Shown here: positions 1-64,000 of the stretch, piece after piece | How positions within the stretch are numbered: position 1 is the first letter of the stretch | Layout of the letters: each line of letters begins with the position of its first letter | Virus record (IMG/VR): IMGVR_UViG_3300046513_000348 | Location: 1-64,000 of that record | Strand: one strand, 5' to 3' | DNA length: 64,000 nt | Position numbers and translations under genes: made by a program | The notes under the pieces: generated by a model | Database searches by the model: none | What the model was told of the DNA's origin: nothing | The model's input: only the letters and a program-made list of their open reading frames with translations

Positions 1-11
1 CTACCAAATGA

Positions 12-593
12 TTAGGAACCGAACAGAACGCGCAGTGTGAACAGCATGTCGGAGATGCCGTCGCGTTGACCCAGCCAGGAGCGGATGAAGTCACGGATAA
101 GCACCGGTCGCCCGGCATGGCTGATCATGAACTGACGAACGTTCGGACCAATCGAAAAGGCATTGTGAGTACCAATGTCGAGCGTGTCGACATAAATCAT
201 CGGATGGTACTTACGGAACCCGGTGTACACGTAGCCGATCGTCTCTTCGACGAGTCGATTCTGCATACTGTCAAAATATGGGTTTTCTTTTTGTTTTTCG
301 ATCCACTCATTGATGGTCGAGGTACCGAATGCATGGAGCGCGGCCACGTAGAGACGCTCACGGAAAGCGAAACTACGCTTCATCACACTTTCGTGTTGCA
401 GCGCTTCATCGAAGAGCTCCTGGATCATCACGTTTGGACTGATAGCGTCGCTTTCATTTTCCAAAGTGATGCGGCCAGAAGCCGTACCTATAAGATCCAC
501 CTGAATGGGCTTCTGGACATGCACCGCACGGTACTCGAGCGGAGCGCCCAGGAAACCGTTAGGATGCAGCTTCAACCCGGCGAAGATCTTCAC
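12..593 (-). CDS. Conserved phiKZ-like virion-module protein (gp91-like by position)
   Basis: 193-aa ORF with a 4-nt overlap to the upstream gene; last gene of the head-protein operon in this window; identity from synteny only. Confidence 0.5.
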   Translation of the reverse strand: MKIFAGLKLHPNGFLGAPLEYRAVHVQKPIQVDLIGTASGRITLENESDAISPNVMIQELFDEALQHESVMKRSFAFRERLYVAALHAFGTSTINEWIEKQKENPYFDSMQNRLVEETIGYVYTGFRKYHPMIYVDTLDIGTHNAFSIGPNVRQFMISHAGRPVLIRDFIRSWLGQRDGISDMLFTLRVLFGS

Positions 594-1483
594 AGGTCCT
601 CCTCGGCTTTGTTGATTTTGTACGTGAGGGCTTCGGCCTTGTCACGAAGGATCTCGATCTCTTTCTCGATCTTCGGATTGGCTTTGCCCTGCTCGGCTTC
701 TTCCAGCAGCAGGATGCGCTTCTGGATACGCATCAGGTCTTCCTGGGCTTCCTTGTAGCGCCACGCCTGGAACTCAGCGATCCATTTGCCGATGTGGAAG
801 AACGGATTCAGCGACACCGGGATGAAACCCAGTTGGAACGGATCCATCTTGTTGCGGCCGAACATGTGCAGATCGGCGTCCGAATCGGTGTCGACCTTCA
901 CATTGGGGATGTCCTCGAAGCTCTTGGCGAACGAGTTCGTCGGCAACGAGAAGGTGTTGAACACGTTCAGGAACATCGGGAAACGGTTCTCGACCCACTT
1001 GATCTCGCCGGCGGACAGATTGCGCTTCTGATAGTCCTCGTAGATGCCGCGTTGCTGGGTCTCGTAGACGACGCACATCTCGACGAAGCGGCGGATGAAA
1101 CGCATCATGAACGAGGCGTTGTCCACCATCTGCATCATGACTGCCGTGCGGTAGTCGATGTTGGTCTGCGAGACGGTACCCGGCATTTCGCGATCGATAG
1201 CGTTGCTCAGGTAGTTCAGGTTCGAACCGACCTGTTTCAGGCGATCGTGGATGTCCACGAAGGCGTTCTGGTTCTTGCCGAGCTTGAACTCGTTACGGTA
1301 GCGTTCCTCGAAACCGATGACCTCGGGGGACTTCGGCTTGACGAAACGGAATGCCGCTTGTGCGGTATTCATGATGGGAAAGACTTTCGTGTTCATGTCC
1401 TGGATAACAGAATCCAGAGACGCGAGCACGTCGTCCCGGTCGATAACGCCTTTCAGCGTCTTGACGTAGGAATTGACGTTCAT
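590..1483 (-). CDS. Internal head protein (phiKZ gp90-like)
   Basis: 297 aa, helical with a C-terminal coiled coil; C/G-ending codon bias; position next to the gp89-like gene. Confidence 0.55.
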   Translation of the reverse strand: MNVNSYVKTLKGVIDRDDVLASLDSVIQDMNTKVFPIMNTAQAAFRFVKPKSPEVIGFEERYRNEFKLGKNQNAFVDIHDRLKQVGSNLNYLSNAIDREMPGTVSQTNIDYRTAVMMQMVDNASFMMRFIRRFVEMCVVYETQQRGIYEDYQKRNLSAGEIKWVENRFPMFLNVFNTFSLPTNSFAKSFEDIPNVKVDTDSDADLHMFGRNKMDPFQLGFIPVSLNPFFHIGKWIAEFQAWRYKEAQEDLMRIQKRILLLEEAEQGKANPKIEKEIEILRDKAEALTYKINKAEEDL

Positions 1484-1498
1484 GGCGGGCCCTTGTGA

Positions 1499-2758
1499 TT
1501 AGAAGCTTGGAGCGTTGCCGAGCTGGTACGCTTTCAACATATCGGTGATCGAAGCGCCTTCCTTCTGGTTGGCGGCACGGCATTCGCGGATCGACAGATC
1601 CGAAGCGGTCGGGATGTCGGTCGTGTAGAACTTCACGCGGTCGTATTCCGGATCGATGACGGCCACGATGAACAGGCCGGTTTCGTCGAACAGCTTCTGG
1701 CGAACACGGAAGTCGTCGAACTTGCCGCCGATTTCCAGTTCCACCTTCTTGATGGTTTCGACCGTCGTCACCACCAGGTTGGTCGAATTGGCCACCGAAG
1801 GATTCAGCGACAGCATGGCCGAGATCTTGTTGTTACGACGCTGGGAAGCCACCGCCGTGTAGATGCCGGTGTTGTCGCGCATCAGGTTCTTCTTGTGCTG
1901 CTTCACCAGATCGCGAGCCGTCAGCAGGTCGACCAGATTGATCTGACCCGAGCGATACTTGATCCAGCGATTGGCGACGCTGTTGTCGACGTTGCCGGTC
2001 GAGAGCAGTTCCTTCAGCAGGTTCGGGACCATGACCGATGCGTTCAGGCGAATCATGATCGGGATGGTGCGCGACTTGTTGTCGTTCGAGATTTGCACCT
2101 CGAGGATCTTGCCCACGGACAGGTTCGACGCTTCCTTGATGACTTCCAGGGAACGCGATGCGAGACCGCCCGGTTCCATCAGGTTCTTTTCGTTCTTGTC
2201 GGCAGTGATTGCGCGCTGGATGTCGTTCTTCATGCCCTTGGCAGCATCCTGCACTGCACCTTGAACGATCTTTCCGGTACGCTTCTCGGCTTCGTCCATG
2301 ACCGCGTCGAGAACGCCACGGGTAGGGATCTTATTGACGGCACGGCCATTGCTGATGGCGCCGTTCGATTCGAGCGAAGGCATGCCGCCGAACTTCGGCA
2401 GTTTGTGCGCATAACCTTCGTTGGACATCATCCAGATGGCGCCGGCGGAGTCGAGCGCACTGTCGCGAACCGAGCGGTTCGGGTTCAGTTTGTCGAGATG
2501 GCGCGCAACGGCGATGTTGTCGATCGACGCTTGCAGCATATTCCAGGCCAGCAGATAGTATGCCGAAAAAGCCGAATGCAGGGACTGTGTCACTACCGGC
2601 GTATGTTCGTAGAAGATTACGCTGGAGTCAACGATGAGCGTTGGCTCTACCCGGGTGGGGCGTGTGTAATCGACGTACGAGTTGGCGGCGCCAGATCGCA
2701 GACCATCGATTACCTTGCCGGCCGTAACCAGGCCGGCTTCTCCAATTTTGTCAAGCAT
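1499..2758 (-). CDS. Internal head/inner-body protein (phiKZ gp89-like)
   Basis: 419 aa; S-x-E sites (SNE, SLE) of the type cut by the phiKZ-family prohead protease; divergent from the baseplate pair as in phiKZ. Confidence 0.6.
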   Translation of the reverse strand: MLDKIGEAGLVTAGKVIDGLRSGAANSYVDYTRPTRVEPTLIVDSSVIFYEHTPVVTQSLHSAFSAYYLLAWNMLQASIDNIAVARHLDKLNPNRSVRDSALDSAGAIWMMSNEGYAHKLPKFGGMPSLESNGAISNGRAVNKIPTRGVLDAVMDEAEKRTGKIVQGAVQDAAKGMKNDIQRAITADKNEKNLMEPGGLASRSLEVIKEASNLSVGKILEVQISNDNKSRTIPIMIRLNASVMVPNLLKELLSTGNVDNSVANRWIKYRSGQINLVDLLTARDLVKQHKKNLMRDNTGIYTAVASQRRNNKISAMLSLNPSVANSTNLVVTTVETIKKVELEIGGKFDDFRVRQKLFDETGLFIVAVIDPEYDRVKFYTTDIPTASDLSIRECRAANQKEGASITDMLKAYQLGNAPSF

Positions 2759-2790
2759 GATTTTTACCTCGGGATAACAGGACTTTAAAA

Positions 2791-4086
2791 GTGGATAACA
2801 GATTAGATCTAACCATTGACCAGATCTATAAACTCGGCAAGAAGGGTTCTGAAGACCTTCAAGCGGGACTCGAACGTGTGTACAACTCCACGCCCTTGGG
2901 TCCCTTGCCGAGTAACATAGTAAATACCGTCTATGGTATCAACCATCGTCAAACTCAATTGGCTTTGCCGTTTAACCGTGATGGTTTCGGCTTGACCTTT
3001 TTTACGCGGCCTCGCATGAACTTGACCACGAACAATATTCGTTTTGTGCGTCAGATGTACCCATTACTGAATACTGAGCCGCGTTCGATCCAGCGTATCA
3101 TTCGTACTACTCTCGATCCGCTGATTGCCTATGGGTCCGACCCAAGAAACAAAGAAATCAAATCGCCCTATGTGGACGACTTGAACATGTTTATTCCACT
3201 GCTGACGAACCTCTGTCTGACCATCTCAGGATGGCCTGATTTCGTCGTCGATACTCGCACAACGCCCGAGGGTCATTACCGAGAAGCGCACAGCATGGTC
3301 GACAGCAGTGTTGAAATTAAGAACACATACGAATTGTCGGCGTCCTTCCGGAACATACCGAATAATCCGGTCACATTATTGTTTTATTTCTGGTTGTTCT
3401 ACATGTCGAAGGTTTTCGAAGGGGAACTCATCCCTTACGGCTCTTCGCTGTACGAATGCGAGATGGATTACAATACCCGGATCTACCGTCTGATCCTCGA
3501 TCCGTCGAAGCGATACGTTCAACACATCCTGTCCACTGGTGCAGCATTCCCGCTTAATGCCCCGGTGGGCGCCCTGGGTAACTTTGACAGCACCCAGCCC
3601 TTCAACGATGCAAACGACAACGTGAACATTCGTTTCCAATGCATCGGCATGGATTACAACGATCCAATTCAGATCACGGAATTCAACCAAGCAGTGGCTA
3701 TCATGAACCCTGCCATGGCCGACGACGTTCGTGATGATTATCTCATCCAAATTCCTTACCAGGTCCTGTCGTTCTTCAATATGCGTGGTTATCCACGTAT
3801 CGACCCTTCGTCGATGGAACTGCAGTGGTATATCTCGTACTCCGTGTTCAAGTCGTATGCCACTCAACTGGCGGAAGTCTCGAACCTGAACGGTATGCGT
3901 AACCTGGCGTTCCTCGACTATATTTCTCCAGGGCAGCAGCAGGATTATAGGAAGAGCCTGGCTGACATGGAAGGTGTTCCCATGAACTCGAAGGATGGTG
4001 GCTTGATCACTACGCCTTTGACGGGAGAATACAGCCAGGAACAAATTGAACAGGTAAGGGCTTACTTCACAGGTGGTGGAAAATAA
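2791..4086 (+). CDS. Virion baseplate/tail-tube-like structural protein (phiKZ gp88-like)
   Basis: 431 aa, GTG start; FFTRPRMNL motif; coupled (TAATG) to the next large structural gene. Confidence 0.55.
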   Translation: MDNRLDLTIDQIYKLGKKGSEDLQAGLERVYNSTPLGPLPSNIVNTVYGINHRQTQLALPFNRDGFGLTFFTRPRMNLTTNNIRFVRQMYPLLNTEPRSIQRIIRTTLDPLIAYGSDPRNKEIKSPYVDDLNMFIPLLTNLCLTISGWPDFVVDTRTTPEGHYREAHSMVDSSVEIKNTYELSASFRNIPNNPVTLLFYFWLFYMSKVFEGELIPYGSSLYECEMDYNTRIYRLILDPSKRYVQHILSTGAAFPLNAPVGALGNFDSTQPFNDANDNVNIRFQCIGMDYNDPIQITEFNQAVAIMNPAMADDVRDDYLIQIPYQVLSFFNMRGYPRIDPSSMELQWYISYSVFKSYATQLAEVSNLNGMRNLAFLDYISPGQQQDYRKSLADMEGVPMNSKDGGLITTPLTGEYSQEQIEQVRAYFTGGGK

Positions 4087-6989
4087 TGGCCGGAAACATT
4101 CGTGACCTCATGAACGATGCCCAAGCGGCTTCGTTCGACCCTAGCGCGACGTATCGAGCGTCGCTGCGTACTCTCTTGCAAGTGATGGGCGGGCAGTTGG
4201 ATAACCTCTCCCCGATCAATCCTGTCGTGTACGCCATCGAAAACCAAGCTGCCTTGATTGGCGGCTTTACTGAAACGATGCAATCGGAAACACGTCGTCT
4301 TCTGCAAGTGCAGGCACTGACGCCCGAGGATTTGTATCCGCATATGGCGGACATCCACTTCAGCAACATCTTCAACCTGCCATCGACAACCGTTTTCACT
4401 CTCGTTCTGAACAAGGCCGAGATCCTGAACAAGATGGTGCCCGTACCAGGTACGATGTCCCGCAAGGTAACCATTCCTCGCAACTCGTACTTCACGATCT
4501 CTGATTACGTCTTCGGTATCCACTATCCGATCGACATCATCGAGCAGGTTCACGGCGCCCTCCGTGTGGCTTACGATACCGACGTCACGACTCCTCTTCA
4601 GGATCTCCAGACGAACGTGCTGAAGTTCCGCACGGTGCAGCGTGATGACATCGAATACCTGGCCATCGACATCCCGGTGTTCCAGTTCGCCATCACGAGC
4701 AAAACGCCGACGGTTACCCAAGCGATGACGTTTAGCTACAACATCGCCCTGCCTGATCTGTACTACGCCACCCGCGTTTATCGCACGAAGAGCGACGGTA
4801 CGCAGGAAGAGATCAAGGTGACCTACAGCGAAGAGATCTATGACCCTCTGAAGGCCACTGCGGTGGTGCGTATTCTGGATGGTCAGGTGAACATCATGAT
4901 TCCGCAGATCTACATCAACAGCGGCTTGATCGCTGGAGAACTGCGTATCGATGTCTACTCAACCAAGGGACCAGTCTCCACGACTTTCGACAGCTACCCG
5001 ATTGGTTCGATCGGCTATCGCTTCCGTGACCTGAACAAACGCGCCGACGCGACGTTCTCGGCTCCAATGCAAAAGTTGGGTACCTGCACGATTCTGGGCG
5101 AGAAGCCTGTGACTGGTGGTGTCCTGGGCATGACCTTCGAAGAGCTGCGTGATGCGGTTATCTCCGATGGCATCGGAGATCCTAACCTGCCGATTACTCC
5201 GGCACAGGTGAAGAACTACCTGAACCGTCGTGGTTACGACATTATCAAGAACACCGACATCGTCACCGACCGCGTGTTCCTGGCCACTCGCAACATGCCT
5301 GAGCCAGCCGGTGCAGGTCTTCTGACGGCAGCCAACGCATCCATTGAAACGATGAATGCGGCCTTTACAGACCTCATCACCAACTCGGCGGTAATCGACA
5401 ACGGAACGAGCGTTACGATCACGCCACGGGCCGTATATCGCCTTGACGACGGTATCCTGAAGCTTATGTCGGACAGTGAGCTCGCTACCGTGCGCTCGAT
5501 GCGTTCGGATCTGCTGGCGGCCCACGTCACGACCAACAGTTATCTGTACTCGCCGTACTACAACGTTCTGGACAAAGCGAACAACCAGTTCCGCTTGGCG
5601 GCCTACTACCTGGATGATCCGGCAGTGGAAAGCCAAACGTTCGTTCAGGACAACGAAGGTACTTTGCTGTCGGTGAATACCAACGGCTACCTCTTGACCA
5701 AGACCGACTCGGGTTACAAGCTGACGCTGAAGACCAAGTCGAGCGACGAGTACAAGGAGCTGAACGATAGCATGGTGCAATGCCTGCTGGGTTTCATCTC
5801 GCCGACTGAAGACGATCCGTGCTGGGTGGTTGGTACCCAGATCGCCGTAGGTTCGGATAAGGAGCGTACGTTCGAGTTTATTCTCGACTCCCGCTTCTCG
5901 ATGAATGCCAGCGATCGTATCGACTTCCGCAACTTCAAGATGTACGACACGACGGACAAGACGATCTATTCGGATCTCGAGCAGGACTTCATGGTCGTGT
6001 ACACCACGACCGAGCAAATGGGTAACCTGTTCCAACCGGGTACGATCGACGCTAAGCTGCCGCGTTACCTGATCCCGATGAATTCCGTCGGCATCACGGA
6101 AGAAAAGCTGAGCCTGCGTTTCGGTTCTGCTCTGTCGAACCTCTGGGCACGCGCGCGTTCGATCGCCTCATCGATTCTGTACGAGACCCATGCGACCGAC
6201 GTGATACTGCGTTACACGAAAGATGTCTTCAAGACCAATCCGGAAACGGGCGGCGACATCTGGTTCGTGGACGGCAAACCGCAGCGCATCTTGCTGCATG
6301 CCAAAGACGATCCTTATCTGGACCCGGAGAACAACCCGATCGTTCAGTATCCGAAAGGCACCGTCGTACTCGATCCCGTGACCGGCGAACCCAAGGTCAA
6401 GGATGCCCGTTACCTGAAGCATCGTTTCGAACTGTTCCTGATTGAAGGCGTATACATCTTCAGTAATGACCAGATCGCAATCGACTATCGTAACTCGGTC
6501 GCCAAGACCGTGGCTGCATGGGTGACTGAAGAAGTCTCGGGTCTCGAGAAAGTCACGATGGACAAGAGCAAAGCTTACTTCTATCCGAAGACCGTGTTCG
6601 GTACGGTGGAAGTCATTGTCACCGATGGTATTGTCCAGCAGATTCCTGCCGGTCAGAGCTTCGATGTCAAACTGTACGTCCCTGCTGAAGTGATGCAGAA
6701 CGACGAACTGAAAGCCCAACTCAAGAAACAAACCATTGCGGTTATTTCGGAATACCTGAAGAACCGCACACTGGCCGTCAGCGACATCATCGAACTCCTG
6801 AAACAAGCCTACGGGAGCGACGTGATCGACGTACAGGTCAGTCAGTTTGGCCCTGCTGCTAACATCCCTGTGATGCAGTTGGTCAATGAGGTTCACCGCT
6901 GTGGTATCCGTAAGCGTCTGGTTTCCCGTGATGACGAGAAGCTGGTCGTGGAAGAAGCCATTACCGTGTCCTACCAGTCGATTCAGTAA
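4086..6989 (+). CDS. Large baseplate wedge-like structural protein (phiKZ gp87-like)
   Basis: 967 aa, beta-rich; size and synteny fit the large conserved virion protein of phiKZ-like phages. Confidence 0.6.
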   Translation: MAGNIRDLMNDAQAASFDPSATYRASLRTLLQVMGGQLDNLSPINPVVYAIENQAALIGGFTETMQSETRRLLQVQALTPEDLYPHMADIHFSNIFNLPSTTVFTLVLNKAEILNKMVPVPGTMSRKVTIPRNSYFTISDYVFGIHYPIDIIEQVHGALRVAYDTDVTTPLQDLQTNVLKFRTVQRDDIEYLAIDIPVFQFAITSKTPTVTQAMTFSYNIALPDLYYATRVYRTKSDGTQEEIKVTYSEEIYDPLKATAVVRILDGQVNIMIPQIYINSGLIAGELRIDVYSTKGPVSTTFDSYPIGSIGYRFRDLNKRADATFSAPMQKLGTCTILGEKPVTGGVLGMTFEELRDAVISDGIGDPNLPITPAQVKNYLNRRGYDIIKNTDIVTDRVFLATRNMPEPAGAGLLTAANASIETMNAAFTDLITNSAVIDNGTSVTITPRAVYRLDDGILKLMSDSELATVRSMRSDLLAAHVTTNSYLYSPYYNVLDKANNQFRLAAYYLDDPAVESQTFVQDNEGTLLSVNTNGYLLTKTDSGYKLTLKTKSSDEYKELNDSMVQCLLGFISPTEDDPCWVVGTQIAVGSDKERTFEFILDSRFSMNASDRIDFRNFKMYDTTDKTIYSDLEQDFMVVYTTTEQMGNLFQPGTIDAKLPRYLIPMNSVGITEEKLSLRFGSALSNLWARARSIASSILYETHATDVILRYTKDVFKTNPETGGDIWFVDGKPQRILLHAKDDPYLDPENNPIVQYPKGTVVLDPVTGEPKVKDARYLKHRFELFLIEGVYIFSNDQIAIDYRNSVAKTVAAWVTEEVSGLEKVTMDKSKAYFYPKTVFGTVEVIVTDGIVQQIPAGQSFDVKLYVPAEVMQNDELKAQLKKQTIAVISEYLKNRTLAVSDIIELLKQAYGSDVIDVQVSQFGPAANIPVMQLVNEVHRCGIRKRLVSRDDEKLVVEEAITVSYQSIQ

Positions 6990-7002
6990 TACGACAGACA
7001 TA

Positions 7003-7032
7003 CTCTCCCTACCCCGCGAGGGGTAGGGAGAG
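7003..7032. terminator. Bidirectional hairpin terminator
   Basis: 13-bp stem CTCTCCCTACCCC / GGGGTAGGGAGAG with GCGA loop, between convergent genes. Confidence 0.8.
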
Positions 7033-7048
7033 GAGTCTTTTTGTTTGC

Positions 7049-8794
7049 TTAGTCTTTGCGAGTCACCTGCTGCAGCGCCTGCTGTGCTGCATGGTAGTCG
7101 ACTTGGATTTCCTTATCGTCGATGACGATATGGGAAGTACCGATGTCGCGCACACTCACCGAAGGAGGAAGCATGCGTGCCTGCATCTCGTGCTCACGGT
7201 GGACCTTGAGTTGCTCTTCCAGGTCATCCACGAGCTTCTCGAGAGTAGGTGGCGCATGCTCCTTATGCTTGTTGTAGAATGCCACGATCTTCTTGGCATT
7301 CGAACGCAGCTTTTCGACGATCATGGTGCCGTGCATGGAAGCTTCTTCGTACACCTTGGCAATGATCCCGTAGACCATCATCAGGGCGTCGAAGTTCTTC
7401 GCAACTTGCGTCGCCACCCGGAACAGCACTTGTGCACGCTCGCCGCGGGCCTTGTCGTGCATTGTCATGCCATTGCGTTCACGGGCTTCTTCGGATTTGG
7501 CGATCCTGTCGAAACGGCGCAGGGTCGGCTCGGCCTTTTGCAAAGCGTCGATGAAGTCCAAGATGCCGCCGAAGTTGACGTTACGCAGACGGCGCATTGC
7601 ATCTTCGTGACTGACCAGCAGGTCTTCCAGATCCGTGAAGAACGGACGGTATTCCGACGGATCGTTCGTTGCGTTCTTGACTTCGACAGCCCAGTGAGGC
7701 AGCGACGGATAGCTCTTACCACCGACCTTGAAGTCGCCCGTGTTTAGCATGGCCATGTCCATGACGTCCAGGGCAGACGAAACGCGCGCGCCTGGAGCCA
7801 TTTTGCCCATGCTGTCGGTGCCAGATTCAAGGGTTTCGAGATCCTTGATCAGTTCTTCCATCACGCCGATGTTACCGAGCACGATAGAAGCGCCGGATTT
7901 AAACGCCTCAAATGCCGACGTAACCATTTCCAGGGCATAGCTCTTGTCCTGGTAAATGATCCGGGCCCACTTGTTCGGCTTACGCAGATAGTCGTAGACC
8001 GCAGCACCACCTTCGAGGTCGGCCAGGACGTCGGACAACTTGACCTTGATGTAGTGCTCTTTTTCGTCAAGGTTGGTACGAGGGCCAGTACCCAGCTGCT
8101 TCGTGGTACGGACGATTTCTTTCTTCAGCGGTTCAGGCAGATCCGATTCGGCAATCTTTTTCAGATCGTCGTGATCGGGAACCTTCACTTCGATGTAGTC
8201 GCCGTTGGTATGGCGAACCAACTTCATCGTTTCCGTGATAGCCTTATCCTGCTGAGCCAGATTCTTGTCGGCGTTCTTCACGCCTTCTTTCACCTGATTC
8301 AGATCACCAGTACCGCCGTTACCACCGCCGCCGAAACCGAGCCAGTCCATGAACTTGTAGATCAGGGCGGCAACGAAAGCGATAGCAGCTGCGATGATAC
8401 CCCACAGCTTGAGGTCAATTGCTTCCAGGCTCCAGTCGCAACCGATCATGCTCAGATCTTCGGTGAAGTGCCGGGTCGTGGTATGCGATTCGAGGGAAGG
8501 CATCAGCTCGAGCAGTTCCACAGCCATGCTGCGGTTCATGCCACGAGCTGCGATGACGCGATGGCGGAAGTCCACCAAGCGAGCCACGAAAGATTCGGTC
8601 GACACGATGAGATCGATGTCTTCTTTCATTTCCGGGAATTCGTTGGCGAGTTCGGGCTGCTTGAAGAAGTCCGCGCCTTCGATTTCGAAGCCACTGTTGG
8701 GACCGCCGCTGGCGGCGTTCATCATTGCTTTTTGTTTGATCGCATCCGTGTCGTGGAATTGATCGAAGTTGATGAGAGAACCAGACATCAGCAT
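7049..8794 (-). CDS. Processed head protein (phiKZ gp86-like)
   Basis: 581 aa; acidic N-terminal propeptide with STE/SLE sites, then a hydrophobic helix and Gly run. Confidence 0.5.
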   Translation of the reverse strand: MLMSGSLINFDQFHDTDAIKQKAMMNAASGGPNSGFEIEGADFFKQPELANEFPEMKEDIDLIVSTESFVARLVDFRHRVIAARGMNRSMAVELLELMPSLESHTTTRHFTEDLSMIGCDWSLEAIDLKLWGIIAAAIAFVAALIYKFMDWLGFGGGGNGGTGDLNQVKEGVKNADKNLAQQDKAITETMKLVRHTNGDYIEVKVPDHDDLKKIAESDLPEPLKKEIVRTTKQLGTGPRTNLDEKEHYIKVKLSDVLADLEGGAAVYDYLRKPNKWARIIYQDKSYALEMVTSAFEAFKSGASIVLGNIGVMEELIKDLETLESGTDSMGKMAPGARVSSALDVMDMAMLNTGDFKVGGKSYPSLPHWAVEVKNATNDPSEYRPFFTDLEDLLVSHEDAMRRLRNVNFGGILDFIDALQKAEPTLRRFDRIAKSEEARERNGMTMHDKARGERAQVLFRVATQVAKNFDALMMVYGIIAKVYEEASMHGTMIVEKLRSNAKKIVAFYNKHKEHAPPTLEKLVDDLEEQLKVHREHEMQARMLPPSVSVRDIGTSHIVIDDKEIQVDYHAAQQALQQVTRKD

Positions 8795-8803
8795 GACGGT
8801 TCC

Positions 8804-9277
8804 TTACAGCGTGATCGCCATTGCCTTCTTCAGATCGCCGATCATCAGGTTGGCCATGGTGTAAACCTTCGGAGCCGACAGGCCGGTTTCCTTGATCGCT
8901 TCGTAGATCTGCGCAGGCATGATCGAAGCCAGGCCCAGGGCCACGGCCATGAAATCGAATTCCGGATTGACGGCGTAGTCAGCCGGCGAACCGTTGAAGA
9001 TGCGGTGGCGGACCAGGTACATCGTCTTGGCAGCTTCGATGGCGCCCGGAACGTCGATCAGGATTTCTTCGTTCAGGAACGAAACGGCGCGCGACACATT
9101 GGCAACGTGCATGGTGTTGAACACCGTCAGCGGGATCAGTTCGTCACCCTTCTTGACTTCCAGGAAGTTACCGATGGCCATGCCGATCAGGGTCGGCAGG
9201 ATCATGCGGCGCTTCATGGTGTCGGGCAGCAGGAGGGCGGTCTTGTTTGCGAATTCGCGAATGGCGAGATGATTCAT
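8804..9277 (-). CDS. Virion protein (phiKZ gp85-like)
   Basis: 157-aa ORF in the structural operon; synteny. Confidence 0.5.
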   Translation of the reverse strand: MNHLAIREFANKTALLLPDTMKRRMILPTLIGMAIGNFLEVKKGDELIPLTVFNTMHVANVSRAVSFLNEEILIDVPGAIEAAKTMYLVRHRIFNGSPADYAVNPEFDFMAVALGLASIMPAQIYEAIKETGLSAPKVYTMANLMIGDLKKAMAITL

Positions 9278-9301
9278 GATGTCTTGATCCTAGGTGAGGA
9301 A

Positions 9302-10612
9302 TTAAGCGTGTTGCAGGCGGTTGGCGTAGTAGAACATCTTGTTCGAGGCCATCTCTTCGAGGGCTTGTTCGAATTCGATCTGCTTACGCTTCTGTACGCC
9401 GGAGGGAATCAGGTAATCGTACACGAGCCCGACCAGCTGCGTATGATCCTTGTATTTTTCGTTGACCTTGTCGATCATCTCGATGTCGGCACGGATACGA
9501 GCCGAGCTTTCTTTCGAGGTAGCGGGGTTCTTCAGCTCTTCGATCAGCTGCATGCGAACACGTTTGAAACGCTGGCCGCCTTTATCGTACCAGTCGTGAT
9601 GCGAGTCCGCGAAGACGAACGACATCACCAGGCCGAAGGTGGTCCAGGCACCGAAGATGTTGCCGATCGACACTTCGAACACGCCCAGCAGAACCAGGGC
9701 GACCTTCACGAATTCCATGAAGAAGTAACCGGCCCAGCCACGACGATAGATCGTGCCCTTCATCAGCTTGTCCAGTGCGGTCACGAGATCGCGGCCGGCG
9801 CCGTGACGAGTTGCGAACTGGTCCGACAGTGCTTCGAAGCTGTTGATGTCGTAGCCCGGCGTGCCCGACTGACTGCGATTGAAACGGGCGATGTTCGAGA
9901 CGAACACGGTGTAGACGGTCGTGTTGTTCTTGGTCGAGAGACCTTGAGCATCGACGAAGGACAGATCCAGCAGATCGCTGGTTTCCTTGATGATGATCTC
10001 GCGTTTGCCGTGGTCTTCGGTACCGTCCAGCTGGCGCACCATGGTGGTCAGGATCTGGTTGGTCGTACGGAAGCGAACCATGAAGTCGAAGAACGTGTAG
10101 ACGTGGCCGACTTCATGCAGGATGACCGCCGAGATTTCAGCGCTGGTGTATTGGCGGCCGTCGAACAGCTTGTACAGCAGGCCCTTGTTGCCGTAGATCA
10201 TCGGAGCATTCAGCAGCATCTGGATCGGCGACAGTTCTGCGAAGTAGCCATGGACATACGACGCATTCGGATCCAGGAGACCACGGACTTCTTTGTCGCG
10301 ACTCTTACGAATGTCCGACAGGCTTTGTTTGGAAAGGGTCGATTCTTTCCAGCCGTAGCCTTCCATCAGCGGGCTGTTTTTGTCGATGTTCGGCGGTTCG
10401 GTCGACATCGGATAATCACCGATAACGATGTTGAAGTTGATGTTCGTGTAGTCCTTGATGCAATCGGCGATTGCGATCTCGAACTCGGTTTGGGTTTGGG
10501 CAGACCAGCTGCCGCGGTATTGGTCGATGATAGCCGTCAACGACGTATGAAACGAGTTGTTCTGAAAGCTGATGCTTTCGGGGCTATAGATCGGATTGAT
10601 GGTTCTGAGCAT
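9302..10612 (-). CDS. Virion-module protein with M48-like zinc metallopeptidase motif (phiKZ gp84-like)
   Basis: AVILHEVGH (HExxH), downstream EALSDQFA..HGAGRDLVTALDKL and a hydrophobic hairpin. Confidence 0.65.
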   Translation of the reverse strand: MLRTINPIYSPESISFQNNSFHTSLTAIIDQYRGSWSAQTQTEFEIAIADCIKDYTNINFNIVIGDYPMSTEPPNIDKNSPLMEGYGWKESTLSKQSLSDIRKSRDKEVRGLLDPNASYVHGYFAELSPIQMLLNAPMIYGNKGLLYKLFDGRQYTSAEISAVILHEVGHVYTFFDFMVRFRTTNQILTTMVRQLDGTEDHGKREIIIKETSDLLDLSFVDAQGLSTKNNTTVYTVFVSNIARFNRSQSGTPGYDINSFEALSDQFATRHGAGRDLVTALDKLMKGTIYRRGWAGYFFMEFVKVALVLLGVFEVSIGNIFGAWTTFGLVMSFVFADSHHDWYDKGGQRFKRVRMQLIEELKNPATSKESSARIRADIEMIDKVNEKYKDHTQLVGLVYDYLIPSGVQKRKQIEFEQALEEMASNKMFYYANRLQHA

Positions 10613-10710
10613 GATTGCGTCCGGCCTTTTGTCTACGGTAAATTAAAATCAGAGGACACAATTCTGTGCCCGAAAAAGTCCTATGCCTCATAAAAAAGGT
10701 GAGAAACGTC

Positions 10711-12813
10711 ATGTATCATATTCGACTACTCAACAAACGGAACAAGTCGGCTGTTTATCCAGATGACCTCCTGATTTTTGACATCGATCGGAGTTGTCCT
10801 TTAATGGGGAATCCTATCCCTTTGGAGGACAAGGACGACGACGACATGCGTGAAGCTGTCCTCATCGAATACCGAGAACACTTCGAAAAAGAATACGCCG
10901 GTAACCCGGCATTTAAACAACGAATCCATTACTTTGCAGACCTAGTTAAGAGTGGTAAGAAACTAGGCTTTAGTTGCTGGTGTCACCCGAAGCAGTGTCA
11001 CGGCAACGTCATCATCGAAAAGATCATCCAGTTAGTAAAGAAACCCATGGCCAAGTCTATTGAAGCAAAAGCGGTTCCAGAATTCCTCGAAGAACGTTTC
11101 AAGCCGGAAGAGATTGACTACGTCGAATGCCGCTTCGTCATTCACATGCCACGCAAGACCGGCGATACGCCGTTTAACGATCATGATTGGCACATGGTCA
11201 AGGAAGTCATCCATTTGAAGGATGGTCGTACTGTCCCGAACGTTCGTTACGTCAAGGACTACAAGCGGAAGTATTGGGTGACGGCACCCCGCTTCCGCAA
11301 GAGTTACGAACAGAAGCGCGAATGGGAAACCCTGGATCGCCTGATCGAAGGAGAGTCGACCCAATCGGATCTGTACAAGAACGTAGCGATTTCGCTAGGT
11401 CGAATGGATCTGATCAAGCAGCCTCACATGTTGAAGGACTCGCCGCATATTTACGGCCTGGACATTCCTTCCTCGGTCTCTCTCAAGTACGACTATGTCG
11501 AACGCATGAACGGTAAGAAGGATACGCCGTTCAGCATTGCCTATTCGGATACTGAGACCAACATGCTGGGTCTCGAGAATGGCGCATCGAAACACATCAT
11601 CATGCAGTCGCTCTTCTTCGAGGGTAAACTGTACACGGTGATTCTGAAAGACTTCCTGGCCATCGTTCCAAGGCCAGAAGAAACACTGCGTGAGCTCTAC
11701 GAAGAACACATGCCTGAGCAAGGCAAGGAACTGGTCAAGGAATGGGAGTTCGAATTTGTCGATCAACCAATTGACATCGTCAAACGCATTCTGAAACGTT
11801 GCCATACTTGGCAGCCAGATTTCCTGTCCTTCTGGAACATGATCTTCGACTTGGACAAGATGATCGAGTGTGTCGAAGAAGCCGGTTATCGTCCTGAAGA
11901 CATCTTCTGCGATCCTCGCCTGCCTAAAGATCTGCGTACTGCTTTCCTCAAACGCGCCAACCCGAACAAGACAAGTGCTTCCGGCCGTACCATGACCAAG
12001 AAGCCGGCCGATCAATGGCACAGCTGGCTCTGCCCTGCATCGTTTTACATCATCGACCAGATGGCGTCCTATCGCTTCATTCGTAAATCGAAGCAGCTGG
12101 AACCGTCTTATGGCCTGGATGAGATCCTGGGTAAGGAACTGGAAGGTCTGGGTAAGCTTAAGCACAAGCCAGCCGAAGGTTTGAACAAAGCCGAATTCCA
12201 CATCTTCATGCAGCAGAAGTATCCGGGCGAGTATGTGATTTATCACCTCTGGGATGCCGTCTGTATGCACAAGCTGACGCTGAAGACCCAGGACTTGAGC
12301 TACTCGCTTCCTGGTACTACCGAGTACTCGGACTTCGTCAGCTTTGAATCGGAACCGAAGCGCTACATCCACAAGTTCCACCATTACATCCTGAAGAACC
12401 ACAATGCAGTGACTGGCGTGTCGGGCAAGACGCTGGTTCAGGAACACGACGAGCTGACCATCAGTACCAAAGGCCACATCGTTACCCTTGAACCTCATCT
12501 AACGGTCGATACCGGCATGAAGATCTTCAAGGACTATCCGGGCCTGCAGACGAACTTCTATGGTCACAATGCCGACTTGGACGTGAAGTCCAGTTATCCA
12601 TATGGCCAATGGGTGTTCAATATGTCACGACAGACGACCGTTCGTGAACTGGTGGACATCGAAGGCGTACGTGATCACCAACGACGCATTCAAGGCCTCA
12701 ACATCTCTGGCGGGCGCAGCAACGCGGTCGAGTTCTGTACTGAGATCTTCAAAGTACCGACCTTGGCCAATCTGGGCGACATCTTCGACAAAGCAAAAGC
12801 TGCACAAAACTAA
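10711..12813 (+). CDS. Split family-B DNA polymerase, exonuclease/motif-A subunit (phiKZ gp82-like), with N-terminal DUF4326 domain
   Basis: ExoI SDTET, ExoII WNMIFD, ExoIII YHLWD, PolB motif A DLDVKSSYP; N-terminal GNP...CWCHPKQCHG; start moved to ATG 10711 behind AGGTGAG. Confidence 0.85.
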   Translation: MYHIRLLNKRNKSAVYPDDLLIFDIDRSCPLMGNPIPLEDKDDDDMREAVLIEYREHFEKEYAGNPAFKQRIHYFADLVKSGKKLGFSCWCHPKQCHGNVIIEKIIQLVKKPMAKSIEAKAVPEFLEERFKPEEIDYVECRFVIHMPRKTGDTPFNDHDWHMVKEVIHLKDGRTVPNVRYVKDYKRKYWVTAPRFRKSYEQKREWETLDRLIEGESTQSDLYKNVAISLGRMDLIKQPHMLKDSPHIYGLDIPSSVSLKYDYVERMNGKKDTPFSIAYSDTETNMLGLENGASKHIIMQSLFFEGKLYTVILKDFLAIVPRPEETLRELYEEHMPEQGKELVKEWEFEFVDQPIDIVKRILKRCHTWQPDFLSFWNMIFDLDKMIECVEEAGYRPEDIFCDPRLPKDLRTAFLKRANPNKTSASGRTMTKKPADQWHSWLCPASFYIIDQMASYRFIRKSKQLEPSYGLDEILGKELEGLGKLKHKPAEGLNKAEFHIFMQQKYPGEYVIYHLWDAVCMHKLTLKTQDLSYSLPGTTEYSDFVSFESEPKRYIHKFHHYILKNHNAVTGVSGKTLVQEHDELTISTKGHIVTLEPHLTVDTGMKIFKDYPGLQTNFYGHNADLDVKSSYPYGQWVFNMSRQTTVRELVDIEGVRDHQRRIQGLNISGGRSNAVEFCTEIFKVPTLANLGDIFDKAKAAQN

Positions 12814-12828
12814 TCAAAAGGAGCAAAC

Positions 12829-13167
12829 ATGGCTTACCACTACTATCGTGACGACTACAAGCCCGAGCCAGTCTTCATCAAGGACGACGAACTGGGCGAA
12901 GAGCGCTTCAAAGCGCTCGAGGAGCAGCTGAAACACTTCAAGCTGAGTCCTGAGCACACCCGAGCTCGCGACCGCACTGTGGCCGTTTTCTACTACCGCC
13001 TGGAGCTGGCCAAGCAAGCCCTGTTCCCACGTCAGTTCCCCGGTGCCCGTGAACGTCTCGAGAAGTTCCGTAAGCCGAAGTTCTTCCTCGATGCCATGAC
13101 GGATCTGGTCGAACAAGTCAAGAAGGCAGTACCGGCGCCGAAGGCCAAACGTCGTTCTAGCTGGTAA
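12829..13167 (+). CDS. Hypothetical protein
   Basis: 112 aa, AAGGAG RBS, followed by a terminator. Confidence 0.75.
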   Translation: MAYHYYRDDYKPEPVFIKDDELGEERFKALEEQLKHFKLSPEHTRARDRTVAVFYYRLELAKQALFPRQFPGARERLEKFRKPKFFLDAMTDLVEQVKKAVPAPKAKRRSSW

Positions 13168-13183
13168 AAAAGAAAGCATAAAG

Positions 13184-13217
13184 ATTACTCCTCCTGCCGT
13201 AAGGCAGGAGGAGTAAT
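13184..13217. terminator. Bidirectional hairpin terminator
   Basis: 15-bp perfect stem, GTAA loop, between convergent genes. Confidence 0.8.
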
Positions 13218-13225
13218 ATGTTTGT

Positions 13226-13813
13226 TTACCAAGGACTGAAACTTGCTGGAAGATACAGAGGACTCGGATTGATGTCGGTGATGCCGTCTATCGGACTCGT
13301 TGTAGCCGGACTACCGACGAGGGGATAGAACGGACCTGCTACACTGTTTACGTAATCTGCAATGTTTTTCAGGCCACTCGGTGCGCCATTGAAGTAGAAC
13401 TGGAAGGTACCGGAATCGAAGTCCATACCCAAGCCGAGTATTCCGCCTTGAGAAAAAGCAGCACTGAAGGTTTGACGTAAATCGCTCTTGTAAATGAACA
13501 TACCGCCGGAGAAGCTATACCAAACGACCTGATTGGTATTGGCCGCCCAGCAGTTGGTGAGGACTGCTGAATTCCGATTACTGAAGCCGATCAGTGGAGC
13601 AACATCTCCTCGTTCGAACTGGGTGGCCTTTACTTCGAAGTAGCGTTTTCCCTTGTTATAACCAGTCGTTCCGAGAACGGCACCACCGAAGCCCGTAATG
13701 TCGGCTCTCTGATTGCTGTTAGTTAGCGTAACGCCAGAGCCTTTGAAAGTTGGGTCGAAGGTCCAGCCACTAGCGGCGGCTTTCTTCTTAGAACCCAATA
13801 CCATTTCATGCAT
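13226..13813 (-). CDS. SPRY/B30.2-domain protein, probably virion-exposed
   Basis: GKRYFEVK and ILGLGMDFDSGTFQFYFNG are SPRY-like; N-terminus MHEMVL. Confidence 0.7.
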   Translation of the reverse strand: MHEMVLGSKKKAAASGWTFDPTFKGSGVTLTNSNQRADITGFGGAVLGTTGYNKGKRYFEVKATQFERGDVAPLIGFSNRNSAVLTNCWAANTNQVVWYSFSGGMFIYKSDLRQTFSAAFSQGGILGLGMDFDSGTFQFYFNGAPSGLKNIADYVNSVAGPFYPLVGSPATTSPIDGITDINPSPLYLPASFSPW

Positions 13814-13853
13814 ATCTTCCTCATTGGTTGTTTGCTTCTCTCACAGCATATTC

Positions 13854-13885
13854 CCTCTACTACTGGCGAAAGCCAGTAGTAGAGG
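13854..13885 (-). terminator. Hairpin terminator after dTMP kinase
   Basis: 14-bp perfect stem, GAAA/TTTC loop. Confidence 0.7.
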
Positions 13886-13896
13886 TATGCGAGGTT

Positions 13897-14592
13897 TTAA
13901 GCAGACCGCAGGGACGGCGAGGTCAGATGGTGCAGGCGGGCACGCACGAGCTTCTTCACGTATTCCAGATCGTTGTTCGCATCGATGACCATCAGCGGGT
14001 TCGCTTCGTGGTCACGGACATGATAACGCTGGTTGAAGCCTGACTGCAAACGAATGAAGAAAGCATCGTCAGCTTTCTCGAACGCATCCTTGGCAGCAGG
14101 ACGGCTCGAGACACGGGCGCGTGAGGTTTCCAGGCTCACGTCCAGATGGACAGTGTTGTAGCCATAGATCTGCTTCCGCAGGAAGACACGTTCATCGAAG
14201 GATAGGTCTGTGAAGAACGTTTCCAGATCGAACATGTACTGGAAGACATGACGCATGACTTCATAGGGGATGCCCATGCCGTAATGCTGATAGACCCAGG
14301 TCGTATCATGCCAGCGATCAGTGATCACTACCTTACCCTCGAGGAGAGCAGGGATAATCGTTTCCTTCATAACACGGGCACGCAGTTCGAGGATCAGGGA
14401 CAGAACAGCAACGTTCGGAACCTTCTGCTGAATCCACAGATCGCGTTTGAACATCGCGTCTTCATCTCGCGGATATGCTTCGACAACGACGTTAGGAACG
14501 CCATTCTCAGTCAGGTATTCGCCCATGTACTTGGCAGTAGTGGACTTCCCACTACCATCCAAGCCTTCTACACTAAACAGCATACTTTCCAT
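13897..14592 (-). CDS. tmk: Thymidylate kinase
   Basis: P-loop VEGLDGSGKST, VITDRW and YQ motifs. Confidence 0.9.
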   Translation of the reverse strand: MESMLFSVEGLDGSGKSTTAKYMGEYLTENGVPNVVVEAYPRDEDAMFKRDLWIQQKVPNVAVLSLILELRARVMKETIIPALLEGKVVITDRWHDTTWVYQHYGMGIPYEVMRHVFQYMFDLETFFTDLSFDERVFLRKQIYGYNTVHLDVSLETSRARVSSRPAAKDAFEKADDAFFIRLQSGFNQRYHVRDHEANPLMVIDANNDLEYVKKLVRARLHHLTSPSLRSA

Positions 14593-14641
14593 CTTGCCCT
14601 CTCAGGTGGTTAACTAAATCATTAACCACCTCTGTTTTATT

Positions 14642-15643
14642 TTAGATCATTTCCAGGACCGGTCGCCAGTAACCAGCGGTGGTATAGCCCATGGTGGCGA
14701 TGAAACCAGGATGATAGCTGTAGTACGAATACGCAGAGCCGCGCGAAATGATTGTATTCGCGGCGGTCATTTCCATCATCATGGAATCTCGGTTGATGCC
14801 GTTGCGGCTGTTATTGTCCGACTGCCATGCGACCTCTCCGTCGAAGCGTTCCCAGTTTTCACCTTTCTGGCTTGGAGCGGTCCAGGTCATGACCTTCGCC
14901 ATCAGGGAATTCCACTCACTACCACTGAGGTCCATTGTCGAATCGTAGGAATCCTGAGTGATGCGATTGCCGGTATAGCTGTTCACGGCTGGCGTGTTGG
15001 AAGCAGCGCTATACGTTTTCGTGACGTCGTAAGGATCTGGCAAACCGTGCATCAGACGAACCTTGAAGGTCGAACCTTTGATGTCGATAAATTTCTGTTG
15101 GTTGACGCCGGCCAAGGTATTGAACTCACGAGGTCCGATGCCATCGACGCCGTATACGAGACCGAGATTATACAAATCGCGCCAGTTCGTTACTGCAATC
15201 GGCTGGCGTGGTACAAACAGGATCTTGCCCTTGAATGCGAACTTGAACCAGTCCTGTACGACGGTATTACTCCTGGTCGCGTTGACAAGACCGGACCAGC
15301 TGGTGACGGTGTCCCAATCAGTGAAGTCATTGGAGTTTACCAAGCCGTAATAACCACAGCTCAGATCGCCGCCCTTCAAGGACTGATTGCCAGGACCACT
15401 ATAGAAAGTCGCCGTTGCCGCGATGTTACCGCTGCGAACTTTCTCGGTTCCGTTGAAGACTTCGAAGATGTAGTTATACGAGCCATCTTTCTCGACGGTG
15501 GTGTCGGAAAAGGACGTCGAATTGCCGGGAATCGTCGCAAGCGGCGCCGGCAGGTTTGTAGGATCGAGGGGACCAACGCCTCGATAAACATTGATACCCT
15601 CGGCATTAATGTTGGGATTGGTGAAACTAATCTTGATTTCCAT
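14642..15643 (-). CDS. Virion structural protein, N-terminal FN3/Ig-like domain plus phiKZ-family C-terminal domain
   Basis: EGINVYR...SFSDTTV...YNY; WFKFAFKGKILFVP...LYNLGLVYG...FKVRLMHG; paralog of the next two genes. Confidence 0.65.
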   Translation of the reverse strand: MEIKISFTNPNINAEGINVYRGVGPLDPTNLPAPLATIPGNSTSFSDTTVEKDGSYNYIFEVFNGTEKVRSGNIAATATFYSGPGNQSLKGGDLSCGYYGLVNSNDFTDWDTVTSWSGLVNATRSNTVVQDWFKFAFKGKILFVPRQPIAVTNWRDLYNLGLVYGVDGIGPREFNTLAGVNQQKFIDIKGSTFKVRLMHGLPDPYDVTKTYSAASNTPAVNSYTGNRITQDSYDSTMDLSGSEWNSLMAKVMTWTAPSQKGENWERFDGEVAWQSDNNSRNGINRDSMMMEMTAANTIISRGSAYSYYSYHPGFIATMGYTTAGYWRPVLEMI

Positions 15644-15654
15644 TTTTTACCTTT

Positions 15655-16656
15655 TTACATTACCAGTTCGAGAATAGGACGCCATCCGCTGTATACCATC
15701 GAGCTCGTGAAAGTTCCCGACGTGGCGACGGTACCCGATGCATTGCCGACTGGAACCTGAGCGATGGTGGCCACGCGCGGTTCATCGCTGTAACGACGAC
15801 CACCTCGGGCGACGGCAAGACCGGCATTATTGTAGCTCGCCATTTGTTGGCAAAGGTCATGGATTCCAGCGCCGCTCTGAAGCTGACGACACACGGTTTC
15901 GTCGATGCGAGCGAATAGACCGTAAGTGGTATCCGCGTTGTGGCGCTTAGACATCATGAGTGCGCCCATGATGTCGTCGTATTCGTTGACCGCTGGAATG
16001 GTCGCATCCGGGTTCAATTTGCCCGTTGGGAGAGCTGCGCCGTCGGCAGTACCCTTCATCAGGCGAGGAATGAAGCTGAAGCCGGAGATGTCTTGCAGCT
16101 TGAATTGGTTAGTCGGCACTGCGCCGGTCGGTACCACTGGACCATTGTCGTTGGTACCGAAGACGGCTCCAGCCTGGTAGATCTGGTTGTACGAAACGGT
16201 GTCGCGAAGAACGCTACGTGGAACGAAGATCACCTTGCCTTTGTAGGCCATCTTCATCCAGCCGAAGTCCGTAGCAGCCGTACCGACTTCCAGGCCAAGG
16301 GCCGAGACCAGGCCGCCGTAGCTGATGAAGTTTGCAGAGGTACAGAAACCGAAGAGGCCGAGATCCCAATCTCCTGCCACGAGAATTTGAGGACCCGGAC
16401 CGGTATCGACAGGAGCCACTGCCAGAATCAGACGATTCTTCGTGAGAACCTCATCGCCGCCCAGGAAGACGCCGAAACGGTAGTAGTATTTGTTTCCACG
16501 GACAGCGGTGGCGTCGACGTACTGCGTAGCGCCCGGCGGAAGTGTCGCAAGCGGCTCGGGCAGGGCCGCGGAATCAATGGGAGTATCGCTACGATAGACG
16601 CGAACGCCTTCTTCGGAGCCACCATTGTAGTTATCGAATTTGATAGTAATATCCAT
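15655..16656 (-). CDS. Virion structural protein, FN3/Ig-like paralog
   Basis: EGVRVYR...QYVDATA...YYY; WMKMAYKGKVIFVP...IYQAGAVFG...PRLMKG. Confidence 0.65.
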   Translation of the reverse strand: MDITIKFDNYNGGSEEGVRVYRSDTPIDSAALPEPLATLPPGATQYVDATAVRGNKYYYRFGVFLGGDEVLTKNRLILAVAPVDTGPGPQILVAGDWDLGLFGFCTSANFISYGGLVSALGLEVGTAATDFGWMKMAYKGKVIFVPRSVLRDTVSYNQIYQAGAVFGTNDNGPVVPTGAVPTNQFKLQDISGFSFIPRLMKGTADGAALPTGKLNPDATIPAVNEYDDIMGALMMSKRHNADTTYGLFARIDETVCRQLQSGAGIHDLCQQMASYNNAGLAVARGGRRYSDEPRVATIAQVPVGNASGTVATSGTFTSSMVYSGWRPILELVM

Positions 16657-16671
16657 CTTTATTCTCAGTCG

Positions 16672-17781
16672 TTAAGTTGTAATGTTGACGTTCGATACAC
16701 GAACGATCGGCGTATGGATGATCTTGATCGACATCAGTCTTGCTGGATCACCGCCAGAAATAGAGCTAACGACACCAAGAGGAATCTTGAGTTCTCGAGA
16801 AGCCTTAAAATTCGTCAGGCGATTCGGATCACCGGTGGCTGCCACGTAGGTACCGCCGACTGGTTTCTTATAACCGCCATCACTGTCGAAATCGGCAAGT
16901 CGAACAATGGTAGTTTCCGTACCAGAGGCCGATGAGCCAAACACAAGTCCTGAAATCGCTCCACGAAGGAAACCGGCAACCGAGATGCGGTAGGTGCCAA
17001 GCTTGAACAGTTCGTTTTGCGCAATCAGTTCCAACACGGGACGCCAGTAATAAGCACTGGTCAGAGGTGTTCCGCCTTGAAGCGAGTAGCCCGTGATGTA
17101 AATCGGCGCGGCGCCATTAAATGATCCGCGAAGGAGCGGGGTGCCGTTGGGATAACTTGCATTGAGCAAAATTTCCCGGTTGATTTCGATGTTCGCGATA
17201 AGATCCTGCCAAGGATACTTTGCAAACTTCTTTTCCGGATAAAGAGGTATTACGTTATCGGAGACCCGGTAGAGCAATTCAGTGAACATCGATTTACGAC
17301 GAGGCGATGCGTCGGAGCCCGATGAGTTAACCACTTGAGTTGCCAGGCCGGTTTCATCGCCAGTGATGGTTCTTACCTTGAAACTGTAGGAACCCTTTTT
17401 GACGATTCGAAGCTGATCGGTCTGTCCGAACGGATAAACGCCAGGACCAATACCTTCCTCACCGTAGATGAGGCCAGCTCTATAAAGAGAAATCCAACTT
17501 GTCGAGAAGTTGGTGGATGAGAGTGTGAAAATAGCTTGTTTCTTGATGAACAGAAACTTGCCGTAGTAACGGAACTTCAGCCATGGAATGTTGTCATTCG
17601 TTACCGACGCTGCAAAGAACTCAGGAATCTGAGCCTTGAATTCGTCTGCGGTTAAAACCTCCGCATTGGATACTTCGCCGAAAAATGCAACATCGTCTGT
17701 CCCGACGGCGGAAATCGGACCAGGTCCGGAATTCGGGTAGACGAGTTTTGCTGCTCCGGCCGCTAGTAATGCTTCATGCAT
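16672..17781 (-). CDS. Virion structural protein of the same paralog family, without the FN3 domain
   Basis: WLKFRYYGKFLFI...LYRAGLIYG...FKVRTITG...WRPVLEL; N-terminus MHEALL. Confidence 0.6.
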   Translation of the reverse strand: MHEALLAAGAAKLVYPNSGPGPISAVGTDDVAFFGEVSNAEVLTADEFKAQIPEFFAASVTNDNIPWLKFRYYGKFLFIKKQAIFTLSSTNFSTSWISLYRAGLIYGEEGIGPGVYPFGQTDQLRIVKKGSYSFKVRTITGDETGLATQVVNSSGSDASPRRKSMFTELLYRVSDNVIPLYPEKKFAKYPWQDLIANIEINREILLNASYPNGTPLLRGSFNGAAPIYITGYSLQGGTPLTSAYYWRPVLELIAQNELFKLGTYRISVAGFLRGAISGLVFGSSASGTETTIVRLADFDSDGGYKKPVGGTYVAATGDPNRLTNFKASRELKIPLGVVSSISGGDPARLMSIKIIHTPIVRVSNVNITT

Positions 17782-17842
17782 CGCAGCTCCTTAATCAGGG
17801 TTACATAACCCAGACTATCTAAAAACATACAGATAAGCAAAA

Positions 17843-17871
17843 AAAATACCCAGGTTCTGCCTGGGTATTTT
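17843..17871 (-). terminator. Intrinsic terminator
   Basis: 12-bp stem with A/T tracts on both sides. Confidence 0.7.
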
Positions 17872-17883
17872 CGGATATTCCCT

Positions 17884-18651
17884 TTACACGGTTTTCATGT
17901 ATTGGGAAAGAGAGACATAGTGCGGACGGACGAAGCGATACATTGCTTCAGCCATTTGTTCCTGATGTCGCTGGTCGTCTGCCTTGAGAACCACGTCTGC
18001 AAGTTCGTGCATGTCTTTGGCCATGCCGAAATGCATGTTCTTACCGTTCTTGGAAGAGTAGTACCGAACGCGGAAGTGTTTGCCGTGATTCATGACATTC
18101 ACGCCGGGCGGAAGGATGAGTCCACTGAACTCACGCTCGTCTTTCCAGTTGTACTTGACAGGGAACCAGAGCGACTCGTTGATCGCCTCGGTGACCGTGC
18201 GGATATTGGCGAAGTAATGCTCAGATGCAGCCGCAACCATACTCTCGTAATTAGAGTAGTGAAAGTTCTTCGCGAATTCAGTTCCGCTGAATACTCGGAT
18301 CTGGATATCGCGAGGACCGCGCTTCACTACCTGCATCTTCGAGGGAAGGAAGAACACGCCGTGACCTGGAATGATCTTGACACCTTCTTCTTTACGATCG
18401 AAGAGCTTGCGCAGTTTCCCGCGCTCATTGAAAGCGATCGAATGATGCAGGGCCTTGTTGTAGGTCCTGAACGCTTCCGGCGATACCTCTCCATCCTGGA
18501 ACGGATTGAAGACATGCTGCTCTTCCTGGGAGCGAACATTCCAAGAACGCTGGAAGTCGCCGAAACGTACGATGGACAGATCGGTATCAATTGGGAATTC
18601 GCGGTCGAGAATTCGTGCTACATTTTTGCCGACAGAGATGGTCATTGCCAT
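17884..18651 (-). CDS. Hypothetical protein, possibly with AP2-like DNA-binding repeats
   Basis: 255 aa; LPPGV....HFRVRY....KNMHFG resembles AP2 domains; weak. Confidence 0.4.
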   Translation of the reverse strand: MAMTISVGKNVARILDREFPIDTDLSIVRFGDFQRSWNVRSQEEQHVFNPFQDGEVSPEAFRTYNKALHHSIAFNERGKLRKLFDRKEEGVKIIPGHGVFFLPSKMQVVKRGPRDIQIRVFSGTEFAKNFHYSNYESMVAAASEHYFANIRTVTEAINESLWFPVKYNWKDEREFSGLILPPGVNVMNHGKHFRVRYYSSKNGKNMHFGMAKDMHELADVVLKADDQRHQEQMAEAMYRFVRPHYVSLSQYMKTV

Positions 18652-18690
18652 GGTCGATTTTAATCCTTCTAAGTTTGAACAAACTGCCCG

Positions 18691-19353
18691 TTAAGCTGCA
18701 ACCATGTTACTGGTAGCGGCTTCCGGTTTGTCTTGCTGGGCGTTAACTTCTTCACCTGCTTGACGCGCTTTGATGATGCACTTTGCCATTTCCACGGCCA
18801 CCAGGAAGTGGGCATGGCTGACAAGGTACGGGTTCCGAGGAACACCAGTGTTGGCTGCCAGTCGACGTGGGTCGCCTGCCAGCTCGTACGACGTGAGGAC
18901 ACGTTCGTTCTGGAACGCATCGATCATCTCTTTAACTGCTGCGATGACCGTATCGACCCAGACATACTGCTTCTTCCAAGCAGCTTTGTAGTAGCGAGCA
19001 GCTTCCTCGCTTGTGTAGCCGGCCGCCTTCAGCACCGTCAGACGACCCTGCTCGAAGATTGCTCGGGTACGCACCGTAAGCGGCAGAGCCACAATGGTTC
19101 GGCCGACCACGACGTTGTCGACGCGACGAACATTGACCTTGAGATTCCAGTCGCCGATACGGCTGGGAATATCTCGCCATTTATCGAAGAACGCCGTGAT
19201 ATCGTTCTGGCGTCCCTCGCGTACCATCTTTTCGATCTCGAGTGCAGTTGGATCGACAATGGTCTGTTTGGGTTCAGAATAGCCGACGTTGATTGCACCG
19301 GCACGACGACGAGAAGCTTTACTGTTAAAGCCTGCGTGGTTCGGATTTGCCAT
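18691..19353 (-). CDS. Hypothetical protein
   Basis: 220 aa from ATG 19353 (MANPNH), preceded by GGAGGCGGG. Confidence 0.7.
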   Translation of the reverse strand: MANPNHAGFNSKASRRRAGAINVGYSEPKQTIVDPTALEIEKMVREGRQNDITAFFDKWRDIPSRIGDWNLKVNVRRVDNVVVGRTIVALPLTVRTRAIFEQGRLTVLKAAGYTSEEAARYYKAAWKKQYVWVDTVIAAVKEMIDAFQNERVLTSYELAGDPRRLAANTGVPRNPYLVSHAHFLVAVEMAKCIIKARQAGEEVNAQQDKPEAATSNMVAA

Positions 19354-19535
19354 GGTTTTATTCCCGCCTCCGAGTTGAGGCACACTTAAGAAAGTCATGA
19401 TGACTCCTATTCAATTGTTGCAGTCGTATAGACTGTTTTAATGTTACGATTGGACAAGACCTCCATTTATTTTTGGGGCTGTTCACGTTTGTTATATATT
19501 TCTGATTTATTCTGCAGTGAGACAAACATAAACCG

Positions 19536-19565
19536 ATACTACCAGCCCGTGAGGGCTGGTAGTAT
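19536..19565 (-). terminator. Hairpin terminator
   Basis: 13-bp perfect stem, GTGA/TCAC loop. Confidence 0.7.
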
Positions 19566-20113
19566 TAGCTTTTTGTTGATGCGTTTGGCTGTGACCTCAG
19601 GAGATCCTCAAGCTTCTTCAATTCCCTGCCAGCACCGCCTAGCGTTTTCGCGCTATGCTTCTTAGCAGATTGAATTACCTTAAGGAAGTCTCGTCGAGGA
19701 AACTGGATTAGCTGATCGAACGGAATGCCGAAGATTTCGAAGACTCGATTTTCAGCGAATTGATCGAGTCTGAAATCCAGCGGGTCCACTTCCGCAAGAG
19801 ACTCTTTGGGCGACAGGTAGAGAAGAGGCCAGGGCACATCTGGATTTTCCGGACCGTGATGGTCGTAGATCCCGAACGCTGTTTCGTAGTGCATCCTCAT
19901 GATGAGGTCTGCCTCCACGACATTCGGGAACTTCAACTTGGTCATCGCCTGCAACACAACGTTTGCAGGCGAATTGTTTCTGTCCTCTGCCCTGGCTAGC
20001 TCCGGCTCTAGTCCGACGTGTCCTCCAAGCTCCGCGACGTGATCCCATGCAACTTCTGCTCGACCAGCTGAAAAAAAACCGAAATCGAGTCGATGGGAAT
20101 CAGACGCGGCCAC
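19565..20113 (-). CDS. Tail/baseplate assembly chaperone C-terminal part (T4 gp51 / lambda T-like); start uncertain, possibly reached by -1 frameshift
   Basis: VFEIFGIPFDQLIQFPRRDF motif; frame open across the U8 site of the upstream gene; ATG 19945 lacks a clear RBS. Confidence 0.5.
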   Translation of the reverse strand: MAASDSHRLDFGFFSAGRAEVAWDHVAELGGHVGLEPELARAEDRNNSPANVVLQAMTKLKFPNVVEADLIMRMHYETAFGIYDHHGPENPDVPWPLLYLSPKESLAEVDPLDFRLDQFAENRVFEIFGIPFDQLIQFPRRDFLKVIQSAKKHSAKTLGGAGRELKKLEDLLRSQPNASTKS

Positions 20114-21525
20114 TTGTCACCCGACTTCGTGTCTTCGTATTCGTTGACCGAGGTCGTGGCGATGAGTGCCACTTGCGTCTTGTTGATGTAGTCCGAGACT
20201 GCCTTGAAGAACTTCTTGGAGATCTCGTCCGAGGTCGACAGGGAGGTCAGCACCTTGTCCACGTTTTCACGGGTGGTGTAGAGCTCGCCGTCTTCCTCGA
20301 TGGCCTTGATGTAGTGCGAGTACTGGCGCAGACGGGATGCCAGCGCCAGCTGGCTGATGTAGGCCAGACGTTTGCGTTCGTCTGCATCGGCGCCGAGAGC
20401 AGCGTGGACGGCTGCCTGGATCTCGTTAATCCACTTCTCGCCGGAGTCGAACCATTCGCGCAGGCTCGGCGTATGCAGGTGCAACTTAACGCCTTCGCCG
20501 ATATCGACCACGGTGTTCTGGTTGAACACGAAGCCATCGCGGTAGTCCTTGACGGTCTTCAGGGTCATCGGCTGTTCGATGCGCTTCACCATGTGCGACA
20601 GCTGAGCGTCGTTGAACATGTTCGCGTCCATGAACAGCGACTTGCGCACGTCGATCAGCTGTTTGACTTCGCCCTTCGGCAGCTTGGTATCTTCGGTGAA
20701 GACCGAGCGCTTCAGTGGGAAACCATTCGGATAGACGGCCGTTGCCACCGAGTGGGCGATCAGCGGCATGTCGTTGATGGTGATGTGGTCCGACAGGTTT
20801 TCGATCGGCAGATCCGACACGGTGGTCTCGACCAGCGAACCGACCCAGTGCTGATAGATCGCACGAGCCGTGAACACCTGGTTGTTCGAGAACAGCAGGC
20901 CGTGGGTCTTGCGACCGAGCTTGACGGTTTCAGCCAGCACTTCACGCCACATCGAGATGATCTCGTCTTCACCCAGTGGCTTGACCGTGGCGTAGAAGCC
21001 CGATGCCATCAGGGGAACCTGCACCGGCGAACCCAGGCCGAGCTTGGCACGGATCGACAGCTGCAGACGTTCGGAGCTCATCTTGGCGCCGCGGCCCTTG
21101 TTGGTGAACTTGGGGCGACCGATGTTGATGTTGCTGCCGGCGAACGACAGGGTGTTACGCCAGGATGCGTTTGGGTTGGCCAGTGCATCTTCGAAAATGC
21201 CGTGAGCCGGATGCGAAACGAAACCGCTCAGCAGGTTCTGATACCAGCTGACCGAATCTTCGCTGATGTCGACTTCACCGATCTTGGAGGATTCCAGATC
21301 GGCATTGACGGCATCGGCGGTGTCCGGCAGAACCGGGACCATGATGTCCTGGAACTTGTCGGCCTGCTCGTCGGTCATGTCGGTGACGACTGGCGCCTTG
21401 ATTTCGTAGTTCTTGTCTTGCTTGGGGACGACTGCGGACTGCGGGTCCACCGAAAGAGGGGTATCTTCCGGCAGACTCAGGTCCACGTCATCGCCGTTCG
21501 GATGATCTTCAGGAGCGACGGACAT
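20008..21525 (-). CDS. Conserved phiKZ-like protein, probable tail/baseplate assembly chaperone (T4 gp26 / lambda G-like)
   Basis: 505 aa, acidic N-terminus, AAGGA RBS; function inferred from pairing with the downstream ORF. Confidence 0.5.
   Translation of the reverse strand: MSVAPEDHPNGDDVDLSLPEDTPLSVDPQSAVVPKQDKNYEIKAPVVTDMTDEQADKFQDIMVPVLPDTADAVNADLESSKIGEVDISEDSVSWYQNLLSGFVSHPAHGIFEDALANPNASWRNTLSFAGSNINIGRPKFTNKGRGAKMSSERLQLSIRAKLGLGSPVQVPLMASGFYATVKPLGEDEIISMWREVLAETVKLGRKTHGLLFSNNQVFTARAIYQHWVGSLVETTVSDLPIENLSDHITINDMPLIAHSVATAVYPNGFPLKRSVFTEDTKLPKGEVKQLIDVRKSLFMDANMFNDAQLSHMVKRIEQPMTLKTVKDYRDGFVFNQNTVVDIGEGVKLHLHTPSLREWFDSGEKWINEIQAAVHAALGADADERKRLAYISQLALASRLRQYSHYIKAIEEDGELYTTRENVDKVLTSLSTSDEISKKFFKAVSDYINKTQVALIATTSVNEYEDTKSGDKWPRLIPIDSISVFFQLVEQKLHGITSRSLEDTSD
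20071..20078 (-). promoter_or_regulatory. Candidate -1 slippery site (U8)
   Basis: GTT TTT TTT CAG in the 0 frame; the -1 frame is open to 19565. Confidence 0.5.
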
Positions 21526-21534
21526 GTTGGTTCC

Positions 21535-22305
21535 TTACATGTTGGGACGGATCAGGCCGTGGCGCGTCGCCGGGTCAGCCTGGACTTCTTCGGTAGCGGC
21601 CGTATCGGCGACTTCCACGGCGGCGAGTTCATCGACCGGCGATGCGACGTTGGTCTGGCCACGAGCCGCGATGTTTTCGGCGACTTCAGCCGGAACGATC
21701 AGGTCGGCGATGGTCGCCGGCAGTTCTTCTTCTTTCTTGACTTCGGTGAACTCGACGTCGGACACGACTTTCACGTCGACCATTTTGGCCTGGGCATCGG
21801 CAATCGTGGTCTTGGCCAGTTCGTCCTTGGCGTCCAGCAGCTGCTTCAGTGCCTTGTTGAAAATGGCGTTGAGCTCTTCGATGATCGGCTGGTAGGTGGA
21901 GAAGAAGTCGGTGTCGAAGGCCTGGTACATGTCGAAGATGCGGTAGGCTTCTTCCAGTTCCTTGACGCTCAGGCACAGCTTGTTCTTGTCCTTGTGCAGG
22001 TTCCACAGCGACTCGAAGTCGGCGCCGGTGACCACTGCCTTTTCCTGCAACAGTTTTTGCAGTTCATTGAAGCGCGCCGTATCGCCGTTCTTCGAGATCT
22101 TCAGCAGCACGATCGGGTGTGCGTACTGGACCATGCGGTGGGCCAGCTGTTCGATGTACTGCTGGGTACGGCCGTGGACGATCTTCAGCTCGAACCAGGC
22201 ACGAGTGGTTTTCTCGCGAACGACGCGTGCGGACTGCTTCTTGCCGCCAGCGGCTTCGTGGGCTGCTGCGTCTTTTGCGCGGCGGGACATGGATTTACGG
22301 GTCAT
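21535..22305 (-). CDS. Hypothetical coiled-coil protein
   Basis: 256 aa, strong codon bias, AAGGA RBS. Confidence 0.75.
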   Translation of the reverse strand: MTRKSMSRRAKDAAAHEAAGGKKQSARVVREKTTRAWFELKIVHGRTQQYIEQLAHRMVQYAHPIVLLKISKNGDTARFNELQKLLQEKAVVTGADFESLWNLHKDKNKLCLSVKELEEAYRIFDMYQAFDTDFFSTYQPIIEELNAIFNKALKQLLDAKDELAKTTIADAQAKMVDVKVVSDVEFTEVKKEEELPATIADLIVPAEVAENIAARGQTNVASPVDELAAVEVADTAATEEVQADPATRHGLIRPNM

Positions 22306-22423
22306 GACTGGATAATCCTTTGTAATGGATTGAAGAGAATTCGTTCAGACGATAGGTTCATTCACATAAAAAAATACTTATTTATGTTCTTGAGAGATCT
22401 TCTGGACAAACAAGGAGAAACTT

Positions 22424-23314
22424 ATGCTCGACGAGAGCCTTGACAACTTTCTGGAAACTTCGCTGACGGCGGAGCGTTACAAACTATACGTCGATGTCAT
22501 TTCCTATCTGGAAAGCATAGAATACAGCACGATCCAGGATGAACTCCTGAATCTGGCATTCTCGTCTATCAGTGACGAAGATGACAACCACGACAAACCG
22601 GACTCCCTGATCTGCGACGAAATGCATGCGCATCTCATCCAGGTTCTGGTATCCCAGCTGCGCGTCAACGGCGTGACTATCTCGGAAGAGACCACGCTGA
22701 AAGATACCTACGATCTGGCAGTGGGCATTGCTCACATCGTTGGTCATGAAGACGTGGCGAGTATTCTGGCTACGGCTGGTAACGACGAAGGTCCGATCGA
22801 TCAGTTGGCAGAAATCCTGCATCTGGTCACGACCGTCGCTACCGAACACTGGCTGACGATGATCGATGAGGTTTCTCCTCAGCTGATCAAACGCATCGTG
22901 GAGCTGGCAAACCGTACCGTCGATGCCGAGTATCAAGAGATGGAAGCCACGGCTGAATATTTACAGAAGCTGCGTATCTATTCCGAGTTCGCCCACAACG
23001 CGGGCCGTGATCTGAAGTGCTTCGATCTGGTCGAGACCAACATCCTTGGCCGGGACTTCACTTTCTACATCAACGGAGGTACGATCAACGAACTGTTCGA
23101 AGGCAACGAGATGGAGCGCCTGGCCCTCGAGCTCTACGGTATGGCATTGATGTCGGCCGATGCAAAGGACGATCCACCGGCGGCAGTTCGTGCCATCATC
23201 GAGCAGTATCTTTCCGACACGACTCGTATCGTGAAACTCAATAACGAAATCACCAAGATCAATTCGACCTTCGTGAAATTTTTTCAAACCACCACCAAGG
23301 GATTGACCTCCTAA
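22424..23314 (+). CDS. Conserved acidic protein (phiKZ gp79-like by position)
   Basis: 296 aa, AAGGAG RBS, directly upstream of the virion RNAP subunit. Confidence 0.55.
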   Translation: MLDESLDNFLETSLTAERYKLYVDVISYLESIEYSTIQDELLNLAFSSISDEDDNHDKPDSLICDEMHAHLIQVLVSQLRVNGVTISEETTLKDTYDLAVGIAHIVGHEDVASILATAGNDEGPIDQLAEILHLVTTVATEHWLTMIDEVSPQLIKRIVELANRTVDAEYQEMEATAEYLQKLRIYSEFAHNAGRDLKCFDLVETNILGRDFTFYINGGTINELFEGNEMERLALELYGMALMSADAKDDPPAAVRAIIEQYLSDTTRIVKLNNEITKINSTFVKFFQTTTKGLTS

Positions 23315-23315
23315 A

Positions 23316-24614
23316 ATGGACAAGCGAGACTTTTTCATGCAATGCATGAAACAAGGCAAATATAAATACAAACCATGGGTTCTCCGCGCCTTCTCTCTGG
23401 TGCGGGAAACCAAGACGGTTGAGAATATTGAGTTCTTCGATATTCTCCAGACCCCAGCCGGTTTCTTCTACAAGGATCCGGAAACGAAAGGTCTTGAACC
23501 GATTACTGGCATGGGCATCGTGGCAGGTAAGCCGATGTTCAACGCCAAAGAAAAACTGACCATTCGTAAAGGCGAGTTGCCAGGAGTGGATAAGGACATC
23601 GAAACCGATTACGGCCGCGTCCTCTACTTCTTCGTGATCTTCGACTACTCATTCGGTACGAAGGTTCCATTCCAGAACAAAGCGCTGAACATGCGTGCGT
23701 TCGAAGATGAACTGGCTTCTCGTCTGGACGACGATGTGGCTCCTGGTCAACAGGAAAAGCTGGATCGCTTCTATCCGCGTGAACTGATCAAGTACTACGA
23801 GGCAATGGCGTATAGCCGTGGCCTTGCGATGCTATTCGTTCCTGCGGCTTCGCCTAAGTCAATGACTGTGTCGAAGGAAGTCCTCAAGCGGCGCGATGAA
23901 TTGTTCAATGATCCGAAGATCGATCTGAATAACCAGGCTGTTGCCGCTGCGGTTGAGAACGAACTCATGGCCCTGGACAAGAAGACCTTCGAGGGCGATC
24001 CGGCTTCCGGTTACCTGATCAGTAAGAAGAACTGGGCATCTCGTAAGAAGTGCTTCATCTCCTTCGGTTCGGGTGCCAGCCTGACGCCTGATTCCCAGAC
24101 CGCTTATGTCAAGATGAGTCTGGATGAAGGAACGGACATCAGTCAGTTCAAAGACTACAACGACGAGATGCGTACGGGCTCCTACAAGCGTGGTGTGGAA
24201 ACCATGTTCGGTGGTGAACTCGATAAGTGGCTCGTTCGAGAGTCGTCCAACATCCGTGTCGACTTCACGGACTGTGGTAGCACTGTCGGTATTCCTGACA
24301 CTGTTACCGACTTCAACAAGGTTTCGTTCATCGGAAAATACATCGTGGCTGGCAAACAACCACTGAAGTTGACCGAGGACAACATCGGAACTTATATGGG
24401 TAAGGTCGTTTTGCGGCGATCACCAGCTGCTTGCTGGACCGGCGCGCCTGACTACTGTCACGTATGTTTGGGCGACAGACTTTCCATGAACCCCGATGCA
24501 ATTTCCATCGCATTCTCCCAATACGGACACGACTTCATGGGCGAATCGATGAGCGCGATGCACGGCAAGGCTTTGGCTATTGCCCGCATGGATTTCCATT
24601 CCGAAGTTTCTTAA
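23316..24614 (+). CDS. rpoC: Virion RNA polymerase beta'-like subunit (phiKZ gp80-like)
   Basis: beta' motifs DCGS, RSPAAC...CHVCLG (Zn site) and trigger-loop-like MSAMH. Confidence 0.85.
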   Translation: MDKRDFFMQCMKQGKYKYKPWVLRAFSLVRETKTVENIEFFDILQTPAGFFYKDPETKGLEPITGMGIVAGKPMFNAKEKLTIRKGELPGVDKDIETDYGRVLYFFVIFDYSFGTKVPFQNKALNMRAFEDELASRLDDDVAPGQQEKLDRFYPRELIKYYEAMAYSRGLAMLFVPAASPKSMTVSKEVLKRRDELFNDPKIDLNNQAVAAAVENELMALDKKTFEGDPASGYLISKKNWASRKKCFISFGSGASLTPDSQTAYVKMSLDEGTDISQFKDYNDEMRTGSYKRGVETMFGGELDKWLVRESSNIRVDFTDCGSTVGIPDTVTDFNKVSFIGKYIVAGKQPLKLTEDNIGTYMGKVVLRRSPAACWTGAPDYCHVCLGDRLSMNPDAISIAFSQYGHDFMGESMSAMHGKALAIARMDFHSEVS

Positions 24615-24629
24615 CAGGAGTTTACACTC

Positions 24630-25436
24630 ATGAGCACTGCAAAAGACCAGTCGACCGAAATCAACAAGGCCGACACCACCACGACCACGACCGCTACCAC
24701 CGCCTCGGGCGACAGCAAGGGCGAGCAGCAGACCATCACCTCCAGCGATGTTGGCGATCTGAACGCAGTCCTGGGTGCCGCTGCTACCGAGCAGAAGGCT
24801 CCGGAACCGACCGGCGTGACCACCACCCAGCGCACCGTCGTGCAACAACCTGCTGCCAAGGTCCAGGGCGTTCAGACCGCCGCCGCCAAGCCTGCTACGC
24901 CGGCGCCTGCTCCGGTTGTCAAGACCGTCGCAACCGGCGTGACGGTGACCGACACTGCCCCTGTGGCCGACGAGCAACTGCCGGAAGTCGTGGAGGCACT
25001 GAAGGTCGGCAAGATGCAAACCAACGCCGCCATGCACGACATCCTGAACTACGTGCAGGACATGCATCCGGGCAAGCCGCAAAGCGCCGCTTCGATTGAA
25101 GCCAACCAGCTGAAACTGCTGAACGCGCTGTACACGATCGTGATCTCCGAAGACACGAACTTCGCGACCGTGTTCAAAGGCGTCATCGCCATCGTGCGTC
25201 GTCACCGCAACGACTGCTTCAAGGTCACCATGCGTAACCGCGGCCTGAACACCGTGAGCATGGCAACGATCGACAACAAGAACATGCGCTTCCTGACCCG
25301 TCTCGTCGACACCCTGTTCGTCGCCTCGGGCCTGAAAGACATGTCGACCGTGAAACAACACGTCGACATGAAGAAGCTGTTCGAAGCGATCGCCAACGTG
25401 CGTGCCAAGCAGAACCTGACCGCCTTCTTCTCCTAA
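24630..25436 (+). CDS. Hypothetical protein with Thr/Ala/Pro-rich N-terminal half
   Basis: 268 aa, CAGGAG RBS, strongly biased codons suggesting high expression. Confidence 0.75.
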   Translation: MSTAKDQSTEINKADTTTTTTATTASGDSKGEQQTITSSDVGDLNAVLGAAATEQKAPEPTGVTTTQRTVVQQPAAKVQGVQTAAAKPATPAPAPVVKTVATGVTVTDTAPVADEQLPEVVEALKVGKMQTNAAMHDILNYVQDMHPGKPQSAASIEANQLKLLNALYTIVISEDTNFATVFKGVIAIVRRHRNDCFKVTMRNRGLNTVSMATIDNKNMRFLTRLVDTLFVASGLKDMSTVKQHVDMKKLFEAIANVRAKQNLTAFFS

Positions 25437-25453
25437 TCGAGAACATAGCGTCA

Positions 25454-25491
25454 TAGATACTCCTACCGCCTCACGGCGGTAGGAGTATCTA
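25454..25491. terminator. Bidirectional hairpin terminator
   Basis: 17-bp perfect stem, TCAC/GTGA loop, between convergent genes. Confidence 0.8.
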
Positions 25492-25502
25492 CTTATGCTG
25501 TC

Positions 25503-26438
25503 TTAACGACGCTTCTTGCGGGTAACACGCTTCGCACGTTGCCGGCGATTCTTCTCGTGTTCCAGCTGGTCCTTGCGGGCCTGTGCTGCGAAGTTGGTAC
25601 GCTCGGTTTCCTGCATGATGTCCGAGTAGGTCACGTCGATGGCATTCTGATAGAAGTCACGACGGAACTTTTCATTCGGGATCAGCTCGTTCGTACCCAG
25701 CAGGTCGAACGGCAGCATCGATGCTTCCTTCGCGCCCTTCGACAGGAATTGCGTGAAGTAGCGAACGATTGCAATCGACATACCCTCGCAACGATCGTTG
25801 TAGTGGATATGACCCTTGTGACGGTACAGGACGCCGTTCAGGCCGTTCAACTTGTAGTACTTCTCGCAGATCTTGATCAGGTCGAGTGCGATCGCCTGGA
25901 GGCCTTTGCCGCCGGAGTACTCGGTGATTGCCTGGGCCACCACATTCATCAGCATCCATTGGTAAGTCGCCACGTAGGTTTCGACACGACCCTGGATCAT
26001 GGAACGACCATTGTATTCCACGAGAGCCTTCTCGAGTTCTTGCAGGACGTTCTTGCCGAAAGTGAACACCGACCAGCGATGGACTTTGCCAGCTTGCAGA
26101 AGACGGTCAACGACAGCCAGGAAGCGGTTGAATTCTTCTTCCTGCTTGATGCGACGCCGGTTGACGGTAGTGTTGGCGTCGACTTCAGCGAATTCGACAT
26201 TGCGACGCTCGGCGCGGTTGGCGGGACCGTTCTCGGTGAACCATTGTTCGTAGGTACCGGAGTAGCCTTTCTTTTTCGCAGCTTCGTAGGAAAGCCGGAA
26301 GGATTCGTCGAAGTTCGACTTGCGGTCGATAGGGCCAGTCTTGGGGCGCGTCTTGCGCTGATTCCAGATCAGGCCGAGGATTACCAGGATTACCAGCACT
26401 GCGACGAGGAGTGCTCGGAAGTCTTGAAAGATGGTCAT
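25503..26438 (-). CDS. Membrane-anchored hypothetical protein
   Basis: N-terminal TM helix ALLVAVLVILVILGLIW followed by basic residues; basic C-terminal tail. Confidence 0.7.
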   Translation of the reverse strand: MTIFQDFRALLVAVLVILVILGLIWNQRKTRPKTGPIDRKSNFDESFRLSYEAAKKKGYSGTYEQWFTENGPANRAERRNVEFAEVDANTTVNRRRIKQEEEFNRFLAVVDRLLQAGKVHRWSVFTFGKNVLQELEKALVEYNGRSMIQGRVETYVATYQWMLMNVVAQAITEYSGGKGLQAIALDLIKICEKYYKLNGLNGVLYRHKGHIHYNDRCEGMSIAIVRYFTQFLSKGAKEASMLPFDLLGTNELIPNEKFRRDFYQNAIDVTYSDIMQETERTNFAAQARKDQLEHEKNRRQRAKRVTRKKRR

Positions 26439-26451
26439 TTCATTTTCTCAC

Positions 26452-26853
26452 TTAGGAAGGAATATAAGTCATTACGACATGTCGGATGCCACCGTCACCA
26501 TTTGTTGAGGTTACAGGTACCAATTGAAGATCTTCCGCCTTGAAGATTACCAAAGCGGTAAGACCGGCCTTATCGTTTTCGAAGGACAAGTCCGTGTAAA
26601 AGCGACCATCCTTCTCAACGATTTCCCCGATGCTAATTAAGCCATCGAGTTCTTTCTTCTCCGGGTTTTTCTGCCGGATGTATTGCTGAATCATCTCAGC
26701 AACTTTCGTTTTGCGATCAGTGCGATTGAAGAACTGGATCAACTCTCGCCATTTGTCCAGTTCGATCTCATATTCCGGAGGGAAGAACAAAGGAACGTCC
26801 CTTACCGTTTTGTGAGTGTTCTTGGTTATGTTCAAAAGTTGATCCAAGCTCAT
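26452..26853 (-). CDS. Hypothetical protein
   Basis: 133 aa, 3 nt downstream of the ACP-like gene. Confidence 0.7.
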   Translation of the reverse strand: MSLDQLLNITKNTHKTVRDVPLFFPPEYEIELDKWRELIQFFNRTDRKTKVAEMIQQYIRQKNPEKKELDGLISIGEIVEKDGRFYTDLSFENDKAGLTALVIFKAEDLQLVPVTSTNGDGGIRHVVMTYIPS

Positions 26854-26856
26854 TTC

Positions 26857-27132
26857 TTATCCCTGATTCATGAGTGCAATAAGTTTTTCGAAGAACTGCT
26901 TCCAGGTGGGGAAGTGTTCATCGGGAATGGAGATTTCGAGTTGTTCCTCGAGCTCCGTCGTAATATCCATGTAGTCCAGCGAGTCCACGGAGTCCGTCAA
27001 ATTCTTTTCGAGGAATGCGCAGAACTCTTCGCTGTTATCTACAGCAGACTTGCGCACAACCTTCGGGTCATAAGACGAGACAACCAGGACCAGGACTCGT
27101 CGCGCGCGCTGCGCATTCGTTGCCGTTGGCAT
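26857..27132 (-). CDS. Acyl carrier protein-like protein
   Basis: 91 aa, acidic; DSLDYMDITTELEEQLEISIPDE matches the ACP signature DSLDxxELxxxLEExFxIxIPDE; GAGG RBS. Confidence 0.75.
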   Translation of the reverse strand: MPTATNAQRARRVLVLVVSSYDPKVVRKSAVDNSEEFCAFLEKNLTDSVDSLDYMDITTELEEQLEISIPDEHFPTWKQFFEKLIALMNQG

Positions 27133-27237
27133 TTTGGAACCTCGTACGTTGTAAAAAGTGGGTGGGTGTCTTCACATGAAAACCATAGTAAATGAAAAAA
27201 AATTTCCCCACGGTAACAAAATGGCAGCATAAGTCCA

Positions 27238-27265
27238 CTCCAGGATACCCTGAGGTATCCTGGAG
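27238..27265 (-). terminator. Hairpin terminator or processing stem
   Basis: 12-bp perfect stem CTCCAGGATACC / GGTATCCTGGAG. Confidence 0.65.
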
Positions 27266-27275
27266 CTTCCTCTTT

Positions 27276-27590
27276 ATCTGAACTCCCGTGTCGGCCCAAT
27301 TGGCCCCGCGGTCAGCCGCATCCAGCACAAAGGCAGGCGCGAGCAGCAGGCGGAGGCAAGGCAGTCACTGACTCTCCAGTAGTGGCTGGAGAGTCGCTAG
27401 GCGATTGGCGGCCTAATCGGAGAGGCGGCCCAACCTAGAGCAACACGGCGCGGTATAGGAATCATCATCGAGGACTATCCTACCCGCAAACGTACACGGG
27501 AGTTTCGTGGGCCTTTCACCCAACCGTAACAGAGACTACCCGCCGGGTAATCGCGCTACGTTTCCGGACTTGAACCGGTCATCAGCAGAT
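27276..27590 (-). ncRNA. Candidate structured ncRNA with a hammerhead-like core
   Basis: No credible ORF; nested helices, four with G-U wobbles on the minus strand; CUGAUGA, GAAAC, 10-bp stem III, GUU and 5-bp stem I in type I hammerhead order. Confidence 0.6.
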
Positions 27591-27592
27591 TT

Positions 27593-27967
27593 CTAGCTTA
27601 TCACTACGAGTGGCAGAATACCGTATCCCCAATTCGGCGCCACAACCGCAGCGATTGCAAATGCGACCTTGCAGATCACATGGAATAACTGGTCTTCCTT
27701 GAACGTAATGAAGTTCCGGCATTTCGCATCGTCGATGAGGAAGTGCAGGAACAGTTCTACGAGACCCAACCACAGGCTTCCCGTAATGAACCAGACGCCG
27801 CCTGCATGGATGACACTGTGCCAGAAGAGAACAATGTACCAGTCAATGCCAGGGAACGGCGTATTACGATTCTTGGCTTTCGCCAGGAAGTCGTTTTGGA
27901 GGGGATAGTCGGCGAGTGCGTGCCAGAACATCAGGGCAGCAAACACCACGAAGAACGGATACATCAC
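27593..27967 (-). CDS. DUF3307-family membrane protein
   Basis: HALADYPLQ...HSVIH...LHFLIDDAK His/Asp pattern in TM helices; GAGGTGA RBS. Confidence 0.8.
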   Translation of the reverse strand: MMYPFFVVFAALMFWHALADYPLQNDFLAKAKNRNTPFPGIDWYIVLFWHSVIHAGGVWFITGSLWLGLVELFLHFLIDDAKCRNFITFKEDQLFHVICKVAFAIAAVVAPNWGYGILPLVVIS

Positions 27968-28081
27968 TCACCTCTTGAATAGGTGCCCAAGGTCTTTATC
28001 GGGATTAGCGCTTTGCATGAGACGGACATGTGGGTCTGTGGTTGGGACATGCTCTCTTGCTCGACCTTTGAACGGGCATTG

Positions 28082-28155
28082 TGGAGCGGGAACCGAGAAT
28101 CGAACTCGAGTGGGAGGCTTGGAAGGACTCCGCTTTACCACTAAGCTATCCCCGC
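28082..28155 (-). tRNA. tRNA-Gly (anticodon TCC) with encoded CCA
   Basis: Cloverleaf: acceptor GCGGGGA/TTCCCGC, D arm GCTT/AAGC, anticodon loop CT-TCC-AA, T loop TTCGATT, discriminator U, CCA. Confidence 0.95.
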
Positions 28156-28194
28156 AAAAAAAATGGTGGGAATGTTTTCTAGGCATTCCCACCA
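28156..28194 (-). terminator. Terminator-like hairpin with U8 abutting the tRNA 5' end
   Basis: 11-bp stem TGGTGGGAATG / CATTCCCACCA followed by T8. Confidence 0.6.
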
Positions 28195-28281
28195 AAGCAC
28201 CCAGGCGCTTGCTACGAGGGGCCTTCTCAAGTCCTCGCGCTGGCAGTTCTGGGCAAATTATTAACAGGTTACATTAATTTT

Positions 28282-29085
28282 TTATTTACGCAGGTGTTCC
28301 GGAACTTCAGGCTTACCGTAGCCGTTGTCGTAGAACATCTTGATGAATGCTTTCAGCTGCGGTTCCTTACGCGCAAGATCCCTAAGGGAAGTCCACCCTT
28401 CGTTACGGAAAGTGCGAATAATGTTTACCATCGCTGGCATTACCTTGACGTTCTCGAACTTGTCTTCCTTGACCTGCACCGAGATGTCGTCCGGGACACC
28501 CCCGAGACTGAAGGTAACCCGCACGAGATTTTCCATGGGGTAGTAGTTCAGCGAACGTGGAGTCTTGTAAGACAGGTCTTCCGGATCATCGTGGAACCGG
28601 GTATAGACCGACATACGGTTGTACTGGTAGTTGGTTTCCACCAGTTGTTCATGCAGACTCGGCGTGTTCAGCAGGTCATGCAAGGACTCAAGCAGGCGAA
28701 GAATCGGATGCTGGAACACCTCCTTGGAATCGAAAGTCTTTTCGACCATGCCGGAGTCTATCGAGAAAGACGCTTGACGCGATGCATGCAGAGGACCATT
28801 GTAAAGATTGGCCAGGTACTGCAAGCGAATGGCTTTCGACGAATTACCCATCGGTCCAGTCCAGACCAAGAAGAGTTCATTCGGTACCACAATGGCGTCA
28901 CCTCGCTTACGGCAAGGGATCTCGATGTATGCCCCGGCATTCGGATTGGGAACGTCATTTGCGTTTGCCACGTAATACGCTTCCTTCTCGGACCGTACAT
29001 CCAAGAGGATAACGCCTTCACCACCACCCTTGATGTCGAAACGACGGATGACTTGGAAGAACATGGCTGGTTTAGGTTGATTCAT
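28282..29085 (-). CDS. Hypothetical protein
   Basis: 267 aa, GGAG RBS. Confidence 0.75.
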   Translation of the reverse strand: MNQPKPAMFFQVIRRFDIKGGGEGVILLDVRSEKEAYYVANANDVPNPNAGAYIEIPCRKRGDAIVVPNELFLVWTGPMGNSSKAIRLQYLANLYNGPLHASRQASFSIDSGMVEKTFDSKEVFQHPILRLLESLHDLLNTPSLHEQLVETNYQYNRMSVYTRFHDDPEDLSYKTPRSLNYYPMENLVRVTFSLGGVPDDISVQVKEDKFENVKVMPAMVNIIRTFRNEGWTSLRDLARKEPQLKAFIKMFYDNGYGKPEVPEHLRK

Positions 29086-29167
29086 TTTAAAAACTCCAAT
29101 TAAGATTGCGTCCTAGCGTAGGACAAGGGGACCGCCTCATAACCCAGAGGCTAACGGGTATTGCTCT

Positions 29168-29653
29168 TTACAGCTCAACGAAGTCGATCGTGGGTGGTCG
29201 ACGAACCGATGCAGCCCAGTCACTGGAACGATGAAGCTTCTGTCGAAGTTGCGATTCGATGATCGTCTTTCGTTCACGTTCGTTGTAGTACAGTTTCGGG
29301 ATATGGAATTTGCATTCCACTGTTACGTTGTCGACCGACACCAAGGCATGCACTGGCAGCATGTGATCGTAACGACCCATGATGCTGACGTCGTTCATGA
29401 CCTCGGCCCACTTGAGCATGTTATTGCGAGTGGTGACCAGGTACATGAAAGCCGGATCATGGGCCGGCGTAAATTGAAGAATGTCGTCGTTCTCTTCCGC
29501 CAGTCGCATTGCTTCGTCGTAGGTTAGTCCGCCGTAGTCCTTCTCCATGAGGGTCTTCGTCAGACGAGCTTTCAAGGACTGTTCTTGAATACCGACTCCG
29601 CGGTCTTCGATGAGGTCCTTGAGCTTTTGTTCTTGAACACTGAGAGCAGTCAT
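29168..29653 (-). CDS. Hypothetical protein
   Basis: 161 aa from ATG 29653 (MTALSV), coupled to the upstream stop (TGATATG). Confidence 0.7.
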   Translation of the reverse strand: MTALSVQEQKLKDLIEDRGVGIQEQSLKARLTKTLMEKDYGGLTYDEAMRLAEENDDILQFTPAHDPAFMYLVTTRNNMLKWAEVMNDVSIMGRYDHMLPVHALVSVDNVTVECKFHIPKLYYNERERKTIIESQLRQKLHRSSDWAASVRRPPTIDFVEL

Positions 29654-29654
29654 A

Positions 29655-30344
29655 TCACTTCTCGAAGAAAGAGTAGAGGCTCGCCGACAGATCTTCTTTT
29701 TCCATGTCGCCGATTTCGTACTCGTTGTAAAAGTTCGTTGCAGTACGAAGCATCTCTTGTTGAGGCGCATTCGAATTACGACGTTTGCCGTAGAAGGACA
29801 GTGCCGTTTGTTCCGGCGGGTCCATATTTTCAAAAGCCTGCAAGAGACGGCCATTTGCAGGATGTTCGTAGAAGCCGAGTGGCTTCATGTCTTCGATGCA
29901 ATCGATCGCCACTACCATACGCTGGCCTTGTCGGTTCGTTGCCAACTGCACGCAAACAGCAGTCAGGTTCAGATCCGCAAATGCTTCCAGGTTGTTGCTG
30001 GAACGCAGGAAGTCGAAGAGAGTACGCAACAGAATCGATGAGTCACCGCATGGTGCCACATACGCCACTCCTTCGAAGTCGTTCAGGTGATCGTCAACGA
30101 AGTTGTATTGCAATGGAATTTCGTAAAAGAAGGGTTTGAAGTTGCTCCTGTTTTCTTTGACGAAGTAGGAACCGAAAGGCCCTACTGCGAGGAATTGGTT
30201 TTTCAACATCTCGATGATTGTTTTCAATTCATCCGAGATGGGTTTCTTGCCAGAACGATAAAGCCACCATTCGATTTCTCGACGGTTAACTTCCGAGGTC
30301 ATTTCGTCATATCGTTCTTTGTGTTGCGACCCTAAGAGCGACAT
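29655..30344 (-). CDS. Hypothetical early protein
   Basis: 229 aa from ATG 30344 (MSLLGS), GGAG RBS, downstream of a TATATTAC promoter. Confidence 0.7.
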   Translation of the reverse strand: MSLLGSQHKERYDEMTSEVNRREIEWWLYRSGKKPISDELKTIIEMLKNQFLAVGPFGSYFVKENRSNFKPFFYEIPLQYNFVDDHLNDFEGVAYVAPCGDSSILLRTLFDFLRSSNNLEAFADLNLTAVCVQLATNRQGQRMVVAIDCIEDMKPLGFYEHPANGRLLQAFENMDPPEQTALSFYGKRRNSNAPQQEMLRTATNFYNEYEIGDMEKEDLSASLYSFFEK

Positions 30345-30386
30345 ACATTCTCCAAATTGGTGTACAACTAATAGTACTGCACGGTT

Positions 30387-30411
30387 GTAATATATTTGTT
30401 CAATTAATTTC
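30387..30411 (-). promoter_or_regulatory. Early (virion RNAP-type) promoter
   Basis: Exact TATATTAC (30394-30387), the phiKZ early consensus, with upstream GAAATT. Confidence 0.7.
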
Positions 30412-30465
30412 AAAAAAAAAGATCCCGTCGTACTGACCGGGATCAAACGGATAAACCGTAAGTGC

Positions 30466-31068
30466 TTACAGGCCCGACACTGCGAGGTCGCGGCCGAGCG
30501 AAGCGCCGCTTTCCAGGCGACCATGCGGGACGAGAATCTCGTCGTCGTTGCGATCGTAATCGAAGCCAATGAGGCTGCACATCATGACCTTGTCGTGATT
30601 GTTGCCGTCTTTCCATTCCGGCGACATGCGCAATGCACGGCGCATATTGTCATGTGCCAGCAAGCCGATCTTGGTAACCTTGGCGTTGTCCGGCGTCTGC
30701 TGATAGAACACGACGTTGTGGCCTGGCAGGCCGACCAGGATATAGACGTCGCGCTTGTTCACGCGATCGTTAATGCCCACGGTATAGCCCGGCCCGACGA
30801 TGCCGCCGTGCTGGTCGATGAAGGTCCCGTTGCGGAACTGCATGTAGATGTTTTCCAGATTCTCTTTCGAGTCCGGATTGGCGAGATCGAAATCCGTCAG
30901 CTCGAGATGGTAGTCAGCCATCATGGTGCCGAGACCGAGGGCATGTGCCAGCGAAGCGACGTTGTCGCCCATCTTCGAACGATATTCTTCCATGTAGACG
31001 ACGACGCGTTGCGAGTCCATCGGAGCGACGTTGAAGATGATCGGGTCTTGTTGGGTATTGATGTTCAT
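30466..31068 (-). CDS. Hypothetical early protein, paralog family A
   Basis: 200 aa; LGTMMADY; aligns by eye with 31141-31749. Confidence 0.75.
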   Translation of the reverse strand: MNINTQQDPIIFNVAPMDSQRVVVYMEEYRSKMGDNVASLAHALGLGTMMADYHLELTDFDLANPDSKENLENIYMQFRNGTFIDQHGGIVGPGYTVGINDRVNKRDVYILVGLPGHNVVFYQQTPDNAKVTKIGLLAHDNMRRALRMSPEWKDGNNHDKVMMCSLIGFDYDRNDDEILVPHGRLESGASLGRDLAVSGL

Positions 31069-31140
31069 GGTGTTTCCTTATAAAAAAGTTGTGGTAGGGG
31101 ACCGAAGTCCCCCGTTTTCAAAAGGTGCTACAGGTAAAGC

Positions 31141-31749
31141 TTATTCGACGACTTCGGCGGCATGCGGGATCAGTTGATCGCGATACGACTTGAACCAGTT
31201 GGCGACGCGTCTGGTCGGAACGATGATGCTGTTCGAATGGCGATCGAACTCGAATCCGAACAGGCGAGCCGCATGCAGAAGGTCATGGATGTTCGATTCT
31301 TCCCAGACGGGATTCATGCCGAGGATGCCCTGGACATTCACCTTCGAAGTTGCGATGATGGTCGCTCGCTGATGTCGATCGTTCTTCGAGATCTTGTCGT
31401 GCACGACGATGTTCAGCCCCGGCTCGAGAACCACGACAAAGATGCGACGGTCAGTTGCCGGATCCCACAACGCAATACCGCTGTTGACTGGCACCATGAT
31501 GCCGTTTGCGTCGACGAAGATTGCCGACTGGAGCGGGTTGAAATAACCGGTACCATTGGTACGATCTGCCTTCAGGAACTCGTCTTTAGTTACGACGTAG
31601 TCGGCGTGGAGGCGCGCCATGTTGAAGAAAAGATCCAGCGACGTAAGACGATCGCCAGCACCACAGATGCGAATGTTCATCGCTTTCTCGATCTCGACAT
31701 CGGAAGTGGTGGCGACGTAGATAACGTTTTGTGCGGTAAGTGCGTTCAT
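31141..31749 (-). CDS. Hypothetical early protein, paralog family A
   Basis: 202 aa from ATG 31749; MARLHADY; GFEFDRHSNSIIVP versus GFDYDRNDDEILVP in the neighbour. Confidence 0.75.
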   Translation of the reverse strand: MNALTAQNVIYVATTSDVEIEKAMNIRICGAGDRLTSLDLFFNMARLHADYVVTKDEFLKADRTNGTGYFNPLQSAIFVDANGIMVPVNSGIALWDPATDRRIFVVVLEPGLNIVVHDKISKNDRHQRATIIATSKVNVQGILGMNPVWEESNIHDLLHAARLFGFEFDRHSNSIIVPTRRVANWFKSYRDQLIPHAAEVVE

Positions 31750-31825
31750 AGAGAACTCCAAGGTTTAACTGCGGAACTACGATTTTAAAAGCTCCGAACT
31801 AACCAAAACTAAAGCTAGCTCATGA

Positions 31826-31854
31826 GTAGGATATATTGCTGAAATTTTCTATAG
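31826..31854 (-). promoter_or_regulatory. Early promoter variant
   Basis: CTATAGAAAATTTCAGCAATATATCCTAC, same architecture as the other early promoters. Confidence 0.55.
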
Positions 31855-31855
31855 C

Positions 31856-32425
31856 TCAGCTTTTATTGTTCTTAGGACGAAATCCCCAGATGTACTTTTC
31901 CGGCACTTGGTAGTGCTCGATCGTATTAGGAACATGACACAGGTTCATCTCGGTACCAAGCATGATGCGGTCATACTTGTCTTTATTGTTAAGTTCATTT
32001 GCCAAATCGTAAGAAGTATAACTGGCATTGGGACCAACGGCAAGGATAACGTTCTTCTTATCCTTCAGACCTTCCACGGTACTGTAAGTTACAAAGATTG
32101 TCCCACTGGCGGTCAGCGATACGAATGCCTGAATTCCTAATACCGGGTGATGAACGGCAATCGATTCGGCTCCCTCCAGAACGGTTTTCTGTTCGGTCAC
32201 ATAAGTGCCTAGGACAAGAGCGCTGAGGAACTTTTCTTTCGTGAGCGAATAGAGAATATGATTTTCGTCAACGACAATCTCATAGTCAGCATTTAACATG
32301 CCGAGAGAGAAAATGTCGTTAACACCCGTTACCTTATCGCCATGTTCTTTGCGGAAGGCTTCGAGATTTTTATCGGCTTTGTTCTGATCCAACGGCTTAA
32401 CGTAAAAATGCAAACGGACTGACAT
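31856..32425 (-). CDS. Hypothetical early protein, paralog family A (distant)
   Basis: 189 aa from ATG 32425 (AAGGAG RBS); DIFSLGMLNADYEIVV. Confidence 0.7.
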   Translation of the reverse strand: MSVRLHFYVKPLDQNKADKNLEAFRKEHGDKVTGVNDIFSLGMLNADYEIVVDENHILYSLTKEKFLSALVLGTYVTEQKTVLEGAESIAVHHPVLGIQAFVSLTASGTIFVTYSTVEGLKDKKNVILAVGPNASYTSYDLANELNNKDKYDRIMLGTEMNLCHVPNTIEHYQVPEKYIWGFRPKNNKS

Positions 32426-32494
32426 GTTGTTCTCCTTTAATAAAAACAATAGACGCATTGATAAGGGCCACGAGGACCCTTGCCAATTAACCCA

Positions 32495-33280
32495 TTAGGA
32501 CCAAAGGCCTTCTTCGCGCAGCTTCTCCATCGCTACGCCACCGGCATACTCGACATCGACATCGAGCACGTAGACGTTACGCTTGGTCGGATCGAAGTTC
32601 TCGCTGAGGAAAGCGTCCTTGAACTGCTCGAAAGGAATCCCGTGGTAGGTTGCAATACTCGGCGGATTCTCTTCGTCGCCCATCCACAGGGTCACGTAGA
32701 TCTGCTTCTCCTTGTCGCCCATGAAGCGATGCTTGGGATGATCAGGAATCTTCTTCCAGAGCATACCGAAGCGTTCGATGAAGCGACCGGTCTCGCCATG
32801 CGGTTCGACTCGCGGGAAGACGAACAACGAAGGTTCGCGAACCCTGAAGTTCTCTGCACGGAAAATCGGCTTCAGTTTCGACACTGGCGAAATGTCGACT
32901 TTGACTTCGGCCGGAGGCGGCGGCAGTTCAGCAGAGAACTGGGCCGCGAATTGATCACCCAGCCACTTCACCACAGGCGAATTCATGTCAAGCTTCCGTG
33001 GTGCCGGTACTTCCCCACTGGCTAGCATTTCCTTAGCAGCAGTCGAAGCGACATCGCTTGCAGCCATCAAGACATGTTGCTCGTAAATAGCGAGCTTCAG
33101 ATCGTCCGGGTACAGCGGACCCACGTACAGCTCTTGCAGGATCTTGATGCGCTCGATACCGATCTCGGAGATCGGAGTCATTGCGTTCAGGCCCAGTTTG
33201 TTACCTTCAACGCACCAGCCAAAGATCATATCTTTAGCCATGAAGACATCATTACCAATTGCGTAAACAGTTGCGTTCAT
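32495..33280 (-). CDS. Hypothetical early protein
   Basis: 261 aa from ATG 33280 (GGAG RBS). Confidence 0.7.
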   Translation of the reverse strand: MNATVYAIGNDVFMAKDMIFGWCVEGNKLGLNAMTPISEIGIERIKILQELYVGPLYPDDLKLAIYEQHVLMAASDVASTAAKEMLASGEVPAPRKLDMNSPVVKWLGDQFAAQFSAELPPPPAEVKVDISPVSKLKPIFRAENFRVREPSLFVFPRVEPHGETGRFIERFGMLWKKIPDHPKHRFMGDKEKQIYVTLWMGDEENPPSIATYHGIPFEQFKDAFLSENFDPTKRNVYVLDVDVEYAGGVAMEKLREEGLWS

Positions 33281-33339
33281 TCTTTTTCTCCAAACAAAAT
33301 TGTGAGCGGGGACCGAGGTCCCCATTTTTGATAAGACGT

Positions 33340-34083
33340 TTATTCGTCGGGCTGGACGAACGGGAATGCCTTGGCGGCGAGTTCCTGCATTTGCTTTCGA
33401 GCCTCGGACAATTCCACGGGTGCGGGATCGAGCGGTTTAGTTGCCAGCTGCATATCGTGCGGCCGATTCTGATTGCGATCAAAATCCTTGAGGATCTTCG
33501 CACCAATGACTTCGCGAACGGGCGTGTCCGGATGCTGGGCCGGAATCTCCAGCTGGTAGTCAGCACGCTCTTGCTTGCCCAGTTGCAGCGCGTCAATCAG
33601 CGTTCCAAGATCTTCCTGCTCGGTAGCTGACAGTCGGTACAGCTTCTCGTAAAAGCCGACTCGAACCATCGCGACATCGCGCGCTGGCCTGATTGCCTGA
33701 ATGACAAACTCCTCCTCTTCAGCATCACGATGATTCGTGTGATACAGAACAAAGACTTCACCATCCTTGCGAACATGCACAAAAATGTGCTTGCCGGTAT
33801 TCTGATGATGGATGCCGATGGTCGAATTCGGCTTTATCGGATCACCCGATTCTTCGAAGTAATCTGCCGTTGCCAGAAGCGTCAGCAGCTGCTCGAGGTC
33901 CAGCGGGCCCAGGGTGTCGTGTTTACCAATTCGTACTTCGTAGTTCGCCATCAGCAGGCCGATGCCATAGATGTCGCACATGCGAACGACGGTATTGCCG
34001 TATTCACGACGCAGCTCGGTCAGGCGGGCAGTTGCCAGATCCGGGTTGGTTTTGAAAGCAATAACGATGTTTGGCTGATTCAT
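33340..34083 (-). CDS. Hypothetical early protein, paralog family A (distant)
   Basis: 247 aa; DIYGIGLLMANYEVRI and IGIHHQNTGKHIFVHV match 31856-32425. Confidence 0.7.
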   Translation of the reverse strand: MNQPNIVIAFKTNPDLATARLTELRREYGNTVVRMCDIYGIGLLMANYEVRIGKHDTLGPLDLEQLLTLLATADYFEESGDPIKPNSTIGIHHQNTGKHIFVHVRKDGEVFVLYHTNHRDAEEEEFVIQAIRPARDVAMVRVGFYEKLYRLSATEQEDLGTLIDALQLGKQERADYQLEIPAQHPDTPVREVIGAKILKDFDRNQNRPHDMQLATKPLDPAPVELSEARKQMQELAAKAFPFVQPDE

Positions 34084-34142
34084 GTTTTTTCTCCTGAGTT
34101 AGATGCGGGGGCCGAAGCCCCCATTTTAAAAAGTTTTGCTAC

Positions 34143-34340
34143 TTAGAACGCTTTCGCGATCTTGAGCAGTTTGTTAATCCGCTCGATTCGGCGATTGATC
34201 TTTCTCAGTTCTCTCCGATATGCTACTTCAGTGAGAATGTAACCTTCGCCTAGCAGAGTGATCTTATCCAACTCTGCCCTATGCAGGTCTTTCAACCACT
34301 GCGCGATTCGCTCGTGCAGTCTTTTACTTCTGAAGAACAT
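34143..34340 (-). CDS. Small basic helical protein, paralog family B
   Basis: 65 aa, AGGAGG RBS; ILTEVAYRRELRKINRRIERINKLLKIAKAF. Confidence 0.7.
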   Translation of the reverse strand: MFFRSKRLHERIAQWLKDLHRAELDKITLLGEGYILTEVAYRRELRKINRRIERINKLLKIAKAF

Positions 34341-34838
34341 TCATCCTCCTTGTTTTTGGTCGGTATCGAAGACAGCCTTCGTTACATGCGACCTAAACAT
34401 GTTACCCAATTCCACGATCATTGACAAGTACTTTTCATCAATATCGCGAATTCTTTTGATGTCGTTGGGATTAGCAACGGCATCGAGAACGACGTCAAGA
34501 CACGCCCTGATTGCATTTGCAATCGGAGGATGCTTCGCCATTCGATCCCCGGCCATTAGGAGTTTGGCCCCGTACAGTACGGAAGCATAGAAACTCCAAT
34601 CAGCATTCGTCCTCATGAGACGCTGGTATTCCATCTCCAGGTTCTCCGCCCGCAGTTGCAGGTTGAAGATGTCAGACTCTGTGAGTTTGGATGTACTCGT
34701 GACGGCTTCAATTTTAGCCAACCGATTATCCAGATCGGCCTGAGCTCTTTCCCTGGTGACTTTCCGAAACCGAAGTTCATAACTAACGAACTCCTGAATC
34801 AGCTCGTCTAACCTTGCTACGCTAACTCGACCGATCAT
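34341..34838 (-). CDS. Hypothetical helical protein
   Basis: 165 aa, directly abuts the downstream gene. Confidence 0.7.
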   Translation of the reverse strand: MIGRVSVARLDELIQEFVSYELRFRKVTRERAQADLDNRLAKIEAVTSTSKLTESDIFNLQLRAENLEMEYQRLMRTNADWSFYASVLYGAKLLMAGDRMAKHPPIANAIRACLDVVLDAVANPNDIKRIRDIDEKYLSMIVELGNMFRSHVTKAVFDTDQKQGG

Positions 34839-34870
34839 TTCTTTTCCCCTAAGACAAACGTCTGCAGAGC

Positions 34871-35089
34871 TTAAATAGCTTCTGCCATTTCCAGCAGTTT
34901 GTTAACGCGGTTCAGGCGATGCTTGATTGCAGCCATTGCGCGGTAGTATGTACGGTCGGTCAAGATCTCTGCTTTCTCGACCAGACGGAATTTCTCTTCG
35001 ATCAGCTTAGCGCGAATGTCCATGTACTTCTTAACGATGCGGGCTTTCTTTTCGTCGCTGTAGTAGAACTTAATGAGTGCTTTGAACAT
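34871..35089 (-). CDS. Small basic helical protein, paralog family B
   Basis: 72 aa from ATG 35089 (AAGGAG RBS); ILTDRTYYRAMAAIKHRLNRVNKLLEMAEAI. Confidence 0.7.
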   Translation of the reverse strand: MFKALIKFYYSDEKKARIVKKYMDIRAKLIEEKFRLVEKAEILTDRTYYRAMAAIKHRLNRVNKLLEMAEAI

Positions 35090-35161
35090 GGTAATCTCCT
35101 TGGTTATTGTTGCCATTGATGGCTAATTAGAATGCTTTCTTTCGACTAATGCCGAATGTCA

Positions 35162-35196
35162 CGATAACTATATATACTTGAAATTCTTTATAGTTC
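35162..35196 (-). promoter_or_regulatory. Early promoter variant heading the accessory gene cluster
   Basis: GAACTATAAAGAATTTCAAGTATATATAGTTATCG, near-identical to 55683-55717. Confidence 0.6.
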
Positions 35197-35223
35197 GATA
35201 ATTTACAGCAAAAAAAATAGCAC

Positions 35224-35249
35224 ACTCCCAGGGCTTTCGCCCTGGGAGT
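35224..35249 (-). terminator. Hairpin terminator after the helicase
   Basis: 11-bp perfect stem, GAAA loop on minus, downstream T7. Confidence 0.75.
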
Positions 35250-35256
35250 ATATGCT

Positions 35257-36846
35257 TTATGCAGCGCCTAGAGAGACGTTGTGCTGTGCGTTCGATATGG
35301 ACACGACTTTGTCCTTCAGTAACTCCAGCTTAGACCGGTGATACCGCTTGTGCTTATCGAAGTTATCGCAGACGAACCAGACGAAGGTAGGAACACGATC
35401 GAGCCCATACAGCTTCTTGATGTCACGGAGACGACCAGCGCCTTGCAAAACGGCCTGGACAGAATCAATGGCAACCGTCATAATGACAGTGGTCAAGTAA
35501 GGGATGTCGATCGCAGTACCAGCTTTACCCAGTGTAGCGAAACACAGGTCGGATTCCGTGATGTTCTTTAACGGATCGCCCTGATTGTACTTGTTGATTT
35601 TCAAATGAGGTAAGAGCTGCTTGAAGAAAGCCATTGCATCCTCGCACATCTTCCTGGTAGCGAAGTAAACCAAGCAGCGCTCGGGATCCTTACGTTCCAC
35701 CATGTACGTACGACGCATGACCTCGTAGATCATCAGGAAGTATTCTTTCGTCAACTTGCCCGAACGCATGATCGACTTCTCGAACTCGACGTGGGCGTAT
35801 GAACTACGACCACGAGAAGTTGTCTTAATTCGTTCCGGATACATGAAGTCAAAGTGCCAGCTAAGACCGCGCATGTATTTGCGATACTCAGGCACCTTCA
35901 TCCAGGTAGCATCCGGATAAGCCAGCTTGTACATCTTTTTCAAGTACTCACTCTTGGTCACCAGAGTAGCCGAAAGCGAGAGTGATTGCTCGACGTGAGT
36001 AATCAGGTCGAAGCGGAAGTTTGCGAGGAAATCCTGGTGCACTTCGTCAATGGCTCGGAAGCCGAAGCCACACCACTGCATGAACTCCCATGGGAAACAC
36101 GGATAACCAGGAACGACTTCGCCAGGAGGCATCTTTTCCTGTTCAGCAATCCAGTTACGGAAGGTAGCGTTCGAGATCAGAACGATGTCGTAATCCCGCC
36201 AACCACCATGGAATCCGTGGAGCAAGTCTTTCAACTGCTCACTGCCCATGACTGTACCGATTCGGTCCAGTTCGATGTCCAACGTTTTGGCAATGTCGCC
36301 GACCCACTTGTCGATGTAGCCTGGCTTCATCAGGTATACCGAACGGTAGCCCCAATGGTGAGCTGCTACTAGAGATAGATAAGATTTACCTCCGCCAGTC
36401 TGAAGGGGCAAGAGCTTCGAGATTGGACCAGGTGCACAGATCTGTGGTATGATAGGTTCTTGTTCAGGGAACGGTTTAAAGTGAGGTTTGATTTTGAATT
36501 CAACCTTCACTGGTTCGTAAATAGGCTCGGTGGTATACTCGATGTCCTCTGTACGAACATGCTCCTTTTCCAGAAGCTGTTTAAAATGGGGTAACGAATT
36601 GATGTGGAAACGGTATTCGAGTTTTGGATCTTTCCAATCCACTTCCTCGACGTCTGCTTGTGGGTATGAGAAGCTTTGTTTGTACTGCCGCTCCCAACTA
36701 CCACCTGCTTCGACCATTTCATATTCGTCGAACCAACTGGCGAAACGCTCAATGACAGAGCGTAACGCCTTAGGTATCGCAGTAACACTGAAGTTATGCG
36801 AGTAGATCCTGACTTGCAATTTATCCACTTGTAAAACCTCATACAT
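35257..36846 (-). CDS. SF2 DExH helicase (phiKZ gp75-like)
   Basis: Walker A LQTGGGKS, DEVH, SAT, QGAGRLR. Confidence 0.9.
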   Translation of the reverse strand: MYEVLQVDKLQVRIYSHNFSVTAIPKALRSVIERFASWFDEYEMVEAGGSWERQYKQSFSYPQADVEEVDWKDPKLEYRFHINSLPHFKQLLEKEHVRTEDIEYTTEPIYEPVKVEFKIKPHFKPFPEQEPIIPQICAPGPISKLLPLQTGGGKSYLSLVAAHHWGYRSVYLMKPGYIDKWVGDIAKTLDIELDRIGTVMGSEQLKDLLHGFHGGWRDYDIVLISNATFRNWIAEQEKMPPGEVVPGYPCFPWEFMQWCGFGFRAIDEVHQDFLANFRFDLITHVEQSLSLSATLVTKSEYLKKMYKLAYPDATWMKVPEYRKYMRGLSWHFDFMYPERIKTTSRGRSSYAHVEFEKSIMRSGKLTKEYFLMIYEVMRRTYMVERKDPERCLVYFATRKMCEDAMAFFKQLLPHLKINKYNQGDPLKNITESDLCFATLGKAGTAIDIPYLTTVIMTVAIDSVQAVLQGAGRLRDIKKLYGLDRVPTFVWFVCDNFDKHKRYHRSKLELLKDKVVSISNAQHNVSLGAA

Positions 36847-36883
36847 AGGGCCATAGTCAAAGGATCAGGCCCTTGACTCGGTT

Positions 36884-37327
36884 TTAATCTTCTTTTGCTT
36901 GTGGTTTCTTTTCGTAAAGCCGGTCGCAATCCTCGAACATTAATTTGACTTTGGGAAGATCTTCGCCCAGGATTTCATCCAATTTGTAAGCATTCGGATC
37001 TTTCATTCCGAGATTAAGCATTCGATAAGCGGACATTGGATTGGTCGGATAGCGACCTTTAGCTGCGACGATCGTCAGTTCGCCACGACGGAAACCGCCA
37101 TCTGGAATTTGAGTGGCAGTCATCATTTCATCCAACGTCGGCAGCTTGTAAAGACATTCGGTAAGGGCTCGAATCGGAGAAATGTCCTCGACGTTCGGCA
37201 GCAAATCGATTTCCCTCTGCGTCACGCTTTCCGATGTTGGCGTGACGAATACAATCTTACTGTCCTTTGCAAACTGTCGCAAAGAATCCCACATAGTGTC
37301 ACCAGACACTTTCTTTTCGTTTTCCAT
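36884..37327 (-). CDS. Hypothetical protein with a DnaB/RecA-like GGFRRGEL segment but no Walker A
   Basis: 147 aa; IPDGGFRRGELTIVAAK is not followed by GKT/S. Confidence 0.55.
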   Translation of the reverse strand: MENEKKVSGDTMWDSLRQFAKDSKIVFVTPTSESVTQREIDLLPNVEDISPIRALTECLYKLPTLDEMMTATQIPDGGFRRGELTIVAAKGRYPTNPMSAYRMLNLGMKDPNAYKLDEILGEDLPKVKLMFEDCDRLYEKKPQAKED

Positions 37328-37385
37328 TTGTTCCTCGCAAACAAAAAAGAAAGAGGAGCCCGAAGGCCCCTCGATCTAACTGCTG

Positions 37386-39440
37386 TTATTTAAGATCACG
37401 TACTGCCGGATCATCACGATGATACAACTGACCAGTGCCAGCTGCATCGTGAATGACTTCACCAGCCATGAGGACTGCATCCATCGGATGGTCCGGACGA
37501 TTCTTCGTGATGAAGGACTCGACCGAGCTGAAGATGATGGTGTGTTTCTCGAACGCCATCGTAGCCGCAAGAGAACGCATTGCCATCGCACGAGACATGA
37601 CGCCGATGCCATACTTCGACCACGGCTTCGGCATTGCATACTGACCATAAGCAGCGGAACGGATCATGATGCCGTACACAGCCACTTCCACTTGAGCGTG
37701 GTTGATGGTCAGTTCCTTATTCAGGAGCTCGAACGTTTCTTCCAGGAAGGTGTCTGGGTCGATGAGGAGATCGCGCATTTCCTCACGCTTGACTTCCGAC
37801 TCGATATGAGACTTGAAGCCCAGCGAGAAGTCGATAAGACTATCGTTCTTCATCGGCACATAAGCGAACGGCTTGGTCGTATCCCAGCCGCTCATGTCGA
37901 TAACGAAGTTGTTCTTGTTATCGATTTCCCAGTACTTCTCCTTCACGTACTTCAGCATGTCATGACTGAACGACGCCATGCGTTTGCCCGTGCCCAGAAT
38001 CATGGCGAAGCGATCTTCATACATGCCATAATCCACGACCATCGACATCGAACCGATTTCCGTCAGCCGGCTAATCGAAACGCGATCGATATCGTTCAAG
38101 TACATCACGTCAGTCAGGGACTTACCTTCATCGTGACTAATGATGATCTTGAAGTTCTTATCCTTCATGTGTTCCGTGAAGTAATAAGAGACACCGTCTT
38201 TACCCACGCTGAGGTACTTGGCGTTGTCGCCTTCGACCCGCAGCTTTTGCACCACCGAGTTAGCCAGGTAGTGCTTCTTCGACAGCTGGCGCTGAATGAT
38301 GAATGCATACAGGTCAGTGGTCATCAGCTGACCCAGGTTAGTGCGACGTGGGATCGTCAAGCTCATCGCACCCAAGCAGGTTTCACACACACCGTTTGCA
38401 TCGATGTGGGCACAATGGTTAATCGTGCGCATGTGGATGATCTTCTCGTAGAGATGATCATCGTCCACCGTGATCTCGTGCAATTCCTGGTTCGGATCGT
38501 CAGGCATGAAGTAGTACTTACCTGCATGCAGCGCCAGATCACTATCCGTCAAGTTATTGTTGCGCTTGAGGCGAGTGGTCTTGAAGTTCTTCGTACCACA
38601 ATCTCCAGGATGCACCGTCATCAGGATTTCGTTGAGGATCTCCTGACGACGAGACTGGTACACCGCATCTTCCAGCTCGGCCTTGGTCGCTTCGATTGCC
38701 TGGGAGGCTTTACGAGACTCGACCATGTTGTCGTGCAGGGAACGATGACCGTCGGTGTAGTTCGACATCAGCGGATGCTTGAAAATCGAACCATCGATAT
38801 CCTCGATGTAACCGGTCGGCGCAATTGCCTGCACAAGCTGGTTGGTCTTGATAATACCGGCCCTAGCCATACGGACCACCCGGTTGTTCGCGATCTCGGG
38901 AATGTTCGATTTCGCAATGAGCTTCGTGATCTCGTTGGTCGTACCGATAACCGATTCCTCGGTAGGCCGCATCTTGTCGAGCAGCGCTTTGATCTCGGGA
39001 ACTTCGAACAACACGATGACGTCGCCGATCGAAACCGACGAGACGTACGGCTCCATCCAGATGGTCAGCAGGTTGTAGTTGACGTTACCGTACTGATAGA
39101 TCTCCTCCGTCAGTTCTTCAAGCAATTCATAGTCGCCGAAACGACCGTGGCGCTTGTAGGTATTGTAAATGTCCCAGTGAATCACGTTCAGCAGTTCCAT
39201 TGCGGAGTTCTTGTGGAACATCCGTTTCTGGATTGCATGGGACAGGTGATGCTTCATTCGGAGCTCGATGGGACGTTTGCGAATCCAATCCCACAGAGGC
39301 ATCGTGAGGATGGTCTCACGATCATTGGTAAACAGAATCCCGTCGGAGAACTCGAGATAGAATTCTCCGGTCAGGACTTCGCGAAGCTGGCTGTAGGAAT
39401 ACTGCAGCAGTTCCTTCGCTGGGAAGATAAGGTGAGACAT
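37386..39440 (-). CDS. rpoC: Non-virion RNA polymerase beta' C-terminal subunit (phiKZ gp74-like)
   Basis: SRKA...YQSRR...DCGT and RTINHC...VCETCLG beta' motifs. Confidence 0.88.
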   Translation of the reverse strand: MSHLIFPAKELLQYSYSQLREVLTGEFYLEFSDGILFTNDRETILTMPLWDWIRKRPIELRMKHHLSHAIQKRMFHKNSAMELLNVIHWDIYNTYKRHGRFGDYELLEELTEEIYQYGNVNYNLLTIWMEPYVSSVSIGDVIVLFEVPEIKALLDKMRPTEESVIGTTNEITKLIAKSNIPEIANNRVVRMARAGIIKTNQLVQAIAPTGYIEDIDGSIFKHPLMSNYTDGHRSLHDNMVESRKASQAIEATKAELEDAVYQSRRQEILNEILMTVHPGDCGTKNFKTTRLKRNNNLTDSDLALHAGKYYFMPDDPNQELHEITVDDDHLYEKIIHMRTINHCAHIDANGVCETCLGAMSLTIPRRTNLGQLMTTDLYAFIIQRQLSKKHYLANSVVQKLRVEGDNAKYLSVGKDGVSYYFTEHMKDKNFKIIISHDEGKSLTDVMYLNDIDRVSISRLTEIGSMSMVVDYGMYEDRFAMILGTGKRMASFSHDMLKYVKEKYWEIDNKNNFVIDMSGWDTTKPFAYVPMKNDSLIDFSLGFKSHIESEVKREEMRDLLIDPDTFLEETFELLNKELTINHAQVEVAVYGIMIRSAAYGQYAMPKPWSKYGIGVMSRAMAMRSLAATMAFEKHTIIFSSVESFITKNRPDHPMDAVLMAGEVIHDAAGTGQLYHRDDPAVRDLK

Positions 39441-39445
39441 CAGTC

Positions 39446-41743
39446 TTAGCCTTCCTTGTCAAAAAGTTTTCGAAGGGCCTTGATGGCCTTTTGTGCGGTG
39501 GACTTAACTGCCATCGCGACGCGTTTGTCGAACCGTGGCTTGACCTTGATGTGGACTTCACGATCCTTGTTGACGTAAGCATGGCGATGCTCGATGTCGG
39601 GATCCTTATACTTCTGCCACACAAAGCGATAGCCGTTGCAGGTGATGATGTGTTTGAAAAGTTGCAGGGCACGGTTGTTACCCAGCGGGACGTACTTGCG
39701 GTCGACACCTCGTTCGATGTTGGTAGGTTGCGGAGAATCCAGCAGCGAGTAGACGTATTCGCGGTGAGTAGCGAGGCTATTGTTGCGGTCCAGCAGGTCC
39801 GCGGCCACACGACCACCACAGTACGACAGGATGATTCGCAGTTCGGCTTCGGAGATCGCCTTGACTGCCTGCATCTTAGCCGGACTGGAATACTTATCCG
39901 AACTCGTGACTTGACCCAACACACCCATGTGTTGAACCTTTGCCGTTGGCGTAGCGATCCAGTCGTCCGAGATCTTTTCCAGGAGCATGAAGTACTTGTG
40001 TCCCAGTTCGACCTCTTCTTCACTCCAGACCATGTTACCCGAGAAGCCACGATATTGAACACGACTAACACGAGGTTTGAAGTGTTTCTCACATTGCCAC
40101 CAGGCCCAACGCCAAGGCGTCATCTGGTCAGTCGGACTCAGGATGTGAATGCACGGATACTTGAGTAGCCAGGACAAGTGCAGAGCACGCATCTTGGGAT
40201 CATCGAACGTTGCGCTCGAATAGTTCTCGTACATTGCTGGCGACAGGATCTGATACAGATGCGTCAGACGCTTCCATACGTGATCGTAGTCATCCTGATG
40301 CTTCGGCATGTCTTCGAGGATCTGCTTCTCGCTCGGCGCTTCATCTTTCGGGATGTCGAGCGTGGTACGGATCTCGCCCAGGAACTCACGAGTCACCTGG
40401 TTGAAGTACGGTTCGTACAAGCCGCCAAAGTTCTGACGGTTGAACGGCGATTCTGGCGACATGACGACTTCAGCACGAACGCCGAACTCATTCATCGGCA
40501 TGTCTTCATCGTCCATGACCATACAGACAACACCCTTGTCACCTGCACCGCCGGTTGCTTTGTTACCGATGTTCGGAGTGACGGTGTACTTGATCTTGAA
40601 CTCGACGCGCCAGTCATCGATCGGTGCTTTGTGATACAGCTTCTGCACCACGTCGCCGATGTCATAGTCGGTCATTGCACAAGCTTCGAGCACCAGGCGA
40701 TGGAACTCGTCGGTCACGACCATCTTGCCGCCGTGCTTACGATACAGCTCGTTGTACGTGTCCAGGATCTCGCGATAGAAGCGATCCGTCAACTCCTTGT
40801 AGTGTTCCACTTGACTGTTCATGCCGTTTGGCAGCGAACGATTGTCGTGGTACACCATGATGTCGATAACGGTTCCGTTACCGAGATTCATCATGCCATT
40901 GTTCATGGTAGTGAATTCACCAGGAGCACGAGTGTACAGCTTCTCGTCATACATCATGTCGAGCATCATCGTGTCATACAGACCCATGCTCGTCACGCCC
41001 AGTCGCTCATCGTACTCGCGAGTTGCCATCAGCAGACCGTCAGGACGAATGATCTCGCCGACATCACGGAACAGTTTGACCTTGTTCTCGTCGCCGAACA
41101 GATTCAGTGCGAAACGGCTTTGACCCCACGAACCAACTCGGGTCTCGATCATGTCGAACTTCATTTTCTGCAAGGCCGACTTCGAGATCAGAATACCGTC
41201 TTCAGATACCGCTGGATGCGATACATTGCCGAAGACGAGATTCAGCCCAAAGCCATAACCACCACCTTTCTTGACCGATGGCGAAACGAGGAATTCTGTA
41301 CCAGCCTCGAAAACTGCGCCCTTGGTGATTTTATGATACGCATCAGTCTTCCGGTAGGCGAAGCCGAAGTACTGGTGTTCCAGGCTGTGATCGCGGAGAT
41401 CCAGCACGCCGACACGACGAGTGTCGAGTTCGGTATAGATGACGATCGTTTGCGGATTCTTGATCGTCGTGTTGAGGACTCGAGATTTTGGAAAGCGTTC
41501 GATGACACGGTTGATCTCGATATCAGCCGGTGCCTTTACTCCGAACGTGTATTCTCCGAAACGGGCCTCCGTGCCCGTTTGCCAGTAGCGTTCTTCGGAT
41601 CCTGAAAGGACGAGTGCTTGCGGAAGGTGTCCGGCAAACATCACTTTACGAGGACCAGAGTTCACGTCTACCCACGGATCGTTTGCATTGTTCGATAGGA
41701 ACTGTGCGTGCAGTTCGCTGGGATGACGTTCAAGTAGACTCAT
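39446..41743 (-). CDS. rpoB: Non-virion RNA polymerase beta C-terminal subunit (phiKZ gp71-73-like), uninterrupted
   Basis: RKVMFAGHLPQA, GNKATGGAGDKGVV, VMSPESPFNRQNFG; start set at ATG 41743 (GGAACCAAC-ATG); GTG 41782 is the alternative. Confidence 0.9.
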   Translation of the reverse strand: MSLLERHPSELHAQFLSNNANDPWVDVNSGPRKVMFAGHLPQALVLSGSEERYWQTGTEARFGEYTFGVKAPADIEINRVIERFPKSRVLNTTIKNPQTIVIYTELDTRRVGVLDLRDHSLEHQYFGFAYRKTDAYHKITKGAVFEAGTEFLVSPSVKKGGGYGFGLNLVFGNVSHPAVSEDGILISKSALQKMKFDMIETRVGSWGQSRFALNLFGDENKVKLFRDVGEIIRPDGLLMATREYDERLGVTSMGLYDTMMLDMMYDEKLYTRAPGEFTTMNNGMMNLGNGTVIDIMVYHDNRSLPNGMNSQVEHYKELTDRFYREILDTYNELYRKHGGKMVVTDEFHRLVLEACAMTDYDIGDVVQKLYHKAPIDDWRVEFKIKYTVTPNIGNKATGGAGDKGVVCMVMDDEDMPMNEFGVRAEVVMSPESPFNRQNFGGLYEPYFNQVTREFLGEIRTTLDIPKDEAPSEKQILEDMPKHQDDYDHVWKRLTHLYQILSPAMYENYSSATFDDPKMRALHLSWLLKYPCIHILSPTDQMTPWRWAWWQCEKHFKPRVSRVQYRGFSGNMVWSEEEVELGHKYFMLLEKISDDWIATPTAKVQHMGVLGQVTSSDKYSSPAKMQAVKAISEAELRIILSYCGGRVAADLLDRNNSLATHREYVYSLLDSPQPTNIERGVDRKYVPLGNNRALQLFKHIITCNGYRFVWQKYKDPDIEHRHAYVNKDREVHIKVKPRFDKRVAMAVKSTAQKAIKALRKLFDKEG

Positions 41744-41802
41744 GTTGGTTCCAATCGGTTTTAAAAAGTATTGCTTAGCCACTACTAGGCAATATCCAAT
41801 AG

Positions 41803-41810
41803 ATAATATA
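41803..41810 (-). promoter_or_regulatory. Early-type promoter variant upstream of the beta subunit gene
   Basis: TATATTAT, one mismatch to TATATTAC. Confidence 0.45.
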
Positions 41811-41836
41811 TCTCTCTAATATTTTACAGGACTGTT

Positions 41837-42178
41837 ATGCCATCTCTGCTTTCCACGATCGACGGCTTCGGGCCGCAGATCTATTACAGTCAAAAATTCA
41901 GACAGATGATCGAGGATCACCTGTTAACGATTCGTGCCATGCCAACGAACATTGTGCGTGAGCTTGGCGAAGATGAAGGCGCCATTCTCAATCGTTACGT
42001 GGGCGATTTCTACGGTTTCCTGACAGCAATGAACTACGATCGTCGCTATCATTGGACGATCATGCGTATGAACGGTTATCGTTGCCGGTTTGATCTGGAT
42101 CTGACGCTTCAGCGTTTGATTCTGCCAGACTGGTCTTACATCGATAAGCTCGCTCAGCTGTGCAAAGAAAAAAGGTAG
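41837..42178 (+). CDS. Small conserved protein, possibly T4 gp53/LysM-like baseplate protein
   Basis: 113 aa; YVGDFYGFL...YHWTIMRMNG pattern; lone plus-strand gene in the block. Confidence 0.45.
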   Translation: MPSLLSTIDGFGPQIYYSQKFRQMIEDHLLTIRAMPTNIVRELGEDEGAILNRYVGDFYGFLTAMNYDRRYHWTIMRMNGYRCRFDLDLTLQRLILPDWSYIDKLAQLCKEKR

Positions 42179-42190
42179 CAAACAAAAGAA

Positions 42191-42224
42191 AATATACCCA
42201 GTGCCTCACGGCACTGGGTATATT
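42191..42224. terminator. Bidirectional hairpin terminator
   Basis: 15-bp perfect stem, TCAC/GTGA loop, between convergent genes. Confidence 0.8.
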
Positions 42225-42237
42225 CATCTATGCCGGT

Positions 42238-43881
42238 TTAGCGGCGACCACGACCGCGGTAACGGTCACGATCTTCGTAGCGGTCATCGTAACGATCGTC
42301 GTAACGATCGGATACGTAACGGTCACGGAGGTCACGAACACGACGACCATTGCCACGGTCATCGCGGGAATCACGACGACGGCCATGGCGGTCACGATCT
42401 TCTTCGTCACGCAGTGCTGCACGCAGAACTGGGTTATCGTCGAAGATGTCACCACTGCGACGACCTTCACGATCATCACGATCGTCGCGGTCATCACGAT
42501 CATCACGATCACGACGGCTGCGACCACGGTCGCGATCACGGTCATCGTAATCGTCATCGCGATCACGGCTGCGACCACGATCACGATCTCGGTCACGTTC
42601 GCGATAACGACGCTCTTCTTCATCGCGTTCACGACGACGACGATCGCGTTCTTCCTGCTCTTCACGTTCACGCTCGCGACGCTCACGTTCGGCAGCTTCA
42701 CGCTTACGGCGCTCTTCTTCACGCGACAACTCGCTATCGCGCATTACCGTACGACCGCTGCTGACTGCCCGATCAGAACTTGAAGCGGAGTGTGCCTGAT
42801 CGGGCTTGGTCTTTCCCAGGCTGTCCGCCGTCGACGATGAAGTCGCACCGAGAGTCATGCGGCCACGAGGACGAGGAGCTTCTTCCTGTTGAGACGGACG
42901 CTCTTCACGAACTTCTTCGCGACGCACGTCATCCCGACGTTCGCTGCGAGTAGACTCAGGCCGACGCTCTTCTTCGACTTCACCCTCGTCACCGCGGTTG
43001 AGGTTCGGAATCGCACCAGCCAATTTCTCGACCTCGCCTTTGTTGTCGAAGATCTCGATCCAGACGCCCATGTCCTTCGGGAATTCCAGGAGCGAAGGCA
43101 TGTCGACCAGGTTCATGTACGGCTGCGCCGATTCGACCAGCTGATCGACGACTTTGAAGGTTGCACGGATCAGTGCTTCCATGAACGGCGCCGAGTTCGA
43201 GTTGATGCCCGCGTTGTAGGCGTCCTTGTTGTCGATCTCAGGGAAGATGAAGCGATACAGCGCGATCAGCATTTCGCGATCTTTGCCGGAGATCTTCACG
43301 CCATTGATCTTCTCTTCACCAGACATCAACTGCTGATAGATCGGGAAGGTGACGATTGCAGCACGGCCGTAAGTCTGGCCGCCGACCATGCCGCCCTTCT
43401 TGATGAAGATGTTGATGAATTGGTCGAGATCGTTGCGAGCACGAGTCTTCTTTTGCAGATCGTCAAAGCTGCTGACGGTCTTGTCGGACACGAGCTTCAG
43501 GGCATCCAGGACGCGACCTTGTTCGGTGGTCAGGTTTTTCTGGTTAGCCTGATCGTGAGCGATTGCGATCAGTTCCTTCATGAGGTAAGCGATGGACGCG
43601 TTCAGGCGCATCACAAACTGGTCACGCAGGTTTGCCAGGATATCGGAGATACCCAGGTTGTAGGATTCACGCAGCGGGTGGAAGCCGATGCGATTGTCCT
43701 TGCTCTTGATCTTCATCTGCTCACGAGTCGGCAGGAACACGCGTTTCCCGTCGATCGTTGCAGGGCGTTCGTCGTCGCCGATCACCAGCGAGACATAGCC
43801 GTCCTCGTCCACTTTCAGCCAGCCAATGGCCAGCAGGATTTTGTAGTAGTCAAGGACCAAGTCGCGATAACTTTTACTCAT
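42238..43881 (-). CDS. phiKZ gp70 (Nlp1)-like protein with a long Arg/Asp/Glu low-complexity tail
   Basis: 547 aa; position between the PicA-like gene and the beta subunit; last ~200 aa disordered and charge-mixed. Confidence 0.6.
   Translation of the reverse strand: MSKSYRDLVLDYYKILLAIGWLKVDEDGYVSLVIGDDERPATIDGKRVFLPTREQMKIKSKDNRIGFHPLRESYNLGISDILANLRDQFVMRLNASIAYLMKELIAIAHDQANQKNLTTEQGRVLDALKLVSDKTVSSFDDLQKKTRARNDLDQFINIFIKKGGMVGGQTYGRAAIVTFPIYQQLMSGEEKINGVKISGKDREMLIALYRFIFPEIDNKDAYNAGINSNSAPFMEALIRATFKVVDQLVESAQPYMNLVDMPSLLEFPKDMGVWIEIFDNKGEVEKLAGAIPNLNRGDEGEVEEERRPESTRSERRDDVRREEVREERPSQQEEAPRPRGRMTLGATSSSTADSLGKTKPDQAHSASSSDRAVSSGRTVMRDSELSREEERRKREAAERERREREREEQEERDRRRRERDEEERRYRERDRDRDRGRSRDRDDDYDDRDRDRGRSRRDRDDRDDRDDRDDREGRRSGDIFDDNPVLRAALRDEEDRDRHGRRRDSRDDRGNGRRVRDLRDRYVSDRYDDRYDDRYEDRDRYRGRGRR
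42250..42725 (-). repeat. Coding low-complexity repeats (RE, RD, DDR, DRY units)
   Basis: Iterated CGTGAT/CGCGAT/GATCGT units encoding RERERE, RDRDRD, DDRDDRDDR and DRYDDRYDDRY. Confidence 0.8.
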
Positions 43882-43901
43882 TATAATTTTCTCTTCCTAT
43901 T

Positions 43902-45341
43902 TTAAAAACCGAACCCGCGACCGCCGCCACCACCAGCAATATCGCTAGGCAGGAACTCGTCGAAGAGATCGTTGAAGTCACGTCCCATCTTGCGAACGTC
44001 ATCGAGCGAGTCGGTAACGATCGGAGATGCAAGTGCATTGGTAAACACAGGGATAACGAACCGGCCTTGGTTCTTGCCATCCCAGAACATCGTGAAGTCC
44101 ACCTCGCCGAATGCACGGCAAGTTACGTTCAGGCCGACATCGAAGTCGTTACCCGCGGTGATCGGCATCAGGAGCTCATCGATGATGCGATCTTCGAACA
44201 TGTCCAGGAACGGACCCAGCTCCATATCCTTCACGAACGAACGAGCGTTGGACGGAGTGAACGCCCACTTGTGACCGAGTTCCTGGTTGTGCACCTGGAA
44301 GCTGATCTGGTGGATACCGCATTCCATCATCAGTGCCGGGACGGCGATACCGACGAGGGCTGCGATGCGGTCTTCTTCTTCCTGGCCGTCGAGACGGTTG
44401 TACTCGTCGTAACGCGTAATGGCCTTTGCGTCATTGTCCAGCAGCAGCGGATTGGTACGACGCTCTGCATCCGGATCGATCTTCAGCAGGTCGTCGAAGG
44501 TGAAGTTATCCACCGTCACGTTCTTGCCTCGGATGTTCGAGATCTGGCGCAGGAAGATGTCGTCCGATGCATACGACTCTTGCACATAGCCTTGTGCGGT
44601 TGCGTTGATGTCTGCAACTGCATTGCCGTAGTCCGAATTCTCCAAGGCCTTTTGACGGCTATTGAGAACGCTGGCCATGAAGCGCGAGCCCAGGCGGTTG
44701 GAAGTGCTGGACTTGATGGCGTTCTTCGACAGCGTAGTACGCAGATCGGTAACGTCATCGACGAGTTCCATGGTCTGCTCGGAGTCGAGCGACGAGAACA
44801 CGTCTTCAGGACGCATCGTGAACAGACGATCATGGCGACGACGCAGGCCTGCGTTTTCGCGATCCGACAGAACGTCAGCGGTGTGGCTCGGAACGTACAC
44901 ACGCTCGTAACGACCGCTGCGGGTCTTTACGGTTTTCTCGGTGAGCATGAAGGTCGAGTTGACGTAGAACTCCATGTCATGATCGACGTGACGAGTCGTG
45001 AAGCCCACCGAATTGGTGTAGCCCATGATGACTTGCTTCAGGCGATCGCCGGTGCCGACTTCGATCATCAGCGTCAGGATGAAGCGGCCGCGACGGGTAC
45101 CCCAGCCATGCGGGATGTCGATGATGCCACGGGTCTCGTAGTCAGGAACGATGAATTGGTTTGCGATGTTCGCCAGGATGGAAGGAGTGAAACGACGGGA
45201 TTTCGCAAAGCGTTCCTCAATGCGATCAATCACGCCGCCTTTGACTTCGGTAACGTAGGGACGAAGGAACTGATCGGAGTACGTGCCCGATTCGATGATG
45301 TTCAGTTCTTCAACCCAGATTTTCAAGTCTTGCCTTTTCAT
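43902..45341 (-). CDS. picA: Phage-nucleus protein importer PicA/Imp1-like (phiKZ gp69)
   Basis: 479 aa; synteny chmC - sigma-like - picA - gp70 - beta; no diagnostic motif checked. Confidence 0.65.
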   Translation of the reverse strand: MKRQDLKIWVEELNIIESGTYSDQFLRPYVTEVKGGVIDRIEERFAKSRRFTPSILANIANQFIVPDYETRGIIDIPHGWGTRRGRFILTLMIEVGTGDRLKQVIMGYTNSVGFTTRHVDHDMEFYVNSTFMLTEKTVKTRSGRYERVYVPSHTADVLSDRENAGLRRRHDRLFTMRPEDVFSSLDSEQTMELVDDVTDLRTTLSKNAIKSSTSNRLGSRFMASVLNSRQKALENSDYGNAVADINATAQGYVQESYASDDIFLRQISNIRGKNVTVDNFTFDDLLKIDPDAERRTNPLLLDNDAKAITRYDEYNRLDGQEEEDRIAALVGIAVPALMMECGIHQISFQVHNQELGHKWAFTPSNARSFVKDMELGPFLDMFEDRIIDELLMPITAGNDFDVGLNVTCRAFGEVDFTMFWDGKNQGRFVIPVFTNALASPIVTDSLDDVRKMGRDFNDLFDEFLPSDIAGGGGGRGFGF

Positions 45342-45357
45342 GCTTCTTCCTTAAGTT

Positions 45358-46923
45358 TTAAAAGTTGTACAAAGAGAGGAATTCTTTATTCCGCTGCTGT
45401 ACGTGGATGACGTATTCCGCCAATCTGATCCGAATGTCGTACCCCACTCGGTATGTTTTATTTGCAGAGCTTCCTCGGAACTCTGCGATCTGCTCATCGG
45501 AAAGGTTCAGGAACCAGGTGTGATCGGAGAGATCGTCACTCAGCTTCTTAATTTCCTCGATTGCTTCGTTGGTTGGGTTCGCCACCTTCTTGGTCGGATG
45601 TCGACGGTAGAAGGGGTAGAGCTCATTGAGTTTATCGACGAGCGCCTTCGGGATGTGAGCACGAGACTCATTACCGTAAGCACCATACCCTTCGGCATTC
45701 ATGCTGCGTGCAGTTGGAATGCCCGCCAGATCCTTGAAGCCCGTGTTCCAGAGCACGAATTGTGCAATACCGGCCAGGCGCAAGTTACTAGCTTTGTTGA
45801 TGTCCCACAACGCCCTTGCGGAGATGATGGGGCTGACGACCCAGCGGATCAGTTGGATTTGACATTCTTCCACGACATGGGGGCTCAGTTGGTCTGCGCT
45901 TTCCAATGCCCGGTCGAGATCGGCCATTTCCTGTTCCGTCAGTTCGTTCTTCAGCAACAGACGTGCCGCGATCTGGTAGACGTACTCGGTGTACTTCTCC
46001 ACGACCGTGAAGTCGCCAGGTGGAACCAGCGGCTTGTTCTTGTACTTCTCAGCACGAGAAGACGAGTCCTCGGACGAATCGTCCTCACCCGGATTGAGCT
46101 TTTCGAGGATCGCATTCTGATGGCTTTCATTCTGCGACAGCCGATTGCGAAGCGTCTTGTGCACAACCTGTACCAGGTGCGTATCCGTCGGCTCACGCGT
46201 CAGGCTTGCAACCACCAGGAACCGAACCAGGATGTTGGCGATCAGGTTCGTCAAGAACGTTTCCGAACCGATGCCGTTGATGGACGAACGAATGTCGATG
46301 TCGTTCTGCTTGACGTTCTTTGCCACATAGTGGTTCAGACGTTCCATCGCCGGACTCGAAATGAACTTCGTCTTCGAGATCAGGTAGTAAGCATTCAGGT
46401 CACGGAAGGTTGCTCCCGATTCCTTCTTGGTGGCTTCCACGAACTCGCCCCAGATTGGAGAGATGACGCGAAGCTTGATCACCATGAACACCAGTTCCCA
46501 ATAGTCCGAGACCAGATAGGTCTGCTCACGGCTACCAGGCTTTTCGTGCGAATACTTGTACTCGACATCGAGTTCTTCCGGGATCCAGATACCGCCGTGG
46601 AAACGCGTCCAGCGTTCGAAGTCTTCGGTGTCGTGCATATCCAACAGCTCTTCGACAACAGGACGAAGCTGAAGGATCAGGGAATTCACCTGGAAGGTAC
46701 CGTTGAAGATTTCCTTGGCTTCACGATACAACTCGAAGACGCGATCCTGCATCTCCGGATCTTGACGATTCCAGAATTTATTCAGCTGGGTGAAAGGTTC
46801 GTACGATCCTTTCTTAAAGGCCTGTTGGTAGGCTGACCCATTGAACTCGAGCGTTTCACCGCGGTGCTCGACGTGGATCATGCTCAGACCACCACCGCCT
46901 GCATGGAGAAACTTTACTTGCAT
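45358..46923 (-). CDS. Non-virion RNAP promoter-specificity (sigma-like) subunit (phiKZ gp68-like)
   Basis: 521 aa from ATG 46923 (AAGGAG RBS); size and synteny. Confidence 0.7.
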   Translation of the reverse strand: MQVKFLHAGGGGLSMIHVEHRGETLEFNGSAYQQAFKKGSYEPFTQLNKFWNRQDPEMQDRVFELYREAKEIFNGTFQVNSLILQLRPVVEELLDMHDTEDFERWTRFHGGIWIPEELDVEYKYSHEKPGSREQTYLVSDYWELVFMVIKLRVISPIWGEFVEATKKESGATFRDLNAYYLISKTKFISSPAMERLNHYVAKNVKQNDIDIRSSINGIGSETFLTNLIANILVRFLVVASLTREPTDTHLVQVVHKTLRNRLSQNESHQNAILEKLNPGEDDSSEDSSSRAEKYKNKPLVPPGDFTVVEKYTEYVYQIAARLLLKNELTEQEMADLDRALESADQLSPHVVEECQIQLIRWVVSPIISARALWDINKASNLRLAGIAQFVLWNTGFKDLAGIPTARSMNAEGYGAYGNESRAHIPKALVDKLNELYPFYRRHPTKKVANPTNEAIEEIKKLSDDLSDHTWFLNLSDEQIAEFRGSSANKTYRVGYDIRIRLAEYVIHVQQRNKEFLSLYNF

Positions 46924-46962
46924 AACGCTCCTTTTGAAAAATTGTCTAAGTACTTCAATGCA

Positions 46963-46995
46963 GTAATATATCGCTGTATTTTCTTTAAACGATAG
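46963..46995 (-). promoter_or_regulatory. Early promoter
   Basis: Exact TATATTAC (46970-46963), 40 nt before the gp68-like start. Confidence 0.75.
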
Positions 46996-47000
46996 TGTTT

Positions 47001-47026
47001 GCACAGCGGCCCGAAGGCCGCTGTGC
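47001..47026 (-). terminator. Hairpin after the chmC-like gene
   Basis: 11-bp perfect stem with a cUUCGg loop on minus. Confidence 0.6.
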
Positions 47027-47049
47027 TTTGATTAGGTTATGGGTATTGC

Positions 47050-47814
47050 TTAGAAGGGCATGTCGTCGTCGTCGCCGAAGCTGCTGCCGCCGCTATTGCC
47101 ACCACTGTAGCCACCCGACGAATCGTCGTTGCTGCTGTTGTTGTTTCCTTTCCAGCCACCGCCGCCACCGCCACGGTTGTTGTTGTAACCGCCGCCACCG
47201 CCGCCGTTACCCTTCCAGCCACCGCCACCGCCGCCTTGCTGCTTCGGTTCCGGATGCTTGTAGGTGACCAGGGAGACGCCGACCATGATCTTCGAGATCA
47301 GGTTGTACACGCCGCGTGCGACCAGGACCGAGATTTCCGCTTCCGTCACCGGCTGGCCGTTGACTTCGAAGTTGTGGAAACGGGTCGGTGCGAACGGGAA
47401 GTAGATCTTCGGACGGCTCTGGTTTTCCAGGTCTTCGACCATGATGTACACGACGCCGTCGGGACGCTTGCCGACTTCGACTTTCGCCACGTCGACCGGA
47501 CGCTTGTCTTGACCGCGAATCGACTTGCAGATGACGCTCGCTTTGATCGGGTCCTTGCTGCGGGTAACCATGTCCAGCTGTTCGAGGTGAACTTGCAGGT
47601 CCAGGATACCGAACTTGGCCTGGATACGGCCGAAGTTGTTTTCCTTGTCGCTCGGGTCGTTGGTGTAGACCGTGATGCCAGGGTTGTCGTTGTTCGCGTA
47701 GTACTGCAGCGTCGACCATGCCTTGATGCCCTTGACGGGGCAAGGAACGGACAACTGGATTTTCTTGGAATCGAGCAGGTTCTTGTCCCGCGCTTTGGGC
47801 TTGAAGTCAGCCAT
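47050..47814 (-). CDS. chmC: ChmC-like nucleic-acid-binding protein (phiKZ gp67/Imp6) with Gly/Asn-rich tail and acidic tip
   Basis: 254 aa; beta-rich core, G/N-rich disordered tail, ends DDDDMPF; directly upstream of the gp68-like gene. Confidence 0.7.
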   Translation of the reverse strand: MADFKPKARDKNLLDSKKIQLSVPCPVKGIKAWSTLQYYANNDNPGITVYTNDPSDKENNFGRIQAKFGILDLQVHLEQLDMVTRSKDPIKASVICKSIRGQDKRPVDVAKVEVGKRPDGVVYIMVEDLENQSRPKIYFPFAPTRFHNFEVNGQPVTEAEISVLVARGVYNLISKIMVGVSLVTYKHPEPKQQGGGGGGWKGNGGGGGGYNNNRGGGGGGWKGNNNSSNDDSSGGYSGGNSGGSSFGDDDDMPF

Positions 47815-47884
47815 GTTTGCCTCTGCAATGAAAAAGTTGTTGAGGGTTTCGGACCATCAAACCATGAGTAGTCCGGGTAAATCT

Positions 47885-48724
47885 TTACATCATGTCTTTC
47901 ACGACTTCACGGAAGTATGGGTTCTGGAGTTTGCCCAGACTCATTCTTACTCGTGCATCAGTCGTCAAAGGACCCCAGTTATCCGCAATCGCAACTTCAA
48001 CAATCGCTTTGCGGAGCGCCGAGTCTTTCGGTGAAAAGAATTCCTTGTCTCCGAAGATACGAAGGAAGTACTGCGTAAAAGGAATCATCGAGAGTTCTTT
48101 GCCGTTATTGTACTTGGTGTACCACAGCGACTTATTCTTGATGGCACCAGTATGCGATTCAAGCAGATCAAGTTCGTCGAAATAACGATCAGAGACTAGG
48201 TCGAATGCAATGTGGGTTTGGATCAGGTAGCGAGCATCTTTGCGATCAGGCTTGATATCGGTATCGAACCCTTTCACATAGCCTTCGCCAACATCGTGCA
48301 GAAACTGCGAGATGCTTTTCTCCATCCGCTTACGTTCATCCTTCTGCTTTTGGGTCTGGTCGGATTTAAAGACAGAATGCTTATTGTAGCGGTTGTAGAT
48401 TTGTCGGTAATTAGGAAGATACAGAACCGGCGTCAGTCGAGAGTTCTCGGTGACTACCTTCTTGATCATTTCCCACTCGTCATGCATCAGTTCAGCAATG
48501 ATACCGGGCATGAGGAGGATGTTGATGTCGGATGTGTACGAACCAACGATGTTTCGGTAAAGAGTACGGGCATTCATCCAGTACTCGTCGTAGTTTAAAT
48601 GAGGAGGCTTCGGCCACTGACGTTCGGGATGAATTCCCATCAGCGATTCGAGAGCCAGAGAAGTTGGAATGTTGATCGGATATTGACCACGCTCCATCTT
48701 CTCTGTGAATGAGAAGACATTCAT
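47885..48724 (-). CDS. Conserved nucleus-block protein, possible PIN/FEN-like nuclease fold
   Basis: 279 aa; WMNARTLYRN and LLESHTG motifs; fold assignment tentative. Confidence 0.45.
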   Translation of the reverse strand: MNVFSFTEKMERGQYPINIPTSLALESLMGIHPERQWPKPPHLNYDEYWMNARTLYRNIVGSYTSDINILLMPGIIAELMHDEWEMIKKVVTENSRLTPVLYLPNYRQIYNRYNKHSVFKSDQTQKQKDERKRMEKSISQFLHDVGEGYVKGFDTDIKPDRKDARYLIQTHIAFDLVSDRYFDELDLLESHTGAIKNKSLWYTKYNNGKELSMIPFTQYFLRIFGDKEFFSPKDSALRKAIVEVAIADNWGPLTTDARVRMSLGKLQNPYFREVVKDMM

Positions 48725-49044
48725 GATTTTAATAAATGGTGGATCCAGCGATGCATGAACTCATGCTGTTCGATTGGATAGACGTCGTGACTTTTGTGGC
48801 TCGTGACCAATTGGAAATAGAACCAGGGATCGAGCGTGGCGCGACGGACCACTTCTTTCTCATTTACAAAAGTAATGTTGGTTCTTTTCAAAGGATGCCA
48901 TGGAGGCATTGGCATCTGAGCTTCACCAAAGCGGAAGTCGGAATAAAAAGCAGGTTCCACAATCCGAACCGTGGTGGCGATAAATGTTTTTTCGTGAGGA
49001 CGTAAGTTCAGGTTCGTTCGAATCGGAATCAGTCCGCCTATCAT
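48721..49044 (-). CDS. Hypothetical protein
   Basis: 107 aa, ATGA overlaps at both ends. Confidence 0.7.
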   Translation of the reverse strand: MIGGLIPIRTNLNLRPHEKTFIATTVRIVEPAFYSDFRFGEAQMPMPPWHPLKRTNITFVNEKEVVRRATLDPWFYFQLVTSHKSHDVYPIEQHEFMHRWIHHLLKS

Positions 49045-49193
49045 TTCTTCACCTCAGTGGCCTTGCTAAGCAGAACAACTGTGATTGCTGCCAACAGCAT
49101 TGTATTTTTACGCGGAGTCCCGATACGACCCGTCTTAACTTCCGGTTTCTTAATCGGGAACGCACTTGGACCAGTTGGACCTTTATGGCTCAT
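49041..49193 (-). CDS. Small protein (50 aa)
   Basis: GGAGG RBS 7 nt before ATG 49193; ATGA overlap with the next gene. Confidence 0.55.
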   Translation of the reverse strand: MSHKGPTGPSAFPIKKPEVKTGRIGTPRKNTMLLAAITVVLLSKATEVKK

Positions 49194-49359
49194 TCTGAAC
49201 CTCCGCTCGTGGAAACGACAACCACAAGGCCAGGAAAATCTTGTAAAGGATTTCCCGGTTCTGTTGCTGAATTCTCGCCGAGCTACCATAGGGGCTTACG
49301 AGTGACACCCTGTAATCGGGTGTCTGTTTTACGTTTGGATCATAAGTCAAGAGAAGCAT
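49183..49359 (-). CDS. Small protein (58 aa), below the ORF-track cutoff
   Basis: AAGGA RBS; MLLLTYDP...ILYKIFLALWLSF...NEP; fills the gap after sbcD. Confidence 0.55.
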   Translation of the reverse strand: MLLLTYDPNVKQTPDYRVSLVSPYGSSARIQQQNREILYKIFLALWLSFPRAEVQNEP

Positions 49360-49370
49360 TGCATCTTCCT

Positions 49371-50561
49371 TTACATTACGGATGCCATGAGACTGTCAAA
49401 GTATTGTTTCTCTGACGGACGAAGAGTTTCGCTCATACGTTCTTCCACGATAGTTACGATGTTGGACTCATCAATGGTGAACGGAACGTAGTCTTTGTCT
49501 TCAGTTACTTCGACAATCTTCTCGGACGCATCCGCTTCTTCATCCAGAATTTTCTTGGAGAAGCGGATGAATGGGTATTGTGCTTGAAATGTATCGACCG
49601 CAGCGAGTAATGGGTGAGTTTTACGGGCAGCGATACGAATGTGAGAATGCAGATGATGGCGATCACAAAGATCACGAACTTGGGCAGTTGCCACGTCCAC
49701 GTCCTCATCCACTTCCACGGTCTTGAAAACCATTGCATGTTCGTTCACCTCGAACTTAGCGTGGAAGGTACCATCACGATGTACGATAGCACGAACGAAG
49801 CCTTTGTCTTCTTCCATGCCATGACGCTGACGATCAGGACTACCTTGTACGATTAGGTTACCACGTTGCTGGAACGTGTGGTCATGACCAATGAAACCGA
49901 GGTAGCGAATGATCGCGCGGTACGCTTCGGAATCGTGGAAACGGCGTACCTGACCAACGGGAACTTGGAAATCGAAGAATCCGTGCATGAGTGCAAAGTC
50001 AACTTTCTCCAAAGCACGAGTTTGCATCAGGTCACGGACCTGTCGGTAAGTTACTTCATCCGACGTATTCTTTTCATCAGGAATACAGAGAAGATGCAGG
50101 TCGTACTTCTCAATGTATTCGATCGACACTTCCTTGATGTAACGCAGGTCACACTTCTCGTGTTCTTCAGCGGCATCATTAATCGCAACAAACAGCTGCG
50201 ACTGTAAACGGTCGTGAGAAGGCGTACCTTCCAGAACGATAACAGTAATGCCAAGCTTCGCACAACGAGCAAGTAATCGGCGTATCCAAGAAGTGATGTG
50301 GGGAACGTCACGATGATTCAGCGGGAGACCTCGATCGAACACGTCGCCATTGATGAAGAGTAGGTCTAAACCCTTCAGGTACTTCGGCGTAAGTTTCTTC
50401 TCGAGGCCTCGGATTACGAATTCAGCAGGATTGGCTGCGTTTCCCAGATGGATATCTGAGATCGACAGAACATCAATCCGTGTCCAGTTCGTATTCGCCG
50501 ACACCGTCGTCGGGAACGCTTGCTCCAGCGAGTCCGACAGCTTTGTCTTTGTTGGGGTCAT
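49371..50561 (-). CDS. sbcD: SbcD/Mre11-like metallophosphoesterase nuclease
   Basis: SDIHLG, INGDVFD, EGTPSHD, MHG and GHDH motifs; the 5' end must overlap the upstream gene. Confidence 0.85.
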   Translation of the reverse strand: MTPTKTKLSDSLEQAFPTTVSANTNWTRIDVLSISDIHLGNAANPAEFVIRGLEKKLTPKYLKGLDLLFINGDVFDRGLPLNHRDVPHITSWIRRLLARCAKLGITVIVLEGTPSHDRLQSQLFVAINDAAEEHEKCDLRYIKEVSIEYIEKYDLHLLCIPDEKNTSDEVTYRQVRDLMQTRALEKVDFALMHGFFDFQVPVGQVRRFHDSEAYRAIIRYLGFIGHDHTFQQRGNLIVQGSPDRQRHGMEEDKGFVRAIVHRDGTFHAKFEVNEHAMVFKTVEVDEDVDVATAQVRDLCDRHHLHSHIRIAARKTHPLLAAVDTFQAQYPFIRFSKKILDEEADASEKIVEVTEDKDYVPFTIDESNIVTIVEERMSETLRPSEKQYFDSLMASVM

Positions 50562-51186
50562 TTTCCAGGTTCAGCAAGTTGATGATTTTGTCTTGCTTAC
50601 CGTAGCGAGTGAAGATCTCGTTCCAGGTACGCATGTTCGCGTACACTTCTTCGGTAGGCTTCTGTTTGATGTGCATGCTCTGCAGCGTCCGGGAGAGGAA
50701 GGTCTGCGAAGCACTGGCGTCGACTTCTTTCAGGCGTGAGTAGTGGCGCTCGACGCGGGTCATCGACATGCCGCCAGGACGGCCTTGTTCCAGGACCGAG
50801 GTATCGAACATGGCGGGCACGGTGAACAGCACTTTGCCTTCGCTATCGATGATCTCGACGGGAACAGTCTCGCCGCCGGCGACTTTGTCGATCCAGGTAC
50901 GAACGTTCAGTTCCGGCGTCGGCTTGATTTCGTCAGCAAACAGCGGCAGGAAGTGTTCGATGAACAGTTCTTCCGGGAACTGGGACTTGGGTACTGCAGC
51001 CTGCAGTTGGCTTGCGATATCGGCGATATTCACGCTGATGCCCATGTTGCGGTTGCGCTGTACCTTGGCGAAGATCGCCATTGCTTCAGCATGTTTCGGA
51101 TGCGGCTGTGCCACATCATGCGGTGGTGCAACCGGACGAGGCGAAGTGCCATCCAGTTTCTGATCGAGTTTGTCTTGCGGATTCAT
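50473..51186 (-). CDS. Conserved hypothetical protein of the nucleus block
   Basis: 237 aa, ATGA-coupled to the upstream gene. Confidence 0.7.
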   Translation of the reverse strand: MNPQDKLDQKLDGTSPRPVAPPHDVAQPHPKHAEAMAIFAKVQRNRNMGISVNIADIASQLQAAVPKSQFPEELFIEHFLPLFADEIKPTPELNVRTWIDKVAGGETVPVEIIDSEGKVLFTVPAMFDTSVLEQGRPGGMSMTRVERHYSRLKEVDASASQTFLSRTLQSMHIKQKPTEEVYANMRTWNEIFTRYGKQDKIINLLNLENDPNKDKAVGLAGASVPDDGVGEYELDTD

Positions 51187-51605
51187 GTCAGTTGTCCCGT
51201 TTCATCGAGTCGTTGGATACGTTTCACATTCGTACCCAGGAGTTCGATGGCATGCGAAAGTGAATAACGTTTGCCATCAGAGTCGAAGGTACATCCTATT
51301 GTTACTGTCTGTTCGGAATTATCCGGAATGCCGAATGCGTCATCGACGGATACCGAAAGCTGGACATTTTGGAACTGCGTTTTGAAGTAATCGAGCAGAA
51401 CCGTTTCCAGTTCCGATGCGATCAATGCTGGGGAATTGTTGTCCGCCAGGATCGTCTGGTAAGATTTCACCGCGCCTTTGTGGAAGTGCGATTGAGACTT
51501 TTGGGTCTCGAAGAAATACGCCAGCATGTAATCCACCACTTCGAGCGGATTCTTCACCCAGCCAGCTGGGGAAAAGGTAGGCAAAAGCGACATAAGGTTA
51601 TCCAA
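51183..51605 (-). CDS. Conserved hypothetical protein, possibly T4 gp25-like fold
   Basis: 140 aa, TTG start; fold guess from size and alpha/beta pattern only. Confidence 0.45.
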   Translation of the reverse strand: MDNLMSLLPTFSPAGWVKNPLEVVDYMLAYFFETQKSQSHFHKGAVKSYQTILADNNSPALIASELETVLLDYFKTQFQNVQLSVSVDDAFGIPDNSEQTVTIGCTFDSDGKRYSLSHAIELLGTNVKRIQRLDETGQLT

Positions 51606-51611
51606 TCAAGC

Positions 51612-51646
51612 AAAAAAAAATAGCGGGGTGCAACCCCCGCTATTTT
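51612..51646 (-). terminator. Intrinsic terminator
   Basis: 12-bp stem running into a T9 tract on minus. Confidence 0.8.
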
Positions 51647-51654
51647 CAGTCCGT

Positions 51655-52302
51655 TTACATGTTCTCGTTGAGGATGTTCGTCGGATCTTTCTTCTTGGCC
51701 TTGAGAGCCATCTCGAGGATGTCCCAAGTCGAGAGAATATCCGCCTGCTCCACAACATCGAGATCACGTTCGTCGCCATGATCGAACAGATCCTGGTGAG
51801 CGACCCATGCATTCTCCGGATCATCATTCACCACGACACCGAAACGATCGTCATCGAAGATCACGCCATCGATGACGCGCATGAAGTCAGGATCCTTGAA
51901 ACCACGACGACCGACATGCTCGTTACGATAGCTGTCCGAGTACGAATCGATCGATTGGTTCTCTTCTGCGATACGTGCCATGATGTTAGCCATGACGTAC
52001 CGCTGCATCGTGGGTTTCGCGTGCTGGATCTCTTTCACCGTACGGAGACGACGAACGACGTCACGCTGGAACACGTCACCAACTTTACGGACGCGCTGAC
52101 GAATACGACGAAGTGCTTTCTCGCCGTTGTAACGCTCGAAGGTTTCACGAGCGTCTTCGAAGAACCCGTCGAAGACTTCACGAGCTCGAGGTGCGTAACG
52201 TTCTACACGGTCACGCAGATAGTCGATGGTCCCACGGCTGGGCTCACCGAACAACTCGGCATCGATGTCATCGACTGATACATAGCCGCCTTTCATTCCC
52301 AT
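51655..52302 (-). CDS. Conserved nucleus-block protein (possibly phiKZ gp59/Imp3-like)
   Basis: 215 aa, TAATG-coupled to beta'-N; identity from synteny only. Confidence 0.45.
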   Translation of the reverse strand: MGMKGGYVSVDDIDAELFGEPSRGTIDYLRDRVERYAPRAREVFDGFFEDARETFERYNGEKALRRIRQRVRKVGDVFQRDVVRRLRTVKEIQHAKPTMQRYVMANIMARIAEENQSIDSYSDSYRNEHVGRRGFKDPDFMRVIDGVIFDDDRFGVVVNDDPENAWVAHQDLFDHGDERDLDVVEQADILSTWDILEMALKAKKKDPTNILNENM

Positions 52303-53948
52303 TAATGTAACCTCGTTGAAAACATGTTTTTCATGCGGTCCAGTTTGTCAGGATCTGGAAGCCGCGCCTCTGGAGGATAGTTGTACAGATAGTTCACCAC
52401 CGAGGAGACGATTGGTTTCGGCAACGGCATGTTGTCGCCAATCTTCCTTGGGCCGGACAGTTTCCATGCACCGAAGTGCGGGGCCAGATAACGGAGTTCG
52501 TCCGTAGTCCAGTTGTCCAGAGTCAGGAAACCAAACATCTGATCGCCGTCGAAGTCGGCGTTCGGACCAGCCACCGAGATGATCGGATAGCTGATCGAGA
52601 AGATCTTCGGATCCTTCTTGATCTTCGTGATGAACATGCGCTGAATCGAAGTACGGTACATCGACGGATTACGACCGAAGATGCACGGGATACCACGACG
52701 AGCTTGATACTTCTCTTCACGAATGTCATAGCTTCCATCTTCGAGTTGCTTCGGCGTAAGCTTGCCGTTGATGATGGATGCTTCGATGGTGGGCGACAGT
52801 TGGTACGGCGATTCCTCCAGCATTTCGTCAAACAGTTCGTCGAGCAACTCACTGAAGACGTGGGTGTGGAAGTTCAGGTAATACGCTGCGTCATTGTAGC
52901 CGTAGCCACGTTTCATCAGCTTACCCATGAGGTGAATACGGAAGGTCGTCACTGCCAGCGCCCATGGCAGATGGATCTCGTCGTGGTGGTGCGGTTCCGT
53001 GAGCGAGTTAATAACTGCACGGAAGCTGAACCAGCAACGAGTGGCATAGACGTGCTTGCGAACCAGGCCCGGTTTACCAGCGATGAAGTTCTTTTCGTAA
53101 TCACGGCCAAACAGCGACAGCGATTCCGAAAGCTTGGACGAACGGTTCTCTTTCTGCGAAACCGAGAAGTCCTTGATCTCCGAGTCGATGCCCGCGATAT
53201 TGCGAACAGCGTCGATGATCGTCTTCAACGTGGTATCCATGTAAGTACCGAACTTGGTGTTTTCAATCACCAGGATGGTCTTGTTGTGGATCGGGATATA
53301 GTCGGCGAAGATGCGGTCGCGATACATTGCGATGAAGATCTGCATCTCCTTCAGCTTTTCCTTCTTGTCCTTCGTCGACGTGAACTGTGGGATTGTCGAA
53401 ATGCGTCCGATGATTTCATCGAACTTCCAGTAAAAGTTGTTCAGTCCACGGTCGATCTTCAGATCGTCCAACATCGCATCGATCACTTCCATCCAGCGGC
53501 CATGCTGATTGCGGTTCGGCCGATAGTCGGTATTGGTCAGATACTTGATGATGTTGAACTTCTGGTTGCTGTTGTTCGACAGGCTGTAGAAGTCCGAGAG
53601 CAGTCGCCATGCTTCCGGATTGATCAGCGCATCGACGCCCTTGGGTTTTTCAACCCAGATGATGGGCTCCAGCGGTTTGTCCAGCATCGGCTGAACCATC
53701 TGTTTGCACTTCTTGCAGATGGTGCCTTTCCCCTTACGGTCAACGTGGTGTTGTCCTTGTGTATAGCCGCACGGACACTTGGGGATCGTGTCGAGCAGGT
53801 CTGTGTCAGTGTAAGTGACGAAGAAGTTTTCGTCAAATGCATTCTTCTCGGTCTCGAGAGTGTCGAGGACTCGGTTCACGATGATTGGATCACCGGTAAC
53901 GGAACGGAAAAGTTCGTTATAGTTTTCCAGTTCCAAATGTACGCCCAT
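52302..53948 (-). CDS. rpoC: Non-virion RNA polymerase beta' N-terminal (catalytic) subunit (phiKZ gp55-like), uninterrupted
   Basis: Catalytic NADFDGD, N-terminal Zn ribbon CPCG...CKKC, GLVRKHV, GRNPSM. Confidence 0.93.
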   Translation of the reverse strand: MGVHLELENYNELFRSVTGDPIIVNRVLDTLETEKNAFDENFFVTYTDTDLLDTIPKCPCGYTQGQHHVDRKGKGTICKKCKQMVQPMLDKPLEPIIWVEKPKGVDALINPEAWRLLSDFYSLSNNSNQKFNIIKYLTNTDYRPNRNQHGRWMEVIDAMLDDLKIDRGLNNFYWKFDEIIGRISTIPQFTSTKDKKEKLKEMQIFIAMYRDRIFADYIPIHNKTILVIENTKFGTYMDTTLKTIIDAVRNIAGIDSEIKDFSVSQKENRSSKLSESLSLFGRDYEKNFIAGKPGLVRKHVYATRCWFSFRAVINSLTEPHHHDEIHLPWALAVTTFRIHLMGKLMKRGYGYNDAAYYLNFHTHVFSELLDELFDEMLEESPYQLSPTIEASIINGKLTPKQLEDGSYDIREEKYQARRGIPCIFGRNPSMYRTSIQRMFITKIKKDPKIFSISYPIISVAGPNADFDGDQMFGFLTLDNWTTDELRYLAPHFGAWKLSGPRKIGDNMPLPKPIVSSVVNYLYNYPPEARLPDPDKLDRMKNMFSTRLH

Positions 53949-54135
53949 TACGCCTCCTAGTACAATTGTAAAAGCCTCTTAACTGCAGGTCATACCAATG
54001 ATATATGTCTATTCGTTTTTATATATGAATATATCAGGTAATTATTTATACAAAAAAATAAGGCAAGAAAAAAACCCTTACTGGCGTTCTTTCTTTATCC
54101 CTCATCAAGACTTCTGATAGGGATTCTCGCGGGGC

Positions 54136-54369
54136 TCATGAAGCCACCTCTGGTGACTGTACTGCTTTTTGCATATTGGCATACCAGCCGTCAATCAACA
54201 GGAACAGCATGCCGACCTCCAGAGTCATCAAGTGCTCGTAGTCATCCAACACTTCGTTCTTGATTTCCTTCAGAGTCAGCGTAGTTGGTTCCTTACCGAA
54301 GTACTTCAGTTGGATATCTGCTGCTGCCAAGATGGCTGGGTTTACTTTCTTTTCTTGAGTCTCATTCAT
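54136..54369 (-). CDS. Small hypothetical protein
   Basis: 77 aa, GGAG RBS. Confidence 0.7.
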   Translation of the reverse strand: MNETQEKKVNPAILAAADIQLKYFGKEPTTLTLKEIKNEVLDDYEHLMTLEVGMLFLLIDGWYANMQKAVQSPEVAS

Positions 54370-54450
54370 TTCTTCTTCTCCAAGAATTAAGGGGAAACAA
54401 TAACGCTTCCCCTTTTTAATACTACCTAAGATCTAGTTTGGCTCTAAGCT

Positions 54451-54933
54451 TTAACCGAACCGTTTCCTTTCAATCCGCTTTTCACCAGTCTGCATCTCGG
54501 GTTGGGCGAATCGAACAACCGCCTGCATGAATTCCTTCCACTCTTCATGAGTCAGCTCCACGGGATCCAGCGCATGCTTCCCTTTGATGTACATGTCCAC
54601 GTCTTGGATCACGTACTTGTGGTCTTCATCCCAGCCGAAGTTATCGTTGCCGCCCCATGCCACGCGGCCTTCGAAGAACTTCGTATTCCTCAGGATCGTA
54701 AACCAGAAGCGATAGTTCTCTTCCCTGATCAACGGGCCCACGCATTCGACATTGAGAGCTGCGATGATGTTGATTGCGTAGTACGACATCGCTTCGAGAA
54801 TGTCGTAATTGTTATTTACGGCAAAGCCGAAAAGAGCATTGCCCAGGAAGTCAATGCGGGAGGTCGACGAAACTGCGCCGCGGTTGTATTCGGCGTAGGC
54901 TTTGTTCAGGTCTTCAATATAGCTCATTTCCAT
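54451..54933 (-). CDS. Hypothetical protein, paralog family C
   Basis: 160 aa; SRIDFLGNALFGF...FMQAVVRFAQPEM. Confidence 0.75.
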   Translation of the reverse strand: MEMSYIEDLNKAYAEYNRGAVSSTSRIDFLGNALFGFAVNNNYDILEAMSYYAINIIAALNVECVGPLIREENYRFWFTILRNTKFFEGRVAWGGNDNFGWDEDHKYVIQDVDMYIKGKHALDPVELTHEEWKEFMQAVVRFAQPEMQTGEKRIERKRFG

Positions 54934-54984
54934 TCCTTTGTAAAAGTTACCAGGTGTCGAACGACACCTGGTGATTATAGGTTA

Positions 54985-55626
54985 TTAACGACGAGTGGGG
55001 AACGGCCAAGCGGCAACACCCGTAATCAACTTCGGTGCCTCAGGCTGAGCTGCCGGCTTCACGTCGTCGTAGTGCTGTGCCGGATCATTGTCCTGGTCGT
55101 GGTCATGATCGTGACTGGGCGAATTGTCGTAGTGGGTCGGATCTACGCATTTCGGATCATGGCAGTCCAGGTTATGGCATACACCGCAATCTTGGTCTTC
55201 GGGCTGATCATTGTCATCGTTATGCTGATCGTCGCCGAACTCTTCGTCGTAAGCACGACGATCTGCTTCAACACGAGCCAGATGCGTCGGCAACTTCTTG
55301 CAGCAGTTGCAGATGAATGGCGCTACGTCGCCTTGAGCTTCGTAGAAGTCGTACCACTTCCAGAGAATGCCGTCCTTCAGAGGTTTCTCCTGCTTGCAGT
55401 CTTTGCAGGTATGGAGCTCATTGCCCTCTTCCTCTTCGTACTGCTTCTTACAGCAGTCGCAAGCGACATTGGAACCAACGATGCCGAAGGAATCTCTCTC
55501 GCAGAGATACCATGCCGCGACGCTGATGTTAGCCTGGGCATGATCGCATCCACCATCCTGATCGAACAGAGCCTGCTTTTCGGCGTCAGATTTCTTGGCG
55601 ATATAGGTGCTAGTAAACCAGTTCAT
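54985..55626 (-). CDS. Cys/His-rich putative metal-binding protein
   Basis: 213 aa; CDCC, CKDC, CNCC, CGVCH..DCH..KC and an Asp/His-rich tail. Confidence 0.7.
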   Translation of the reverse strand: MNWFTSTYIAKKSDAEKQALFDQDGGCDHAQANISVAAWYLCERDSFGIVGSNVACDCCKKQYEEEEGNELHTCKDCKQEKPLKDGILWKWYDFYEAQGDVAPFICNCCKKLPTHLARVEADRRAYDEEFGDDQHNDDNDQPEDQDCGVCHNLDCHDPKCVDPTHYDNSPSHDHDHDQDNDPAQHYDDVKPAAQPEAPKLITGVAAWPFPTRR

Positions 55627-55682
55627 AATGAACTCCTTGTATTAAATTGTGGCCCTCTAATGAGGATTTTGGTAGAACTTCA

Positions 55683-55717
55683 CGATAACTATATATACTT
55701 GAGTTTTTCTATAGTTC
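55683..55717 (-). promoter_or_regulatory. Early promoter variant
   Basis: GAACTATAGAAAAACTCAAGTATATATAGTTATCG, near-identical to 35162-35196. Confidence 0.6.
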
Positions 55718-55773
55718 AGGTTTTCATGAAAAGAAAAAAGACCCGGAAATCGTAAGATTTCCAGGCCCGGGCC

Positions 55774-56253
55774 TTATGCCTGGTTCATTTCAGGTTTGGC
55801 GAATTCGACGAGTGCTTGTGCGAATTGTTCGAACTCGGAAAGTTGGTCAGACTGCATGTAGTTTTTATCGGCGAACTTCAATTCCCGAAGTTGTTCGTCC
55901 TCGACATACAGTCCGCAGCTATCAATCGACGGCTGCTTACCATCCCACCAGGCACCGCGAATGGAGCTGCCCCAATTGAGACGGTCCTGGAAGAAAGGCA
56001 TGTTGACCATGATCAGGTACCACTGGTAGTTTTCTGCACCCACCTCCTGATAAGCAAAAGTCGCCTTGTTCGAAATGGCCGCAATTACCTCAACTGCCTT
56101 AGTGGCAAACAGAACACTCATTGAACTGTCATAAGTCGTGAAATCGAAGACGGCATTTGCCAAGAATTCGAGGCGCGATGGATGTCGTTCGGTCGGATGA
56201 AGATTGCTGTTGTCCTGCAAGAAACTGTTTTCGAGAAGTTCGAGGTAATTCAT
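55774..56253 (-). CDS. Hypothetical protein, paralog family C
   Basis: 159 aa; SRLEFLANAVFDF...FAQALVEFAKPEM. Confidence 0.75.
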   Translation of the reverse strand: MNYLELLENSFLQDNSNLHPTERHPSRLEFLANAVFDFTTYDSSMSVLFATKAVEVIAAISNKATFAYQEVGAENYQWYLIMVNMPFFQDRLNWGSSIRGAWWDGKQPSIDSCGLYVEDEQLRELKFADKNYMQSDQLSEFEQFAQALVEFAKPEMNQA

Positions 56254-56292
56254 TAAGTCTCCAACATTGTAAAATATAAAGCATAAGGAACA

Positions 56293-56326
56293 TAAATCCC
56301 AGGAGCCCGAAGGCTCCTGGGATTTA
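56293..56326 (-). terminator. Hairpin terminator after chimallin
   Basis: 15-bp perfect stem with a cUUCGg loop on minus. Confidence 0.75.
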
Positions 56327-56359
56327 CTTAAGCACTATTGCAGTACCGATGCTGCTGGA

Positions 56360-58327
56360 TTACCAGCGGCCGCCGAAACGCTCGTCCGAGCGGTCCGAGT
56401 AGCGATCGTCGTAACGGTCGCGACCTTGACGCTGGTTGCGGTACAGGCCGCCCGAACCAGGACGGTTCAGGATCTGGTCGATGTTGCCGTAGGTGGTACG
56501 GAAACGATCGTTGCCATCGCGGCTCGACGAGGTCGGGTTGAGCGACAGCTTGCAGCGGGTGATGGCTTCCAGCAGGGCCTCGTTGAAGCCGAGGGTGAAG
56601 TTGAAGCGCTGGTGGTAGCCGGTGATCACCGAGGTCGGCACGAAGTCCTTGATGATTTCGTAGCGTTCCGATTGGGTCAGGACGTTGTCTTCGTTCGAAG
56701 TCGCAGCCATGCCCCAACGCTGGATGATCTCCAGGTCTTCTTCCTTTTCCGGGCGCAGGAAGTTCAGCAGCGCCAGGTAGTCGAAGTCACGCAGGTCCAG
56801 ACGCTGGCCGCCCGATGCCTCGGTGTAGTAGCCGGCGTGGATACGCTCGATGTGCGGATCGATGATGGCTTCCGAACGATCGTACAGGTCTTCAAAGTGG
56901 CCATTGGTCAGCACGCAGGCCGCATCGTAGATACGACGCATTGCGCTTTCATTGCCCTGCGCAGCTGCCAGCAGGTCGATGTGCTGCCAGGTGCTGGCGC
57001 CGCATTCCGGAACGTCGATCGAGAAGATGATGCCCGGACGGACGGTTGCACGCAGCAGTGCTTGACGCTTGGCCGTGGTGAACGACGAGGTTTTGGTTTC
57101 CCAGCGTTCGCCGAAGCCACGTTCCATGTCCTGCAGGTTCGGCTCGATTGCCAACGCACCGATGTTGCGCGGATCGTCTTCACCCAGGGACTGGTTCGGC
57201 TCGAAGGCACGCATCACTTCCTGCGACTCGCCCATGGCGTTCATGGTCGCCATCGCCAGCAGCATGGTCGTCGGCGAGAAGTCGACGGTGTCCACGAAGG
57301 TGGTGATGAAGCGCAGCGCGTACAGCTGATACTCTTCGCCCGAGATGCGGCGATCGCGGCGGCTGTACAGGTCGTTGCGGTTGTTGGCGCCTTCGGCCGG
57401 CGCGTAGACGAAGTCGAAGTAGCCACCCAGGCGCGAGATGCGGGTGCCGGTCACCAGCTGGTCGATCGAGTCGCGGCTGTTGCGGCCCTTGGCTTCGCGG
57501 GACTGCAGATCCACGATCACGTCGGCACGGGTCGGCATGTGGCCGCGGTCGAAGATGTGGTTCTGGCGATGCTGGACGTGCACGCTGTTGTAGGTGTCGA
57601 CGTTGTCGTCGGCGCTCAGCACCAGTGCGATCGCGTCCGGATCGTTGCGGTCGATGAAGGTCTTGATCGCGGCGAATGCGTTCTTGACGCAGTCGGCGAT
57701 TGCCTGCGGGTCTTCCTTGGCGGTCGGGAAACCTTCCGAGATGACTTCAGCGTCGGCCGAGAACAGGTTCTTGTTGCCGTAGTGGCGTTCCAGAACGTCC
57801 TTGATGACCTGACGGGTCTTGTTGTTGTAACCATCGCCCGGGACCTGGACGATGAACACGCGCTGGCCGCGATAGCTTTCTTCACGCGGACGCAGGGTCT
57901 CGGCCGAACCGGCGAGCAGGAAGGTGTGGTAGCCCACGCCCAGGTGCTCTTTGCCGCGGCGGGTGCCGGCGACGACCAGCAGCGAGAACGGGATACCGGC
58001 CGACGAGGCGTCGATCGGGAACACGCTCACGTTCAGCATGTTGTTGTCGTCTTTTGCCGGCATTGCTTCGACGAAGTCGCGGCGGAACGATTCCAGCGCT
58101 TCGGCGGTGTTGCTCATCGCCAGCGGCGTCGGGTTGGCACGGCCGATGCTCGACAGGGATGCGAAGCGGGACGGTGCATTGGTTTCGCTGCGACGCGATT
58201 CTTCACGGCGGCTGCCGCGATCTTCTTGTTGACCGCCACGATCGGTGTTGCCACCGGATTGACGCTCTTGCGCTTCTTTCATTGCCGAGCGAACTTGGGA
58301 TTGACGGTCTTGACCTTCGATTGCCAT
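56360..58327 (-). CDS. chmA: Chimallin, major phage nuclear shell protein (phiKZ gp54-like)
   Basis: 655 aa with disordered termini; very strong codon bias; early promoter; position between the gp52-like gene and beta'-N. Confidence 0.85.
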   Translation of the reverse strand: MAIEGQDRQSQVRSAMKEAQERQSGGNTDRGGQQEDRGSRREESRRSETNAPSRFASLSSIGRANPTPLAMSNTAEALESFRRDFVEAMPAKDDNNMLNVSVFPIDASSAGIPFSLLVVAGTRRGKEHLGVGYHTFLLAGSAETLRPREESYRGQRVFIVQVPGDGYNNKTRQVIKDVLERHYGNKNLFSADAEVISEGFPTAKEDPQAIADCVKNAFAAIKTFIDRNDPDAIALVLSADDNVDTYNSVHVQHRQNHIFDRGHMPTRADVIVDLQSREAKGRNSRDSIDQLVTGTRISRLGGYFDFVYAPAEGANNRNDLYSRRDRRISGEEYQLYALRFITTFVDTVDFSPTTMLLAMATMNAMGESQEVMRAFEPNQSLGEDDPRNIGALAIEPNLQDMERGFGERWETKTSSFTTAKRQALLRATVRPGIIFSIDVPECGASTWQHIDLLAAAQGNESAMRRIYDAACVLTNGHFEDLYDRSEAIIDPHIERIHAGYYTEASGGQRLDLRDFDYLALLNFLRPEKEEDLEIIQRWGMAATSNEDNVLTQSERYEIIKDFVPTSVITGYHQRFNFTLGFNEALLEAITRCKLSLNPTSSSRDGNDRFRTTYGNIDQILNRPGSGGLYRNQRQGRDRYDDRYSDRSDERFGGRW

Positions 58328-58431
58328 TTTGAAATCCTTCAGGTAGTATAAATGAAAAGTAACACACGTACAGGGATTGTCGTGTGGGTAAAAAGCTGAT
58401 CTTTGTTAGATTCCTAACATTGATCAACTTT

Positions 58432-58460
58432 GTAATATATCAGTGAAATTAGTTTAAAAC
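58432..58460 (-). promoter_or_regulatory. Early promoter of chmA
   Basis: Exact TATATTAC (58439-58432) with upstream AATTTCA. Confidence 0.75.
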
Positions 58461-58637
58461 CCAATCTCAAGGATACATCGAAGAATAGGGAACATAGGTG
58501 CCAACACGACGCAGACGTTTCATCTGCACATTATAGGAGAAATCCAATAACTTTTTACATGCTGGTGGTTTAGCCTATATCCAAGTTCATGGTATGACTA
58601 CTGATAATAGAAAAATATTTTCCATGGCCGATTAACT

Positions 58638-59714
58638 ATGCTCAGTCTCTTTAACAATCTGTCGACCCGCATCAAAGGTACGGTCCGATTGCCCGAATGG
58701 AATTATGTCCGTGACGGCTTGATGATGAACCTGGATCATGCGAATAAGTACTATCGGAGTGGTGCTTATGCGGTTGGCTCGGATCATGAACTGATCAAAC
58801 TCCTGTTCGGATTGGCCACGTCTGTCGATCTGGACCTCAATCGTTACTACAAGACTGTTGACGCGAAAGCATTGACGGTTGCCCAGCAATTGGGCTTCAC
58901 GACCACTATGAGTAAAGGACATGTCTTCAACAATGTCTTCTTCTCGGGCAAGAGTCGTGAGGTAATCATTATTACCGATGAAACTTTCGATCCAGCAGAA
59001 GTAACTGCTAACTGGCGAGATGCAAGACCCATCAAGGTTCTGCGTCATGGCTTTGATAAGATCGACTGCTTCCCACTGACAGGAAAGATCGAGAGTAATG
59101 GCATTAGTGTCTTTGCGATCAATCTCCCGATGCTGGCTGTCCAGTATCGTGCCTATCGTGAATGGCAGAATACGTACGTAACTGAAGCGACTGGTCGTAA
59201 CTCGATCTATCATTTCTGCTACGCGTATCCAATCAATAACATGATGTACGAAGCAATGGATCACGCGGTGTTCAATCGCATGGTTCGCATTCATCAGGGT
59301 CTTCCGACTTCGGACAATGAGTTCCAGCATCCGTTCCATGTGACGAACTATACGGATCGCTGCGATCGCTTGTTGTCAATGCTCAATGAAGATCTGAACG
59401 ACATGCATCGTGACATCGGAAACATTGCGATGACCATCCCTCTCGTGGATAAGAGCGATGCTTTCCAACTCCTGAAGCTACCAGACATCTCCGAGTCGCG
59501 TCAAGTGAACTGGGCGATTTATCTGGCGCGTATCGACATGCTGCTGTTCTTCCTGGACTTCAAGGGCGTGAAGAATCAAAATGCGAACGAGGTCAACCGA
59601 ATCAAGTATGAGCTCAAACTCTACTTGAAAGACGGCACGATTCAAAGTGCTGTCCCGGCAGAACTCTTCCAGAAACAAAGAGCGGTGATTGAAAGACTCG
59701 TTGCGACGCTATAA
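58638..59714 (+). CDS. Conserved virion protein (phiKZ gp52-like)
   Basis: 358 aa, divergent from chmA; synteny. Confidence 0.55.
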   Translation: MLSLFNNLSTRIKGTVRLPEWNYVRDGLMMNLDHANKYYRSGAYAVGSDHELIKLLFGLATSVDLDLNRYYKTVDAKALTVAQQLGFTTTMSKGHVFNNVFFSGKSREVIIITDETFDPAEVTANWRDARPIKVLRHGFDKIDCFPLTGKIESNGISVFAINLPMLAVQYRAYREWQNTYVTEATGRNSIYHFCYAYPINNMMYEAMDHAVFNRMVRIHQGLPTSDNEFQHPFHVTNYTDRCDRLLSMLNEDLNDMHRDIGNIAMTIPLVDKSDAFQLLKLPDISESRQVNWAIYLARIDMLLFFLDFKGVKNQNANEVNRIKYELKLYLKDGTIQSAVPAELFQKQRAVIERLVATL

Positions 59715-59716
59715 CG

Positions 59717-59752
59717 CATATACTCCCTGGCCTCGCGGCCAGGGAGTATATG
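59717..59752. terminator. Bidirectional hairpin terminator
   Basis: 16-bp perfect stem, TCGC/GCGA loop, between convergent genes. Confidence 0.8.
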
Positions 59753-59762
59753 TTGTTTGCCT

Positions 59763-60422
59763 TTAAAACAAGAACGGGGCTGCCGGTGGGGTGAAGTCGG
59801 CCTTGTAGTACGCCACATTACTGTCGACCCGGAACTCGTCTGCGTATCCACAAAGCGAATACGAAGTAATTCCTGTCCAAGTAAAGATGGCGTCCATGGT
59901 GACCGATTCCACAGGCGCAATGCGTTCGAGTACTTTCTTTCCATCCACAAAAAGGCGATGGATTTCGCCTTCTCGAGTCGATGCAAAATGTTGCCATGCG
60001 TTGTAGTACAGCGGTACTGAGACAACTACGATGCCTGTGGTATTGAGCCACATGGCTACCGTATTCGGATCTGGACCCAATGCCATCGGAATTTGACGGG
60101 CTGTTCCGATGCGGTTCGAGATAAGAGGCATCATATAACCGCTTGGATTTGCACCCGTACGGTAAATGTAGCATTCGACCGTGTAGTCTCCCGCCAGAAC
60201 AATCTGGTCGTTCGTTTCGAAGAGCAGGTTTTCGTAGTTGAAGAAGGCCGAACTTCCGCCGAACTTCGACTGAGTTGTGGAAATGTACGGACTGCCATTG
60301 CGGACAAACGTGCGACCGTATTCGTCTTTAAAGTTTGTCGAGTTGTTTGCGCCATCGAAATGCAAAAGAATGTTATTTCCTTTGTACTTCTTCTTGGCAT
60401 TGAGTAGGTTTGCTTCATGCAT
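59763..60422 (-). CDS. LamG/concanavalin A-like lectin domain protein
   Basis: LLHFDG...SKFGGSSAFF...DYTVECYIY...WQHFASTR...GYADEFRV. Confidence 0.8.
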   Translation of the reverse strand: MHEANLLNAKKKYKGNNILLHFDGANNSTNFKDEYGRTFVRNGSPYISTTQSKFGGSSAFFNYENLLFETNDQIVLAGDYTVECYIYRTGANPSGYMMPLISNRIGTARQIPMALGPDPNTVAMWLNTTGIVVVSVPLYYNAWQHFASTREGEIHRLFVDGKKVLERIAPVESVTMDAIFTWTGITSYSLCGYADEFRVDSNVAYYKADFTPPAAPFLF

Positions 60423-60434
60423 ACTTGACTACTC

Positions 60435-61157
60435 CTAAATACCGCGATCCGAGAAAGCTCGCGATGGAATCGTGAAGTCGCTGATGTAACGTGCAACTCC
60501 CTTAGTGATTCGAATGTCGTCGGCGTTACCATCAACCGATTGCGCATATGCCGAGCTGGCACCAATACGAATCGGATAACCAGACTGGGCATTAAGAATC
60601 TTGTTGTCGGTTCCGGTACCCAGTAGAACTCCATTCAGGAAAATTCGAATGGTGCCATTTTGTCGAGTAACGGCGATGTGATTCCAGAACCTTAAGGGGA
60701 TGCCTCCTGAAACATTGCCATCGATATAAGCTTGGTTTGGTGTGGCTCCATTATAGGCGCCGTCGTAGGAAATCCATTCGATCGTTCCGTTACCGTTAAT
60801 ACAACGGAGAATGAAGTTGCCGTTACCTGCAACCGCATACTGGGAGTGACCAATCAGGCCAGTATTGCCGCTCAGTGCATTGAACCAATACCAGCCTTCG
60901 ATCGTGAAATCGCCAGGAAGTTCAAGATCCGTGCCAGTGAATTCCACATAGCCTTTAGCAATTGCCAATGACCGAGGTCCGAACTTAGGCGTTCCATTCG
61001 GGAAGATATATGCGCCGTTATAGGCTCTGATTACGTGATTTTTTTGATCGATGAAACTGATACCATCTGCGCCACCATCAAAATGTGACAGAAAGATGAC
61101 TTTATCCCAATAAGGATCCGGTGGATTCAGTTTCGCCAGGAGTAAAGGTTCGTGCAT
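60435..61157 (-). CDS. LamG/concanavalin A-like lectin domain protein
   Basis: LSHFDG...PKFGPRSL...DFTIEGWYW...WNHIAVTR...DGNADDIRITKGVARY. Confidence 0.85.
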   Translation of the reverse strand: MHEPLLLAKLNPPDPYWDKVIFLSHFDGGADGISFIDQKNHVIRAYNGAYIFPNGTPKFGPRSLAIAKGYVEFTGTDLELPGDFTIEGWYWFNALSGNTGLIGHSQYAVAGNGNFILRCINGNGTIEWISYDGAYNGATPNQAYIDGNVSGGIPLRFWNHIAVTRQNGTIRIFLNGVLLGTGTDNKILNAQSGYPIRIGASSAYAQSVDGNADDIRITKGVARYISDFTIPSRAFSDRGI

Positions 61158-61161
61158 ATTC

Positions 61162-61200
61162 GATCCTGTAAAAAATTATTTGTTCTATCACAGTATCGAC
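61162..61200 (-). repeat. 39-nt leader repeat, copy 1
   Basis: 36/39 identical to 61836-61874; lies directly upstream of a lectin gene. Confidence 0.85.
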
Positions 61201-61228
61201 TACTCCTGGCTGAGGCCAGGAGTAGTCG
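61197..61228 (-). terminator. Hairpin between lectin cassettes
   Basis: 14-bp perfect stem, TGAG/CTCA loop. Confidence 0.65.
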
Positions 61229-61234
61229 TGCCTA

Positions 61235-61831
61235 TTAGATTCGTTTAGCCGAGAAGCCAAGCAAAGTCCATTTGGCCGGGAATGAGAAGGAACTCGTAAT
61301 GACTCCATTGGAGCCGTTTAGATAACTTCCGAATACCCAATCCCACGTATTTGCGTAAATGCCAGGGTAATTCAAAGTCAGGATAAGATTGTCATTCAGG
61401 TAAACATAGTAAAAGTCACCCTGCCGCCTGAGAACGATTTTCTGTTCGATGCCAAATTGGATTTTGTACGGACCCGTCATGGTCGCCCATCGGTTATTAT
61501 AGACATAGTTAACCGACCCGTCTGCTTCGATGCAAATCATCCATGATGGAGGATCACTTCCCTGTCGATAACGGCTGAACAGATCTAGCCTTGTTGACGG
61601 AATCGTTTCGACAACAAAACGACAAACGATCTCGGTATTTTCTCCTACCAATGATGGGGTTCCAGAATAAGGAATGCGCATCCAGTTAACTTGCTCAGCC
61701 GTAAAGCTATAGCTATCTCCAACTTTAGTTACGCCAGAAGACTGTGTTGGGGTTCCATTAAAGCCATCAATGTTGATTCCGGTAGCTGAGCCGAACTTCG
61801 GTTTCTTCTTAGTAAGTAGAGCTTCTAGCAT
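61235..61831 (-). CDS. Lectin-like (LamG-type) beta-sandwich protein
   Basis: 198 aa, aromatic beta-rich; WMICI...IVLRR.GD..YVYLND; N-terminus MLEALL. Confidence 0.6.
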   Translation of the reverse strand: MLEALLTKKKPKFGSATGINIDGFNGTPTQSSGVTKVGDSYSFTAEQVNWMRIPYSGTPSLVGENTEIVCRFVVETIPSTRLDLFSRYRQGSDPPSWMICIEADGSVNYVYNNRWATMTGPYKIQFGIEQKIVLRRQGDFYYVYLNDNLILTLNYPGIYANTWDWVFGSYLNGSNGVITSSFSFPAKWTLLGFSAKRI

Positions 61832-61835
61832 CTCA

Positions 61836-61874
61836 GATCCTGTAAAAAATTATTTATTCACTCACAGTATCGAC
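61836..61874 (-). repeat. 39-nt leader repeat, copy 2
   Basis: 36/39 identical to 61162-61200. Confidence 0.85.
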
Positions 61875-61876
61875 GC

Positions 61877-61902
61877 CTCCCCTAGCCTTTCGGCTAGGGG
61901 AG
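61877..61902 (-). terminator. Hairpin terminator after DNA polymerase
   Basis: 11-bp perfect stem, GAAA loop on minus. Confidence 0.7.
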
Positions 61903-61912
61903 ATGCGCTCGA

Positions 61913-64000
61913 TTAATACAAGTCGTAAATCATTCGTGTATTTTTCTTATTGGCCATACCAACGCCCATTGCTTCTAGGATGTGGTAATAGGCACCGCAG
62001 GATTCGCGAACGATCTTGCGTGCATTCGAACCAGCCAGTATCTCGTCAGGGATACCGGAGATTTGAACGATGCTCACTGGAACGTAAAGAGTCGTAAGGA
62101 TCTTGCGACCAATCCTTTCCATTTCGGTTTTGATGTCTTCAACAAGACGTTGGTCCTTGATCTGTTCGAGCCAAGTCGCAAACTCAGTCACGTTGTTAAC
62201 TTCAAGCGAAACCTTCAGCATGGTGTAAGGAGGCTCATCAACCATTCCGTAGACTTTGCCGAATGTACGATTCCAGAACAGATGGTTCCAGTACGGGGTA
62301 CGATCCTCGTCCTGAACCTTGTAGGCCTTTGCAGGCTTCAAGTGAGCCATCTTGAAGTACTCGGTCTTGCCGGATTTCACATCGCTGTAGATTCCGTTTT
62401 CCTTCTCGGCGATGGTGTCGATCAGATCGTTCAGGTAGATATCCTTCCCGGCCACTATGTCTTTCATCTGGTCGAGCAGGAACTTCTTCACATTCTTCAC
62501 GATATCACCAGGCGTAGCTGAGGAGATCATGTTCGCACCCTTCAGTTCCAGTTCCGGCTTCTTAAAGACGTTACCTTCCTGAGCAGATTTCATTGCCCAG
62601 TAGTGCTTTGCCATCAAGGTTGGGACGAAGATGTCGAACTTGTACTCGTTCTTCATCTGCACGTCGAACAGACGATCGCGATGGACGCCATAGTTCGCGC
62701 TCATCTTGGCATGCAGGTGCGAGGAGGTCTGTGCTGCGAGATAAACTACAACGTCAGACGTCGAGTTCATTTCGTCAGTGAAACCAATCGTACCGTAAAT
62801 GCGCTGAACCCATTCCTGTACGGTGAACAGAGTCGAGTCAGTATCGCCACCCAGCACGGAACGACGGACCGAGGTCGGGAAGTTACCGGTGGATGCTGGC
62901 ATGTTGTCGCTGAGCCAGAATGCATTGATGATCGGCTGTACGCCAACGAGGACGTCGTTGATGTTCTTGGCCACATGCGCCAGAATGCCGTAGTTGCGTT
63001 CGTCGGTCTTGCGAATCTCTTTCGGCTTCATGCCTTTCGAGAAAGAACGGCACAGCTGACGAGCCAGATTGAGCGTATCTTCCGAAACAGCTTTCAGAAC
63101 GAAGTCGGCTTCTTCAACTGGTAGGGATTCACTCGGAATCCAAATCAGACGACCAAGCAGATCCGAAACGAATTGCTTGTTGTGCTTGTACAGATGGTAG
63201 AAATCACCAACGTACACAAATGCCGCACGTTCCAGCGGAGACATCTTCGAGATGAACTCGTACACCGGACCCATCATCTTGTTCGACTGGAAGTACAGCT
63301 GCCTGGACCGCTCGATACATTCCAATACTTCGTCGGATGTCGGATAAGCCAGGCCGTAGATCCGCATTGCGGTTTCGACCTTTTCCATGTCGGTGATTTG
63401 CGAGATCGACACCAGGTTGTTCAGGATGGTATCGACGTCCATGTAATGGCGATTGCCTTCGATGAACTTCTCGTTGTTGGCGTTACCGTACGCCGTGGTA
63501 TTGCGGCAGTTCGTCGTGAGGGACGAGTGCGAGGTCGGATTGAACAGGCAGGTCGACGGAGTCAGCGATGCGCCCGACAGCGAGTTGTTGGTGGTCTTCT
63601 TGTTATTCTGTTCGAGGTTCTTAAAGATGTACAGAACATCGTCACCAGCATTCTTCGCATCGAACATCTGACCCTTACTAATGTCTCGGCCCACGATGTT
63701 GTCCATGGTGTACAGGGACAGAAGCGATTGTCGCACATCTGGCGAGCAGTAAGAGGTGAAGGTCGGTGACATGGATTCGTCGTTAGCGATCACGTCCGAC
63801 AGGTATTTCGACATCGTAGTTTCTTCGAGACGGCGGTCTTCGAAGTTGCTGCGATGCAGGAAGCGAACCTTCGGGTCATGGAATTCAAACAGACCACCCG
63901 GGCGTAGGTTTTGGATAACGAACTCGCGAGCTTCTTCCAGCGAGATGTTCTTGGTTTTGTGGAGATAGAAAGATGCCTGGTCAACGTAACCATTGAGCAT
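61913..64000 (-). CDS. Split family-B DNA polymerase, palm (motif B/C) subunit (phiKZ gp50-like); may extend beyond the window
   Basis: Motif B KKTTNNSLSG, motif C GGDTDS, and KHY...ELKG. Confidence 0.88.
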   Translation of the reverse strand: MLNGYVDQASFYLHKTKNISLEEAREFVIQNLRPGGLFEFHDPKVRFLHRSNFEDRRLEETTMSKYLSDVIANDESMSPTFTSYCSPDVRQSLLSLYTMDNIVGRDISKGQMFDAKNAGDDVLYIFKNLEQNNKKTTNNSLSGASLTPSTCLFNPTSHSSLTTNCRNTTAYGNANNEKFIEGNRHYMDVDTILNNLVSISQITDMEKVETAMRIYGLAYPTSDEVLECIERSRQLYFQSNKMMGPVYEFISKMSPLERAAFVYVGDFYHLYKHNKQFVSDLLGRLIWIPSESLPVEEADFVLKAVSEDTLNLARQLCRSFSKGMKPKEIRKTDERNYGILAHVAKNINDVLVGVQPIINAFWLSDNMPASTGNFPTSVRRSVLGGDTDSTLFTVQEWVQRIYGTIGFTDEMNSTSDVVVYLAAQTSSHLHAKMSANYGVHRDRLFDVQMKNEYKFDIFVPTLMAKHYWAMKSAQEGNVFKKPELELKGANMISSATPGDIVKNVKKFLLDQMKDIVAGKDIYLNDLIDTIAEKENGIYSDVKSGKTEYFKMAHLKPAKAYKVQDEDRTPYWNHLFWNRTFGKVYGMVDEPPYTMLKVSLEVNNVTEFATWLEQIKDQRLVEDIKTEMERIGRKILTTLYVPVSIVQISGIPDEILAGSNARKIVRESCGAYYHILEAMGVGMANKKNTRMIYDLY

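What the first reader, a model, noticed from the sequence alone, without database searches (positions are those of the whole stretch)
10711..11100. DUF4326 domain fused in frame to a DNA polymerase subunit
Seen: a ~110-aa DUF4326 (GNP...LGFSCWCHPKQCHGNV) runs without a stop into the PolB exonuclease subunit; the junction ATG at 11047 has no clear RBS. Known: DUF4326 usually stands alone in phages, often near NADAR and other ADP-ribose-processing genes. Inference: the polymerase carries a module that may recognise or remove DNA adducts, such as DarT-type ADP-ribosylation, at the replication fork inside the phage nucleus.
Basis: partly seen in the sequence, partly recalled or inferred. Interest (0 to 1): 0.65.

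Follow-up and report, generated by a model that had tools for sequence, protein, structure and literature searches.

The report
DUF4326 enzyme domain fused to phage polymerase
A small, probably cysteine-dependent phosphatase-like domain of unknown function is fused to the proofreading half of the split DNA polymerase of a nucleus-forming jumbo phage. The same fusion is conserved in a whole clade of already sequenced relatives, so it is a useful clue to the domain's job, not a new kind of system.

Summary
Window 10711-12813 (+) is one 700-aa ORF. Residues 1-110 are a Pfam DUF4326 domain (E 4e-10). A disordered linker of about 9 aa follows. The rest is the N-terminal/3'-5' exonuclease half of a split family-B polymerase (phiKZ gp82 type; Foldseek RB69 gp43, E 2e-13).

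The fusion is not an artefact:
- At least 27 homologues have no stop at the junction.
- An independent metagenome contig spans it without indels.
- dN/dS of the domain is 0.11-0.24.
- All family-invariant residues are kept.
- The first ATG has an invariant Shine-Dalgarno.

The junction ATG (11047) is the ancestral polymerase start codon and is invariant. It has no SD in this window, but it does in most relatives. The domain was gained once and lost at least twice, so it is accessory.

Its model most resembles RapZ-C and Cys-phosphatases (Z about 6, weak). That points to phosphoester chemistry on DNA ends or sugar-phosphate groups, not DarT-adduct glycohydrolysis. The phage has no NADAR or Macro domain.

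Other chimalliviruses carry a stand-alone sister protein instead (DUF488-N3a, phiKZ gp151). The architecture already exists in GenBank (RSL2, FLC6), mostly mis-started. Function remains inferred.

The parts
10696..10703 (+). Shine-Dalgarno (AAGGTGAG) of the fused gene, 7-9 nt before the ATG
   Evidence: Read from the sequence. AAAAAAGG(T/A)G is conserved in 13 of 13 related genomes. Anti-SD pairing is -4.6 kcal/mol.
10711..12813 (+). Whole fused gene, 700 aa: DUF4326, linker, then PolB N-terminal/exonuclease half
   Evidence: The AF2 model has mean pLDDT 84.
10711..11040 (+). DUF4326 domain (aa 1-110): b1 4-8, b2 20-24, a1 44-64, a2 66-80, b3 84-89, a3 98-110
   Evidence: Pfam E 4e-10. AF2 pLDDT 94.6 with a 78-sequence alignment. 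dN/dS 0.11-0.24. Best structural match is the RapZ C-terminal domain at Z 6.0, followed by Cys-phosphatases.
10975..11001 (+). Predicted active-site loop C89-W-C91-H-P-K-Q-C96-H97, between strand b3 and helix a3
   Evidence: C89, C91, C96 and H97 are invariant in 78 family members, as are N34 and R47. Position in the model.
11041..11067 (+). Flexible linker (aa 111-119)
   Evidence: pLDDT below 50. Sequence and length vary among relatives, from about 10 to about 45 aa.
11047..11049 (+). Junction ATG (Met113): the ancestral start codon of the polymerase piece
   Evidence: Invariant in all 13 DNA-level relatives and in at least 90% of 51 homologues. It aligns with the start Met of the unfused relatives P0025 and P0038. 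No SD in this window; SD-like sequence in about 8-9 of 13 relatives.
11068..12429 (+). PolB N-terminal and 3'-5' exonuclease domains (aa 120-573): ExoI YSDTETN 278-284, ExoII FWNMIFDLDKM 374-384, ExoIII YHLWD 511-515
   Evidence: Foldseek RB69 gp43 at E 1.9e-13 over about 455 columns. D280, E282, Y511 and D515 are invariant, and N376 and D380 are kept in at least 90%, in 51 homologues. Orthologue of phiKZ gp82 / 201phi2-1 gp144.
12430..12810 (+). C-terminal segment (aa 574-700) with a motif-A-like DLDVKSSYP (aa 622-630, nt 12574-12600). Low confidence when folded alone.
   Evidence: pLDDT 35-57 over aa 574-672. D622, D624, Y629 and P630 are at least 90% conserved. Inference: it folds only against the second polymerase subunit.
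61913..64000 (-). Context: second polymerase piece (phrog_2927 'DNA polymerase'). It runs off the window; the full ORF reaches genome position 64054 (713 aa).
   Evidence: S13 is annotated with two DNA polymerase genes, gp3 and gp194 (PMC11898562).
56360..58327 (-). Context: chimallin (nuclear shell protein), which marks the phage as nucleus-forming
   Evidence: phrog_4795, E 3e-157.

Best explanation
**Shown.** This is a genuine, translated gene fusion in a Chiangmaivirus-like, nucleus-forming jumbo phage from a rhizosphere metagenome.
- A complete DUF4326 domain sits in front of the phiKZ-gp82-type N-terminal/3'-5' exonuclease half of the split family-B replicative polymerase. A disordered linker of variable length joins the two.
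- The domain belongs to the RapZ-C/DUF488/DUF4326 group, with a conserved Cys/His loop between a strand and a helix.
- The domain was captured once, upstream of the old polymerase start codon, which survives as the invariant Met113.
- It has kept every family-invariant residue under purifying selection.
- It was lost again in at least two lineages. It is therefore an accessory activity and is not needed for polymerisation.

**Inferred.** The domain is a cysteine-dependent phosphoesterase or phosphotransferase.
- It acts on a phosphate-linked sugar or nucleotide group. Candidates are a blocked DNA 3' end (3'-phosphate or phospho-ribosyl/ADP-ribose-derived remnants) or a related nucleotide.
- Fusion to a polymerase subunit would deliver it to the primer terminus.
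- Fusion would also carry it through the selective protein shell of the phage nucleus, where host end-cleaning enzymes are absent.

**How likely.** The fusion itself is about 0.95 certain. The biochemical role is about 0.35-0.4.
For: **Fusion is real**
- Uninterrupted ORF.
- PF14216 is precomputed on nearly all homologues of at least 57% identity.
- 13 of 13 genomes share the start and its SD.
- An independent contig has no indels.
- dN/dS of the domain is 0.11-0.24, against 0.06-0.17 for the polymerase part.

**Domain looks intact**
- N34, R47, C89, C91, C96 and H97 are invariant across 78 family members.
- The model has pLDDT 94.6.

**Fold**
- Best match in 48,161 chains is the RapZ C-terminal domain (Z 6.0, rmsd 3.5, 95 aa), followed by dozens of dual-specificity, PTEN and RNA 5'-phosphatases.
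- There is a weak Pfam cross-hit to DUF488-N3a.
- Published classification: rhodanese-phosphatase superfamily, predicted to process ribose-linked terminal phosphates and seen fused to replication components (PMC9503650; PMC7824862).

**Polymerase half**
- RB69 gp43 at E 2e-13; exonuclease motifs invariant; second piece identified.

**Accessory**
- The tree needs one gain and at least two losses.
- Unfused relatives have only 74-133 nt upstream.

**DNA-metabolism link**
- Relatives are fused to UvrD helicase, HD, NADAR and SLOG domains.
- The stand-alone sister protein of other chimalliviruses lies two genes from the UvsX-like recombinase.
Against: - No biochemical activity is known for any DUF4326 protein.
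- The fold matches have middling scores: Z below 8, and Foldseek found nothing significant.
- CxC-x4-CH could equally be a metal site.
- No docking of the domain on the polymerase could be shown. The linker is disordered, so proximity to the primer end is an assumption.
- Nuclear import by hitch-hiking is pure inference.
- Two natural losses show that the phage lineage can do without the domain.
Confidence: 0.4

Rival explanations
1. The domain recognises or removes base-linked ADP-ribose placed on ssDNA by DarT-type toxins, and so clears the template for the polymerase.
For: - Close DUF4326 relatives are fused to NADAR and cpYpsA-SLOG domains.
- The phage and RSL2 encode a YAcAr-SLOG protein.
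- Literature links DUF4326 to NAD/ADPr systems.
Against: - The model resembles Cys-phosphatases and RapZ-C, not macrodomain or NADAR glycohydrolases.
- The genome has no NADAR or Macro domain.
- The published prediction concerns terminal phosphates of ADPr, not N-glycosidic base adducts.
- No DarT context was examined in hosts.
Confidence: 0.15
2. The domain is not an enzyme. It is a small ligand- or metal-binding module (CxC-x4-CH as a Zn site, or a sugar-phosphate/nucleotide sensor like RapZ-C) that tunes polymerase or exonuclease activity or binds DNA.
For: - The best structural match, RapZ-C, is a sugar-phosphate/RNA-binding domain.
- Three Cys and one His are invariant.
- It co-occurs with SLOG sensor-type domains.
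Against: - N34 and R47, away from the Cys cluster, are also invariant, as expected for a substrate pocket.
- Pfam labels the sister family the 'active' DUF488-N3 subclade.
- The Cys loop lies between a strand and a helix, which is the catalytic position in Cys-phosphatases (established knowledge).
Confidence: 0.15
3. The domain works on free nucleotides (pool sanitation, or making or removing a modified precursor). It is only co-localised with the replisome.
For: - The stand-alone DUF4326 of Ralstonia phage RP13 lies directly after nrdA/nrdB.
- PHROG members are labelled 'NrdA-like'.
- One relative is an HD-domain fusion.
- A thymidylate kinase lies about 1 kb downstream on the opposite strand (13897-14592).
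Against: - Covalent attachment to the exonuclease/N-terminal half of the polymerase is not needed for a pool enzyme.
- Fusions to UvrD helicase point to DNA as the substrate.
Confidence: 0.12
4. The fused protein is not the main, or not the only, product. Translation also starts at the junction ATG and gives a polymerase-only isoform. In the extreme version, only that isoform is made.
For: - Met113 is invariant within a variable linker, and it is the ancestral start.
- In about 8-9 of 13 relatives an SD-like sequence stronger than at least 95% of other ATGs in the gene precedes it.
- The RsoM3USA annotators start the gene there.
Against: - This window has no SD at the junction (-0.9 kcal/mol).
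- The domain is under purifying selection and never separated by a stop, so the long form must be made.
- No stand-alone stop or restart arrangement was found in any relative.
Confidence: 0.25

Closest known systems
Chiangmaivirus polymerase pieces: Ralstonia phage RSL2 ORF179, RSF1, RsoM3USA, Burkholderia phages FLC6 gp197, FLC8 and S13 gp194
   Same: - Identical architecture (DUF4326, linker, PolB N-terminal/exonuclease half).
- Same synteny, same start context and same invariant junction Met.
- About 72% aa identity overall and 57-64% in the domain.
   Different: - A different species, from a rhizosphere metagenome.
- GenBank annotations hide the fusion. RSL2 and S13 start at an internal Met, RsoM3USA starts at the junction Met, and FLC6 is labelled 'hypothetical'.
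phiKZ gp82 / 201phi2-1 gp144 / EL gp51 (exonuclease-bearing polymerase piece of other chimalliviruses)
   Same: - Orthologous N-terminal, exonuclease and motif-A-like region (30-38% identity).
- Same neighbourhood next to gp84/gp85-like virion genes.
   Different: - No DUF4326. These proteins begin near the position of Met113-130.
Stand-alone and SLOG/NADAR-fused DUF4326 proteins (e.g. N4 gp12, RP13 ORF161; Iyer et al. 2021, 2022)
   Same: - Same Pfam family.
- Same invariant residues: N, R and CxC..CH.
   Different: - Those are mostly 105-140-aa single-domain proteins, or are fused to NADAR, cpYpsA-SLOG, UvrD or HD domains. Here the partner is a replicative polymerase subunit.
phiKZ gp151 / 201phi2-1 gp235 type proteins (Pfam DUF488-N3a), stand-alone in most chimalliviruses
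   Same: - Sister family: hhalign probability 90.6%, E 1.3e-6.
- Same GC.C....CH loop.
- Same virus family, and located near DNA recombination genes.
   Different: - A different Pfam family, with motif CHRH, and never fused.
- No PF22751 hit was found in the window's genome. In RSL2 the only hit is a sub-threshold cross-match to the fused DUF4326 domain itself.
RapZ C-terminal domain and dual-specificity/PTEN-type cysteine phosphatases
   Same: - Best structural matches: Z 6.0 down to 4, with 85-95 aligned residues.
- A Cys-bearing loop between a strand and a helix.
   Different: - No sequence similarity (4-15% identity).
- No CX5R arginine; the loop reads C-x5-H instead.
- The scores are too low to prove homology.
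Uracil-DNA-glycosylase-PolA fusion of phage PaBG and relatives
   Same: - Same design principle: a DNA-repair-type enzyme domain fused to the N-terminus of a jumbo-phage replicative polymerase (PMC7412058).
   Different: - Unrelated domains (UDG versus DUF4326; family A versus split family B polymerase).

Membership tests
Pfam DUF4326 (PF14216) | HMM score above the curated gathering threshold | tested here: met
   40.7 bits (44.8 for the domain alone) against a cut-off of 25. 44.5 bits in the six-frame search.
Pfam DUF4326 (PF14216) | Family-invariant residues (GN motif, Arg, CxC...CH loop) present | tested here: met
   N34, R47, C89, C91, C96 and H97 are invariant in a 78-sequence alignment that includes 67 stand-alone members.
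Rhodanese-phosphatase superfamily (RapZ-C/DUF488/DUF4326 clade, Burroughs and Aravind 2023; cited from memory, paper not held) | Rossmannoid fold with a catalytic Cys loop between a strand and the following helix | tested here: inconclusive
   The topology fits. The top VIA matches are RapZ-C and Cys-phosphatases at Z 4-6. Z is below 8, however, and Foldseek found no match with E at or below 0.001. hhalign to DUF488-N3a gives 90.6% probability.
Rhodanese-phosphatase superfamily | Cys-dependent phosphate, thio or related transfer activity | not testable with these tools
   Needs enzymology.
Family B DNA polymerase, N-terminal/3'-5' exonuclease half | Exo I (DxE), Exo II (Nx3FD) and Exo III (Yx3D) motifs, and an RB69/T4-like fold | tested here: met
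   D280, E282, Y511 and D515 are invariant, and N376 and D380 are kept in at least 90%, in 51 homologues. Foldseek RB69 gp43 at E 1.9e-13. PF03104 is present on distant homologues.
Family B DNA polymerase, complete enzyme | Polymerase motifs B and C (fingers and palm) in the same polypeptide; Pfam PF00136 | tested here: not met
   No PF00136 or PF03104 hit in this genome. The protein ends about 75 aa after a motif-A-like DLDVKSSYP. The rest is the separate phrog_2927 gene.
Chimalliviridae (nucleus-forming jumbo phages) | Chimallin shell protein and split multisubunit RNA polymerases | tested here: met
   phrog_4795 at E 3e-157, and four RNAP beta-type pieces in the window. Nearest genomes are Chiangmaivirus.
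DNA ADP-ribosyl-glycohydrolases (DarG macrodomain, NADAR) | Macro or NADAR domain | tested here: not met
   No PF01661 or PF08719 match in the protein or anywhere in the genome.

The most novel reading that the evidence does not exclude
The fusion may be a Rosetta stone for a replisome-associated activity common to nucleus-forming phages. Most chimalliviruses carry a stand-alone enzyme of the RapZ-C/DUF488/DUF4326 clade (phiKZ gp151 type, near the UvsX-like recombinase). The Chiangmaivirus-like clade instead has a DUF4326 welded to the polymerase, together with a SLOG protein. On this reading, both would perform the same so far undescribed DNA-end or ADP-ribose-phosphate processing step inside the phage nucleus. 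That step would be either repair chemistry that replaces excluded host enzymes or a counter-defence against DNA-targeting NAD-dependent toxins.
Probability: 0.2. Interest if true: 0.75.

Novelty: new member of a known kind. Interest (0 to 1): 0.42.

Why it matters
- DUF4326 and its sister DUF488 families have thousands of members in phages, giant viruses and bacteria, and no assayed activity.
- A stable, selected fusion to the proofreading half of a replicative polymerase is strong guilt-by-association evidence that the substrate is DNA, or something at the primer terminus.
- Several relatives are cultivable (RSL2, RSF1, FLC6, S13), so this can be tested.
- The finding points to phiKZ gp151-type proteins as candidate replisome or repair factors of the phage nucleus.
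- It shows that several GenBank entries mis-start this gene.
- The architecture is already in public databases, and fusions of DUF4326 to 'DNA replication components' were noted in 2021. The finding is therefore incremental.

Tried and rejected
- **Word search with the domain alone**: no candidates. The exhaustive profile search was used instead.
- **PDB sequence search**: only an acyl carrier protein (9ls6, E 1.7e-4 over aa 18-84). I take this as a chance, compositional match. The predicted fold and conserved residues do not fit an ACP, and it misses the Cys loop.
- **Foldseek of the domain against PDB**: nothing at E 0.001 or better.
- **Pfam PolB families on the genome**: no hits. Polymerase identity had to come from the fold and from distant homologues.
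- **Regex hunt for the second polymerase half**: it gave a false lead, window 43905-45341 (P0017), which does not look like a polymerase. The real piece was found by PHROG scan.
- **Complex prediction**, domain (1-110) against polymerase (120-575): no verdict, score 0.17 against a mark of 0.32. This is no evidence either way.
- **Unfused relatives**: searching their contigs for a stand-alone copy failed because the records are not held. Whether P0025, P0034 and P0038 phages carry the domain elsewhere is unknown.
- **Burroughs and Aravind 2023** (NAR Genom Bioinform lqad029): could not be read. It is cited from memory and through.
- **The search for related loci** in viral contigs: returned only RSL2 and RSF1.
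Full report
**1. What is in the sequence**

Window 10711-12813 (+) is a single 700-codon ORF.
- Residues 25-103 match Pfam DUF4326 (PF14216) at E 3.9e-10, above the curated cut-off.
- A six-frame search finds this as the only DUF4326 in the 218,660-bp virus genome, at 10783-11019.
- From about residue 129 the protein matches PHROG 3011 'DNA polymerase' at E 1e-192.
- The ATG at 10711 is preceded by AAGGTGAG (10696-10703).
- The ATG at 11047 (Met113) has only A-rich sequence in front of it.

**2. What the phage is**

- The nearest genomes are the Chiangmaivirus jumbo phages of Ralstonia and Burkholderia (RSL2, RSF1, RsoM3USA, FLC4/6/8, S13). They are about 79% identical at the DNA level and about 72% at the protein level for this gene.
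- The window also carries chimallin (56360-58327, -), several split RNA-polymerase beta pieces, and a second 'DNA polymerase' gene (phrog_2927; 61913 to beyond the window end, 713 aa).
- It is therefore a nucleus-forming chimallivirus with a two-piece family-B polymerase. This agrees with the two polymerase genes annotated in S13 (PMC11898562) and with Iyer et al. 2021 (PMC7824862).
- The source is a rhizosphere metagenome.

**3. The polymerase part**

Pfam's PolB models do not hit this genome. Other evidence identifies the protein.
- An AF2 model built on 51 homologues (mean pLDDT 84) matches RB69 gp43 and Pol epsilon at E about 1e-13 over about 455 columns.
- The exonuclease residues D280 and E282 (Exo I) and Y511 and D515 (Exo III) are invariant in all 51 homologues, and N376 and D380 (Exo II) are kept in at least 90%.
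- Distant homologues carry PF03104.
- The protein is the orthologue of phiKZ gp82 / 201phi2-1 gp144.
- Residues 574-672 include a conserved motif-A-like DLDVKSSYP and fold poorly alone. By inference, they need the second subunit.

'PolB exonuclease subunit' is a fair description.

**4. Is the fusion real?**

- All 11 GenBank relatives have the same uninterrupted frame from the same start.
- So do nine metagenomic homologues first found with the domain.
- In a search with the polymerase part, every homologue above about 57% identity carries PF14216 except four.
- In 13 genomes with DNA in hand, the first ATG is always preceded by AAAAAAGG(T/A)G.
- Pairwise dN/dS of the domain is 0.11-0.24, against 0.06-0.17 for the polymerase part.
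- A 20-kb contig from an independent rhizosphere study spans 10400-11500 with 84 substitutions and no indel.

Sequencing error and a split gene are both excluded.

Annotators disagree on the start:
- RSL2 and S13 start at an internal Met.
- RsoM3USA starts at the junction Met.
- The window's own gene call starts at Met32.
- Residues 5-30 are highly conserved, so Met1 is the start.

**5. History of the fusion**

- Three complete relatives lack the domain (P0025, P0034, P0038). A fourth, P0037, is a fragment.
- Their loci have the same divergent 436-aa upstream gene and only 74-133 nt of spacer, so there is no room for a domain.
- The start Met of P0025 and P0038 aligns with Met113. The junction ATG is therefore the ancestral start codon.
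- On a tree of the polymerase part, the 31-member clade is strongly supported. P0034 is basal, while P0038 and P0025 are nested among fused members. This needs one gain and at least two losses.
- The fused N-domains form one group among 67 stand-alone relatives, with weak support of 59.
- Other chimalliviruses align only from about residue 98-170 onward.

The domain is a clade-specific, dispensable accessory.

**6. The junction Met**

- It is invariant in every fused sequence, although the linker around it varies in sequence and in length (about 10-45 aa).
- In about 8-9 of 13 genomes it is preceded by an SD-like sequence stronger than at least 95% of other ATGs in the gene.
- In this window, L009 and L013 it is not; the window value is -0.9 kcal/mol.
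- A short polymerase-only isoform is therefore plausible in many relatives. In this phage it is unsupported but not excluded.

**7. The domain itself**

- An exhaustive profile search finds 2,794 cluster representatives. Most are 105-140-aa stand-alone proteins.
- Multidomain relatives carry NADAR, cpYpsA-SLOG, UvrD helicase or HD domains.
- N34, R47, C89, C91, C96 and H97 are invariant in a 78-sequence alignment, and all are present here.
- The AF2 model (pLDDT 94.6) is a three-stranded, three-helix unit. The CWCHPKQCH loop lies between strand 3 and helix 3.
- Foldseek finds nothing significant in the PDB.
- The all-against-all VIA search puts the RapZ C-terminal domain first (Z 6.0, rmsd 3.5, 95 residues). 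A long run of dual-specificity, PTEN-type and RNA 5'-phosphatases and tetrapyrrole-type methylases follows at Z 4-5.5.
- These scores are individually weak. The list nevertheless coincides with the 'rhodanese-phosphatase superfamily' into which the Aravind group placed DUF4326 (PMC9503650; Burroughs and Aravind 2023, not readable here).
- That group predicted processing of ribose-linked terminal phosphates. It also noted fusions to 'DNA replication or R-M components' (PMC7824862).

**8. Mechanism**

Shown:
- An intact accessory enzyme-like domain is tethered to the proofreading half of the replicase of a nucleus-forming phage.

Inferred:
- It performs Cys-dependent phosphoester chemistry on a DNA end or on a sugar-phosphate or nucleotide group at the fork.
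- Fusion provides both targeting to the primer terminus and entry into the phage nucleus.

I put this at about 0.4.

The DarT-adduct idea gets about 0.15. Relatives do associate with NADAR and SLOG, and this genome and RSL2 have a YAcAr-SLOG gene next to the UvsX-like recombinase. Against it, the fold is not that of a known ADP-ribosyl-glycohydrolase, and the genome lacks NADAR and Macro.

A non-catalytic metal or ligand module, and a nucleotide-pool role, remain open. For the second, the stand-alone DUF4326 of RP13 follows nrdAB.

**9. Wider context noticed**

- PA7 (phiKZ-like), 201phi2-1 and Ea35-70 encode a stand-alone 115-131-aa protein of Pfam DUF488-N3a (phiKZ gp151 / 201phi2-1 gp235). 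It lies two genes from the UvsX-like gene.
- tblastn finds it in 289 phage records, 205 of them with at least 80% coverage. These cover most Pseudomonas, Erwinia, Salmonella, Serratia and Escherichia chimalliviruses. Ralstonia is not among the ten most frequent genus names listed.
- No stand-alone copy was found in this genome or in RSL2.
- It is homologous to DUF4326 in its catalytic half (hhalign 90.6%).
- The apparently complementary distribution suggests a shared role, but it was not tested genome by genome.

**10. Novelty and verdict**

The architecture has been in GenBank since RSL2, although it is mis-annotated. Public databases tag it with PF14216, and the class of fusion has been mentioned in the literature. 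I found no paper that describes this particular polymerase fusion.

It is a new member of a known kind and of moderate interest. Its value is as a handle on the function of DUF4326/DUF488-type proteins and on replication and repair inside the phage nucleus.

Noticed in passing
L023:1357-1704 (+) (phage PA7), L024:1336-1728 (+) (Ea35-70), L025:1471-1815 (-) (201phi2-1 gp235 = phiKZ gp151 homologue): Most chimalliviruses encode a stand-alone 115-131-aa DUF488-N3a protein (PF22751, E 2e-9) with a GCYCRxGxFCHRH loop. It is a sister family of DUF4326 and lies two genes from the UvsX-like recombinase. tblastn finds it in 289 phage records. No stand-alone copy was found in the window's genome or in RSL2. 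The distribution looks complementary to the polymerase fusion.
   Followed up: partly
Outside the window: genome G000:C1 about 114664-115140 (-) (L028:946-1422), next to the UvsX-like gene at about 115231-116652 (-): A 159-aa YAcAr/YspA SLOG-family protein (PF10686, E 2.5e-7) lies directly downstream of the recombinase gene. It is also present in RSL2, is sub-threshold in Ea35-70, and is absent from PA7 and 201phi2-1. SLOG domains are the commonest fusion partners of DUF4326 elsewhere.
   Followed up: partly
window 10711-10806; L002, L003, L004: Start-codon annotations of this gene disagree in public records. RSL2 and S13 start at an internal MKD. RsoM3USA starts at the junction Met, with a spurious antisense ORF over the domain. 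The window's own gene call (669 aa) starts at Met32. All of these cut into or remove the DUF4326 domain.
   Followed up: yes
window 10630-10703: The intergenic region upstream of the gene is strongly conserved among relatives that differ at most synonymous sites (…AATTAAAAATCAGA.GACACAAT…GTCCTA.GCCTCATAAAAAAGG…). It probably holds a phage promoter or 5'-UTR element as well as the SD.
   Followed up: no
window 12430-12810 and 61913-64000 (-): The last ~125 residues of the protein (with the conserved DLDVKSSYP) are predicted disordered when the protein is folded alone. The second polymerase piece (phrog_2927) lies 49 kb away and runs 54 nt past the window end. The subunit interface was not modelled.
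   Followed up: partly
window 12829-13167 (+) / 12814-13179 (-): Overlapping 112-aa and 121-aa ORFs lie on opposite strands directly after the polymerase gene. Some relatives (L012, L013) have a small + strand gene here, while others go straight to the SPRY/lectin-like and thymidylate kinase genes. Which strand is coding was not resolved.
   Followed up: no
L015, L016, L017: Three natural relatives have the polymerase piece without DUF4326. One of them (P0025, 70% identical) is nested among fused lineages. They would serve as ready-made deletion controls if such phages were isolated.
   Followed up: yes

What the first reader, a model, noticed from the sequence alone, without database searches (positions are those of the whole stretch)
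19565..20113. Candidate programmed -1 frameshift joining a tail-assembly-chaperone-like gene pair
Seen: 20 codons before its stop, the 505-aa gene reads GTT TTT TTT CAG (U8, 20078-20071), while its nearby Phe-Phe pair uses TTC TTC. The -1 frame is open from just upstream of this run to 19565, and its first downstream ATG (19945) has no clear RBS. A slip would give a 653-aa fusion (485+168). Known: lambda G/GT-type chaperones use such frameshifts, and T4 gp26/gp51 are a comparable pair. I am not aware of this being described for phiKZ-like phages.
Basis: partly seen in the sequence, partly recalled or inferred. Interest (0 to 1): 0.7.

Follow-up and report, generated by a model that had tools for sequence, protein, structure and literature searches.

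The report
Conserved -1 frameshift in phiKZ-like phages
A run of eight T's near the end of a 505-codon phage gene very probably makes some ribosomes slip back one base and add a 168-residue tail, and the same layout is kept in all 40 phiKZ-like giant phages examined, where the two parts are annotated as separate genes.

Summary
The window comes from a Chiangmaivirus-like (RSL2/RSF1-like) phiKZ-type jumbo phage.

The 505-aa gene is the homologue of phiKZ gp77 / PhiPA3 gp074. The small ORF is the homologue of PhiPA3 gp073 and phiKZ 076.4.

All 40 distinct related loci examined, down to about 20% protein identity, share three features:
- A T5-T8 run sits on the same conserved Phe-Phe.
- The downstream ORF is in the -1 frame.
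- That frame is open from the run for 151-186 codons.

One locus (RTH11) is one base off, at the run itself.

Further support:
- The big gene uses TTC for all 17 other Phe codons.
- Synonymous variation is lowest in the whole gene at the run.
- The stretch between the 0-frame stop and ATG 19945 evolves like coding sequence in the -1 frame.
- That ATG is not conserved.
- Four lineages, phiKZ among them, have no start codon before the conserved motif of the small domain.

The best reading is a programmed -1 shift giving 505-aa and 653-aa products. It is probably ribosomal; slippage by the phage RNA polymerase is not excluded.

The lambda G/GT-type chaperone label holds only as an analogy. The big protein resembles T4 gp26-like baseplate-hub assembly proteins weakly, by fold only.

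I found no published description. I rate it a new member of a known kind.

The parts
20008..21525 (-). Zero-frame gene, 505 aa. It is the homologue of phiKZ gp77, PhiPA3 gp074 and 201phi2-1 gp136 (phrog_4585). Its function has not been shown; its fold weakly resembles T4 gp26-like baseplate-hub assembly proteins.
20071..20078 (-). The T8 run. The slippery heptamer T_TTT_TTT is 20077-20071, on codons F484 and F485. These are the only TTT codons of the gene.
   Evidence: invariant in 6 relatives at about 74% nucleotide identity; a T5-T8 run sits at the same Phe-Phe in 40 of 40 loci
20008..20070 (-). Overlap zone read in two frames. The 0 frame reads QLVEQKLHGITSRSLEDTSD then stop. The -1 frame reads SAGRAEVAWDHVAELGGHVGL.
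   Evidence: This zone has the lowest synonymous variation of the whole gene: 0.15 against a gene mean of 0.43. All three -1-frame codon positions are equally constrained: 0.25/0.17/0.19.
19568..20071 (-). The 168 codons read in the -1 frame after the slip, which form the C-terminal extension of the 653-aa product. The stop is at 19565-19567.
19946..20007 (-). The 'intergenic' linker between the 0-frame stop and ATG 19945. It evolves as coding sequence in the -1 frame.
   Evidence: Variability at codon positions 1/2/3 is 0.38/0.29/0.60, like the domain at 0.28/0.21/0.58. The window has no start codon upstream of it.
19943..19945 (-). The ATG used by gene callers for a 126-aa product. It has no Shine-Dalgarno sequence and is not conserved: it is absent in L025, L027, L028, L030 and L033.
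19945..19972 (-). A 10-bp hairpin whose 3' arm ends on the A of ATG 19945. It is specific to the window.
   Evidence: -21.3 kcal/mol for the 71 nt folded, z -1.9
19568..19888 (-). Conserved helical domain of the extension (phrog_12109; PhiPA3 gp073 family). It runs from the near-invariant Tyr of Y-E-T-A-F-G-I-Y-D-H to the end.
19536..19565 (-). Terminator-like hairpin with 13 pairs and a T-rich tail. It starts at the stop codon of the -1 ORF, which marks the end of the transcription unit.

Best explanation
The 505-codon gene and the small ORF downstream form one recoded gene.

Most ribosomes read the 0 frame and stop at 20008, giving a 505-aa protein. A fraction slips back one base on U_UUU_UUU (20077-20071). 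In that slip the two tRNA-Phe re-pair perfectly. Those ribosomes then read UCA and go on in the -1 frame to 19565. The result is a 653-aa protein that has the first 485 residues in common and carries a 168-residue extension. The first 40 or so residues of the extension are poorly predicted; the rest is a small helical domain with a long C-terminal helix and a basic tail.

What is shown: the sequence layout, its conservation across the phiKZ-like phages, and the signs of dual coding.

What is inferred: that the slip happens on the ribosome, how efficient it is, and that both products are needed. The last rests on the absence of any in-frame fusion among known homologues.

The function is also inferred, and weakly. 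The protein may be a T4 gp26-like factor of baseplate-hub or tail assembly made in two forms at a fixed ratio, by analogy with lambda G/GT.
For: 1. Slippery heptamer. It is in the right phase, and the run is the only place where the gene uses TTT for Phe (0 TTT and 17 TTC elsewhere). The same holds in FLC8, RSL2, SURPRISE13 and L032.

2. Conservation over 40 distinct loci. These are 27 deposited phages from about 18 lineages, 9 metagenome contigs, 3 IMG/VR contigs and the window.
- Each has a T5-T8 run on the same conserved Phe-Phe.
- Among the deposited phage records, 26 of 27 annotate the small gene in the -1 frame, although the gaps range from -136 to +218 nt.
- The -1 frame is open from the run for 151-186 codons. 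This holds even in AT-rich phiKZ, where the chance of staying open over the whole stretch is about 2e-6 (the figure includes the small ORF itself).

3. Synonymous variation. In 14 clade sequences the 12 lowest 15-codon windows all lie at residues 476-502. The minimum is 0.150 at residues 480-494, against a gene mean of 0.434.

4. The linker upstream of ATG 19945 shows a coding pattern in the -1 frame. A motif H[VI]-x4-FG in it is kept in distant lineages, upstream of their annotated starts.

5. Start codons.
- ATG 19945 is not conserved and has no Shine-Dalgarno sequence.
- phiKZ, Ea35-70, AH06 and ChrisDB have no ATG, GTG or TTG at all between the run and the near-invariant Tyr of the small domain.
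- No gene was called there in L025.

6. No in-frame fusion. Among 72 HMMER hits in 1.84 billion representative proteins, every credible homologue of the small domain is a stand-alone ORF of 71-171 aa. The one longer hit (370 aa, 7 short stretches, E 7e-4) looks spurious. This fits a need for both forms.

7. The run is genuine DNA: it is the same T8 in contigs from other samples.

8. phiKZ-type RNA-seq contigs run unbroken from gp77 through the extension ORF. In two of four runs they end near its stop. In the window a terminator hairpin follows the -1 stop directly.
Against: - There is no direct evidence of the fused protein.
- No conserved or unusually stable downstream RNA structure was found. 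Z-scores ran from -2.0 to +1.8. The small hairpin 8 nt after the run in the clade has a mismatch in the window.
- No consistent upstream Shine-Dalgarno-like stimulator was seen.
- A few lineages have weaker sites: G_UUU_UUU, G_UUU_UUC, the T5 of pVa-21 (A_CUU_UUU_A) and the GTT TTT TCT of L030. These allow only a P-site slip or an imperfect re-pairing.
- Most lineages do have some ATG a few codons before the conserved Tyr, so a free small protein could also be made.
- RTH11 departs by one base.
- The Phe-Phe is itself conserved in the protein. The position of the run alone therefore does not prove that a slip site is selected; the codon choice does.
Confidence: 0.68

Rival explanations
1. Transcriptional slippage. 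The phage's own multisubunit RNA polymerase adds one U in the U-run in a share of transcripts. Ordinary translation of those mRNAs then gives the same 653-aa protein.
For: - The product would be identical, so all the comparative evidence for a fused reading fits equally well.
- Thirty of 40 loci have T7 or T8, which is longer than the T6 needed to code Phe-Phe. T8 is one base more than the heptamer needs.
- pEa54 keeps T7 although the protein there reads Phe-Leu.
- RTH11 differs from the usual layout by exactly one T in the run.
- From general knowledge, phiKZ-like phages transcribe with their own polymerases. The slippage behaviour of these enzymes is unknown to me.
Against: - Ten loci have only T5 or T6. 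From general knowledge that is short for polymerase slippage; bacterial enzymes usually need about 9.
- phiKZ-type RNA-seq contigs from four studies carry the genomic T7 with no indel. Contigs cannot show a minority form, though.
- The run is always placed so that a UUU codon can re-pair in the -1 frame, which polymerase slippage would not require. The conserved Phe-Phe forces that phase anyway.
Confidence: 0.2
2. Two ordinary genes. The small ORF is translated only from its own start (ATG 19945 or a nearby codon). The T-run and the open -1 frame are by-products of a conserved Phe-Phe and of GC-rich sequence.
For: - All 27 deposited phage records examined annotate two separate genes, none joined.
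- Most lineages have some ATG within 2-27 codons before the conserved Tyr.
- No fusion protein has been reported in the papers I could search.
Against: - TTT is used only at the run in a gene that otherwise uses TTC.
- The frame relation holds across gaps of -136 to +218 nt.
- The -1 frame is open in AT-rich phiKZ, L028 and L029.
- The linker evolves as coding sequence but has no conserved start.
- Four lineages have no start codon before the conserved motif.
- The synonymous-site minimum of the gene lies exactly at the run.
Confidence: 0.08
3. Artefact or decay. The T8 is a sequencing error, or the gene is broken. The true gene would be a single in-frame ORF or a pseudogene.
For: Homopolymers are error-prone. 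RTH11 shows a one-base discrepancy at this very run.
Against: - The same run length is present in independent metagenome contigs.
- The same two-frame layout, with a conserved 0-frame tail and stop, is present in 40 loci from many laboratories and sequencing platforms.
- Both frames are under purifying selection.
Confidence: 0.02

Closest known systems
Lambda G/GT and the conserved -1 frameshift of tail assembly chaperone genes in tailed phages (e.g. P2 E/E+E'); from general knowledge (Xu, Hendrix and Duda 2004)
   Same: A -1 slip on a slippery heptamer near the 3' end of a morphogenesis-type gene. It yields a short form and a C-terminally extended form that share the N-terminal part, at a fixed ratio. 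It is conserved by position rather than by sequence. Annotators usually see two overlapping or adjacent ORFs.
   Different: - There is no sequence or profile match to any tail assembly chaperone family.
- The upstream protein has 505-660 aa, not about 140.
- The gene is not next to tube or tape-measure genes; it is next to a virion RNA polymerase beta-like gene.
- The slippery site is U_UUU_UUN, whereas lambda's is G_GGA_AAG (from general knowledge).
T4 gp26 (baseplate hub assembly protein, Pfam PF12322 T4_baseplate), with its internal product gp26'
   Same: - The AlphaFold model of the 505-aa protein matches predicted structures named baseplate hub subunit or hub assembly protein (E 6e-6 to 1e-3, TM by target 0.45-0.57).
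- Language-model features and an ESM Atlas cluster also point to PF12322.
- T4 gp26 ends in CPECG...FFELL, which aligns with the CxxC...FFTL end of the phiKZ-type proteins.
- T4 gene 26 also gives two products, through an internal start (record annotation).
   Different: - PF12322 does not match the window protein, eight homologues scanned with it (RSL2, RSF1, phiKZ, PhiPA3, FLC9, RP31, pEa54, PCH45), or the whole records of phiKZ, SPN3US, Goslar, AH06 and PCH45.
- The hhalign probability is only 1.6%.
- T4 gp26 has 208 aa, codes the Phe-Phe as TTC TTT and stops three codons later without an extension.
- The window protein lacks the CxxC.
E. coli dnaX (tau/gamma) -1 frameshift, and IS-element transposase frameshifts; from general knowledge
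   Same: Bacterial-type -1 tandem slippage on a homopolymeric heptamer (A_AAA_AAG in dnaX), giving two products from one gene.
   Different: Those sites have defined stimulators: an upstream Shine-Dalgarno-like element and a downstream hairpin. Neither was found conserved here. In dnaX the shifted product is the shorter one.

Membership tests
Programmed -1 ribosomal frameshift site | Slippery heptamer X_XXY_YYZ in phase with the 0 frame | tested here: met
   The window has T_TTT_TTT at 20077-20071. A canonical U_UUU_UUN is present in about 32 of 40 loci. The site is weaker in PhiPA3, FLC9, L036, L037, Noxifer, pVa-21 and L030, and one base out of phase in RTH11.
Programmed -1 ribosomal frameshift site | The -1 ORF is open from the site and extends beyond the 0-frame stop | tested here: met
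   In the window the -1 frame is open from 20116 to 19565. All 40 loci have 151-186 codons open after the run.
Programmed -1 ribosomal frameshift site | The site and the frame relation are conserved in relatives, with suppressed synonymous change in the overlap | tested here: met
Programmed -1 ribosomal frameshift site | A stimulatory element: downstream hairpin or pseudoknot, or upstream Shine-Dalgarno-like sequence | tested here: inconclusive
   No conserved or unusually stable fold was found in the 80 nt after the run in 33 loci (z from -2.0 to +1.8). Pseudoknots were not searched.
Programmed -1 ribosomal frameshift site | The trans-frame protein is made | not testable with these tools
   This needs mass spectrometry, a tagged protein or ribosome profiling.
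Lambda G/GT-type tail assembly chaperone pair | Sequence or profile membership in a tail assembly chaperone family | tested here: not met
   Pfam and NCBIfam give no match. The PHROG families found are of unknown function.
Lambda G/GT-type tail assembly chaperone pair | Position between the tail tube gene and the tape-measure gene | tested here: not met
   The neighbours are phiKZ gp78-like and gp79-like genes, an RNA polymerase beta-like gene and unknowns. The same synteny holds in the relatives.
Lambda G/GT-type tail assembly chaperone pair | Two products sharing an N-terminal part through a -1 shift near the 3' end | tested here: inconclusive
   The layout is present and conserved. The products have not been observed.
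T4 gp26 / Pfam PF12322 T4_baseplate | Match to the family model above its cut-off | tested here: not met
   no match at E up to 1-10
T4 gp26 / Pfam PF12322 T4_baseplate | Shared fold | tested here: inconclusive
   Foldseek against BFVD gives E 6e-6 to 1e-3 with TM by target 0.45-0.57. The ESM Atlas gives TM 0.48. Nothing was found in the PDB or Swiss-Prot models. The model has pLDDT 71.6.
Transcriptional slippage recoding site | Run length varies in RNA but not in DNA | tested here: inconclusive
   phiKZ-type RNA-seq contigs keep T7, but contigs hide minority forms. No raw RNA reads were available.

The most novel reading that the evidence does not exclude
Two readings would be new, and the evidence excludes neither.

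(a) The recoding is done by the phage's own RNA polymerase inside the phage nucleus, by insertion of a U. That would be the first programmed transcriptional slippage known for these polymerases.

(b) The gp26-like hub assembly proteins of contractile-tail phages are the counterparts of the G/GT chaperones, and phiKZ-like phages have kept the two-form logic that T4 lost. That would name the missing frameshifted chaperone of this family.
Probability: 0.2. Interest if true: 0.8.

Novelty: new member of a known kind. Interest (0 to 1): 0.64.

Why it matters
phiKZ-like (Chimalliviridae) phages are heavily studied for their nucleus-like compartment and as therapy candidates.

If the shift is real:
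- One gene conserved in every lineage examined is mis-annotated in every deposited genome examined. A 150-190-residue C-terminal extension is listed as a separate small gene, truncated to varying degrees. In phiKZ only 80 of about 165 extension codons are annotated.
- Knock-outs, transposon maps, proteomics searches and structure predictions that treat the two ORFs as independent would be misread.
- It would be the first recoding event I can find for this family. It would also give a handle on an otherwise uncharacterised protein that may act in baseplate or tail assembly.
- The site is a natural test case for what the host ribosome, or the phage polymerase, does on a plain U-run with no obvious stimulator.

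Tried and rejected
Function of the two proteins:
- Pfam, NCBIfam and PDB sequence searches of both proteins gave nothing useful.
- Foldseek of the 505-aa model against the PDB and Swiss-Prot models gave only noise, with proteasome hits at TM below 0.15. VIA-align wide searches of both models gave only short helical matches with Z up to 6.2.
- The extension model matches only its own orthologues.
- hhalign of the extension family against T4 gp51 gave no relation.
- The PF12322 model searched in whole phage records gave no hit.

More loci:
- The search for related loci with the diverse alignment failed because no stretch was conserved enough. With the window protein it returned only RSF1.

A natural fusion:
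- The search for an in-frame fusion of the two parts found none.

Stimulatory RNA structure:
- No convincing structure was found.

RNA evidence for slippage:
- No RNA run holds the window's phage. The runs labelled metatranscriptomic are probably DNA and hold about 10% of the sampled words.
- phiKZ RNA-seq runs are stored as contigs only, so minority transcripts cannot be seen.

Literature:
- Searches for a prior description returned nothing relevant. The 'gp77' mentions I found refer to other phages' numbering.

Full report
**1. What is in the window**

On the minus strand a 505-codon gene runs from 21525 to 20008. Its end reads TCG GTT TTT TTT CAG. The T8 occupies 20078-20071 and codes F484-F485, and 20 codons follow before TAG. 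The -1 frame is open from 20116/20113 down to a stop at 19567-19565.

A tandem slip on T_TTT_TTT (20077-20071) would continue with UCA. It would give a protein of 485 + 168 = 653 residues with the junction ..DSISVFF|SAGR...

The first ATG of the -1 frame is at 19945. It has no GGAG, GAGG or AGGA in the 18 bases before it. It is the last base of a 10-bp hairpin. A terminator-like hairpin of 13 pairs with a T-rich tail starts at the stop of the -1 ORF.

**2. Is the run more than chance?**

T8 runs are not rare in this window: 9 matches against 2.7 expected. The other six sites are terminator tails or intergenic, and this is the only one inside a long gene.

The gene codes its other 17 Phe residues with TTC and never with TTT. 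The nearby Phe-Phe pair is TTC TTC.

The run is genuine. Contigs from two other metagenomes cover it with no indel.

**3. What phage and what genes**

The region is about 74% identical in DNA to Ralstonia and Burkholderia jumbo phages of the genus Chiangmaivirus (RSL2, RSF1, FLC8 and others). The window's record is a 218,660-bp virus genome.

The 505-aa protein belongs to phrog_4585. It is the homologue of phiKZ gp77, PhiPA3 gp074 and 201phi2-1 gp136.

The small ORF belongs to phrog_12109, with PhiPA3 gp073.

The neighbours are the gp78-like and gp79-like genes and an RNA polymerase beta-like gene. This synteny is kept in distant relatives.

**4. Comparative test of the frameshift**

I collected 40 distinct loci:
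- the window;
- 27 deposited phages from about 18 lineages: Chiangmaivirus, phiKZ, PhiPA3, FLC9, RP31, RTH11, pEa54, Eowyn, Ea35-70/AH06/RAY, PCH45, 2050HW/FBKp24, SPN3US/ChrisDB, Goslar, pVa-21, Yong MS32, Noxifer, JM-2012 and phiKT1019/PDCC-1;
- 9 metagenome contigs at 30-70% protein identity (L029 at 30%, the others 54-70%);
- 3 IMG/VR contigs, one probably 201phi2-1 by its contig length.

In all of them a T5-T8 run (T8 in 14, T7 in 16, T6 in 8, T5 in 2) lies on the same conserved Phe-Phe of the motif (L)IP(I/L)D..S.FF(T/Q)L. This is the best-conserved part of the C-terminus.

Among the deposited phage records, 26 of 27 annotate the small gene in the -1 frame, although the distance between the two genes ranges from -136 to +218 nt. 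In all 40 loci the -1 frame is open from at or just before the run for 151-186 codons. For phiKZ (36% GC) the chance of that over the whole stretch is about 2e-6 from base composition.

The one exception is RTH11. It has T7 where one more T would restore the usual layout. The usual 0-frame tail (FFTLLGQ..stop) and the extension are both present, each one frame off. This is most simply a homopolymer miscall or a mutation at the run.

**5. Signs that both frames are translated**

In the six closest relatives the run and the 35 bases after it are invariant, against a background of 74% identity.

In 14 clade sequences the fraction of synonymous differences per codon averages 0.434. The 12 lowest 15-codon windows of the whole gene all lie at residues 476-502, with the minimum (0.150) at 480-494.

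Mean pairwise variability at -1-frame codon positions 1/2/3:

| Stretch | Pos 1 | Pos 2 | Pos 3 | Reading |
|---|---|---|---|---|
| Overlap (run to 0-frame stop) | 0.25 | 0.17 | 0.19 | dual constraint |
| 'Intergenic' linker (0-frame stop to ATG 19945) | 0.38 | 0.29 | 0.60 | coding pattern |
| Conserved domain | 0.28 | 0.21 | 0.58 | coding pattern |

The -1 translation aligns over all 33 loci then in hand. It includes a linker motif H[VI]-x4-FG in distant lineages, upstream of their annotated starts.

**6. Independent initiation is unlikely to be the whole story**

- ATG 19945 is missing in five clade members, and no start codon precedes the linker in the window.
- phiKZ, Ea35-70, AH06 and ChrisDB have no ATG, GTG or TTG at all between the run and the near-invariant Tyr of the small domain. 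The annotated phiKZ 076.4 starts 14 codons after that Tyr.
- Annotators chose very different starts. RAY gp266 is drawn overlapping gp267 by 136 nt.
- No gene was called there in L025.

A free small protein from an internal ATG cannot be excluded in most lineages.

**7. No natural fusion**

HMMER with the 182-aa -1 ORF against 1.84 billion representative proteins found 72 relatives. All are 71-171 aa long, apart from one 370-aa hit that looks spurious. None is fused in frame to a gp77-like protein. This fits a need for both the short and the long form.

**8. Ribosome or polymerase?**

Both routes give the same protein.

For the ribosome:
- The heptamer is canonical in most lineages.
- Ten loci have only T5-T6, which is short for polymerase slippage.
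- RNA-seq contigs of phiKZ-type phage from four studies keep T7.

For the polymerase:
- Runs are often longer than coding or the heptamer needs.
- pEa54 keeps T7 with a Phe-Leu.
- RTH11 is one base off.
- Contigs cannot reveal minority transcripts.

I found no conserved stimulatory RNA structure.

I put a recoding event of either kind at about 0.88, with the ribosome as the agent at about 0.68 and the polymerase at about 0.2.

**9. Function**

No family model matches either protein.

An AlphaFold model of the 505-aa protein (pLDDT 71.6, pTM 0.74) matches its phiKZ-type orthologues. Below them it matches predicted structures named baseplate hub subunit or hub assembly protein of T4-like phages (E 6e-6 to 1e-3, TM by target 0.45-0.57). 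ESM Atlas features and shapes point the same way. Two deposited records call the gene 'baseplate protein' or 'baseplate hub'.

Against T4 gp26 only the C-terminal CPxCG...FFxLL stretch aligns, and weakly. T4 codes that Phe-Phe as TTC TTT and stops three codons later. PF12322 itself does not match. The gp26 link is therefore a lead, not a membership.

The extension is predicted as a poorly modelled linker (residues 1-36 of the ORF) followed by a helical domain with a long last helix (pLDDT 77). It has no informative structural match and no relation to T4 gp51.

**10. Novelty**

I found no paper that describes this frameshift, and no examined record annotates a joined CDS. The mechanism is a familiar one, so I class it as a new member of a known kind. 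It would be relevant for the whole phiKZ-like family.

Noticed in passing
L022 (Xanthomonas phage RTH11) 3550-3556: The deposited genome has T7 where T8 would give the usual layout. As deposited, the 627-aa 'big' ORF reads on in a frame that loses the conserved FFTLLGQ tail. This is probably a homopolymer miscall, or a real one-base variant, exactly at the slip site.
   Followed up: partly
window 19945-19972 (- strand RNA): A 10-bp hairpin ends on the A of ATG 19945. It would bury that start and any ribosome-binding site. It is not obviously conserved in FLC8 or RSL2.
   Followed up: partly
window 19536-19565: A strong two-way terminator-like hairpin (13-14 pairs) lies directly after the stop of the -1 ORF. 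In phiKZ-type RNA-seq, contigs of two runs end within about 10 nt of the matching stop (L034, about 3553-3569).
   Followed up: partly
window 17839, 27195, 28156, 30412, 35210, 51612 (- strand): Six other T8/T9 runs, all on the minus strand. Most follow GC-rich hairpins and look like terminator tails. The run at 28156 is followed by a tRNA-like sequence (GCGGGGATAGCTTAGTGG...).
   Followed up: partly
L038 (T4) 4803-4880: T4 gp26 ends CPECGKTHAHVIRGLKEFFELL, which resembles the CxxC...FFTL end of phiKZ-type gp77 proteins. Gene 25 starts in the -1 frame on the stop of gene 26 (TAATG). There is no T-run (TTC TTT).
   Followed up: partly
L006 (phiKZ) 2736-3239; L041 (RAY) 2517-3065; L014 (Ea35-70) 3128: Annotated starts of the small ORF are inconsistent between genomes. 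phiKZ 076.4 covers only the last 80 codons. RAY gp266 is drawn overlapping gp267 by 136 nt. The annotated start in Ea35-70 is not ATG, GTG or TTG.
   Followed up: partly
L030 2957-2965: One metagenome contig reads GTT TTT TCT (Phe-Ser) instead of GTT TTT TTT. It is either a real weaker site or an assembly error in the run.
   Followed up: no
BFVD hits A0A1B4XWT4 and A0A1B4XWS3 (Tenacibaculum phage pT24): A phage outside the phiKZ-like group has weak structural matches to both the big protein (E 2e-4) and the small domain (E 1.8, probability 0.75). The pair may therefore be older than the phiKZ-like family.
   Followed up: no

What the first reader, a model, noticed from the sequence alone, without database searches (positions are those of the whole stretch)
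26857..27132. Phage-encoded acyl carrier protein with an intact phosphopantetheine site
Seen: 91 aa, acidic, DSLD serine and helix II/III pattern LEEQLEISIPDE. No PPTase or fatty-acid synthesis gene lies in the window. Known: host ACP feeds lipid, lipid A and lipoate synthesis and binds SpoT and MukB. Inference: it is either a real carrier diverting acyl chains to phage-built membranes (nucleus-forming phages make an early lipid vesicle), or a decoy that rewires SpoT/MukB or ACP-dependent defence proteins.
Basis: partly seen in the sequence, partly recalled or inferred. Interest (0 to 1): 0.7.

Follow-up and report, generated by a model that had tools for sequence, protein, structure and literature searches.

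The report
Phage ACP-fold protein, serine dispensable
A nucleus-forming jumbo phage from soil carries a real, well-conserved small protein with the acyl carrier protein fold. The serine that would hold the carrier's prosthetic arm is replaced in about 40% of its orthologues, so the family probably works as a protein-binding subunit and not as a lipid carrier.

Summary
The ORF is real: window 26857-27132 (-), 91 aa, pI 4.5, with a DSLD motif (Ser51). AlphaFold2 gives a confident model (pLDDT 90.9). Its best structural matches are almost all carrier proteins (Z up to 9.8), and a family profile hits only carrier proteins in the PDB (best E 4.6e-4). The phage is a chimallivirus near Chiangmaivirus (RSL2, RSF1, SURPRISE13). 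Its 218.7-kb genome has no PPTase and none of nine ACP-using enzyme families tested.

The "intact site" is not a family feature. Among 23 distinct orthologues, 14 have Ser and 9 have A, P, F, L, Q or V, including the cultured phage RSF1. A tree needs at least 5 state changes. The Ser column ranks 66th of 91 in conservation, while the flanking helix II residues D50, D53, E60 and E62 are invariant or nearly so. Ser-less copies keep the same synteny and dN/dS of 0.14-0.30.

The gene is the first of a clade-specific three-gene operon. It is followed after 1-3 nt by a 133-aa protein, then by a basic protein with an N-terminal hydrophobic helix. The most likely role is a phosphopantetheine-independent acidic binding subunit. 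Its partner is not identified. A relative is already annotated "ACP-like".

The parts
26857..27132 (-). ACP-fold gene, 91 aa, pI 4.5; member of PHROG 31629
   Evidence: AF2 pLDDT 90.9. Carrier-protein fold matches. Family profile against PDB.
26980..26982 (-). Codon TCG for Ser51, the would-be phosphopantetheine attachment serine of the DSLD motif
   Evidence: The column is S14 A4 P1 F1 L1 Q1 V1 in 23 orthologues.
26938..26982 (-). Helix II (residues 51-65), an acidic face. Together with D50 just before the helix, D53, D56, I57, E60 and E62 are invariant or nearly so.
   Evidence: DSSP on the model; column statistics.
27140..27143 (-). GAGG Shine-Dalgarno-like element with a 7-nt spacer to the ATG
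   Evidence: Read from the sequence.
27149..27156 (-). TTTTACAA motif 17 nt upstream of the ATG. The same or a near-identical motif lies 0-94 nt (mostly under 50) upstream of about 24 genes in this genome. It is a candidate phage promoter or translation signal of unknown temporal class.
   Evidence: 18 of its 27 genome-wide copies lie in the ~10% non-coding DNA.
26452..26853 (-). Second operon gene, 133 aa (PHROG 35468). It starts 3 nt after the ACP-fold gene's stop and has the same phyletic range.
   Evidence: Spacing is 1-3 nt in all orthologous loci seen. AF2 pLDDT 84.7.
25503..26438 (-). Third operon gene, 311 aa, pI 9.8 (PHROG 36615). It has an N-terminal hydrophobic helix, a conserved YRHxxHxHYxxRCE motif and a very basic C-terminal tail.
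27238..27265 (.). 12-bp perfect hairpin (CTCCAGGATACC...GGTATCCTGGAG) about 105 nt upstream of the gene. Related hairpins recur in the genome.
27380..27592 (-). Conserved, structured non-coding element upstream of the operon. It may be a leader or a separate ncRNA.
   Evidence: No Rfam match.

Best explanation
The gene encodes a highly diverged acyl carrier protein homologue that has been turned into a protein-binding module and does not need phosphopantetheine for its conserved job. What selection keeps is the fold's hydrophobic core, the acidic face of helix II (D50, D53, D56, E60, E62), two helix I residues (Q8, R11) and T76-W77 at the start of the last helix. The attachment serine is not kept. 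The protein is made from the first cistron of a three-gene operon found only in Chiangmaivirus-like chimalliviruses. I infer that it docks through its acidic helix II onto a basic surface of a phage-encoded partner. The most likely partner is one or both co-translated neighbours: the 133-aa alpha/beta protein and the basic protein with an N-terminal hydrophobic anchor. That would make it a small acidic accessory subunit of a membrane-associated phage complex. Shown here: the fold, the homology, the serine's dispensability, purifying selection, operon conservation, and the absence of phage-encoded ACP enzymes. Inferred: Ppant-independent binding, the identity of the partner, and the membrane location. 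In copies that keep DSLD, such as this one, host AcpS may still add the arm, but that would be incidental or lineage-specific.
For: Fold and homology. AF2 pLDDT is 90.9. Nearly all of the Foldseek PDB top 50 are carrier proteins. VIA-align gives Z 8-9.8 over 73-80 residues at rmsd about 2.2 A. All named ESM Atlas neighbours are PF00550. The family profile hits 112 PDB chains, and the top 60 are all carrier proteins, best E 4.6e-4.

Serine dispensable. The census is 14 Ser and 9 non-Ser among 23 orthologues, with six different replacement residues. RSL2 has TCG and its close relative RSF1 has GCG. The tree needs at least 5 changes. The Ser column ranks 66th of 91 in conservation, while D50 and E62 are invariant. 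dN/dS is 0.14-0.30 in pairs that include Ser-less genes. Ser-less orthologues sit in the same gene order.

No carrier pathway. There is no PPTase and no KS, AT, adenylating enzyme, PlsC, MBOAT, Acyl_transf_3, LuxI or Hexapep family in the 97%-complete genome.

Operon. All three genes occur in exactly the same 11 phage records. The gap to the next start codon is 1-3 nt in every locus. Charges are complementary, pI 4.5 against 9.8. The third protein has an N-terminal hydrophobic segment in every orthologue aligned.

Precedent. Among the best structural matches are ACPs that serve as accessory subunits of membrane complexes: MmpL5-MmpS5-AcpM, EmbC-AcpM, Ycf2/Orf2971-FtsHi and complex I.
Against: No direct evidence for any partner. 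The only complex prediction I could run (ACP-fold plus the 133-aa protein) scored 0.04 and the tool's verdict was 'no answer'. The third protein could not be tested. The serine is still the commonest residue (61% of sequences; 3 of the 9 cluster representatives at 50% identity), and the DSLD motif is canonical in this copy, so a carrier role in some lineages is not excluded. In the precedents named, the ACP is usually holo and its acyl-Ppant arm contributes to binding. No expression, localisation or virion data exist for any family member.
Confidence: 0.45

Rival explanations
1. Host-ACP decoy. The protein imitates the recognition helix of host AcpP and occupies or sequesters a host ACP client without needing the prosthetic group. 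Candidate clients are fatty-acid or lipid A enzymes, PlsX, IscS, SpoT, MukB, or an ACP-dependent defence or toxin protein. This would rewire host metabolism or signalling.
For: The region DSLD...LEE...IPDE is about 50% identical to bacterial AcpP, while the rest is below 20% (alignments). The acidic helix II residues equivalent to E. coli D35, D38, E41 and E47 are invariant or nearly so even in Ser-less members. Helix II is the shared docking site for FAS enzymes, SpoT and MukB (PMC3340395).
Against: The central hydrophobic helix II triplet L42-V43-M44, whose mutation abolishes SpoT, MukB, FabZ/A and PlsX binding in E. coli (PMC3340395), is I-T-T here. Positions 58 and 59 are among the most variable in the family. 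The family-specific invariants Q8, R11 and W77 have no counterpart in AcpP. Strict co-inheritance and translational coupling with two phage genes point to a phage partner. There are no PADLOC hits.
Confidence: 0.2
2. Genuine carrier protein. Host AcpS or PcpS loads Ser51, and the holo protein carries acyl or other groups for a phage purpose such as membrane or vesicle lipid supply.
For: The DSLD motif is canonical in this copy and in 14 of 23 orthologues. The ACP fold is confirmed. The third operon gene has an N-terminal hydrophobic anchor. Other phages encode ACPs (PMC7760394). Chimalliviruses are reported to use an early lipid vesicle; this is my background knowledge and was not tested here.
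Against: Ser is replaced by non-modifiable residues in 9 of 23 orthologues, including the viable phage RSF1, with at least 5 independent changes and continued purifying selection. No PPTase and no acyl-ACP-using or ACP-loading enzyme family is found in the genome. The Pfam PP-binding score is below the gathering cut-off and covers helix II only. The family is confined to one small clade and is not found in chimalliviruses generally.
Confidence: 0.12
3. Chance ORF or decaying remnant with no function.
For: It is a short ORF, and a longer ORF (170 aa, 26683-27195) overlaps it on the opposite strand.
Against: There are 23 distinct full-length orthologues of 91-93 aa with no disruptions. dN/dS is 0.08-0.30. 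The model is confident and well packed. The codon model prefers this frame. Operon position is conserved.
Confidence: 0.02

Closest known systems
Bacterial type II acyl carrier protein (AcpP; Pfam PF00550 PP-binding)
   Same: Same four-helix fold: Z 8-9.8, rmsd about 2.2 A over nearly the whole domain. Same small size, acidic pI and acidic helix II. This copy has DSLD at the helix II N-terminus and an IPDE loop.
   Different: The attachment serine is not conserved across the family. The Pfam score is below the gathering cut-off. An insertion with extra short helices lies between helix I and helix II. The central helix II residues are polar or variable, not L-V-M. There is a family-specific invariant Trp77. 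The genome has no cognate enzymes.
Other phage-encoded ACPs (PHROG 5934; for example Salmonella phage ViI, Caulobacter phiCbK, Achromobacter Motura, Erwinia Eneladusvirus)
   Same: A small phage-borne ACP-fold protein of unknown role. They are the next-best viral structural matches after the RSF1 orthologue.
   Different: It belongs to a separate sequence family: PHROG 31629 at 1.8e-27 full length, against PHROG 5934 at 4.5e-4 over 30 residues. Identity is about 19%. The family is restricted to Chiangmaivirus-like phages.
SURPRISE13_207 (XBS47741.1), RSL2 ORF196 and RSF1 ORF203 in Chiangmaivirus phages
   Same: True orthologues: 52-62% identity, same length, same operon and same flanking RNAP gene block. 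The SURPRISE13 copy is already annotated 'acyl carrier protein-like superfamily protein'.
   Different: The window phage is a more distant, uncultured soil or rhizosphere relative. RSF1 has Ala in place of the serine.
ACPs used as accessory subunits of large complexes (AcpM with MmpL5-MmpS5 or EmbC; ACP in Ycf2/Orf2971-FtsHi; NDUFAB1 in complex I)
   Same: An ACP fold acting as a stably bound small acidic subunit, often on membrane-embedded assemblies. These are among the top structural matches.
   Different: Those are ordinary holo-ACPs borrowed from lipid metabolism, and the acyl-Ppant arm often takes part in binding. Here the arm cannot be required. No complex has been shown.

Membership tests
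Acyl carrier protein / PP-binding carrier domain (PF00550) | Four-helix-bundle carrier fold | tested here: met
   AF2 pLDDT 90.9. Nearly all of the Foldseek PDB top 50 are carrier proteins. VIA-align Z up to 9.8. ESM Atlas neighbours are all PF00550.
Acyl carrier protein / PP-binding carrier domain (PF00550) | Sequence match at or above Pfam's curated gathering score | tested here: not met
   19.3 bits against a cut-off of 20.8, covering residues 49-74 only. NCBIfam ACP models score 15-22 bits against cut-offs of 66-146. Homology is still supported at profile level: best PDB E 4.6e-4, and 13 of 18 members hit PF00550 at E<=1.
Acyl carrier protein / PP-binding carrier domain (PF00550) | Serine at the N-terminus of helix II in a D-S-L context, present in this copy | tested here: met
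   D50-S51-L52-D53. The model's helix II starts at residue 51.
Acyl carrier protein / PP-binding carrier domain (PF00550) | That serine is conserved across orthologues, as expected if the prosthetic group is needed | tested here: not met
   14 Ser and 9 non-Ser (A4, P, F, L, Q, V) in 23 sequences. At least 5 changes on the tree. The column ranks 66th of 91 in conservation.
Acyl carrier protein / PP-binding carrier domain (PF00550) | The protein is actually 4'-phosphopantetheinylated | not testable with these tools
   Needs intact-mass MS or in vitro loading with AcpS or Sfp.
Acyl carrier protein / PP-binding carrier domain (PF00550) | Genomic association with a PPTase or with enzymes that load or use the carrier | tested here: not met
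   No match to ACPS, ketoacyl-synt, Acyl_transf_1, AMP-binding, Acyltransferase, MBOAT, Acyl_transf_3, Autoind_synth or Hexapep in the whole phage genome. Host enzymes could substitute.
Phage ACP family PHROG 5934 | Full-length match to the family profile | tested here: not met
   E 4.5e-4 over residues 48-77 only. The protein's own family is PHROG 31629, at 1.8e-27 over residues 5-90.
PHROG 31629 / Chiangmaivirus ORF196-type ACP-like proteins | Full-length similarity plus conserved position as the first gene of the three-gene operon convergent with the RNAP beta-prime gene block | tested here: met
Host-ACP mimic (decoy) acting on canonical AcpP clients | Retention of the helix II contact residues that clients use: acidic residues plus the central L-V-M | tested here: inconclusive
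   The acidic residues are conserved, but the central positions 58 and 59 are T-T here and variable in the family. Requirement taken from PMC3340395.

The most novel reading that the evidence does not exclude
Chiangmaivirus-like nucleus-forming phages have turned an ACP into a phosphopantetheine-independent subunit of a membrane-anchored phage complex. The other parts would be the 133-aa protein and the basic, His/Cys-motif protein with an N-terminal transmembrane helix. The complex might act at the cell or early-vesicle membrane. This would be a viral case of the ACP fold working purely as a docking module.
Probability: 0.2. Interest if true: 0.65.

Novelty: new variant of a known kind. Interest (0 to 1): 0.4.

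Why it matters
Phage ACPs are usually annotated as auxiliary lipid-metabolism genes. This family shows that the label can mislead. The fold and the recognition helix are under strong selection, while the residue that defines a carrier drifts freely. That points to an ACP fold reused as a protein-binding part in nucleus-forming phages. The question is directly testable, because cultured relatives supply a natural Ser/Ala pair (RSL2 or SURPRISE13 against RSF1). It also flags a compact, uncharacterised three-gene module, one member of which has a membrane anchor. The module is specific to phages of the plant pathogens Ralstonia and Burkholderia that are being explored for biocontrol.

Tried and rejected
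- **Nucleotide and collection searches.** Megablast of the locus against phage records found nothing. The IMG/VR scan with the family alignment returned only RSL2 and RSF1.
- **Complex prediction.** ACP-fold plus the 133-aa neighbour scored 0.04, verdict 'no answer', so it is not used as evidence either way. I rebuilt the alignments without them.
- **Anti-CRISPR lead.** A single-sequence PDB hit to an anti-CRISPR protein (9vx9, E 0.18) disappeared when the family profile was used. Rejected.
- **Second PP-binding hit.** The weak hit at 22964-23071(-) is antisense to a strongly supported gene (22424-23314, PHROG 35954 at 1.7e-119). Rejected as spurious.
- **Neighbour function.** There were no PADLOC matches. 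ESM Atlas feature searches gave only noise-level leads, scores 0.65-0.67. Foldseek against PDB for the 133-aa model gave no fold match.
- **Expression evidence.** Runs labelled metatranscriptomic hold 3.6-7.9-kb contigs of uniform depth that span both strands and are flagged 'probably DNA'. They give no evidence of transcription.
- **Promoter class.** There is no sigma-70-like promoter in the region. The TTTTACAA motif could not be assigned to early, middle or late genes.
- **Literature.** I found no proteomic or transcriptomic data for any orthologue.

Full report
**1. Observation.**
The window holds an ATG-started ORF of 91 aa at 26857-27132 on the minus strand. The product has pI 4.5. A basic N-terminal third (6 K/R, 1 D/E in residues 1-30) is followed by a very acidic remainder (15 D/E, 3 K/R). 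It contains D50-S51-L52-D53 and LEEQLEISIPDE as described. GAGG lies upstream of the ATG with a 7-nt spacer. A codon-usage model trained on securely identified genes of the same genome selects this ORF over the overlapping plus-strand ORF.

**2. The phage.**
The window is the first 64 kb of a 218,660-bp IMG/VR virus record estimated 97% complete.
- It encodes split phiKZ-type RNA polymerase beta/beta-prime subunits.
- At 56360-58327 it encodes a protein 74% identical to the putative nuclear-shell protein gp235 of Burkholderia phage SURPRISE13.
- SURPRISE13, RSL2, RSF1, FLC6 and FLC8 form the genus Chiangmaivirus, placed in Chimalliviridae (PMC11898562).
- Megablast finds no near-identical phage. 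Protein identities to Chiangmaivirus are 35-74%, so this is a more distant, uncultured relative.
- Near-identical DNA occurs in rhizosphere and soil metagenomes.

**3. It is an ACP homologue.**
Single-sequence evidence is weak.
- Pfam PP-binding scores 19.3 bits against a cut-off of 20.8, over residues 49-74 only.
- NCBIfam ACP models score far below their cut-offs.
- phmmer against PDB gives E about 0.1.

The protein's own family is PHROG 31629 (unknown function, 1.8e-27). The phage 'ACP' family PHROG 5934 matches only at 4.5e-4 over 30 residues.

Family-level and structural evidence is clear.
- A profile of 18 orthologues hits 112 PDB chains at E<=1. The top 60 are all carrier proteins, best E 4.6e-4.
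- 13 of 18 members hit PF00550 individually.
- AlphaFold2 on the family alignment gives pLDDT 90.9 and pTM 0.81.
- Nearly all of the Foldseek PDB top 50 are ACP, DltC or PCP chains.
- VIA-align gives Z 8-9.8 at rmsd about 2.2 A over 73-80 residues.
- ESM Atlas neighbours are all PF00550 clusters.
- In BFVD the best hit is the RSF1 orthologue, followed by annotated phage ACPs.

Compared with AcpP, the loop between helix I and helix II carries extra short helices (28-31, 34-41, 45-48). Helix III is reduced to a loop.

**4. The family is small and clade-specific.**
An exhaustive phmmer scan of 1.84 billion cluster representatives found 9 proteins at E<=1e-3. Eight are 91-93-aa orthologues and one is a tandem bacterial ACP at 1.6e-4. 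A profile search of 5.8 billion proteins found 16 clusters. tblastn against 50,697 phage records found exactly 11 records, all Chiangmaivirus-type Ralstonia or Burkholderia phages. Two sources already label close metagenomic copies 'acyl carrier protein'. SURPRISE13_207 is annotated 'acyl carrier protein-like superfamily protein'.

**5. The key result: the serine is not conserved.**
In 23 distinct orthologues the column aligned with Ser51 is S14, A4, P1, F1, L1, Q1, V1. The neighbouring D50 is invariant. D53, I57 and E60 are at least 96% conserved, D56 is D/E only, and E62 is invariant.
- By entropy the Ser column ranks 66th of 91.
- RSL2 and RsoM3USA have TCG (Ser). Their close relative RSF1, a cultured plaque-forming phage, has GCG (Ala). 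P0007 has CCG (Pro).
- A maximum-likelihood tree needs at least 5 Ser/non-Ser changes (5-7 in bootstrap trees). Well-supported branches alone force at least 2.
- No alternative serine is consistently available near the helix II N-terminus.
- The Ser-less genes are not decaying. Pairwise dN/dS involving RSF1, P0007 or P0008 is 0.14-0.30 where dS is measurable.
- They sit in the same gene order. One case is a 119-kb contig with the full neighbourhood and Phe in place of Ser.

For a protein whose job is to carry a thioester on phosphopantetheine, this residue is indispensable. That is established knowledge of the family; in E. coli, ACP S36T is non-functional (PMC3340395). The conserved function of this phage family therefore cannot depend on the prosthetic group.

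**6. No carrier pathway in the phage.**
The whole genome has no match, even at E<=1, to ACPS (AcpS/Sfp PPTases), ketoacyl-synt, Acyl_transf_1, AMP-binding, PlsC-type Acyltransferase, MBOAT, Acyl_transf_3, Autoind_synth or Hexapep. The same searches found eight of the nine families in control genomes; Autoind_synth reached its cut-off in none, so that negative has no control. The only other weak PP-binding hit is antisense to a real gene.

**7. Context.**
The gene is the first of three co-oriented genes.
- The 133-aa gene (26452-26853) starts 3 nt after its stop. The gap is 1-3 nt in every orthologous locus examined.
- The 311-aa gene (25503-26438) follows after 13 nt.
- All three occur in exactly the same 11 phage records. 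They are always convergent with a block that contains an RNAP beta-prime-like gene.
- The 133-aa protein models well (pLDDT 84.7) but has no PDB fold match. It has only a weak, possibly meaningful resemblance to prohead-protease-fold proteins in AFDB.
- The third protein is basic (pI 9.8). In every orthologue aligned it has an N-terminal hydrophobic segment followed by Lys/Arg, a conserved Y-R-H-x-x-H-x-H-Y-x-x-R-C-E motif, and a very basic C-terminal tail.
- Upstream of the ACP-fold gene lies a 460-nt non-coding stretch. A TTTTACAA motif sits 17 nt before the ATG and recurs just upstream of about 24 genes.

**8. Mechanism.**
The pattern of constraint is a conserved core, a conserved acidic helix II face, conserved Q8, R11 and T76-W77, and a free attachment site. 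That is what is expected of an ACP fold kept as a docking module.

Helix II is the surface by which ACP binds basic patches on its partners (PMC3340395). Two readings remain: a phage-encoded partner, or host ACP clients (a decoy). I favour a phage partner for three reasons.
- The gene is strictly co-inherited and translationally coupled with two phage genes.
- Its charge is complementary to the third protein.
- The central helix II residues that E. coli ACP needs for SpoT, MukB, FabZ/A and PlsX (L42-V43-M44) are I-T-T here, and the last two are among the most variable positions of the family.

ACPs serving as accessory subunits of membrane complexes are among the best structural matches. These include AcpM with MmpL5 or EmbC, and ACP in the Ycf2-FtsHi motor. 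They show that the fold is used this way, although there the arm is usually present.

The one complex prediction I could run (with the 133-aa protein) returned 'no answer' and is not evidence either way. Partner identity and location are inferences.

**9. Verdict.**
- The decoy or binder alternative is closer. The named targets are doubtful and a phage partner is more likely.
- The protein is an ACP-fold family member but fails the family-level defining feature of a carrier. It should be called 'ACP-like', not 'acyl carrier protein'.
- Relatives are already annotated as ACP-like. What is new is the evidence that the attachment serine is dispensable, and the definition of the three-gene module.
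- I rate this a new variant of a known kind, of moderate interest.

Noticed in passing
window 27133-27592 (minus-strand sense), especially 27380-27592: A 460-nt GC-rich non-coding stretch lies between the DUF3307 gene and the ACP-like gene. It folds far better than shuffles (z -3.98). Its 5' ~200 nt aligns with the equivalent intergenic DNA of SURPRISE13, RSL2, RSF1 and RsoM3USA, although the flanking small genes differ. Two hairpins, one with the core GGGTGAAAGGCCC, show compensatory changes. There is no Rfam match. It is a candidate phage ncRNA or operon leader.
   Followed up: partly
window 28082-28155 (-): tRNA-Gly(UCC), 54 bits against Rfam tRNA. In a ~96%-identical strain contig from another rhizosphere run the 74-nt gene is precisely absent. 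In a ~89%-identical lineage it is replaced by other sequence. The tRNA is therefore an indel polymorphism among close strains.
   Followed up: partly
window 26452-26853 (-): The 133-aa operon partner has a confident AF2 model (pLDDT 84.7). Its AFDB matches include DUF2213, HK97 and 'capsid maturation protease' entries (probability up to 1.0, TM 0.37-0.56), and T4 gp21 appears low in the PDB list. No conserved His/Ser pair is evident, so it may be a catalytically dead protease-fold protein.
   Followed up: partly
window 25503-26438 (-): The third operon gene encodes a basic (pI 9.8) protein. It has an N-terminal hydrophobic helix, a conserved YRHxxHxHYxxRCE motif that looks like a metal or active site, and a conserved Arg/Lys-rich C-terminal tail. 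It has no significant Pfam or PADLOC match. The window copy has a ~38-residue insertion after the helix relative to Chiangmaivirus.
   Followed up: partly
genome-wide; in the window for example 27149-27156, 34124-34131, 45356-45363, 53966-53973, 54938-54945, 56267-56274 (all minus strand): TTTTACAA or TTTTAAAA lies 0-94 nt (mostly under 50) upstream of about 24 start codons. 18 of the 27 TTTTACAA copies fall in the ~10% of the genome that is non-coding. It is a likely phage promoter or translation-initiation signal of unknown temporal class.
   Followed up: partly
window 27238-27265: A perfect 12-bp hairpin, CTCCAGGATACC-loop-GGTATCCTGGAG. Its 9-mers recur 6-7 times in the genome, and a similar GGGATACC...GGTATCCC hairpin precedes a gene near genome position 195,440. 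It may be a terminator or a regulatory stem-loop family.
   Followed up: no
window 27593-27967 (-): A DUF3307 (PF11750) membrane protein (PHROG 2470) is conserved at this position in all relatives. Its function is unknown.
   Followed up: no
L004 and L005 (RSL2 ORF196/ORF195; RSF1 ORF203/ORF202): The GenBank start codons of the RSL2 and RSF1 orthologues of both the ACP-like gene (80 aa annotated against 91 aa) and the 133-aa gene (85 aa annotated against 134 aa) appear to be called too far downstream. The extended frames align full-length with all other family members.
   Followed up: partly

Follow-up and report, generated by a model that had tools for sequence, protein, structure and literature searches.

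The window analysed here is a 64,000-nt stretch of a jumbo phage, identical to part of the 218,660-bp IMG/VR contig IMGVR_UViG_3300046513_000348, and encodes a split RNA polymerase beta subunit. The nearest cultured relatives of the phage are the Ralstonia/Burkholderia Chiangmaivirus phages RSL2, RSF1, FLC6 and others, at about 43% protein identity, and a search of IMG/VR for closer relatives returned only its own contig. Genes around the locus run on the minus strand. Between a DUF3307 membrane-protein gene and an acyl-carrier-protein-like gene lies a 315-base non-coding stretch, 27276-27590, that begins 2 nt after the stop codon of the former and ends about 145 nt before the latter. The features of the locus, all on the minus strand, are as follows.

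28082-28155 (-), tRNA-Gly(UCC), about 490 nt upstream of the element
27593-27967 (-), upstream gene, DUF3307 membrane protein (Pfam PF11750, E = 1.4e-9; phrog_2470)
27586-27590 (-), stem I, 5' strand, AUCUG, pairing with 27276-27280
27579-27585 (-), hammerhead core C3-A9, CUGAUGA
27564-27578 (-), P2a, a 4-bp hairpin with a 7-nt T-loop directly after A9, CCGG-UUCAAGU-CCGG
27525-27560 (-), P2.1, a lineage-specific nested hairpin in the P2a-P2b linker, CGUAGC../..GUUACG
27508-27522 (-), P2b, the hairpin UGGGU-GAAAG-GCCCA, a proposed D-loop analogue
27503-27507 (-), an invariant C (27507), then G12-A13-A14-A15.1 (GAAA, 27506-27503)
27494-27502 (-), stem III, 5' strand, CUCCCGUGU, pairing with 27283-27291
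27292-27493 (-), a multi-hairpin domain of about 200 nt in the stem III loop
27282-27291 (-), stem III, 3' strand, ACACGGGAG, plus U16.1
27281 (-), H17 (U), with predicted cleavage between 27281 and 27280
27276-27280 (-), stem I, 3' strand, CAGAU
27238-27265 (-), a 12-bp hairpin starting 10 nt after the predicted cut
26857-27132 (-), downstream gene, acyl-carrier-protein-like, 91 aa (phrog_31629; weak PP-binding match), syntenic with RSL2 ORF196

The initial annotation proposed a type I hammerhead ribozyme with large insertions in arms II and III, and every element it listed is where it was placed. Counting the A15.1-U16.1 pair, stem III is 10 bp, with ACUCCCGUGU at 27503-27494 pairing with ACACGGGAGU at 27291-27282. 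The MFE fold of exactly 27276-27590 on the minus strand reproduces all of these helices at -137.7 kcal/mol (z = -3.1), compared to -121.5 (z = -2.0) for the plus strand, and with the 12-bp hairpin included z = -5.3. No ORF of 40 aa or more lies on the minus strand between 27329 and 27581. The composite motif (CUGAnGA, T-loop hairpin, 30-60 nt, UGAAARG, 4 nt, CGAAA) occurs once in the window and in 0 of 100 dinucleotide shuffles. The 12-bp hairpin was read as a terminator in the initial annotation, but this is not supported: it has no U tract on the minus strand, and it scores as terminator-like only on the plus strand, where the tail is CTTCCTCTTT, opposite to the local direction of the genes.

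Rfam 15 models, including the hammerheads, group I intron, GOLLD/ROOL, HEARO, YrlA and others, give nothing at E <= 10 in the region, in RSL2 or in compact members of the family described below. The T-loop prompted a search for a tRNA, tmRNA or permuted tmRNA, but ARAGORN and Rfam call only the tRNA-Gly. Direct DNA searches of 50,697 phage records found no similarity for the element or for 16 kb around it, and relatives were reached through a flanking protein.

The syntenic stretch of RSL2 is unannotated and carries the same design: GGCUU-CUGAAGA, a T-loop hairpin, a long hairpin, CGGGU-GAAAG-GCCCG, C-GAAA, an 8-9 bp stem III around about 170 nt, U-U, then AAGCC. All 11 Chiangmaivirus records have it. 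RSF1 has GGCGU/ACGCC in stem I and CAGGU/GCCUG in P2b, both compensatory, and stem III of the window copy covaries with the Chiangmaivirus copies (UACACACG/CGUGUGUA etc.). Just upstream of the element in RSL2 (designated L001 here; L numbers denote the individual sequences examined), a 1.33-kb ORF rich in Ala, Pro and Gln at 1586-2919 (+) is unannotated in the RSL2 record but is annotated as a hypothetical protein in those of FLC6, RSF1 and RsoM3USA. Downstream, at about 3269-3440 (+), roughly 170 nt of conserved, structured, ORF-free sequence lies between the predicted cut and a canonical intrinsic terminator, and cleavage would release it as a small RNA with a 5'-OH end.

A scan of IMG/VR for the P2b-plus-CGAAA string alone returned seven loci, and every one also carries CUGAnGA and a T-loop hairpin in register. 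Broader patterns added more viral and metagenomic loci, although the metagenome was scanned only for compact forms. Parsing separates the hits into two clean groups, with about 25 distinct sequences having both arm II hairpins intact and a background of chance hits having neither. One real member is the cultured Pseudomonas phage PaBG (L096, NC_022096), which grows on PAO1. Its compact 77-nt copy (about 2459-2535, plus strand; the same as L004:3424-3500) sits in a 1.5-kb unannotated stretch between gp317 and a cluster of four tRNA genes. The PaBG tRNA-Ala(UGC) at 3190-3283 (+) is unusually long for a tRNA-Ala at 94 nt, suggesting an insertion or an intron. A scan of one genome for each of 185,579 bacterial and archaeal species gave 12 pattern hits, none of them real by the covariance model.

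Compact members are only 63-89 nt. They consist of the 5-nt stem I 5' strand; CUGAnGA; P2a, a 3-4 bp hairpin with loop U-K-C-R-A-G-U; a linker of 3-6 nt or the extra hairpin P2.1; P2b (N-G-G-U, GAAAR, G-C-C-N); an invariant C; GAAA; stem III, which is 2-10 bp across the family with a loop of 3 to about 200 nt; U, then one nucleotide; and the 5-nt stem I 3' strand. Stem I is 5 bp in almost every member and is usually preceded by an A. On an alignment of 18 compact members, 94% of cells are paired, compared to 26-48% when the partners are slid, and 15 of 21 pairs show changes on both sides. These include 5 of 5 pairs in stem I, 4 of 7 in stem III and 3 of 5 in P2b, and the P2a stem also covaries. 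RNAalifold predicts the same four helices independently. The A15.1-U16.1 pair is A-U in 17 of 17 aligned compact members. When U-H was no longer required before stem I and the spacer was left free at 0-4 nt, 22 of the 23 members for which a solution was found place exactly one nucleotide between stem III and stem I (U 11, C 10, A 1, never G), whereas chance hits scatter over spacings and bases.

Conservation of CUGAnGA, the T-loop consensus and CGAAA is partly imposed by the broader search patterns. However, CUGAnGA is present in all members, including those found with the P2b-plus-CGAAA string and those found by BLAST, and when the T-loop is left unconstrained the same loci come back. Dropping the T-loop or the P2b constraint recovered no additional real members, and hence the core, the T-loop hairpin and the GAAAR hairpin always come together. 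Two members, L016 (3280-3343, minus) and L058 (31-103, plus), have an intact 5' half but no convincing stem III or stem I 3' partner nearby, and may be decayed copies or may close over a long range.

A covariance model built only from compact copies of other phages hits the window at this site alone, at 47 bits (E = 5e-12), and finds all members at 50-90 bits. It closes the window copy on a weaker local alternative of stems III and I, because it cannot span the 200-nt loop; the long-range closure is the one that is perfect here and that covaries in Chiangmaivirus. A second, weak hit of the model (25.6 bits) lies at L048 68-119 (-), about 1 kb from the main copy on the same short contig.

Arm II appears to be a tRNA-elbow-like module. 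The G-C closing pair of P2a is invariant in 31 of 31 sequences although it was not imposed by the search, and the loop fits the T-loop consensus U-N-C-R-A. The two loop positions that the search patterns left free, T-loop position 2 and P2b loop position 5, covary without exception in 31 distinct sequences (U with G in 12, G with A in 19), with mutual information of 0.96 bit, just below the Watson-Crick pairs. The state switches between close relatives (RSL2 and RSF1; PaBG and L015; L061 and its neighbours), with at least 3 independent switches, so this is not one inherited event. The register is R then G in P2b opposite N then C in the T-loop, which would correspond to G18-G19 opposite Psi55-C56 in the tRNA elbow. 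The G and the T-loop C that follow are both invariant and therefore uninformative, and the contact itself is inferred.

The arm II "insertion" of the initial annotation is not peculiar to this copy: the T-loop hairpin plus GAAAR hairpin is the invariant signature of a whole family, and only the nested hairpin between them is lineage-specific. At the position of P2.1, which is 36 nt in the window, many compact members have nothing, PaBG, L015 and L036 have a 3-4 bp GAAA hairpin, and Chiangmaivirus and L017 have a different hairpin of 36-46 nt. The G-C pair taken in the initial annotation as equivalent to 10.1-11.1 is not conserved in relatives. The first P2a pair is variable and is mismatched in 7 of 18 members, and the C before G12 is invariant but has no identified partner.

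The stem III domain of about 200 nt aligns with the Chiangmaivirus insert and is shared only with that group. The common motifs are UCUCGA, GGCCGCCUCU...GCCGCC, AGUGA(C)UGCCU and GGCC, and the GGCCGCC...GCCGCC motif is not found next to any other member. Two other long members, L017 and L035, carry unrelated inserts. No homology was detected by blastn or by motif search between this domain and the long ORF-poor stretches downstream of compact members. Within such stretches, L002 and L015 share a block of about 56 nt (82% identity) about 75-140 nt downstream of the predicted cut, which may belong to a further non-coding RNA whose 5' end the ribozyme makes.

The element always lies between genes on the coding strand and often abuts the upstream stop codon. 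In several compact members the purine-rich stem I 3' strand doubles as, or sits just before, a Shine-Dalgarno site. Flanking genes are unrelated to each other (ligase, NAD synthase, beta-helix protein, unknowns). Same-strand tRNA genes lie within about 1.3 kb of the element in five lineages (window 28082-28155, minus; L096 1123-3738; L002/L006/L033; L015 1787-1864; L072 5046-5132), and in L072 the tRNA is only 63 nt upstream, but none lies near the compact members from the Ga0315... metagenomes.

Taken together, the interval probably encodes a cis-acting, type I hammerhead-type self-cleaving ribozyme of a previously unrecognised structural subclass, although catalysis is inferred from comparison and not from cleavage data. 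The covariation in stems I and III that the initial annotation named as the test is present. The core is canonical (C3-A9, G12-A14, A15.1-U16.1 and H17), and stem II is replaced by P2a and P2b, whose loops are inferred to dock on each other like the T-loop and D-loop of a tRNA elbow. This rigid module would take over the role of the stem I/stem II tertiary contact in other natural hammerheads, packing against the 5-bp stem I, although stem I has no loop or bulge for the usual contact. During transcription the 5' half would fold first, and after the stem III domain has been made, the 3' strand of stem III and CAGAU would close the junction, although the roughly 200 nt separating the two strands of stem III could slow or gate folding. 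The 2'-OH of U27281 would then attack its phosphate, leaving the upstream RNA (the DUF3307 mRNA plus the ribozyme) with a 2',3'-cyclic phosphate and the downstream RNA with a 5'-OH ten bases ahead of the 12-bp hairpin, which would form its 5' end structure, and the 5-bp stem I would melt. The likely use is to split a phage polycistronic transcript, which in several jumbo phages also carries tRNAs, into separately stable pieces; the consequences for RNA stability are likewise inferred.

It is possible, but considered unlikely, that cleavage in this copy is conditional, gated by the folding or the ligand/protein state of the stem III domain or by alternative pairings. Conservation of this domain between the window and Chiangmaivirus, with invariant single-stranded motifs, suggests a function of its own. 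Chiangmaivirus copies (about 2986-3015, plus strand, in L001, and the equivalents in L009-L013) can also form an alternative 7-bp hairpin, GCUUCUG/CAGAGGU, that would sequester the stem I 5' strand and C3-G5 and was preferred by RNAalifold on the long-form alignment, and the window has its weaker local closure. However, compact members lack any such domain and L017 and L035 have unrelated inserts at the same place, so the loop looks like a permissive insertion site; the alternative hairpin is not conserved outside Chiangmaivirus, and no known aptamer matches. A non-catalytic RNA, such as a tRNA-elbow mimic or protein-binding 3'-UTR element that descends from or converges on a hammerhead-like junction, is doubtful as well. 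The non-canonical stem II region, the lack of an Rfam hit and the nearby tRNA genes would fit this reading, and the elbow-like module could be bound by tRNA-recognising factors, but an RNA that only needs to be bound has no reason to keep all core nucleotides, a single non-G nucleotide at position 17 and a stem I of exactly 5 bp across lineages whose helices have otherwise turned over completely.

A chance resemblance, or a generic stable 3' UTR or terminator structure, is suggested by the GC-rich, stably folding sequence at the end of a gene followed by a strong hairpin, but is effectively refuted by the shuffles, the covariance model hit, the covariation across about 25 lineages and the spacer analysis, and the hairpin lacks a minus-strand U tract. 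A more speculative and improbable possibility is that the elbow is a true tRNA-elbow mimic read by the tRNA machinery (RNase P, T-loop modification enzymes, or other elbow-binding RNAs or proteins), which would couple self-cleavage in jumbo-phage tRNA-region transcripts to tRNA maturation or to evasion of tRNA-directed host defences. In this case the conserved stem III domain would be a separate functional ncRNA whose 3' end the ribozyme makes.

The arm II and the A9/G10.1 metal site of the hammerhead are textbook features, and a family that keeps the catalytic core but drops the G10.1-C11.1 pair therefore tests which parts of the fold catalysis actually needs. The inferred elbow would be a new natural solution to stem I/stem II docking. 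The family also shows that current covariance models miss whole hammerhead subclasses in phage genomes, supplies compact candidates for structure work and for RNA devices, and marks a putative RNA-processing site in jumbo phages (PaBG, Chiangmaivirus) whose transcript maturation is little known. Literature searches, which were not exhaustive, found no T-loop, elbow or branched-arm-II hammerhead and no ribozymes in these phages.

Type I hammerheads (Rfam RF00163 and related models; Perreault et al. 2011, PMC3088659) have the same order of elements (stem I, CUGAnGA, arm II, GAAA, stem III, U-H, stem I), the same core nucleotides, A15.1-U16.1 and a non-G at position 17, and many bacterial and phage hammerheads likewise occur in intergenic regions. 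In the present family, arm II is a junction of two or three hairpins instead of one helix, there is no conserved G10.1-C11.1 equivalent, stem I is a bare 5-bp helix with no loop, bulge or pseudoknot partner, and Rfam models do not detect it. Core insertions, weak stems and 10.1-11.1 mismatches are described in natural hammerheads (PMC3088659), but no branched arm II is mentioned in the passages retrieved, nor is it part of the definition.

The tRNA elbow, with its G53-C61, U54-A58, G18-Psi55 and G19-C56 contacts, would be matched by the closing pair and U-N-C-R-A-N-N loop of P2a and by the R-G of P2b, but there is no acceptor or anticodon arm, and the G/A variant of the contact is not the tRNA pair. 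The CChMVd hammerhead, which appears to carry an extra base after A9, and the discontinuous mammalian hammerhead (Martick et al. 2008) set precedents that the A9/10.1 junction tolerates extra nucleotides and that enzyme and substrate strands can be hundreds of bases apart. Those are single-lineage oddities, while here the arm II elaboration is a conserved, covarying module that defines a family. Non-circularly permuted hammerheads (type SGC etc.; PMC10085705) are another recently recognised architecture that standard models missed, identified through the CUGAnGA motif plus covariation. Those change the order of the core blocks, whereas this family keeps type I order and changes the architecture of arm II.
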